The translations under genes were made by a program, and so were the position numbers. Source: Fidelibacterota bacterium (GTDB lineage Bacteria; Fidelibacterota; Marinisomatia; Marinisomatales; S15-B10). Taken from it: DNA of 18,621 nucleotides. Below are positions 1 to 18,621 of this stretch, piece by piece. Location: contig PBTS01000007.1 in NCBI GenBank assembly GCA_002729175.1, positions 1 to 18,621 of the forward strand, written 5' to 3'. How positions within the stretch are numbered: position 1 is the first letter of the stretch; each line of letters opens with the position of its first letter. Under the pieces are notes generated by a model, which made no database searches, was not told the origin of the DNA, and saw nothing but the letters and a program-made list of their open reading frames with translations.

Positions 1-1646
1 AAGGGTCCCCATGGATCCTGCTTTCTTATGCCCCCTCCAGCCCGGATGGCCCAAACACCGGAACGGGGCAGGAAACCGAGATCGTTGTTTGAGAATCCAT
101 CATCGTAGAGGGTCGCTATGAGGTCGGCATTCCACCATTTGAAATTATCGTACATCATATAGATTCGGCCGGCACCACCTTGCTGACCTTTAGTATCAGA
201 GAGTGCTGCCTGGCCGCTGAAATTGAATCGGTTATTGAAGAATCGTAGTCTCCAGTCCACTGCCCCTACGGAAGCGTTCTCGCCTCCAGCCCGCCTCACA
301 TCTGTAACGGTGGCACCAATAATTGAAGCTGTGTTGAACAAGGGAGATTCCACACGGCCAATAAAATAGTTGGTCCTTGGTTCCAGAAGGAAATCCTCTC
401 GGGATTGGTGGCCCCCGCCCGTTTTTTCCAGCACACCGTATTCGTTATCAGTAAAGCTTTCGATGAAGCCGTACGTAACACCGGATGTTGTTTTACCCAG
501 TACTTTTGCGGCACCAAGGATGGTTGTCGACTCGGGCCGGCTGACGATAGAACCGGTAGATGGAGTGAAATGGGATGGTGCCCTGCCGATTCTCCTTGAA
601 TGGAACAGCTTGATGGGAGGAAGCATAAATGACCCCTTCTGCCACGTTTCTATCTCTTCACCAAATTGAGGAGTGAAAAAAGAACCTCCCTCAACAAAGA
701 AAGGTCGTTTTTCAGGATAAAATGTCTCGAAGGCCGTAAGGTTTAGAACTGAAGGATCAGCCTCAACCTGCCCAAAATCAGGGTTTATGGCAATGGAGGC
801 AGCACTATTTGTGGCAAGGCCATATTCCATATCTAAACCAAGACTACCCGTATTCTCGGTAACACTTCCCAACTGCTTACCACCCAAAATGTAGGGAAGA
901 ATTTCTAGCTGTCTTGGAGGTGGAATGTTTTCCAGGCCAGTGAGTATGCCATATCTGGAAACAATTCCCTTCACCCCTCGAGGCTTACCGGGCCATTCAT
1001 GCCTTTCCTGTTTTCGATAAATGCCACGATTCAACTCCACTCCCCATATCTGTTCACCTTGGGAGTTAAACTGGAAAAGAGAAAAAGGGAGCGCAATTTC
1101 AGCAGTCCAACCACTATCATCAGATGAAACTTGGGCATCCCAAACAGCATCCCAGGACATGTCATAATTTTCGTCATCGGGAATAAAAAGATCCATTTTC
1201 ACCCCGGCAGCATTTACAATAAACGAATAGCTTGTTATGTCATCATTTTGCGGATCCACCCCTATCCCTATCCAATCTGAATTATCATTCCCTGCTTCAA
1301 GCCATTCATCACGGCGGGCGAGGCGCTTCATGATTTTACCCGGTTCAGAATCGTGGCACCGAAAAGCAAAATAAAGTGCGTCGTTATCATAGATGATGCG
1401 CACTTCCGTTAATTCTGTAGGCTTTGCAAGATTGTCCGGCTCGGTCTGGATGAGATCGGTTACTGGGATAGCCATCTCCCACACAGAATCATCAAGCCGG
1501 CCATCAATAACAGGAGGTGAATCGACCCTCACGGCATGAGTTGTTTTTGATATTAAGCTCTCAGGGTCAGCTTTATCCTGAGCCGGAAGAATAGAGATCA
1601 AGACTATCAAAGTCTTTATGATTGTAACAGTTGTGTTTCGGTTCAC
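1..1646 (-). CDS. CBM9-like sugar-binding domain + DUF5916 outer-membrane protein (3' end runs off the window; not in the ORF track)
   Basis: Manual translation from GTG at 1646, with an in-frame TAG two codons upstream: MNRNTTVTIIKTLIVLISILPAQ (signal peptide)...PPVIDGRLDDSVW...TEVRIIYDNDALYFAFRCHD...WDAVWDAQVSSDDSGWTAEIALPF...INPDFGQVEADPSVLNLTAFETFYPEKRPFFVEG...LFHSRRIG. These motifs are typical of CBM9/DUF5916 proteins. The frame was open in every segment I translated, including the window edge. Confidence 0.88.
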   Translation of the reverse strand, partial: MNRNTTVTIIKTLIVLISILPAQDKADPESLISKTTHAVRVDSPPVIDGRLDDSVWEMAIPVTDLIQTEPDNLAKPTELTEVRIIYDNDALYFAFRCHDSEPGKIMKRLARRDEWLEAGNDNSDWIGIGVDPQNDDITSYSFIVNAAGVKMDLFIPDDENYDMSWDAVWDAQVSSDDSGWTAEIALPFSLFQFNSQGEQIWGVELNRGIYRKQERHEWPGKPRGVKGIVSRYGILTGLENIPPPRQLEILPYILGGKQLGSVTENTGSLGLDMEYGLATNSAASIAINPDFGQVEADPSVLNLTAFETFYPEKRPFFVEGGSFFTPQFGEEIETWQKGSFMLPPIKLFHSRRIGRAPSHFTPSTGSIVSRPESTTILGAAKVLGKTTSGVTYGFIESFTDNEYGVLEKTGGGHQSREDFLLEPRTNYFIGRVESPLFNTASIIGATVTDVRRAGGENASVGAVDWRLRFFNNRFNFSGQAALSDTKGQQGGAGRIYMMYDNFKWWNADLIATLYDDGFSNNDLGFLPRSGVWAIRAGGGIRKQDPWGP

Positions 1647-1675
1647 TACCTAAACCTTATTATTAAAAGGCGTGA

Positions 1676-1704
1676 AATTTACCGATACCGTTCGGAGCTT
1701 AAAA
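1676..1704 (-). promoter_or_regulatory. Possible sigma70 promoter for the CBM9/DUF5916 gene
   Basis: Minus strand TTTTAA-17 nt-TAAATT, about 30 nt upstream of the GTG. The -35 element is weak. Confidence 0.3.
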
Positions 1705-1802
1705 CCAGTGATAATTGACCATTCTTTTCCACCTGAGAGTCGGGAAGTTTTGTAAATTAAAGTGTTCGGTATAAATCATTTCGAAACAGAAATAGATCCG
1801 TC

Positions 1803-2567
1803 ATGAAAATTTGCGTCCTAGTTAAACAAATTCCCGGTAGTGATTCCCCCCTTAAGATCAGTAATGACCAAAGTTGGATTAATGAAGAGAATGTCAATTT
1901 CATCACAAATGAAAGTGACAGCTACGCCGTTGAAGAAGCCCTTCAACTGAAAGAGAAACTGGGTGAAGGCGAAGTAGTGGCGGTAAGCCTTGGCCCGGAG
2001 CGAGCCCAAAGAACTATAAGAGAGGCGCTATCTAAAGGTGCTGACCGGGGTATTCATATTGAAGAGTCTTACCCTTATGCATCCGATCCGCTGCAAATTG
2101 CCAAAACGTTTGCCAGCGTACTGGAAGGGGAACAGTTTGACCTCATTCTGACCGGATTGCAGTCCGATGACTTCGGCTTCGGCCAGGTGGGTGTTATTCT
2201 GGGTGAGATGCTGGGTATGAGCACCGCTACTCTGGTTATGGCAACTGAACTTGCCGATGGTAAAATGAAAGTTAAACGTGAGCTGGAGGCAGGTTGGTTT
2301 CAATGGGTAAACCTGGATCTTCCTGCATCCATCAGTATTCAATCGGGCATTAATACGCCCCGTTATCCATCTCTAAAAGGAATCATGGGTGCTAAGAAAA
2401 AGGAAATGAACAAGGTGTCCGTTGATTCCAACAACGAAGCTAGACAATCTATATCAAAGGTCTATATCCCCAAAAAAACGAAACGGACAGAAATGATAGA
2501 AGGAACTGTGGACCATCAGGTTGAGCGTCTTGTGGAAGTGTTTAAGAAAGATTTGAGAATTCTGTAA
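1803..2567 (+). CDS. etfB: Electron transfer flavoprotein subunit beta
   Basis: MKICVLVKQIP..., D-YAVEEALQLKE, ALSKGADRGIHI, LILTGLQSDD, NTPRYPSLKGIMGAKKK. Coupled to etfA by a TAATG overlap. Confidence 0.96.
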   Translation: MKICVLVKQIPGSDSPLKISNDQSWINEENVNFITNESDSYAVEEALQLKEKLGEGEVVAVSLGPERAQRTIREALSKGADRGIHIEESYPYASDPLQIAKTFASVLEGEQFDLILTGLQSDDFGFGQVGVILGEMLGMSTATLVMATELADGKMKVKRELEAGWFQWVNLDLPASISIQSGINTPRYPSLKGIMGAKKKEMNKVSVDSNNEARQSISKVYIPKKTKRTEMIEGTVDHQVERLVEVFKKDLRIL

Positions 2568-3547
2568 TGAGTGTTTTTGTCGTCGTTGAACAGAGTAACG
2601 GTGGTGTCCACCGCATGAGTTGGGAGGCGCTGGCTGGAGGGCAAGCGCTGGGCCGTGACCTCAGTCTCCCTGTTTCCGTGGTGCTCATGGGTGAAGATGT
2701 GTCCGGCCTTGCCGAATCTTTCCAATCAAAAGACGTTAAGGAAATTCTGAAAGTTGAGACTCCTCTTTTGAGCAGTTATAGTGCCGATAGTTTCTCTTCA
2801 GCTCTCGCTCAGGTTATTGAAACAGAGTCTCCCAAATATGTTATCATGGGTCACACTTACATGGTGCGGGATTTTCTCCCCCGTGTGAGTGCCAAACTTG
2901 GTCTCCCTTTCCTCGCAGACAATATTGCTTATGGTGTGGATGACGGTTCCCTTGTTTTATCAAAACAGGTCTTTTCCGGTAAACTGGTGGCGGATGTTTC
3001 GCCCAACGGTGACGGACCGTGTATCATCTCATTCCAGTCTGCCGCATTTCAGGAAGAGGATGTGACTGACGGATCCGGTGCCTCTGTCCGGGATATTTCC
3101 ATTTCCCTTGATGAAAACACTATTCGCAGCAGACCCGAAGAGCCGTTCCAGGAAGCGGCTGGTGCTGTCGATTTATCCAGTGCTGAGGTAATCGTATCTG
3201 TGGGCCGAGGCATAGGAAAAGAGGAAAATCTCCCCATGATAATAGATCTGGCTCAAGCCATGGGTGCCGAGTTGGCCTCCTCCCGGCCGGTGGTAGACGC
3301 CGGCTGGCTGGAATCATATCACCAGATCGGAAGTTCAGGCCAAACTGTGGCTCCGAAACTTTACTTTGCTCTGGGCATTTCTGGCGCCATTCAGCATGTG
3401 GTAGGCATGAAAGGATCCAAGAATATTGTTCTTATCAATAAGGACCCAGAAGCACCTTTCTTTGAGCTGGCCGACTACGGCGTTATCGGAGATATTCTCG
3501 AGATTGTTCCGAAACTGACAGAAGCTCTTTTAGGAGCCAAGACCTAA
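2567..3547 (+). CDS. etfA: Electron transfer flavoprotein subunit alpha
   Basis: C-terminal FAD-binding motifs VIVSVGRGI, SSRPVVDAGW, QIGSSGQTVAPKLYFALGISGAIQHVVGM, INKDPEAPFF. Confidence 0.96.
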   Translation: MSVFVVVEQSNGGVHRMSWEALAGGQALGRDLSLPVSVVLMGEDVSGLAESFQSKDVKEILKVETPLLSSYSADSFSSALAQVIETESPKYVIMGHTYMVRDFLPRVSAKLGLPFLADNIAYGVDDGSLVLSKQVFSGKLVADVSPNGDGPCIISFQSAAFQEEDVTDGSGASVRDISISLDENTIRSRPEEPFQEAAGAVDLSSAEVIVSVGRGIGKEENLPMIIDLAQAMGAELASSRPVVDAGWLESYHQIGSSGQTVAPKLYFALGISGAIQHVVGMKGSKNIVLINKDPEAPFFELADYGVIGDILEIVPKLTEALLGAKT

Positions 3548-3667
3548 TTTGCCACTAAAAAAAGACTACTAAACTCAGAATCATACAACTGGGTGGCCCT
3601 ACCTGATTAATAAAAAGAAGTGTAAAGAGTTTGGATTAGGTCAAAATTTTGATTTAAGAGATAAAAA

Positions 3668-5329
3668 ATGAGTGAACGTGAAATTCTGGAAGTTGATGTT
3701 CTATTCGTTGGGGCAGGGCCGGCTAGTCTCAGCGGAGCCATCCACCTCAATCGCCTCCTTAAAGAAAATGGAAAGGAACCATCCATAGCCATTATTGAAA
3801 AGGGAGCTGAAGTGGGTGCTCACTCTTTTTCCGGAGCCGTTGTAGATCCAAGATCTCTTCAAGAACTGTTCCCGGATTATATGGATAGGAGTGTTCCGTT
3901 TGAATCCGAGGTTTTAGAAGAACACATGTACTACCTGACCTTATCCAGGAAGGTTCCTTTTCCCTTCATTCCAAAGTCAATGTCCCACCATGGATGTTAT
4001 GTCACCTCTATCGGCAAACTCACACGTTGGCTGGGTAACGTCTGCGAAGAGGAAGGTATAGATATATTCTGTGGTTTTTCGGGATCTGAGCTCTTATTTG
4101 ATGATGAAGAAGTCGTAGGGGTCCGATTGGGAGACCGCGGAATAGATAAGAATGGGCAACCAAAGCCTAACTACGAGGCGGGCGGGGATATCCATGCAAA
4201 AGTCACAGTGTTAGGGGAAGGAACACACGGAAATCTCACAAAGACACTCATAAACAAATTCGACCTAAGATCAGGTAAGAACTCCCAAGTCTGGGCATTG
4301 GGAGTAAAAGAGTTGTGGCAAATGCCCCCGGATACCGTCCCGGCAGGTTATGTAGCCCATACCATGGGATTCCCATTAGGACATGACATTTTTGGTGGAG
4401 GTTTTATCTATGGAATGAAAAATGATGTTTGGGATCTAGGAATTATTGTAGGTCTTGACTACAGTGATCCAAACGTTGATCCCCACCACGAACTTCAATC
4501 TTTGAAAACTCACCCATGGATCATGTCACTCCTAGATGGAGGAGAAATGATCGCCTATGGCGCTAAGACACTTCCCGAGGGAGGCTACTTCTCCATTCCA
4601 AAGCTCACTGTTGGTGGTGCTATGCTTATTGGTGACTCCGCCGGTTTTTTGAACGGGCAGCGATTGAAAGGAATTCATCTCGCTATGAAATCTGGTATGT
4701 TGGCGGCTGATGTGATTATGGACGCCTTAAACAATAACCGGTTTGATGATGAAATGCTCAGCTCTTTCGAGACAAAAGTACAGAATAGCTGGATTCATGA
4801 TGAGCTTTGGAAGGGAAGGAACTTCCACCAGGCTTTTGACAGAGGACTTCTGGCAGGCCTCTCTAACGCCGGTTTAGGACTAGTCACTGGTGGTCGAGGG
4901 TGGGGACTTGTCAATCGCTTACCGGCAAAAGAAGGTTACCGTCATATTACAAATCTCAATAAAAGCCCCTCAGAGGGAAAATATAATGACCGTTATGCTA
5001 ATTTGAAGTTCGATGGAAAATACTTGTTCGATAAGGTTACAGATGTCTATCACTCCGCAACATCGCACAATGAGGATCAAATCCCCCATTTACATGTTTA
5101 CGATACGGATATTTGCATTACTAAATGTGTTGAGGAATTTGGGAATCCATGTGAAAAGTTCTGTCCCGCTGACGTTTATGAGATTGTAACAGAAGAAAAT
5201 AATCGTCGATTACACATCAATTTCTCAAACTGTGTTCATTGCAAAACGTGCGATATAATGGATCCCTATCAGATCATAGACTGGGTGCCCCCTGAAGGTG
5301 GCGGTGGTCCAACCTGGATTAATCTATAA
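3668..5329 (+). CDS. Electron transfer flavoprotein-(ubi/mena)quinone oxidoreductase (ETF-QO)
   Basis: DVLFVGAGPA Rossmann motif, EKGAEVGAHSFSGA, LIGDSAGFLN..RLKGIHLAMKSGMLAA, and a C-terminal 4Fe-4S region CEKFCPADVYE...NCVHCKTCDIMDP..WVPPEGGGGP. Adjacent to etfBA. Confidence 0.95.
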   Translation: MSEREILEVDVLFVGAGPASLSGAIHLNRLLKENGKEPSIAIIEKGAEVGAHSFSGAVVDPRSLQELFPDYMDRSVPFESEVLEEHMYYLTLSRKVPFPFIPKSMSHHGCYVTSIGKLTRWLGNVCEEEGIDIFCGFSGSELLFDDEEVVGVRLGDRGIDKNGQPKPNYEAGGDIHAKVTVLGEGTHGNLTKTLINKFDLRSGKNSQVWALGVKELWQMPPDTVPAGYVAHTMGFPLGHDIFGGGFIYGMKNDVWDLGIIVGLDYSDPNVDPHHELQSLKTHPWIMSLLDGGEMIAYGAKTLPEGGYFSIPKLTVGGAMLIGDSAGFLNGQRLKGIHLAMKSGMLAADVIMDALNNNRFDDEMLSSFETKVQNSWIHDELWKGRNFHQAFDRGLLAGLSNAGLGLVTGGRGWGLVNRLPAKEGYRHITNLNKSPSEGKYNDRYANLKFDGKYLFDKVTDVYHSATSHNEDQIPHLHVYDTDICITKCVEEFGNPCEKFCPADVYEIVTEENNRRLHINFSNCVHCKTCDIMDPYQIIDWVPPEGGGGPTWINL

Positions 5330-5447
5330 AACGAACACTTTTAATAAGTTGTATCTAAGCTCAGATTACTGTTTAGCGGCTGTTAACCTGAGAATATTTA
5401 GACGAATGTGCCCTAGATCACCTAAAAACCCCTTTTCGAAAAAACAG

Positions 5448-5477
5448 TTGCCCCTAGACTAAATAATTGTCTATTTT
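5448..5477 (+). promoter_or_regulatory. Candidate sigma70 promoter with an inverted repeat in the spacer, upstream of the 620-aa gene
   Basis: TTGCCC-18 nt-TATTTT. The inverted repeat TAGAC-N9-GTCTA lies at 5455-5473. A strong SD, AGGAG, is at 5531-5535. Confidence 0.4.
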
Positions 5478-5541
5478 AAACCGTGTGGAGTGGAAGCTCT
5501 CTGCTTTGAGGCAAACAATTAAACTAACGTAGGAGTATATC

Positions 5542-7404
5542 ATGAAGAACAGAATGATATCAATTGCAACCTTTATACTTGCACTGATGGTCATTGGTGA
5601 AGCCCAGTCAATTACGGGTACTTACCAGTTGCACTCAGTGAGAGTTGTTTATAGGAACCATGTTCGGGCAGCTACCCATGCCGATGACGTGGACATTCAA
5701 GGTGTCTACGGTACATGGGTCGTACCTTACGGAGGCTCTATTGTGGAAGTGGATGCTGACGCCAACGGGGTAGCGGACTACAAACACCCACTTGTTGGAG
5801 GTCACATAGGCGCAAATGTGACAGTAGAATCTTTTCCGGAAGCCAGAGATCCTTTCTATTTACTTAATTATATCGGAGTGAATTTGACGGTGGGGCTTGA
5901 TCAGGAAGCAGGCACAGCCATCATTCCGGGTGATCCCACGGTACCAAGTACATATCCAACCACTGAAACAGCAAATTGTGTTACAGCTTTGACAGTAGCA
6001 GCCGTTACAGATAACCAGACGAACATCTACAAGGGACCTGTGGTTAATCCAAACGGAAATGTTGTCTGGGGTTTTGGTATCCAGCAATCGGATGTCTTTG
6101 ACTGGTTCAAAGCTATTGACCCGGCTAAACATTATCCAAAACAAAACCATGCACCAAAGGTCGCCGGTGTTGATTCTTCATGGGGAATGATAGTTGGAAA
6201 GGACGCTACTGAAAACACTGACGGCACCATGAGATTTAAAAAGGCCACAATTAGGTGGCACGCCTTCGATGGTTCTTACGCTACTGGCGGTTCTCCATAT
6301 GGTGTCGATGATGAAGGGAACTTGAACAGGCAGCTTGGTGTCTCTATCACTGCCGACAAAGTTACTATTCCGGGCATGGTTGCATGGGGAGCCGCAAAAG
6401 GCGCAACAGTCGTTGCAGGCGACTATCCAATGATCAATGGAAAAGGATATAATGGTGATAAACTGTCTTTCACCCCCGGTGAGCAGCTCATGACTCACAC
6501 TTCCGTGGGCGGAACATGGGATGGTGTTGGTTACATTGCTGATTTTCATGGTGCTGACGGCGTACCTTTCTCCGGTGATGAGCCATTAGCGTACACAGGC
6601 TATTATATAACGAAAAACTTCCTTTCCGCTTCTGGTGCATGGGCTGCAGCTTTGGCGGTTGCTGATCTTACAGATCCTACGGCCGCATTGACAGCTGCTG
6701 CCACAGCTATTACTACAGCCTTTGGCCTAGATGCAGCCGTTGCAGCTGCCGTTGTAAGCTCTGCAGCGACAACCCTTGGTGCTAGTCTTGCTGCTGCTGT
6801 TGCTGAATTAATGGCTGGTGGTATGGATGCAGCGACCGCTGGTGTGGCTGCCTTTGGTAAAGTTGCTGCCTCTGGGCCTACAGTACTTCTGGGTACTATG
6901 GCTGGCGCCGGGATTGTTGTAAACGACAGCGATAAGGACTTTGACTTGACTTCCACAACCGGTGGCCGCCTGCTGTTTAAGGTTGATGCCAATACAGTTG
7001 GTGGAATATGCTTGCCTGTTCAGCAGACACGGGATGTTTATGCTCATTTCACTAATACAGTGGACTGGGTAGCACCCACAGCACCACACAAGCCCCTTAC
7101 CATCTCGGACGAGAGCAATACCCCATCAAGGTTTGCTCTGCATAACAACTATCCGAATCCCTTCAACCCGGTCACTACCATCAGTTTTGACCTCCCTGAA
7201 GAGATATACACTGAAGTGGCGGTTTACAACATGATGGGGCAGAAAGTACGGACGCTCCATTCGGGTAATATGACCGCAGGGAGTCATCACATCTTCTTCG
7301 ATGGTATTGATGATCAGAACCAGCAGCTCGGTAGCGGTGTCTACTTCTATCGCGTTGTTTCTGGCGAATTCCAGGCCACCAAAAAGATGATGCTCATCAA
7401 ATAG
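5542..7404 (+). CDS. Secreted/surface protein with C-terminal T9SS type-A (Por secretion tail / FlgD-Ig-like) sorting domain; function unknown
   Basis: Signal peptide MKNRMISIATFILALMVIGEA|Q. The C-terminus PSRFALHNNYPNPFNPVTTISFDLP...VYNMMGQKVRTL...GSGVYFYRV..GEFQATKKMMLIK is the classic sorting-domain pattern. Internal Ala-rich segment. SD AGGAG. Confidence 0.88.
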   Translation: MKNRMISIATFILALMVIGEAQSITGTYQLHSVRVVYRNHVRAATHADDVDIQGVYGTWVVPYGGSIVEVDADANGVADYKHPLVGGHIGANVTVESFPEARDPFYLLNYIGVNLTVGLDQEAGTAIIPGDPTVPSTYPTTETANCVTALTVAAVTDNQTNIYKGPVVNPNGNVVWGFGIQQSDVFDWFKAIDPAKHYPKQNHAPKVAGVDSSWGMIVGKDATENTDGTMRFKKATIRWHAFDGSYATGGSPYGVDDEGNLNRQLGVSITADKVTIPGMVAWGAAKGATVVAGDYPMINGKGYNGDKLSFTPGEQLMTHTSVGGTWDGVGYIADFHGADGVPFSGDEPLAYTGYYITKNFLSASGAWAAALAVADLTDPTAALTAAATAITTAFGLDAAVAAAVVSSAATTLGASLAAAVAELMAGGMDAATAGVAAFGKVAASGPTVLLGTMAGAGIVVNDSDKDFDLTSTTGGRLLFKVDANTVGGICLPVQQTRDVYAHFTNTVDWVAPTAPHKPLTISDESNTPSRFALHNNYPNPFNPVTTISFDLPEEIYTEVAVYNMMGQKVRTLHSGNMTAGSHHIFFDGIDDQNQQLGSGVYFYRVVSGEFQATKKMMLIK

Positions 7405-7438
7405 AACCTCTCTTTAGGTTCATTTGATCTATTTTCAT

Positions 7439-7475
7439 AAGTTCAGCCCCGCCCTGTGCGGGGCTGAACTTTTTT
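7439..7475 (+). terminator. Rho-independent terminator after the 620-aa gene
   Basis: Perfect 14-bp stem AAGTTCAGCCCCGC / loop CCTGT / GCGGGGCTGAACTT, running into a T6 tract (7470-7475). Confidence 0.85.
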
Positions 7476-7482
7476 GTAATAG

Positions 7483-10400
7483 ATGAAAGTCATCAAATTA
7501 ATTGCTTTTCACATTTTGATCGCCGGTTTCCTGGCGGCTCAGAACGGATCAATATCCGGAACTGTTCTCGATGCCTCTACCAATGACCCACTCATTGCTG
7601 CCAACGTAACTGTTACGGGAGAAGCACTTACCGAAACTACAGGCAGTGCCACCGATGCTGGTGGCCAATATACCGTTACCAATCTGCCGTCCGGTCAGTA
7701 TACCCTTAAGGTGAACTATATTGGATACGAGAAACAAGAGGAGACTGTTACACTCGGTCCGGGGCAATCGTTAACAATTGATTTTAAACTGGCTCCTTCG
7801 GCTATTGAATACGACACATATGTGGTCACCGCCTCCCGCCGCAGGGAGCGGATCGAAGATGCTCCGGCCGCCATCAGCATCATCACGCAAAAATCTATTC
7901 GACGAGAGAGTAACACAAATCTTGGCGATTATCTAAAATCAGTGAAAGGGGTTGATTTCACCCAGTCTGGCATAGACAGTTACAACCTGAGCGCCCGGGG
8001 GTTTAACAGTTCTTTCAGTTCACGCCTATTGACCCTTACGGATGGAAGGATGGCGAATGTTCCGTCCCTCCGGCTTGTCGCCTATAATGTTATCCCTGTC
8101 TCCTTCGAAGATGTGCATCAGATCGAGGTAGTGCTGGGCCCCTCTTCTGCCCTCTACGGACCTAACGCCCATAGCGGTGTTCTTAATATTGTCACGCGCG
8201 CACCTAAAGATTCTAAGGGGACTACTTTCAATATACAGACGGGTTTGATTGCCCAGGAAAACGGAAAGCCGTTGAAAAAAATGACGTTTCGTCACGCTTC
8301 TGCCTGGAAAGATTTTGGGTTCAAAGTGTCTAGTGTGGCAATGAACGCCTATGACTGGGAGCATTACAATGATGACGAATTCGAAGGACACGATCCTGCC
8401 TTTCTCGGCAGACCCCATCTCACCCGTGACGGTATAGATAACGGTGGATCCAGTCCTGAACTTTTTAGCCCCACCTTCACGGAAGATATGCTCAAGGAAC
8501 TGACCGTTGGTGAAGTACCCAACAACGGTATTGATGACAACGGCAACGGTTTTATCGATGAAACCATGGATATGGTGGGCTACGCCTACGGCGACGGTAA
8601 AATAAACTGGTTTCCTTTCGGCACAGAACCCTATTCGCCCAAGATTACGCAGGAGATGGTTACCCAGGCTGCTAGTGACCCGTTCAACCGGCTCTGTGTG
8701 GATGAGGGAAACATCAGTTCATTCAGCGGTAACTGCCCCGGCGTTGTGCTCTGGGGCGTTACTTCAGACGCAATCGGGAAACAGTTCAAAGATGGTCTGG
8801 ATAACAACGGTAACGGCGCCATTGATGAAGGTATTGATACCGGTATTGATGGAAGTGACGAAGCATTTTTTGATGGTGTAGACAATGATGGGGACGGACT
8901 CATAGATGAGGATGATGAATCAATAGCCAACTTTTGGCTAAACCGCTTCGGCAGCTATGCACCGGGTGACACTACAAAAGCGGACAGATACGGTTTCGGT
9001 TTTGGTGACTACGAATATGATGATGACGGCAATATACTATTCGACACAAATCGAAACGGCGTCTTTGGAGACCCGGAAGATTTCAAGCTGACAAGAGGGG
9101 AATTGAGTCGTTGGATAAAGGATGCCAATGGAGACGGTTATGATGACTTCCCTGATTTCAATGTGGAAAACTACCGCTATGATCTTCGTTTTGATTATGA
9201 CCCAAATAGCGATATAAATCTCAGCCTTTCCCACGGATTGGCAAGAGCAAAAAACATCAACATCACCGGTATCGCCCGCTATCTGGCCGATGGCTGGGTC
9301 TATCAATACTACCAGAGTCGACTAAGGTACAAAAACTTCTTTTGGCAAACTTATCTGAACACCAGCATGTCCGGGAAATACAACCCTAAATATCCACTGG
9401 CTCACTCCCCTACCCGGAACCTTGCTACCGGTGGGACCATCTACGACCGATCCAAAAAGTTCAGCTCCCAGTTTCAGCATGCAACGGAATTAATGAATGG
9501 TGATTTCAGGTTTGTCTGGGGCGCCGATTATTTTCTCACCATGCCGAACACCCGGGGATCCATACTTTCTGACGATCAGTTGGTGAACGGCCGGGACGAT
9601 AATGGTGATGGTGAGGCCGGCTCCCCTATTTCCTGGGCTGACTATAATGACAATCTCCAACACGATAAAGGTGAGATATATACCAGGTGGGGTACCGATA
9701 ACGGTAAGCAGGATGGTGCGGTGGGACCAACAGATAACGTTAAAGGGGCTGTTGCGGACGGGATCGACAATGATGGTGACGGACTTATTGATGAAGGAAT
9801 CGATGAACAGGCTGAGGACAACCGCTATGTTGTTAATGAATTCGGTGCCTATTATCAGATCAATTGGAAACTCAATCCAAAATATGAGCTGATCCATGCC
9901 ACCCGTTTTGACGTTCACGACCGCCTAACGGACTTTATTGAATTCAACAATTACGACTACAGTTATAGCCCCACAAACTGGAAGTTCAACTTTGGAAAGA
10001 GAGACGGGCTTCAGATCTCGCCAAAGATCGGCCTGGTGTATCGTCCCCGGGAGAACCAGAACTTCAGGCTCACATGGGCCAAAGCTTTCAATACCCCTTC
10101 CAACCAAGCCCTGTTTCTGGATATTTTTGTAACCCGAGTAGCCACTTACAAGGTTTTTGCCCGGGGTGCTCATGAAGGGTACAACTACCCCAGAAGCGCC
10201 GACGGTGACATTTACTGGAAAAGCCCTTACGACGCATTTAATGTGATTGAATTTGATTCAACTACACACGTTTTCTTCTTCCCATCTACAGATCCCAAAA
10301 ATAGAGGATTCTTTAAGGACAATATTCCAGATCAGGGCGGTATTTATCCCGAAACGGTCCACACGCTGGAACTGGGTTACAAAGGCCGTATTACCCCCAC

Positions 10401-11094
10401 CATCTATGGAACCATGGATATCTTCAGGAGCAATTACAGTTCATTCGTTAGTGCTATCACTTTCATCACCCCCATTGTACTGAACAAGGCCGTGTTAACC
10501 ACCGACTATAACGGGGACGGGATAGTCAACGAAGATCCTGACGACATCCTGGATGAAGAAGATCTGGACGAATCATTTGACGTCTGGCTCACACATCTTG
10601 AAGGTATCTCATCCATGGATACCACTGCAGGATTCAATCCGCCTGTTGTTGTGGGTTACCTCAATTACGGAAATGTGAATATGGGTGGAATAGATATGAG
10701 TCTCTCATTTTTTCTCAACCGGTCGTGGTCCATGGATGTTAATTACTCTTATCTCAGCATGAGTGACTTCATCAACCCTATCACCAATGCAAAAGATCCA
10801 ATTAACGCTCCCAAGCATAAGGGAAGTCTCAAGTTGCAGTACGCTCCTCCGGACTCGAAGCTCGGCGGTAGTTTCAATCTTCGTTACGTGGACGCCTTCC
10901 CTTGGCAATCAGGTGTTTATTTCGGCACAATAGGTCCTTACACTATTTTTGATATCCACGCGCGGTATCAACTTATAGACAAAGCGGCCGTACTTTTGAG
11001 TGTCAGCAACCTTTTCAACGATTATCATATTGAGATTCAAGGCGGCCCGGCCATCGGTCGTCTGGTGATGCTCCGCCTACAGGCAGAGTTGTAA
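7483..11094 (+). CDS. TonB-dependent outer-membrane receptor with N-terminal carboxypeptidase-regulatory-like domain and large Asp/Gly-rich inserts
   Basis: Signal peptide, GSISGTVLDASTNDPLIAANV (CarboxypepD_reg-like), VVTASRR..IEDAPAAISII, plug motifs ARGFNSSFSSRLLTLTDGR and IEVVLGPSSALYGPNAHSGVLNIVT, barrel features SPKIGLVY, PETVHTLELGYK, VSNLFN. Confidence 0.93.
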   Translation: MKVIKLIAFHILIAGFLAAQNGSISGTVLDASTNDPLIAANVTVTGEALTETTGSATDAGGQYTVTNLPSGQYTLKVNYIGYEKQEETVTLGPGQSLTIDFKLAPSAIEYDTYVVTASRRRERIEDAPAAISIITQKSIRRESNTNLGDYLKSVKGVDFTQSGIDSYNLSARGFNSSFSSRLLTLTDGRMANVPSLRLVAYNVIPVSFEDVHQIEVVLGPSSALYGPNAHSGVLNIVTRAPKDSKGTTFNIQTGLIAQENGKPLKKMTFRHASAWKDFGFKVSSVAMNAYDWEHYNDDEFEGHDPAFLGRPHLTRDGIDNGGSSPELFSPTFTEDMLKELTVGEVPNNGIDDNGNGFIDETMDMVGYAYGDGKINWFPFGTEPYSPKITQEMVTQAASDPFNRLCVDEGNISSFSGNCPGVVLWGVTSDAIGKQFKDGLDNNGNGAIDEGIDTGIDGSDEAFFDGVDNDGDGLIDEDDESIANFWLNRFGSYAPGDTTKADRYGFGFGDYEYDDDGNILFDTNRNGVFGDPEDFKLTRGELSRWIKDANGDGYDDFPDFNVENYRYDLRFDYDPNSDINLSLSHGLARAKNINITGIARYLADGWVYQYYQSRLRYKNFFWQTYLNTSMSGKYNPKYPLAHSPTRNLATGGTIYDRSKKFSSQFQHATELMNGDFRFVWGADYFLTMPNTRGSILSDDQLVNGRDDNGDGEAGSPISWADYNDNLQHDKGEIYTRWGTDNGKQDGAVGPTDNVKGAVADGIDNDGDGLIDEGIDEQAEDNRYVVNEFGAYYQINWKLNPKYELIHATRFDVHDRLTDFIEFNNYDYSYSPTNWKFNFGKRDGLQISPKIGLVYRPRENQNFRLTWAKAFNTPSNQALFLDIFVTRVATYKVFARGAHEGYNYPRSADGDIYWKSPYDAFNVIEFDSTTHVFFFPSTDPKNRGFFKDNIPDQGGIYPETVHTLELGYKGRITPTIYGTMDIFRSNYSSFVSAITFITPIVLNKAVLTTDYNGDGIVNEDPDDILDEEDLDESFDVWLTHLEGISSMDTTAGFNPPVVVGYLNYGNVNMGGIDMSLSFFLNRSWSMDVNYSYLSMSDFINPITNAKDPINAPKHKGSLKLQYAPPDSKLGGSFNLRYVDAFPWQSGVYFGTIGPYTIFDIHARYQLIDKAAVLLSVSNLFNDYHIEIQGGPAIGRLVMLRLQAEL

Positions 11095-11113
11095 TCCACC
11101 GCCTTACCAATCC

Positions 11114-11142
11114 TTACAACTCTAGTCTGCCTGAAGTAAATT
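11114..11142 (+). promoter_or_regulatory. Possible own promoter of the CDF gene, giving a near-leaderless mRNA
   Basis: TTACAA-17 nt-TAAATT, then 10 pyrimidines (TCTCTCTCCC), then ATG. There is no SD. Confidence 0.35.
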
Positions 11143-11152
11143 TCTCTCTCCC

Positions 11153-12049
11153 ATGAGCGGCCATTTCACTTCTCAAAAAGCTCTCAAGACAGCGGCTCTG
11201 CTCCTGAGCATTACATTCCTTGCTGAGCTCCTGGGTGGCATTGTATTCGGCAGCCTCAGCCTCATTTCAGATTCGTTCCACGTCATTGCCGATCTCGGTT
11301 CTATTCTTATTGCTTCTTTTGCCCTTTCTGTAGCTCACAAACGTCACCCGACCCAACAAATGGCCTTCGGCTACCACCGGCTGGAGGTGATGAGTGCCCT
11401 GTTTAACGGCATTGTTCTCAGCATCATTTCAGCAGTGATTTTTCTGGAGGCGTGGGAACGGTTTCGAAATCCCGGCGAGATCCAAGCGGGAGGTGCTCTG
11501 GTAATCGCTGTTATTGGACTTGTGGTAAACCTTATTGTCATCCGCTTCTTTCACCATGCTCCAGACCGCCACCATGACGTAAACATCAGGAGCGCATACC
11601 TCCACATCATGGGGGACATCCTTGCTTCTGTTTCTGTGGTTGTGGGGATCACGGCAATTAAGCTTTTTGATATGCCCATCATCGATCCAGTTGTAGCCGC
11701 TTTTGTGGCATTGCTTTTGCTCATTGGGGCTACCAGAGTTCTTTATTCAAGTGCGGAAATTTTACTCCACAAATCACCCCAGGATATTGACCGTGTCCGG
11801 CTTCGGGTACTCCAGATTGACGGCGTAAAAGACTTGTTAGATGTAAGACTTTGGCAAGTCTGTTCTCATTTGACCGTGGGAACGGCACATGTGGTAGTGT
11901 CAGTGGATTCCCTGGAAGCTACCGGGCCCATCAAACAGAACATCCGATCCATCATTCAGGAAGAGTTCGATGTGAGAGATATTACGCTGGAATGTGAGAC
12001 GGAAAAGGGCTCTGAAGAACACTCACACCGCTTTGAACACCAGCATTAG
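11153..12049 (+). CDS. Cation diffusion facilitator (CzcD/ZitB-like Zn/Co/Cd exporter)
   Basis: CDF signature SLSLISDSFHVIAD (TM2 HxxxD), FGYHRLEVMSALFNG, NIRSAYLHIMGD (TM5 HxxxD), a His-rich loop HHAPDRHHD and a His-rich tail. Confidence 0.93.
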   Translation: MSGHFTSQKALKTAALLLSITFLAELLGGIVFGSLSLISDSFHVIADLGSILIASFALSVAHKRHPTQQMAFGYHRLEVMSALFNGIVLSIISAVIFLEAWERFRNPGEIQAGGALVIAVIGLVVNLIVIRFFHHAPDRHHDVNIRSAYLHIMGDILASVSVVVGITAIKLFDMPIIDPVVAAFVALLLLIGATRVLYSSAEILLHKSPQDIDRVRLRVLQIDGVKDLLDVRLWQVCSHLTVGTAHVVVSVDSLEATGPIKQNIRSIIQEEFDVRDITLECETEKGSEEHSHRFEHQH

Positions 12050-12864
12050 CCTGCACCTTTTGGCCTAACCAGCCAAGCTATCACCAACATAAAACCAAAA
12101 GTTACCACAATGGCAGCCCCTGTTGGAATATCAAGTAGGAGCGATGCTAGCATGCCCAGAACACTTCCGACAAGTCCAAAGATCCATCCAAATATCAGCC
12201 TGGATGATACGCCTTCCACAAAAAGAAGTGCCCCTATAGCTGGTACGATAAGAAAAGAAAACACTAGAAGAACACCAGCGATTTTTACAGAACTGGTTAC
12301 CACAAATCCGAAGGTAATATAGAAAAGGAAATCCCACAGCCTTCTGTTTACATTTGATTTGCCATTGTTTTGGCTATCTGATACTGCAAGAAACTCTGTC
12401 CGGAACCTCCAATGAAAACCGCCGATGACTGCGTAGAGCATGAAAGTTTGGAACACTTCCTTGGGTGACACAAAAAGTATGGATCCCACCAAAAGGTGGT
12501 TGAGATGTTCGGCTCCTTCGGGTGACTTGCTGAAAAGCAAGATCATTACAGCAGCGGAGACGACGTAAGTGATCCCGATGATAGCTTCTTGGGGCACACG
12601 TTCATTCACAGAACGTGTATAAGAAAACAGAAGGGCACCAAGAAATGTGAATCCCAATGCCAAAAAATACATAATGCCTTCTGCATGGTCGAATCCTAAA
12701 AGTAAACCTACAGCCATCCCCAGCGCTGCTACCTGTGCTAAAGCCAAATCAACGAAAATAACACCGCGCGTCACAACGTGAAGACCAAGATAGACATGTA
12801 TACCTGTAAGCACAAACGCCGCCATAAGTGGCCAAATAATTATGTCAAAATACTCCAGAATCAT
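12046..12864 (-). CDS. Metal ABC-type permease (ZnuB/MntB, ABC-3 family)
   Basis: Multi-TM protein with GLHVVTRGVIFVDLALAQ, QEAIIGITY, LLVGSILFV, SVKIAGVLLVFSFLIVPA and DIPTGAAIV. ATGA overlap with the binding-protein gene. Confidence 0.9.
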   Translation of the reverse strand: MILEYFDIIIWPLMAAFVLTGIHVYLGLHVVTRGVIFVDLALAQVAALGMAVGLLLGFDHAEGIMYFLALGFTFLGALLFSYTRSVNERVPQEAIIGITYVVSAAVMILLFSKSPEGAEHLNHLLVGSILFVSPKEVFQTFMLYAVIGGFHWRFRTEFLAVSDSQNNGKSNVNRRLWDFLFYITFGFVVTSSVKIAGVLLVFSFLIVPAIGALLFVEGVSSRLIFGWIFGLVGSVLGMLASLLLDIPTGAAIVVTFGFMLVIAWLVRPKGAG

Positions 12865-13739
12865 TCCAGCGTCTTCTTAAGTATTTCGAGGTTGTAATGG
12901 ATCATCTCAATATAGGAGTTAGCCAGTGATCTGGCCCCAACAGATTGTGCCATTTCGATAATTTCAATACCTGTTTTTTCAACCAGGAATTTAGGTGCTT
13001 TGTCGCTGAAATACGGCTCCATGGCGATTACGTTGATCTGGTGTTCCCTAATTAAAGATATGAGTGTTTCGATGTGACTCGGCGTCGGCATGATTCCCGG
13101 TTTCGGCTCAACAAACTGAACAATATCTAGTCCGAACCGGTTAGCGAAATAGGGCCAAGTATTATGATAAAAAATCAGTTTCATTCCGCGTAATGAAGCA
13201 TACTTTTCGCGCCAAGATTGTAGATTTGAATCAATGGTCTTTGAAAACTTCCTGTGGTTTTCCCAAAAAATATTGGCCCCTGCTGGATCAGCCTCGGACA
13301 GCACCTCTGCAATAGTAGAACCTATAATCTTACCGTTCTCTGGGTCTAACCAGTAGTGCGGATTCCCAAAGCGATGGATATCGCCCATGCTAGCATCAAT
13401 CTTTCTAGTGGGAATTTCAAGCCTTGGAATATTTGCTGAACAATCCACAATTATCAGTTTTCGGTTTCGAGAGCCATCTATAATCTGCTGTGCCCATCGA
13501 TCTAGTTCCATCCCCACCTTAAGGTAAATATCAGCCCGCTTGACTTTTATCATGTATGACGGCAGGACTTCTACATAGTGCGGATCCTGCGTCCCCCGGG
13601 CAATACTCACCACCTTCACTCGTTCACCGCCAATAGTTGATGCAATGTCCGCTAAATCAGTAGTGGAAGTTACCACAGATACTTTGGCGGATAGGCTGTT
13701 GAGGACAAGGGCCACTATCAGCATAATTCTATTCGTCAT
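12861..13739 (-). CDS. Metal-binding periplasmic protein (ZnuA/TroA/cluster A-I family), 292 aa
   Basis: The likely start is ATG 13739 (MTNRIMLIVALVLNSLSA|KVSVVTS, signal peptide), 1 nt after the upstream stop. Motifs QDPHY, GDIHRFGNPHYWLDP, YHNTWPYF, EPKPGIMPTPSH. Confidence 0.92.
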   Translation of the reverse strand: MTNRIMLIVALVLNSLSAKVSVVTSTTDLADIASTIGGERVKVVSIARGTQDPHYVEVLPSYMIKVKRADIYLKVGMELDRWAQQIIDGSRNRKLIIVDCSANIPRLEIPTRKIDASMGDIHRFGNPHYWLDPENGKIIGSTIAEVLSEADPAGANIFWENHRKFSKTIDSNLQSWREKYASLRGMKLIFYHNTWPYFANRFGLDIVQFVEPKPGIMPTPSHIETLISLIREHQINVIAMEPYFSDKAPKFLVEKTGIEIIEMAQSVGARSLANSYIEMIHYNLEILKKTLE

Positions 13740-13740
13740 C

Positions 13741-14838
13741 TTAAAACCTGTGGGGCTTGTGGGGGCCAAGTGACCAGATGAGCTGCCCCACCACAGAAAA
13801 TACAGGGTCTTCATCGCCGTGATATTCCTGGTGCAGGCGGACACGTAAGACAGACGATTCTTCGACGGGGCTAAAGCCAACAAAAAGACCGAACGAATTG
13901 TAAGGCGCTTCATCCAGTTCACTGGCGTAGTCCACGATAAACCCGGCATTCCACACCTTGTTGATTTGCATATTGAGCCAGCCGTAAGCAATGGTGGTGG
14001 TTCCTTCATGTTCTTCTGAAAGGTGGTCTTCGTGGTATTTCTCTTCTTCGTGTTCCTCCTTTCCACTATTCTGCATGACCTCCCCCTGAACAGTAAATGA
14101 ACGATACTTGTCCGGCCGCCATTTGAACTTCATGTCCACACCTGAAACCGTCCCCTCTGACTCATTGATGGCGCGGTAGTGATTCAGGCCAGTTTCAATA
14201 TGGGAGATATCATTCAGCTCGAAAAAGTTGGAAAAACGGAATGCCACGACGCCAGTGTTTCCATTATCTTCCTCCTTTTTCTCTGACCGTTTTTCGTCGT
14301 CGTACAACTCCCTGTTTCCCTCATTCTTATCATGGGAGTGTTCGTCGTGTCCGTGTCCCCCCATGCCATTCTGCATGGCGCTTAAGGATAGTTTGCTATA
14401 CCAAGGCAGAGGCGCCAGCGTACTCAATTCCGCTCCCGGTGAAGACCACATCTCCTCACCAAGCAGTGCCTGTACCGGCAGCGATGCTAAGATATAGTGA
14501 TAGGTGTGGGCATGCTCCCTGTTAATCTTCCCGAAATCGGGTCTGAACTTGCCGGCCCTAAGTCCCAGGTTCAGCGGCAATCCTCGCTCCACGGTGAGGA
14601 ACGCTTCCTCCACATCCACGGCCCCCTCGCTGTCGTGTATATGAAGAAACAAATCTGCTCGAGCAAAAGGATTAACGTAACCCTGAGCGGCTATTTCCAA
14701 TCCTGAGGTGGAAAGCGCAAGTGATTCTTTGTCTCCTTTGGCAAGAAGATCCCCAAGGAAGCTAATATCTGGATTAACAGTTGTTTGTGAAAAAGATAGT
14801 GACCTAATTACAGTCAGAAGAACAAATGTTCTTCGCAT
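13741..14838 (-). CDS. His/Glu-rich outer-membrane beta-barrel protein, probable metal (Zn) uptake channel
   Basis: Signal peptide, then NPDISFLGD, EIAAQGYVNPFARAD, VEEAFLT, LRAGKFRPDFGKINREHAH, His/Glu loops GHGHDEHSHD and EEHEEEKYHEDHLSEEHE, and C-terminal QLIWSLGPHKPHRF (terminal Phe). SD AGGGGA lies 8 nt upstream. Confidence 0.8.
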   Translation of the reverse strand: MRRTFVLLTVIRSLSFSQTTVNPDISFLGDLLAKGDKESLALSTSGLEIAAQGYVNPFARADLFLHIHDSEGAVDVEEAFLTVERGLPLNLGLRAGKFRPDFGKINREHAHTYHYILASLPVQALLGEEMWSSPGAELSTLAPLPWYSKLSLSAMQNGMGGHGHDEHSHDKNEGNRELYDDEKRSEKKEEDNGNTGVVAFRFSNFFELNDISHIETGLNHYRAINESEGTVSGVDMKFKWRPDKYRSFTVQGEVMQNSGKEEHEEEKYHEDHLSEEHEGTTTIAYGWLNMQINKVWNAGFIVDYASELDEAPYNSFGLFVGFSPVEESSVLRVRLHQEYHGDEDPVFSVVGQLIWSLGPHKPHRF

Positions 14839-14845
14839 TAAGCTG

Positions 14846-14943
14846 ATCCCCTATTCTAAGGTTAGCCACCCCCGAGAATGGAACCTCATCCCACTCCGTC
14901 AAAGATGGTCAGATTACGACAGCAAGATTAGCTTAGAGGGGAT
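14846..14943 (-). promoter_or_regulatory. Anti-Shine-Dalgarno pairing between the last codons of the leader ORF and the RBS of the barrel gene
   Basis: mRNA AUCCCCU-CUAAG (14943-14932, codons A-S-P-L-S) is complementary to CUUAG-AAU-AGGGGAU (14860-14846). This gives 12 bp with a 3-nt bulge and covers the SD. Confidence 0.65.
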
Positions 14944-15278
14944 GCCCTTGAGGGCGGGAGCGGAGAGAGGATTTCTGAGGAAAAAACTTGTTTGGGGAAA
15001 ATATGTGCTCTGTCTGCATTCTCGGAGAAAAGTCCGCTGCCAATTTCAATAGCTGTGAAATCACGAATTCGCGCGCGACAACAGTCATGGCGGAGATTAG
15101 TGTTATTGTGTTCGGAGGTGTCGCAATCTACCTTACATAAACCGAACTCTGAAAAAGAGAACCAGTTGTGACTGGCCAGGTCGTGAGTGACATCAACCAA
15201 CGGGGTAATAGCGACCCACATTGCCATCAGAATGGCGACAAAAGTTCTTTCAGGGCTTCTTCCTGTTAGCAGACTCAT
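14928..15278 (-). CDS. DUF2946-like Cys/His-rich leader protein with C-terminal RAPP-like motif (116 aa)
   Basis: ATG 15278 lies 7 nt after the DUF3467 stop. MSLLTGRSPERTFVAILMAMWVAITPLVDVTH (TM/signal), HDLASH, CKVDC, HNNTNLRHDCC, ending SPLPPSRASPLS*. It sits directly upstream of metal-uptake genes. Confidence 0.75.
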   Translation of the reverse strand: MSLLTGRSPERTFVAILMAMWVAITPLVDVTHDLASHNWFSFSEFGLCKVDCDTSEHNNTNLRHDCCRARIRDFTAIEIGSGLFSENADRAHIFPKQVFSSEILSPLPPSRASPLS

Positions 15279-15285
15279 AAAATAG

Positions 15286-15603
15286 TTAATTCGGCAATGA
15301 TCCTTCAGGTGGCTTGACTCCAAATGGCTCAAAAGATTCATTCTTCGGCACAGAAATCTCGCCGTATTGCTTTTCATACTTTTCAATGTTATCCGACAGA
15401 GCCCTTTGAAAACTTTTAGCATGAGATGGGGCCATGATGATTCTTGAATTCACTTTCGCTTTCGGCATCCCCGGTAGGAGCCGGGTGAAATCCATGACAA
15501 ACTCAGCTGGTGAATGGGTAATAACCACAAAATTGGCGTAATCCCCACTACCGACTTTCTCATCAAGCTCAATGTTGATCTGCTGTTCTTTCTTTTTATT
15601 CAC
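15286..15603 (-). CDS. DUF3467 domain protein
   Basis: QINIELDEKVGSGDYANFVVITHSPAEFVMDF..LLPGMPKAKVNSRIIMAPSHAK...ALSDNIEKYEKQYGEI matches the DUF3467 pattern. GTG start overlaps the upstream TGA (GTGA). Confidence 0.9.
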   Translation of the reverse strand: MNKKKEQQINIELDEKVGSGDYANFVVITHSPAEFVMDFTRLLPGMPKAKVNSRIIMAPSHAKSFQRALSDNIEKYEKQYGEISVPKNESFEPFGVKPPEGSLPN

Positions 15604-16043
15604 GATTTTTTCTTTCTCCCTCTTCTTGACTTTTTCTTTTTCTCCAGAAGTGGATTTTTAGCCTCTTCTTTATTACGGAGATTAAATTCTTCCCAATCTT
15701 CTTCAAGTCCTTCCCAAACATCTATCTCTTGTGTGGTGTCTTTTTCTACGGTTTGTACCTCTTCTTGGAAGAGAGAAAAAGTGTCTTTTTTCTTTTCAAA
15801 ATCCTGCGGGTCCACCTCCTCCTGATCGGTGGGATCGAGACGTTCAATCTCATCCTTGTAGATTTTCATATCAAAAAAGTCTATATCCTTCACAATACCG
15901 TTGGCCACAAGGTATTCAATGAAGTCTAGGTATCTCGCATTCTGTAGATCGGTCTTGCAGCTAGCACAAACCAAAGACTCTTTAAGATCCTCTTCTTTAA
16001 GGGGAGTCTTGCATTCTGGGCAGATCAAACCTTCTGATAGCAT
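15600..16043 (-). CDS. Hypothetical zinc-ribbon protein (CxxC...CxxC), acidic middle, basic tail; 147 aa
   Basis: The likely start is ATG 16043, with SD GAGG upstream. MLSEGLICPECKTPLKEEDLKESLVCASCKT; C-terminus KKKKSRRGRKKKS. Confidence 0.8.
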   Translation of the reverse strand: MLSEGLICPECKTPLKEEDLKESLVCASCKTDLQNARYLDFIEYLVANGIVKDIDFFDMKIYKDEIERLDPTDQEEVDPQDFEKKKDTFSLFQEEVQTVEKDTTQEIDVWEGLEEDWEEFNLRNKEEAKNPLLEKKKKSRRGRKKKS

Positions 16044-16079
16044 TATATTTCCTCGTTTTATCCTCAGTGAGAGGGCGAT

Positions 16080-16108
16080 AATATAAACGGCGACCCACCC
16101 CTCGTCAA
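16080..16108 (-). promoter_or_regulatory. Near-consensus sigma70 promoter for the Zn-ribbon/DUF3467/metal-uptake operon
   Basis: Minus strand TTGACG-17 nt-TATATT in the 82-nt intergenic gap, 36 nt upstream of ATG 16043. Confidence 0.75.
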
Positions 16109-16125
16109 CAGGTATTTCAACATTT

Positions 16126-17337
16126 TTATTTCCAATGTTTTTCCCACAGTTGAAGAAAAAGGCTCTCCTCTGCAGCTGAGAACGATTGATCTCGTCTTCC
16201 CTTTGCCGCTTTTGCTGCCTCAATAAACTTCTGGAAATCGTATTTCTGCAATTCCCTATTCATGACCCATGAGAAAGGCGGAATCTCCTTCGGCGGAAAC
16301 CCGGTAACCACCACATTACAGGCCGGTCCCACTGTGGTGCCTGTATTAAACTGGGTCCCGATGGCTGATTTTGCATGATCCCCCATAAAGAGCCCTACAA
16401 ACAGGCTTTTCGTGTCGACCTGTTTTCCGTCCACTATAACTTTGACAGAAGAATAATTGTTTTTTAAATCACTGTTATTGGTTCCAGCGCCAAGATTAAC
16501 CCATTCCCCCACGTAGGAATGTCCCAGAAAACCGTCGTGCTGTTTATTACTCCAGCTCTGGAAAATGGTTTCAGCAACTTCTCCCCCAACCTTACAACCG
16601 GGACCCATGGTTGTTTCTCCGAAAATCTTTGCTCCCGCTTTAATGAGAGAACCATTTCCTATAAAAAGAGGCCCTTCCAGGTAAGCACCGGGTTGAACGG
16701 TCACTTTTTCGCTAATGATAACCGGTCCCGATTCACCATCCAGAATGGCTCCTGCCTTCACTCTGGCACCCTCAGCCACATAAATGTTATCTTGATTCAG
16801 TAGATGGGTGCCATCATCAATATCACCTTTCACTTCTCCCATGGGAAAGTGGGCAGCATCCGCCTTAATAGCATGGCCATTTTCATTGATACAGTCCCAA
16901 AGGTAAATGATTGATTTAAGATCATTTTTCTCTTCCCCAATATCTTCAGGGCAAGATGTATTTAGAGGACCTCCTGCCTCCAACCACTTTTGACCCATTT
17001 CAGAGGAGAAATGTGCTCCAACAAAAGCACCGTCTGATGTGAATATTCCCTCTTTCGATTCCAGAAGATTCAGGGACGGTTCAGTCCAAAAGACAGTACT
17101 GTTAAGCCAGAGGCCGTCTTCCACAGTCTCAGGGTTCACTATCAAGCCAAATCGTTCTTTGGTAACAGTTTCCTGTTCCTCCCTAACAAAGAGGGAGATG
17201 GAATCATCAGGACGAAGCCTATTCAAGCGCTCCAGGAATGTGAAAGCACCGCAGCGAAGATCAAACAAGGGCCGTGTCAGGGCAATAGGGGCAAGCTTCT
17301 CAGCCGAAGCCCGGGTTTCGTAAAGATAGATATTCAT
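16126..17337 (-). CDS. GlmU-like putative sugar nucleotidyltransferase/acetyltransferase (NTP_transf_4 + left-handed beta-helix)
   Basis: N-terminal LAPIALTRPLFDLRCGAFT, hexapeptide repeats (GPVII, EGPLFIG, TMGPGCKVGGEV), and SNKQHDGFLGHSYVGEWVNLGAGTNNSDLKNNY. Confidence 0.88.
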   Translation of the reverse strand: MNIYLYETRASAEKLAPIALTRPLFDLRCGAFTFLERLNRLRPDDSISLFVREEQETVTKERFGLIVNPETVEDGLWLNSTVFWTEPSLNLLESKEGIFTSDGAFVGAHFSSEMGQKWLEAGGPLNTSCPEDIGEEKNDLKSIIYLWDCINENGHAIKADAAHFPMGEVKGDIDDGTHLLNQDNIYVAEGARVKAGAILDGESGPVIISEKVTVQPGAYLEGPLFIGNGSLIKAGAKIFGETTMGPGCKVGGEVAETIFQSWSNKQHDGFLGHSYVGEWVNLGAGTNNSDLKNNYSSVKVIVDGKQVDTKSLFVGLFMGDHAKSAIGTQFNTGTTVGPACNVVVTGFPPKEIPPFSWVMNRELQKYDFQKFIEAAKAAKGRRDQSFSAAEESLFLQLWEKHWK

Positions 17338-17879
17338 AAGTTTAACAACTTTTGTACTGCCAGATAACTTCGTTCAAGAAATTCACTTTTCGAACTGTCA
17401 ATCTCCACATTGAAAAAATGTTCCGAAAATTTGTTAGCAAAACCAATACGCATGGGTGCTTTAGACATAAGTGCCAGATAAGCTGACGAAAGATTAAACA
17501 CCGGATGCATGTCCACAACGGCATCGTAGGAATGGTCCAAAATGCGGTCAAGCATAGACTGACTCGGCAATCGGAACCAGTTCAATTCATCTTCTTCATA
17601 CACCTTCACACTTTCCGGAAGTGAGTCTTGAAAGGTGTGGTAGAGTGATTTATCCATAAGAAAGTCTATTGCTGTGTGGCCGTTCTGGTAGATTGATTTC
17701 AGGAAGTAACGGGCGATCCTGGAGTTCTCACGACCTTCAGGTAGGATAATGAGTGCAGAGCGAACCCCTGAGCCTCCCTTTCGGATAGCACCAGTGAAAT
17801 CCGGTTTCTCCAATTTTCGTATCAGCCGAAACCAAGTGACGGTACCGCGCGTTTTCCATTGCTCCAGTAGGCGGCGCAT
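17334..17879 (-). CDS. DUF6913-like / glycosyltransferase family 9 N-terminal-like protein
   Basis: ELNWFRLP, HSYDAVVDMH, LALMSKAPMRIGF. ATGA overlap with the GlmU-like gene. I prefer ATG 17879 over TTG 17888 as the start. Confidence 0.65.
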   Translation of the reverse strand: MRRLLEQWKTRGTVTWFRLIRKLEKPDFTGAIRKGGSGVRSALIILPEGRENSRIARYFLKSIYQNGHTAIDFLMDKSLYHTFQDSLPESVKVYEEDELNWFRLPSQSMLDRILDHSYDAVVDMHPVFNLSSAYLALMSKAPMRIGFANKFSEHFFNVEIDSSKSEFLERSYLAVQKLLNL

Positions 17880-17991
17880 GCGGCGCAATATAGGACATTT
17901 GTTGAAAAAAGAAACTTTTTAGTTACTGACGATTTTTCAACAGAACTCTGTATCTTTACAGGCTAAAAATGCACAGTTGTACAAACACAAG

Positions 17992-18621
17992 ATGCCTGTA
18001 GGAAAGAAAATACTCTGGAGCGGACTTGGCTGGGTTCTGGCAGGTCCTATCGGCGCGCTGGTGGGATTTTCGCTGGCGTCCTTTTCGGAACAGCCACTGG
18101 AAGGTTCACCCTACAGAACACACTATGGCCCGAGGAAAAGTCCCAAAGATTATCCCCACACCCGTCCCGGCGATTTTGCTGTTTCCTTACTTGTTCTTCT
18201 GGGCCAAGTCATGAAAGCAGATGAGAAACTTTTGAAATCGGAACTGGTATTTGTTAAACAGTTCCTTACAAAACATTTTGGACAGGAAAATGCAAGAGAT
18301 CTCATGATACTCTTCAAAGACATTTTGAAACAGGACTACCCACTCCCTTCCATCTGCCGTCAGATCAAGAAAGAGATGGATCATGCGACCCGGCTGGAAC
18401 TGATACACGGGCTGTTTGGGCTCGCTCATGCTGATGGTGAGCTCCATTCGTTAGAAGATAATGTAATCAGGAAGATCTGCAATTATATTGGTGTTTCTCC
18501 TTCCGATTTCGAATCCATGAAAGCCATGTTCGTTGGTCAGACCGCTGGCGCTTATACCATACTTGAGGTGGATTCCTCCGCCTCCGATATCGAAGTAAAG
18601 CGGGCTTACAGAAAAATGGCC
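17992..18621 (+). CDS. djlA: DjlA-like co-chaperone (TM + TerB-like + C-terminal J domain), truncated by the window end; not in the ORF track
   Basis: Manual translation: MPVGKKILWSGLGWVLAGPIGALVGF...DFAVSLLVLLGQVMKAD...SELVFVKQF...LFGLAHADGELHSLE...AYTILEVDSSASDIEVKRAYRKMA (start of the J domain). Open for 210 codons. Confidence 0.9.
   Translation, partial: MPVGKKILWSGLGWVLAGPIGALVGFSLASFSEQPLEGSPYRTHYGPRKSPKDYPHTRPGDFAVSLLVLLGQVMKADEKLLKSELVFVKQFLTKHFGQENARDLMILFKDILKQDYPLPSICRQIKKEMDHATRLELIHGLFGLAHADGELHSLEDNVIRKICNYIGVSPSDFESMKAMFVGQTAGAYTILEVDSSASDIEVKRAYRKMA

Follow-up and report, generated by a model that had tools for sequence, protein, structure and literature searches.

Zinc uptake is textbook territory of the Zur repressor, and metal-sensing arrest peptides have, to our knowledge, been demonstrated so far for copper only, in CruR and CutF. 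CruR (Bp2923) of Bordetella pertussis, the prototype of the DUF2946 family (PF11162; PMC9426467), comprises an export signal and a Cys motif that is followed, at a spacing of 45 residues, by a RAPP motif three residues from the end (PMC9426467, PMC12992588), and its arrest has been demonstrated by toeprinting (PMC12992588). The copper genes that accompany DUF2946 in the available text of PMC12992588 are YcnI, CopC, PCuAC and PepSY; the same text describes RAPP and RGPP upstream ORFs in front of TonB-dependent receptor genes and metal genes, with Cys/His-bearing ones in Streptomyces lividans, and does not contain the word ‘zinc’. In CutF of Rhodobacter capsulatus, also a DUF2946 protein, the exported nascent chain senses copper and stalls at a C-terminal Pro-rich motif, which opens a stem-loop that otherwise conceals the ribosome-binding site of the following gene (bioRxiv 10.1101/2025.02.05.636593). 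The account of CruR and CutF given in the original prediction agrees with these papers.

Here we analyse an 18,621-nucleotide stretch of DNA from a Fidelibacterota bacterium (hereafter the window), in which a small ORF precedes genes for a porin-like protein, a ZnuA-like binding protein and a ZnuB-like permease. Reasoning by analogy, we think it rather probable that this ORF is a metal-sensing, probably zinc-sensing, arrest-peptide leader working like CruR. Measured against the available descriptions of CruR, it would likewise be a small exported protein at the head of a metal-uptake operon, separated by a long spacer from the gene that follows, and the first Cys of its third Cys motif lies 44 residues from the Arg of the C-terminal motif, close to the 45 residues of CruR and the 45 or 46 found in 55 of 78 relatives (37 and 18, respectively). 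The expected logic would also be shared, in that a stall keeps the uptake genes on and metal releases the stall. Unlike CruR, the family falls below the PF11162 cut-off and carries a His run and, as an addition, the invariant module CxxxCxxxxH; in the window protein CC stands where CxxC would be, and RASP replaces RAPP. The targets here are porin–ZnuA–ZnuB or lipoprotein–TonB receptor genes of zinc type, whereas those of the CruR family are the copper-linked TonB receptor/PepSY, YcnI and CopC, and the host belongs to an uncultured marine phylum rather than to the Proteobacteria.

The likeness to CutF, as far as that source describes it, lies in sister operons of a lipoprotein type, where the end of the leader is predicted to pair with the next ribosome-binding site, an arrangement for which the window has no folding support. 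The sign of control would also differ, given that copper induces CutF stalling and turns a detoxifying oxidase on, and an uptake operon needs the opposite. With ApdA, ApdP, ApcA and SecM, as described in the available sources, the ORF shares an invariant Arg, a Pro that would occupy the A site and a motif close to the C-terminal end of a small protein that is secreted or membrane-bound, whereas the members of that class monitor Sec/YidC activity or are uncharacterised.

The leader gene and its family

The features named in the original prediction, a 116-residue ORF with a hydrophobic segment, a Cys/His cluster, the ending PLPPSRASPLS and an 89-nt gap to the next gene, were all found in the sequence (Table 1), on the minus strand, which had been left unstated. 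RASP is followed by a Leu and a Ser codon and then the stop. The stop of the DUF3467 gene lies 7 nt 5′ of the leader ATG, so that by position the leader is not the first gene of its transcription unit. There is no space for a promoter and operator between the two genes, and control specific to the uptake genes must therefore act after transcription initiation or from a promoter within the DUF3467 gene. The same neighbour, at times with a small Trm112-like gene between, is also present in related loci L003, L004, L007, L008, L016 and L019.

Table 1 Features of the leader and its operon, in window coordinates.
Feature	Position	Strand	Basis or remark
ABC-3 permease (ZnuB-like), last gene of the operon	12046-12864	(-)	PF00950, E 9e-32
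Cluster A-I metal-binding protein (ZnuA family)	12861-13739	(-)	PF01297, E 5e-55
His-rich outer-membrane porin-like protein, 365 aa	13741-14838	(-)	Foldseek
89-nt spacer, leader stop to porin ATG (14838)	14839-14927	(-)	three G-rich stretches face the C-rich leader end
Shine-Dalgarno-like AGGGGAT, 7 nt before porin ATG	14846-14852	(-)	complement of ATCCCCT
Leader ORF	14928-15278	(-)	116 codons and stop; ATG at 15278, TAA 14928-14930
C-terminal motif P108-P-S-R111-A-S-P114	14937-14957	(-)	RASP at 14937-14948
Spacer residues 68-107	14958-15077	(-)	length kept, sequence not; no conserved columns
His/Cys cluster H32, H37, C48-x3-C52-x4-H57, H64, C66-C67	15078-15185	(-)	alignments
N-terminal hydrophobic segment TFVAILMAMWVAITPLV, residues 12-28	15195-15245	(-)	translation; preceded by Arg7 and Arg11
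Upstream DUF3467 gene	15286-15603	(-)	PF11950, E 6.5e-28

A longer leader frame reaching ATG 15422 was rejected: it overlaps the DUF3467 gene and finds no support in relatives from other families, in which roughly 10 residues precede the hydrophobic segment. Conservation at the protein level across families ruled out that the ORF is spurious or read in the wrong frame. A relaxed form of the C-terminal motif ends 7 of the 3955 ATG-initiated ORFs of at least 60 aa in the six frames of the window's genome, and among those seven only the leader has the other features of the family. The ORF is open, conserved at the protein level across order and phylum and far beyond chance; it is a real, conserved gene. 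Contigs from the RNA libraries of three studies cover the leader, the spacer and the start of the porin gene, with DNA carry-over as a possible source; being assembled contigs, they are uninformative on RNA ends, strand and level, and uncovered parts carry no meaning. Recurring contig ends at 14765/14794 and 15286/15315 were considered as transcript ends and rejected, as they overlap by about 30 nt and look like branch points of the assembly graph.

Searches at E<=1e-3 detect the family in 34 of 233 genomes at the level of the order and in 102 of 401 at that of the phylum, in a frame of about 107–117 aa, and forms 133 representative clusters at 50% identity (E<=1e-3), nearly all of 100–118 aa. 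A protein homologue search returned only eight close relatives, all without names or Pfam domains, and NCBIfam holds no family for the leader. No relative was found in a related-locus search with the window protein alone, and a narrower alignment gave nine named loci. A check for conserved Cys/His residues and the Arg motif, proposed in the original prediction, found C48, C52 and H57 invariant in alignments of 25 and of 98 sequences, together with R111 and P114; H32 is nearly invariant among the 25. In the window the cluster reads H32-DLAS-H37, C48-KVD-C52 with H57, and H64-D-C66-C67. CxxxCxxxxH is present in 102 of 132 representatives, and its second Cys stands 56–61 residues from the Arg (57 residues in 40 of 78 core relatives and 58 in a further 20; 58 in the window). 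At the place of the third Cys motif, 52 of these 78 have CxxC, and the remaining 26 have a lone Cys.

At the C-terminus, R-x-[P/S]-P lies 1–6 residues from the end in 111 of the 132 representatives, as RPPP in 48, RAPP in 41, RGPP in 12, RSPP in 8 and RASP in 2; the motif is missing or cut off in 21. The architecture that had been predicted (a TM or export segment, a Cys/His motif, a spacer of fixed length and an R-x-P-P-type motif near the stop) is conserved family-wide.

The hydrophobic segment is probably a signal anchor or export signal, in line with the signal peptide or Nin-Cout transmembrane segment of DUF2946 proteins. AlphaFold2 models the leader as a single confident helix over residues 9–38 (pLDDT 93–95 over 11–30), whose membrane orientation is inferred. 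Past the TM helix there is no confident fold: pLDDT is 48–63 in residues 68–107, and the model is too uncertain to tell if the Cys and His side chains come together in a single site. With few invariant residues, a variable spacer of fixed length and no fold beyond the helix, the conservation pattern suits a nascent-chain device better than a folded protein.

The same pattern bears on the reading that the leader acts as a mature, membrane-anchored, periplasm-facing metal-binding accessory protein, a chaperone or sensor, whose R-x-P-P is an interaction or sorting motif and causes no regulatory arrest. A conserved His/Cys cluster behind an N-terminal anchor, constant co-location with uptake genes and a window motif, RASP, that is not a proven arrest core would all suit such a protein. 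We nevertheless regard it as unlikely: the roughly 40 residues between cluster and tail keep their length with neither conserved sequence nor predicted structure, the tail motif is drawn from the known arrest-core set and sits 1–6 residues from the stop, and in the lipoprotein-type operons the last codons double as a predicted anti-Shine-Dalgarno sequence, which is sensible only for an RNA or translation device.

The arrest-leader reading was originally framed as a divergent DUF2946 member. The proposed HMM search spoke against this in its plain form: PF11162 (gathering score 23.7 bits) did not match the window protein at E<=0.1, any of 25 family members at E<=10 or any of the 132 representatives above cut-off, and was not found in the window's genome. 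What stands is a suggested remote tie, drawn from sequence comparisons: three of the 132 representatives match below threshold at 18.1–22.8 bits, 4 of 12 peripheral sequences match at E<=1, and the nearest named ESM Atlas clusters (scores 0.96 and 0.95; 18 of 30 matches) carry PF11162, a label held by only 12% and 36% of their members. The core family also aligned to a peripheral DUF2946-like set with 98.9% probability in hhalign, a link that is not independent since the set was retrieved with the family's own profile. The idea that CxxxC replaces the CxxC of DUF2946 did not hold up; CxxxCxxxxH is an extra module and the family's invariant motif, and the equivalent of CxxC is C66-C67. At the position of RAPP, about three residues from the end in DUF2946, the window has RASP two residues from the end.

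The uptake operon and its metal

The ATG of the ZnuA-like gene lies 1 nt past the porin stop, and a CDF exporter gene adjoins the operon. The porin has no Pfam family (nor has any of 16 relatives) and none in NCBIfam; its AlphaFold2 model (mean pLDDT 74.7) retrieved OprP, OprO, Omp32, OmpT and PorB in Foldseek at E ~1e-9 and TM 0.50–0.58. A porin gene directly follows the leader in 20 of 41 junctions, and in 15 of the 16 such operons scanned the second downstream gene is ZnuA. In operons of the lipoprotein type, where the lipoproteins likewise have no Pfam family (0 of 16 examined), the second downstream gene is a TonB receptor in 15 of 15. The leader family is tied to these two operon types, porin–ZnuA and His-rich lipoprotein–TonB receptor, both of zinc-type uptake, which bears out, for window and family alike, the expectation of a leader before a zinc-type uptake operon.

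The closest solved relatives of the ZnuA-like protein, MntA, YfeA and PsaA, are manganese or iron binders, so zinc is the probable rather than the established metal. Aligned to MntA, the protein has at the positions that we take to be the ligands His (in DPH), His (in NPH), His in place of the MntA Glu and Gln in place of the MntA Asp. Three His residues are the zinc pattern in cluster A-I binding proteins. An arrest leader that responds to Mn, Fe, Co, Ni or Cu, or to the redox or disulfide state of periplasmic Cys, would accord with those solved relatives, with the copper sensing of all characterised relatives of the leader type and with the four to five leader Cys residues, which could form disulfides; RAPP/RGPP upstream ORFs are also described before DsbA and thioredoxin genes in the available text of PMC12992588. 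We judge such a signal quite unlikely, given the third His and the Gln among the ligands, the zinc protein AztC as best NCBIfam match (117.8 bits, under the model cut-off of 350), the His-rich loops of the porin and the His/Asp-rich lipoproteins of the sister operons. Moreover, none of the DUF2946-associated copper genes YcnI, CopC, PCuAC and PepSY was seen in the 41 junctions.

The window's genome carries two genes of the Fur family, so that zinc uptake could be under the control of a conventional Zur; no shared operator, such as a Zur box, was seen when the 130 nt upstream of the 41 leaders were read by eye.

Coupling between leader and downstream genes

The gap between leader and next gene is 43–108 nt in 37 of the 41 junctions and 139–315 nt in the other four. 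In the window, the Shine-Dalgarno-like sequence is perfectly complementary to ATCCCCT (14937–14943), which comprises the last base of the Ala codon and the Ser and Pro codons of RASP. A Watson–Crick run of 7 nt was equalled in 4.8% of 500 shuffles (p 0.048), and in the thermodynamic ensemble base pairs between stall site and Shine-Dalgarno sequence were not favoured (0.81 expected pairs vs 0.68 in shuffles). The fold of 181 nt around the spacer was not unusual (z = -1.09). An Rfam search of the whole window (E<=1) gave nothing in or near the spacer, and a promoter and terminator scan of 14500–16400 gave no site in it and counts not above shuffles; the sole terminator-like hairpin of that scan, at 15160–15177, lies within the leader ORF. 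For the window, the idea that the stall directly exposes the ribosome-binding site found no support in either the spacer fold or the pairing.

The two operon types differ in this respect. Predicted pairing between leader end and Shine-Dalgarno sequence exceeded the shuffle mean in 13 of 18 lipoprotein-type junctions and 4 of 17 of the porin type (where the mean was 1.08 pairs observed vs 1.94 in shuffles), and was matched by at most 2 of 40 shuffles in 10 of 18 and 1 of 17, respectively. The complementary run reached p<=0.05 in 11 of 19 lipoprotein-type and 2 of 18 porin-type junctions. With the stall site forced open, the predicted accessibility of the porin-type ribosome-binding site went from 0.45 to 0.43. 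These models support pairing between leader end and ribosome-binding site for the lipoprotein type and not for the porin type of the window. A four-element attenuator read by eye in porin-type spacers was unsupported by folding under a stall constraint. The excess of C over G expected of a Rho-loading site was present in 28 of 37 junctions and absent from the first 40 nt of the window spacer (C 0.20, G 0.28); a rho gene is present in the window's genome.

Proposed arrest and its significance

We propose that the leader is a regulatory peptide, neither enzyme nor structural protein. Its N-terminal segment would direct the nascent chain to the membrane during synthesis, and by the time the ribosome reaches RASP the H32–C67 cluster, 43–78 residues behind the motif Arg, would be just outside the exit tunnel. 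Peptide-bond formation would then stall while the codon of the third motif residue occupies the P site and that of the Pro occupies the A site, and a ribosome parked two codons before the stop would keep the porin, ZnuA-like and ZnuB-like genes on. One possible route, as with CruR, is to keep Rho from terminating transcription within the 89-nt spacer; another, as with CutF and SecM, is to hold open RNA that otherwise covers the downstream ribosome-binding site. Metal in ample supply, most likely zinc, would bind the His/Cys cluster as it emerges, and the folding or pulling force would release the arrest, so that the ribosome terminates and the operon is turned off. Conservation is established for the set of motifs, for their fixed spacing and for their placement directly ahead of the stop. 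We infer by analogy that the chain stalls and that metal relieves the stall, and likewise which metal acts, in which direction it controls the operon and how leader and porin gene are coupled in the window.

The motif itself calls for caution. In the published mutagenesis, as far as its available text reports, RAPP and RGPP are proven arrest cores and RSPP and RPPP are partly permissive, and arrest was abolished whatever residue replaced the third-position Pro in ApdA, and by every replacement except Gly in ApdP; the string ‘RASP’ does not occur in that text. Compared with R-[A/G]-P-P (or RAGP), the window core keeps the Arg and the final Pro and has Ser in third place, whereas most relatives carry a proven or partly permissive core. 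The original prediction had taken RASP as standing in for RAPP: RASP is indeed present near the end, but stalling at it cannot be assumed, because a third-position Pro-to-Ser change abolished arrest in both ApdA and ApdP. As a whole, that earlier interpretation is partly supported. A whole-genome tally of RASP (3) and RAPP (2) in 532,101 residues holds too few to show avoidance.

The ApdA and ApdP result, and the rarity of RASP (2 of 111 motif-bearing representatives), would fit a history in which RAPP, RGPP and RPPP members are arrest leaders and the PPSRASP sub-clade of the window has lost strong arrest, leaving weak or constitutive expression or a Pro-Pro-Ser stall, but this is very unlikely in our view, since RASP turns up across several sub-clade lineages (the window, L009, L011, L016, P0024 and P0025) with synonymous variation in its Arg (AGG/CGG/CGA) and Ser (UCC/UCG/UCU) codons, the spacing, Cys/His residues and rest of the protein are intact, and SecM, in the available description, works with the small residue Gly at the same position. 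Recurrence, synonymous codons and the intact remainder together point to purifying selection on the exact RASP peptide.

Returning to the arrest leader, a broader proposition is possible, though we lean against it in its full form: in Marinimicrobia-like marine bacteria, zinc import would be governed mainly in translation, by a nascent-peptide sensor family of their own that lies outside DUF2946 and has the extra CxxxCxxxxH knuckle. This family would have two outputs, one for lipoprotein/TonB operons through an anti-Shine-Dalgarno sequence in the last Leu-Leu-stop codons and one for porin/ZnuAB operons through a different coupling, perhaps Rho, and RASP would be a natural arrest core of a new kind, one that places Ser in the P site and would not have been predicted from the ApdA and ApdP mutagenesis.

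Taken alone, the window has a more modest value, adding to the family a further member whose RASP core is atypical. The family as a whole, if linked to zinc, would extend the metal-sensing arrest principle to a second metal and bring it to a globally abundant, uncultured ocean lineage. It would do so with the variants RPPP, RSPP and RASP, overlooked by motif-based surveys; members bearing them would have been missed by the survey of PMC12992588, which, in its available text, searched only exact RAPP and RGPP. The family would also be a natural experiment in which one sensor is wired to two output devices, and its fixed spacer length could serve to gauge where on the exit path the metal site must sit.

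The leader gene and its peptide

Every element that the original prediction had listed for the ORF and its downstream genes is present in the window, on the minus strand. Conservation indicates that the leader ORF is a real gene, with open frames of ~107–117 aa and 22–56% identity recovered from other genera and families by a six-frame search of related genomes. A longer reading frame, opening at an ATG at 15422, overlaps the upstream DUF3467 gene, and relatives in other families, which begin ~10 residues before the hydrophobic segment, give it no support.

Features of the leader locus and neighbouring genes
Feature	Position	Strand	Basis or remark
TonB-dependent receptor, 1203 aa (CarbopepD_reg_2, Plug, barrel)	7483-11094	plus	domain scan
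CDF cation-efflux protein	11153-12049	plus	after the 1203-aa receptor; its last 4 nt overlap the end of the ZnuB-like gene on the other strand
ABC-3 permease	follows ZnuA-family gene	minus	PF00950, E 9e-32
ZnuA-family binding protein	begins one nt after porin stop	minus	PF01297, E 5e-55
His-rich porin-like protein, 365 aa	starts 89 nt after leader stop	minus	ORF and translation
Leader ORF, 116 codons	ATG at 15278, TAA 14928-14930	minus	translation
Two Arg, then 17-residue hydrophobic segment	leader residues 12-28	minus	translation
His pair	H32, H37	minus	translation
Cys/His module	C48-x3-C52-x4-H57	minus	translation
Third Cys region	H64-D-C66-C67	minus	translation
Unremarkable stretch, ~40 residues	between Cys region and tail	minus	translation
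C-terminal tail	P108-P-S-R111-A-S-P114-L-S-stop	minus	translation
DUF3467 gene	15286-15603	minus	directly upstream of leader
207-aa protein, zinc-ribbon-like CxxC...CxxC, Lys/Glu-rich tail	15600-16223	minus	weak Trm112p and zinc-ribbon matches

At E ≤ 1e-3, a profile detected the leader family in 34 of the 233 genomes searched in the order, and a broader profile detected it in 102 of 401 in a sample of the phylum (49 of the 190 high-quality ones). The window's genus contributed three further genomes, none with a significant match at this threshold, and the distribution is therefore patchy. Among 1.84 billion representative proteins, a profile search at E ≤ 1e-3 returned 133 leader clusters, nearly all of 100–118 aa; the nine loci with named relatives include five Candidatus Marinimicrobia/Neomarinimicrobiota MAGs and one Winogradskyella MAG. 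A T9SS sorting domain encoded elsewhere in the window is consistent with this part of the tree; the window's genome is probably Marinimicrobia as well.

C48, C52, H57, R111 and P114 are invariant in both family alignments, one with 25 sequences and the other with 98; in the smaller one H32 is nearly so. Of 132 leader representatives, 102 carry CxxxCxxxxH and 111 end in R-x-[P/S]-P, placed 1–6 residues from the C-terminus (RPPP 48, RAPP 41, RGPP 12, RSPP 8, RASP 2); most of the remaining 21 are truncated or frameshifted records. Spacing was measured in 78 complete core members, in which 56–61 residues separate the second Cys from the Arg (57 in 40, 58 in 20; window 58) and this stretch contains no conserved column. 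At the third Cys motif, 52 of the 78 have CxxC and 26 a lone Cys; the distance from the motif's first Cys to the Arg is 45 or 46 residues in 55 of the 78 (window 44). An AlphaFold2 model built with 98 sequences predicts a confident helix for residues 9–38 only, the rest having pLDDT ~48–63.

The DUF3467 stop codon lies 7 nt before the leader ATG, and related loci share this neighbour; uptake-specific control would therefore need to act once transcription has begun, or else from a promoter within the DUF3467 gene. The one-strand trio of 207-aa protein, DUF3467 gene and leader also recurs in relatives. Assemblies of RNA libraries from three studies contain contigs over 14747/14765–15315 or 14702–15240, with 0–1 differences, that join the leader to the beginning of the porin gene, a weak sign of leader and porin transcription, DNA carry-over being possible. 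In these assemblies the leader occupies its own 539–569-nt contig (0–1 differences), which overlaps flanking contigs by ~30 nt at 14765/14794 and 15286/15315; the flanking porin contigs show 8–11 differences, and the leader seems better conserved than its neighbours among co-occurring strains. Within the leader coding sequence, 15160–15177 (minus strand) can form a terminator-like hairpin followed by a T-run, in a region where the count of such hairpins is not above shuffles.

Operon context and the metal probably sensed

We assembled 41 non-redundant leader/downstream junctions, in which the first gene encodes a porin-like protein in 20, a lipoprotein in 19 and something else in two. These two exceptions are small Cys-rich proteins (locus L035) and an ABC ATPase with an ABC-2/DUF3526 permease (L047), the latter recalling Caulobacter znuGHI, reported there as Zur-regulated ABC-2 genes. 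Second downstream ORFs were scanned in 33 junctions, the other eight having none inside the locus or containing X. In the porin type, to which the window belongs, this ORF is ZnuA (PF01297) in 15 of 16; in the lipoprotein type it is a TonB-dependent receptor in 15 of 15, with CarbopepD_reg_2 in all and Plug in 14.

The 365-aa protein is predicted to be porin-like, its model (mean pLDDT 74.7) matching OprP, OprO, Omp32, OmpT and PorB in Foldseek (E ~1e-9, TM 0.50–0.58). The lipoproteins (156–181 aa) have a Cys-Glu-Asp start, an N-terminal His/Asp run and many invariant His, and always lie between leader and TonB-dependent receptor (L022, L023, L030, L031, L036–L046, L068). A Pfam scan assigned no family to either protein. 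The window's porin/ZnuA/ZnuB operon (12046–14838, minus strand) contains no ABC ATPase (ZnuC) gene, and the permease is its last gene, followed by the convergent CDF gene. The receptor at 7483–11094 carries long Asp/Gly/Asn-rich repeat inserts, and no leader ORF was seen ahead of it.

The metal that the leader would sense is most likely zinc, as judged from the encoded proteins. Among NCBIfam models, the binding protein matches that of AztC, a zinc protein, best (117.8 bits, under that model's cut-off); its nearest solved relatives are Mn/Fe binders. Aligned to MntA, its ligand positions read His, His, His, Gln vs His, His, Glu, Asp in MntA. Three His are typical of zinc-type and His2-Glu-Asp of manganese-type cluster A-I binding proteins. 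The surroundings also lie on the zinc side, with His-rich loops in the porin, His/Asp-rich lipoproteins in sister operons and a CDF exporter convergent to the permease. The window's genome has two Fur-family genes, and thus a Zur may also exist.

Putative arrest motif and probable relation to DUF2946 leaders

The account of CruR and CutF in the original prediction agrees with the papers (PMC9426467, PMC12992588, 10.1101/2025.02.05.636593). In Bordetella CruR, the arrested ribosome keeps Rho from terminating transcription ahead of a TonB receptor gene, and copper lifts this arrest (PMC9426467); later in vitro work demonstrated the arrest and placed the third and fourth motif codons in the P and A sites (PMC12992588). 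In Rhodobacter CutF, stalling at the Pro-rich C-terminus melts a stem-loop covering the next ribosome-binding site (10.1101/2025.02.05.636593). In a 2025 survey, small secretory proteins encoded upstream of TonB receptors and metal genes in many phyla were reported to carry RAPP/RGPP close to their C-terminus (PMC12992588). The word 'zinc' is absent from the main text of both the survey (PMC12992588) and the CruR paper (PMC9426467). A literature search returned no paper joining 'arrest peptide', 'zinc' and 'TonB', and no zinc leader among the DUF2946 matches listed, though supplements of the CruR, CutF and survey papers could list such loci. In a Caulobacter study, DUF2946 genes are among those changed in a zur mutant.

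Proposed membership of DUF2946 did not hold up in the HMM search: PF11162 has no match to the window protein, to any of 25 family members (E ≤ 10) or in the window's genome, and none of the 132 representatives exceeds its cut-off of 23.7 bits. Three peripheral representatives, with CxxC and without CxxxCxxxxH, score 18–22.8 bits; hhalign joins the core family to this DUF2946-like periphery at 98.9% probability, in a non-independent comparison; and in the ESM Atlas the named clusters nearest to the window protein carry DUF2946 (scores 0.96 and 0.95). Because the PF11162 test fails while these three weaker signals point to DUF2946, we file the leader as CruR-like and probably distant kin, short of demonstrated membership.

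Mutagenesis of ApcA, ApdA and ApdP found the motif Arg irreplaceable; at the second position, Gly fully and Ser, Asp and Pro partly replace Ala, and at the third, only Gly is tolerated for Pro, and only in ApdP (PMC12992588). Relatives ending in RPPP, RGPP, RSPP or RAPP are credible stallers, since these second-position residues are fully or partly permitted. For a RASP core we found no experiment in the literature, and the same mutagenesis argues that RASP may fail to arrest, at least when the ribosomes are those of E. coli or B. subtilis. Its conservation argues for a working motif. RASP, RAPP and RSPP interchange between close relatives in the window's sub-clade, PPSRA[S/P]P, where the motif codons vary synonymously (Arg AGG/CGG/CGA, Ser UCC/UCG/UCU), and selection therefore acts on the peptide.

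Possible coupling to the downstream genes

Unmasking of the ribosome-binding site was measured as expected base pairs between the footprint of a stalled ribosome (from −15 to +15 relative to the P site) and the 18 nt that lead up to the following start codon, with 40 footprint shuffles per junction. Lipoprotein-type junctions gave 5.18 expected pairs vs 1.47 in shuffles, 13 of 18 lying over the shuffle mean and 10 of 18 being reached by ≤2 of 40 shuffles, whereas the porin type gave 1.08 vs 1.94 (4 of 17 and 1 of 17). A structure-free measure, the longest complementary run, agrees, with p ≤ 0.05 for 11 of 19 junctions of the lipoprotein type vs 2 of 18 of the porin type. Among RPPP members, the codons for the closing Leu-Leu and the stop form an anti-Shine-Dalgarno sequence; in L040–L044 and L046 the last two Leu codons and stop (CTCCTTTAA) are an 8–9-nt perfect complement of the next Shine-Dalgarno region, a role that may explain the conserved Leu-Leu after the motif.

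Of the two porin-type junctions with a complementary run at p ≤ 0.05, one is that of the window (p 0.048): ATCCCCT, across the RASP Ser and Pro codons, is the exact complement of AGGGGAT, 7 nt before the porin ATG. Other G-rich spacer stretches compete for ATCCCCT in the fold, expected pairs between footprint and ribosome-binding site are 0.81 vs 0.68 in shuffles, and opening the footprint barely alters predicted accessibility of the site.

Alternatively, Rho control in the manner of CruR could couple the stall to the downstream genes. Rho is encoded in the window's genome, and in 28 of 37 junctions the spacer opens with a C-rich, G-poor part (C 0.214, G 0.125, compared with C 0.142, G 0.162 upstream of leaders), counts that overstate independence as the loci are kin; the window's own spacer is an exception. 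The genome has two separate 419-aa frames with a Rho RNA-binding domain (contigs C36:11698–11916 and C1:13558–13779), one of which may be foreign, the assembly's contamination being rated 7.1%. Almost every spacer of L009–L038 has a stable mid-spacer hairpin (e.g. L022, L023, L025, L029), in some followed by a terminator-like run of U, and porin-type spacers of the VHWDRGPP clade share an 'AATGACA' box before a CCCC/GGGG hairpin.

Of the proposal of a metal-sensing stalling leader divergent from DUF2946, the conserved family, its Cys/His residues, the R-x-[P/S]-P tail and the ZnuA-type operons stand, and the PF11162 match does not. By analogy, the leader would work like CruR, and we lean towards reading it as a metal-sensing, probably zinc-sensing, arrest-peptide leader of that type.

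Follow-up and report, generated by a model that had tools for sequence, protein, structure and literature searches.

An upstream open reading frame (ORF) that ends in an arrest-like motif just ahead of a metal-uptake operon raises the question of whether its last codons also hide the ribosome-binding site (RBS) of the next gene, and whether a ribosome halted on them could expose this site again. Such a locus lies in the window, the whole stretch of 18,621 nt analysed here (contig PBTS01000007.1, Fidelibacterota bacterium), and an earlier note on this DNA had proposed that the codons for R-A-S-P serve both as an arrest site and as the anti-Shine-Dalgarno (anti-SD) strand of the following gene. 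The features of the locus are collected in Table 1.

Table 1. Features of the leader locus, with positions counted from the first letter of the window; MFE, minimum free energy structure.
Feature	Positions	Strand	Remarks
Leader ORF	14928..15278	(−)	116 codons plus stop; ends PPSRASPLS
R-A-S-P codons AGG GCA UCC CCU	14937..14948	(−)	site of RAPP/RGPP/RSPP in relatives
Anti-SD 5′ arm	14932..14947	(−)	14943-14932 plus GGGC 14947-14944
3′ arm over RBS of next gene	14840..14860	(−)	SD core AGGGGA 14852-14847, 8 nt ahead of AUG
Intergenic hairpin, irregular, many G-U pairs	14866..14908	(−)	inside masking helix; MFE of the segment from R codon to AUG
C-rich, G-poor tract	14905..14990	(−)	leader 3′ end and first part of spacer; candidate Rho loading region
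Second pairing, 5′ arm	14957..14970	(−)	−18.9 kcal/mol with 14897-84
Second pairing, 3′ arm	14884..14897	(−)	within intergenic hairpin
Regulated gene	13741..14838	(−)	365-aa secreted protein; His-rich acidic loops, C-terminal Phe
ZnuA-type periplasmic metal-binding protein	12861..13739	(−)	PF01297, E 5e-55; start from ORF
ABC-3 (ZnuB-type) permease	12046..12864	(−)	PF00950, E 9e-32

The leader ORF is separated by an 89-nt spacer from the gene of the 365-aa protein on the same strand, which begins with a start codon at 14838-14836 and is followed, 1 nt past its stop, by the start of the ZnuA-type gene. The ZnuA-type and ABC-3 genes lie downstream of the leader, a CDF exporter gene is convergent with the locus, and the operon behind the leader is probably one for zinc uptake, with zinc as the presumed ligand. 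The 365-aa protein matched no family in Pfam and NCBIfam scans but has 259 homologues at E≤0.001, and the 120 listed among these carry no Pfam domain and no name other than hypothetical. The alignment of its homologues showed conserved QTT-NP and GPHKPH-F ends, and the protein is probably the outer-membrane barrel of the metal-uptake system, a role assigned by inference. Contigs from RNA libraries (three runs of three studies) run from the leader through the spacer into the 5′ end of the gene behind it. An Rfam scan of the whole window gave nothing at the gathering score, and thus no known riboswitch was found in it.

The leader has an N-terminal membrane anchor followed by His32, His37, Cys48-x3-Cys52, His57 and Cys66, the last being part of a C66-C67 pair. 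Two family alignments were used, one of 13 sequences (A1) and one of 30 Marinimicrobia-type sequences (A4), and H32, R111 and P114 were invariant across them. Pfam and NCBIfam scans of the leader gave no match, and a profile search with the leader alignment found 31 proteins, all unnamed and none with a Pfam domain. An AF2 model from 30 sequences placed a helix at residues 9-38 (block-mean pLDDT of 92-96 over residues 11-30); its mean pLDDT was 63, with the anchor helix as the only confident part and no folded sensor domain seen. The upstream ORF is supported as a member of a conserved protein family, found in several phyla, whose members are small (approximately 110 aa), anchored in the membrane and provided with Cys/His residues, with an RxPP arrest-type motif just ahead of the stop and a metal-uptake operon downstream; a search of the literature for experiments on this family found none. 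Marinimicrobia-type leaders mostly have C-x-W, and CxxC occurs in nine distant leaders. An hhalign comparison of A4 with the CxxC-type leaders gave 91.6% probability across 31 columns only, covering the anchor and the His motif, which does not establish homology of the sensor part.

Homologous loci were collected in 65 cases, of which 14 were dropped because the start codon could not be placed by the QTT motif and one had no tblastn hit, leaving 50 that were examined. An R[AGS]PP ending, two to six residues from the stop, was found in 39 of these 50. With a search pattern of R[AGS][PS]P in the last 12 residues, which would miss leaders with other motifs, the 40 loci retained had RAPP (25), RGPP (11), RSPP (3) and RASP (1, the window itself), and the distance from the Cys to the motif Arg was 43-49 residues in all 40. 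In the window leader, the codons read R (14948-46), A (14945-43), S (14942-40) and P (14939-37), then L, S and the stop (14930-28). Relatives with 90-93% identity end in LRAPPLS, while RASPLS was identical in three metagenome contigs and RASP occurred also in contigs of four RNA runs; in one close relative (P0140), a frameshift has altered the tail and the motif is gone. Read from the sequences, RASP is a recent derivative of RAPP by a Pro-to-Ser change, which appears to be fixed in the source population, being present in the window, the three metagenome contigs and the four RNA runs.

This change falls on a sensitive position. In published work on RAPP-type peptides, the arrest core is R-[A/G]-P-P near the C-terminus, with position 2 partly permissive (S, D, P) and the third-position Pro in the P-site, and substitutions of this Pro raised read-through or abolished arrest (all of them in ApcA and ApdA, all but Gly in ApdP). 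The window leader departs from this core by reading R-A-S-P, and shares the other RAPP-type trait, that of a small N-terminally anchored protein whose gene immediately precedes the regulated one and shares its strand. The proposal that a ribosome stalls on RASP did not fare well: a strong stall is doubtful because Ser occupies the P-site position, where ApcA, ApdA and ApdP tolerate almost nothing, and RASP was the sole such motif among the 40 loci. The arrest motif copy of the source genome thus looks weakened.

The pairing itself was confirmed, as AUCCCCUCUAAG (14943-14932) faces CUUAGAAUAGGGGAU (14860-14846) on the minus strand, with both coordinates and letters correct. The 16S rRNA of the source genome has CCUCC at its 3′ end. 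By RNAduplex, this 12-bp pairing with its 3-nt bulge has an energy of −13.9 kcal/mol, and the leader tail against the RBS window forms a longer helix of 16 bp in three blocks (6+6+4, the third being GGGC at 14947-44 with GCUU at 14843-40), which reaches −18.0 kcal/mol and spans the whole RBS of the next gene. None of 55 equally long upstream windows of the leader ORF matched this value, the best of seven intergenic windows gave −12.1, and dinucleotide shuffling of the tail reached it in only 3 of 200 cases; it was also the strongest tail-RBS duplex among the 40 loci, with all foreign RBSs and foreign tails being weaker. Nevertheless, among 600 synonymous recodings of RASPLS-stop, 8.5% paired as well and the average was −14.0 kcal/mol, which indicates that the complementarity mostly follows from the amino-acid sequence and the G-rich SD.

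Folding of the longer transcript gave a less uniform picture. In the 171-nt fold suggested by the earlier note, the MFE paired the SD with AUCCUCU (14972-66) rather than with 14943-14932, and the region had a z-score of −0.17 against shuffles. With 181, 261 and 501 nt of context, the proposed pairs had probabilities of 0.08, 0.65 and 0.04, respectively, whereas the four SD Gs were mostly paired in all three (0.84-0.99 for 11 of 12 values; 0.44 for G14848 at 501 nt). The best structure holding the helix lay 0.3-1.5 kcal/mol above the MFE, and C-rich alternative anti-SD partners were found at 14994-98, 14977-82 and 14966-72. The predicted partner of the SD thus shifts with the folding context, and the masking helix is not thermodynamically robust, although an RBS mask is probably functional in the source genome. 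The second pairing of the earlier note does exist and crosses the first, with 12 of its 14 positions paired, yet it proved to be at chance level: with 24-nt arms it had −20.8 kcal/mol, a value matched in 13% of cases when the C-rich arm was dinucleotide-shuffled 500 times (mean −17.7, sd 2.5).

Across the family, the pairing of a tail with its own RBS stood out from that with foreign ones. Among 23 cluster representatives, matched pairs had a mean of −11.67 kcal/mol compared with −9.03 ± 0.48 for permuted pairs, and 0 of 20,000 permutations reached the matched value, in a test that is conservative but inexact because the clusters are crude single-linkage groups (threshold of 0.68; 0.6 merged nearly all loci). 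This indicates that SD masking by the leader 3′ end is a family trait. The tail outpaired every upstream ORF window in 14 of 40 loci, where less than one was expected; the shuffle fraction was ≤0.05 in 15 loci and the synonymous-recoding fraction ≤0.05 in 10. In counts made by eye, the tail was the main predicted partner of the SD (at least 0.4) in 17 of 40 loci, compared with six and three for two equally long upstream windows, and no tail-SD pairing dominated in the other 23.

All seven loci of the closest clade had a 9-10 bp helix in the MFE, in which the stop-codon region pairs with GGAGAUCAG. Three different pyrimidine pentamers occur there, each still pairing with GGAGA, and the helix likewise encloses an internal hairpin, one whose sequence differs from that of the window. 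A clade ending in RGPP-VV retained three invariant closing pairs only, plus a separate hairpin. Among homologues, the helix is kept in 7/7 closest-clade loci despite sequence change, and tail-SD pairing tends to recur family-wide. The idea that the same nucleotides form the arrest codons and the anti-SD strand holds mainly for the lineage of the window, while in the closest clade the anti-SD coincides with the stop codon, between +10 and +20 as counted from the P-site; the masking strand appears to have moved onto the motif codons in the source genome.

To evaluate the effect of a stalled ribosome, the energy needed to open the RBS was computed with a ribosome modelled at the motif, which lowered it by a mean of 1.74 kcal/mol, compared with 0.26 and 0.24 for placements 30 and 60 nt upstream (cluster-level Wilcoxon p of 0.007 and 0.002, respectively). 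Drops of at least 2 kcal/mol were observed in 13 of 40 loci with the ribosome at the motif and in three and one with it 30 and 60 nt upstream. In the window, the opening cost fell from 7.27 to 5.54 kcal/mol, a small drop (1.7) because the SD can find new partners in other C-rich segments. In computation, a ribosome at the motif thus eases RBS opening across the family more than one placed elsewhere, but the effect is modest in the window itself.

The analysis shows the complementarity and its excess over the controls, the pattern across the family, the motif with its spacing, and the genes around it. We tentatively read the helix as a mask on the RBS in a metal-uptake operon under leader control, with the leader as a nascent-chain metal sensor like CruR or CutF, a reading to which we give a chance slightly short of even. 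On this reading, a ribosome arriving at the C-terminal RxPP would stall, and the stretch it occupies (about −12 to +15 nt relative to the P-site) would cover or undermine the pyrimidine-rich strand that pairs with the SD, so that the outer-membrane protein gene and then the coupled ZnuA and ZnuB genes could be translated. Metal bound to the Cys/His segment approximately 45 residues behind the arrest point would release the arrest, upon which termination would follow, the helix would re-form and uptake would fall. In the source genome, the stall would probably be weak, and opening may rest mostly on ordinary ribosome passage and termination on the leader. What we infer here is that arrest occurs, that the leader binds metal, which way the control runs and that the ligand is zinc.

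Part of this evidence could be accounted for differently. The mask may serve plain translational coupling with regulated arrest lost, RASP causing no stall, the next gene depending on ribosomes that finish the leader, and metal control being exerted by, for example, Zur. This is somewhat improbable, and it draws on the Pro-to-Ser change at a P-site position that is non-permissive in the three RAPP/RAPG peptides tested, on the recency and apparent fixation of the change, on the relative that lost its tail through a frameshift, and on ribosome geometry, by which a decoding and a terminating ribosome each cover the entire 5′ arm. On the other side, the leader ORF is intact with its His/Cys residues and 45-residue spacing kept, and the arrest rules derive from other peptides and other ribosomes. 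Chance complementarity without function is quite improbable. Some pairing is expected of pyrimidine-rich Pro/Ser/Leu codons facing a purine-rich SD, and the performance of the synonymous variants, the z-score of the region, the several C-rich competitors for the SD and the chance level of the second pairing agree with it; however, the cross-locus permutation, the first rank of the tail within 14 loci, the position-specific effect on RBS opening and the helix kept in the closest clade despite sequence change speak against it.

Rho-dependent attenuation, in which a ribosome at the leader end would shield a C-rich Rho site and Rho, once the ribosome is gone, would terminate within the spacer, with SD pairing being secondary, is a rival still to be reckoned with, though in our view unlikely. 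The last 78 nt of the window leader have C of 0.38 and G of 0.10, the most skewed composition among the eight loci listed; the mean for family tails was C 0.32 and G 0.17 compared with 0.24 and 0.21 further upstream, and C minus G exceeded 0.15 in 17 of 40 tails but in none of 40 upstream segments. A rho gene is present in the genome, and a promoter/terminator scan of 14600-15800 left the spacer empty, with no intrinsic terminator there. Furthermore, CruR takes the Rho route and has a C>G tract within its uORF in the description by Roy et al. (PMC9426467), and SD-sequestering hairpins were not predicted in published work on ApcA, ApdA and ApdP. Against this, the codons for Pro, Ala, Ser and Arg, like the anti-SD itself, account for part of the C-richness, a locus-specific tail-RBS complementarity is not needed for Rho control, and the RNA-library contigs of three runs cross the spacer, although contigs cannot reveal transcript ends. 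The Rho route and SD masking can also coexist.

If the mask and sensor reading holds, the locus would belong to a zinc-linked family of nascent-chain sensors, the first such, combining the logic of CruR with an SD mask of the SecM/CutF type and, in the window, fusing mask and arrest motif on the same 12 nt. The Pro-to-Ser change would then be a trade-off, in which U for C at 14942 adds two helix pairs, weakens the arrest and re-tunes the set-point of zinc uptake; we regard this extended proposal as doubtful, and what the Ser codon would add to the helix is judged from the letters of the window only. The compact leader, its ZnuA/ZnuB operon, the 43-49-residue ruler and a computable RBS mask would make it possible to ask directly whether zinc sensing works in the manner of CruR and CutF. 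The natural allelic series of RAPP, RGPP, RSPP and RASP, together with the moved anti-SD strands, would allow the balance between arrest strength and RNA structure to be dissected, and an abundant marine protein family without annotation gains a likely role in metal uptake. To our knowledge, post-transcriptional metal sensing by nascent peptides has so far been shown for copper only (CruR and CutF). No riboswitch for Cu or Zn is known, according to Roy et al., 2022 (PMC9426467), and zinc and ZnuA are absent from the main text of Fujiwara et al., 2025 (PMC12992588).

Among known systems, CutF of the Rhodobacter capsulatus cutFOG operon (Ozturk et al., 2023, PMC9973294) resembles the window leader in that it is small and exported, has a metal motif of Cys, ends in a stalling-like motif that contains Pro, and lies upstream of a stem-loop between genes that shields the SD of cutO and is opened when the leader end is translated. 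Proteins of the CutF type precede transition-metal genes, mostly across spacers of <100 nt, and the window leader falls, by features, within the filters described there (116 aa, PP in the tail EILSPLPPSRASPLS, an anchor helix and its 89-nt spacer); an SD-shielding stem-loop of this type is predicted in the window above controls, depending on folding context. In contrast, CutF responds to copper, which prolongs stalling and switches a detoxifying oxidase ON, and its motif is not RAPP and showed no stall by itself; since the operon of the window serves uptake, the opposite sign of control is expected. The 5′ arm of the mask is the coding tail in the window and spacer in CutF, as described.

CruR (DUF2946, Bordetella pertussis bp2923; Roy et al., 2022, PMC9426467) is likewise the first gene of a metal-uptake operon and has an export signal or anchor, a Cys motif and, three residues from its end, a C-terminal RAPP. 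Approximately 45 residues separate the Cys motif from RAPP, a tightly conserved spacing, and the value is 45 in the window leader. There, a stall without metal keeps downstream expression ON and metal releases the stall and turns it OFF. CruR differs in acting through Rho-dependent termination in a 162-nt spacer instead of SD unmasking, and in binding copper at CXXC, whereas the window leader has no CXXC, no DUF2946 match and reads RASP. In a PF11162 (DUF2946) scan, none of the 13 A1 leaders matched, and among 12 other leaders three CxxC-type ones from other phyla came to E 0.05-0.14 and 13-15 bits, the cut-off being 23.7. In SecM-secA, arrest at R-A-G/P near the C-terminus blocks an SD-sequestering stem-loop, which closes upon release (Sakiyama et al., 2021, PMC7897499); SecM arrest thus likewise unmasks a downstream SD, and the suggested SecM-type logic is apt by analogy, but SecM senses Sec-dependent pulling rather than metal, is unrelated in sequence and has another downstream gene. 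The proposed direction, with stall as ON and metal as OFF, would follow the published logic of CruR, and SD unmasking that of CutF and SecM. Finally, ApdA, ApdP, ApcA and the metal-linked uORFs of Streptomyces are likewise small proteins of the membrane or secretory type that carry RxPP at the C-terminus, and some RAPP/RGPP uORFs with conserved Cys/His precede metal genes (Fujiwara et al., 2025, PMC12992588), the window family differing from ApcA, ApdA and ApdP in its predicted SD-sequestering pairing. The kind of mechanism envisaged here is therefore one already published, in CruR, in CutF and in RAPP/RGPP uORFs adjoining metal genes.

The earlier note had proposed that the RASP codons of the leader ORF serve as the anti-Shine-Dalgarno strand of the next gene, which encodes a 365-aa protein, and its letters and coordinates for this pairing proved exact. 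AUCCCCUCUAAG (14943-14932), which starts at the last Ala-codon base, spans the next three codons (Ser, Pro, Leu) and ends within the final Ser codon, pairs with CUUAGAAUAGGGGAU (14860-14846), which includes the Shine-Dalgarno (SD) sequence AGGGGA (14852-14847) located 8 nt 5′ of the AUG. These 12 bp with a 3-nt bulge yield −13.9 kcal/mol, and when the leader tail, taken from the R codon to stop+6, was run against the ribosome-binding site (RBS) window (−22 to +2) in RNAduplex, an extended helix of 16 bp in three blocks (−18.0 kcal/mol) was obtained, with the extra block formed by GGGC (14947-44) and GCUU (14843-40) immediately 5′ of the AUG. Further upstream, the leader ORF offers 55 windows of the same length, none of which matched the tail in RBS pairing; the best of seven spacer windows reached −12.1 kcal/mol, and when the tail was dinucleotide-shuffled, 3 of 200 shuffles reached −18.0 kcal/mol. 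Among 600 synonymous recodings of RASPLS-stop (mean −14.0 kcal/mol), 8.5% reached that value, indicating that much of the complementarity arises because a tail of Pro/Ser/Leu codons meets an SD rich in G.

In the 171-nt fold proposed as a check (z = −0.17), the MFE partner of the SD was AUCCUCU (14972-66) and not the strand named beforehand, whose pairs had a probability of 0.08 in a 181-nt context, 0.65 in a 261-nt context and 0.04 in a 501-nt context; the best structure holding the helix lay 0.3-1.5 kcal/mol above the MFE. The four SD Gs were mostly paired in all contexts (0.84-0.99 for 11 of 12 values, the exception being G14848, paired at 0.44 in the longest context). Since the Gs are paired throughout while their partner varies, modelling robustly predicts SD occlusion in the window, but not the identity of the partner. 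With a stalled ribosome, the modelled RBS opening cost in the window fell from 7.27 to 5.54 kcal/mol; this benefit is small because other C-rich stretches (14994-98, 14977-82 and 14966-72) can capture the SD; in the cell, trailing ribosomes would cover some of these. A second, crossing pairing is present (−18.9 kcal/mol) but is at chance level and lacks comparative support: with 24-nt arms (−20.8 kcal/mol), 13% of 500 C-rich-arm shuffles were equal or better.

Genes and intervals surrounding the leader
Feature	Coordinates	Strand	Remarks
DUF3467 gene	15603-15286	minus	
Leader ORF	15278-14931, stop 14930-14928	minus	116 codons; tail PPSRASPLS
Spacer, leader to next gene		minus	89 nt
365-aa protein	14838-13741	minus	family-less; first gene after spacer
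ZnuA-type binding protein	13739-12861	minus	PF01297, E 5e-55
ABC-3 permease	12864-12046	minus	
Cation-diffusion-facilitator (CDF) gene	11153-12049	plus	Cation_efflux + ZT_dimer; convergent with operon

The leader ATG (15278-15276) lies 7 nt past the DUF3467 stop (15288-15286), with no SD-like motif in 15276-15288 of the minus strand, and leader translation may be coupled to DUF3467. A terminator scan found no intrinsic terminator in the spacer, and an Rfam scan of the window gave no family match. The export gene (CDF) and the uptake operon are arranged tail to tail and concern the same class of metal. The family of the 365-aa protein is large and unannotated: a search retrieved 259 proteins at E<=0.001, and the 120 listed homologues have no Pfam domain and are all named 'hypothetical'. 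The 365-aa protein itself carries an invariant QTT-NP at the start of the mature part, loops rich in His/Glu, and a C-terminus, GPHKPH-[RQ]-F/Y, typical of outer-membrane barrels.

Related genomes supplied homologues of this protein, and a species-level genome collection contributed 65 loci; the set spans Marinimicrobia/Fidelibacterota, Zixibacteria, Ignavibacteria, Aminicenantes and others. Of the 65 loci, the 50 with a placeable start codon were used. An upstream ORF of ~84-124 aa ending in R[AGS]PP, 2-6 residues before the stop, was found in 39 of them. No such leader occurs in the other 11, including the Aminicenantes loci and a 73%-identical relative (L003/L041), where DUF3467 still adjoins the gene of the putative outer-membrane protein. 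With the window, the 40 loci comprise 25 RAPP, 11 RGPP, 3 RSPP and one RASP. The leaders share an N-terminal anchor helix (confident in an AF2 model) with His-x4-His at its end, usually with C-x3-C-x4-H, and a Cys 43-49 residues before the Arg is conserved in 40/40 loci (45 in the window). This Cys belongs to C-x-W in Marinimicrobia and is the second Cys of CxxC elsewhere; in Zixibacteria, Ignavibacteria and Terriglobales the leader is shorter and of the CxxC type, with equal Cys-to-Arg spacing. Pfam DUF2946 matched none of 13 aligned leaders, and 12 other leaders scanned gave three hits, all below threshold; a leader profile search retrieved 31 proteins, all unnamed.

Across 23 cluster representatives, matched tail/RBS duplexes averaged −11.67 kcal/mol, compared with −9.03 ± 0.48 kcal/mol when permuted, and 0 of 20,000 permutations reached the observed mean. 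Of the 40 loci, 14 have a tail that pairs with the RBS better than any upstream ORF window does; in 15 the tail surpasses 95% of its dinucleotide shuffles, and in 10 it surpasses 95% of its synonymous recodings. Partition-function folding made the 40-nt tail window the main SD partner (>=0.4) in 17/40 loci, compared with 6 and 3 for two equally long upstream windows and 2 for the spacer. When a 28-nt ribosome footprint was forced open at the motif, the RBS opening energy dropped by 1.74 kcal/mol on average; shifting the footprint upstream by 30 or 60 nt gave 0.26 and 0.24 kcal/mol (Wilcoxon test at cluster level, p 0.007 and 0.002, respectively), with drops of at least 2 kcal/mol in 13, 3 and 1 of the 40 loci. 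The masking strands vary widely in sequence, including perfect helices of 11 bp and 13 bp at two loci, and invariably lie within −6 to +26 nt of the P-site codon. A considerable minority of loci departs from the masking pattern; the RGPP-VV clade retains three invariant pairs only, from Pro codons to the SD, plus a separate spacer hairpin. This hairpin, of a compact AUCCCC-loop-GGGGAU type (L034, L037-L040, L043, L055, L056), stands apart from the SD, shows one compensatory C-G to U-A change and is followed at some loci by a short U-rich run.

The RASP allele is real, because metagenome and RNA-library contigs agree: three metagenome contigs carry an identical RASPLS tail and spacer, and RNA-library contigs of four runs show no differences in the helix arms, three of the four bridging leader, spacer and next gene. 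Two 30-nt places (14765-14794 and 15286-15315) recur as break and overlap points of RNA-library contigs from several runs, a pattern that looks like strain assembly-graph branching rather than transcript ends. Leaders 90-93% identical to that of the window end in LRAPPLS, and more distant ones in RSPPLT or RAPPLI; RASP is a recent change. One further leader, P0140 (77% identical), has a frame-shifted tail without RxPP, explained either by a sequencing error or by decay of the leader in certain strains. In the closest clade, the MFE of 7/7 loci has a 9-10-bp helix spanning positions +10 to +20 relative to the P-site, in which the last sense base, UGA and five or six further bases pair with GGAGAUCAG around an internal hairpin. 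This clade keeps the helix with three different pyrimidine pentamers, all pairing with GGAGA. The window stop is UAA, not UGA, which places A opposite C in the older register, and the window instead has its stronger helix where the motif codons lie. That motif and mask occupy the same nucleotides holds in the window but is lineage-specific and not a family rule; the closest-clade mask lies at the stop region. A strong stall on RASP is doubtful: in published saturation mutagenesis of the third-position Pro, no substitution preserved arrest in ApcA or ApdA, and in ApdP only Gly did, so that by analogy with these other peptides on other ribosomes the RASP stall should be weak or inactive. The leader nevertheless seems maintained, its frame, His and Cys residues and 45-residue spacing being kept.

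The best reading of the helix is that it masks the RBS of a CruR/CutF-like, leader-controlled uptake operon, probably zinc-linked; the pointers to zinc come from context, namely downstream ZnuA and ZnuB, the neighbouring CDF exporter and His-rich loops in the putative outer-membrane protein. The interpretation in the earlier note is partly supported: family-level masking and the RxPP leader bear it out, whereas the doubtful RASP stall and the chance-level second pairing weaken it. For the window's genome in particular, a mask that simply couples translation, with no regulated arrest, is plausible. Pure chance complementarity is unlikely, as the family statistics speak against it. A CruR-type Rho route at the leader end may coexist with masking, and is kept open by the C>G tail (C 0.38, G 0.10 in the leader's final 78 nt; 17/40 family loci versus 0/40 upstream segments) and by a rho gene in the genome. 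In this 1.8-Mb bin (7% estimated contamination), contigs C36 and C1 yield two full-length Rho RNA-binding-domain matches, one of which may come from another organism.

Leader-controlled systems of this kind are published, e.g. CruR, CutF and SecM. New are a leader family that Pfam/NCBIfam models do not recognise, its association with a Znu operon and with an unannotated putative outer-membrane protein, statistics in support of SD masking within a family of RxPP leaders, and a natural RAPP-to-RASP allele with overlapping motif and mask. CruR of Bordetella (DUF2946) is described as a uORF with an export signal, CXXC, and RAPP three residues from its end, the motifs lying a tightly conserved 45 residues apart; without copper, RAPP-dependent arrest permits downstream expression, and copper lifts this arrest, with Rho termination following in the spacer (PMC9426467). 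Fujiwara et al. (2025) demonstrated the arrest of CruR in vitro, with the third codon in the P site and the fourth in the A site, and identified small secretory proteins with RAPP/RGPP encoded upstream of metal genes; the main text makes no mention of zinc or ZnuA (PMC12992588). In Rhodobacter, CutF is reported as an exported copper sensor whose C-terminal Pro-rich motif, together with an SD-shielding stem-loop, controls cutO translation (PMC9973294). For ApcA, ApdA and ApdP, published predictions gave no SD-sequestering hairpin. The Cys-to-arrest spacing is 45 in both CruR and the window leader, but the latter has no DUF2946 match and reads RASP. The likeness to SecM-type attenuation drawn at the outset is sound, as SecM is described with the same SD-unmasking geometry (PMC7897499).
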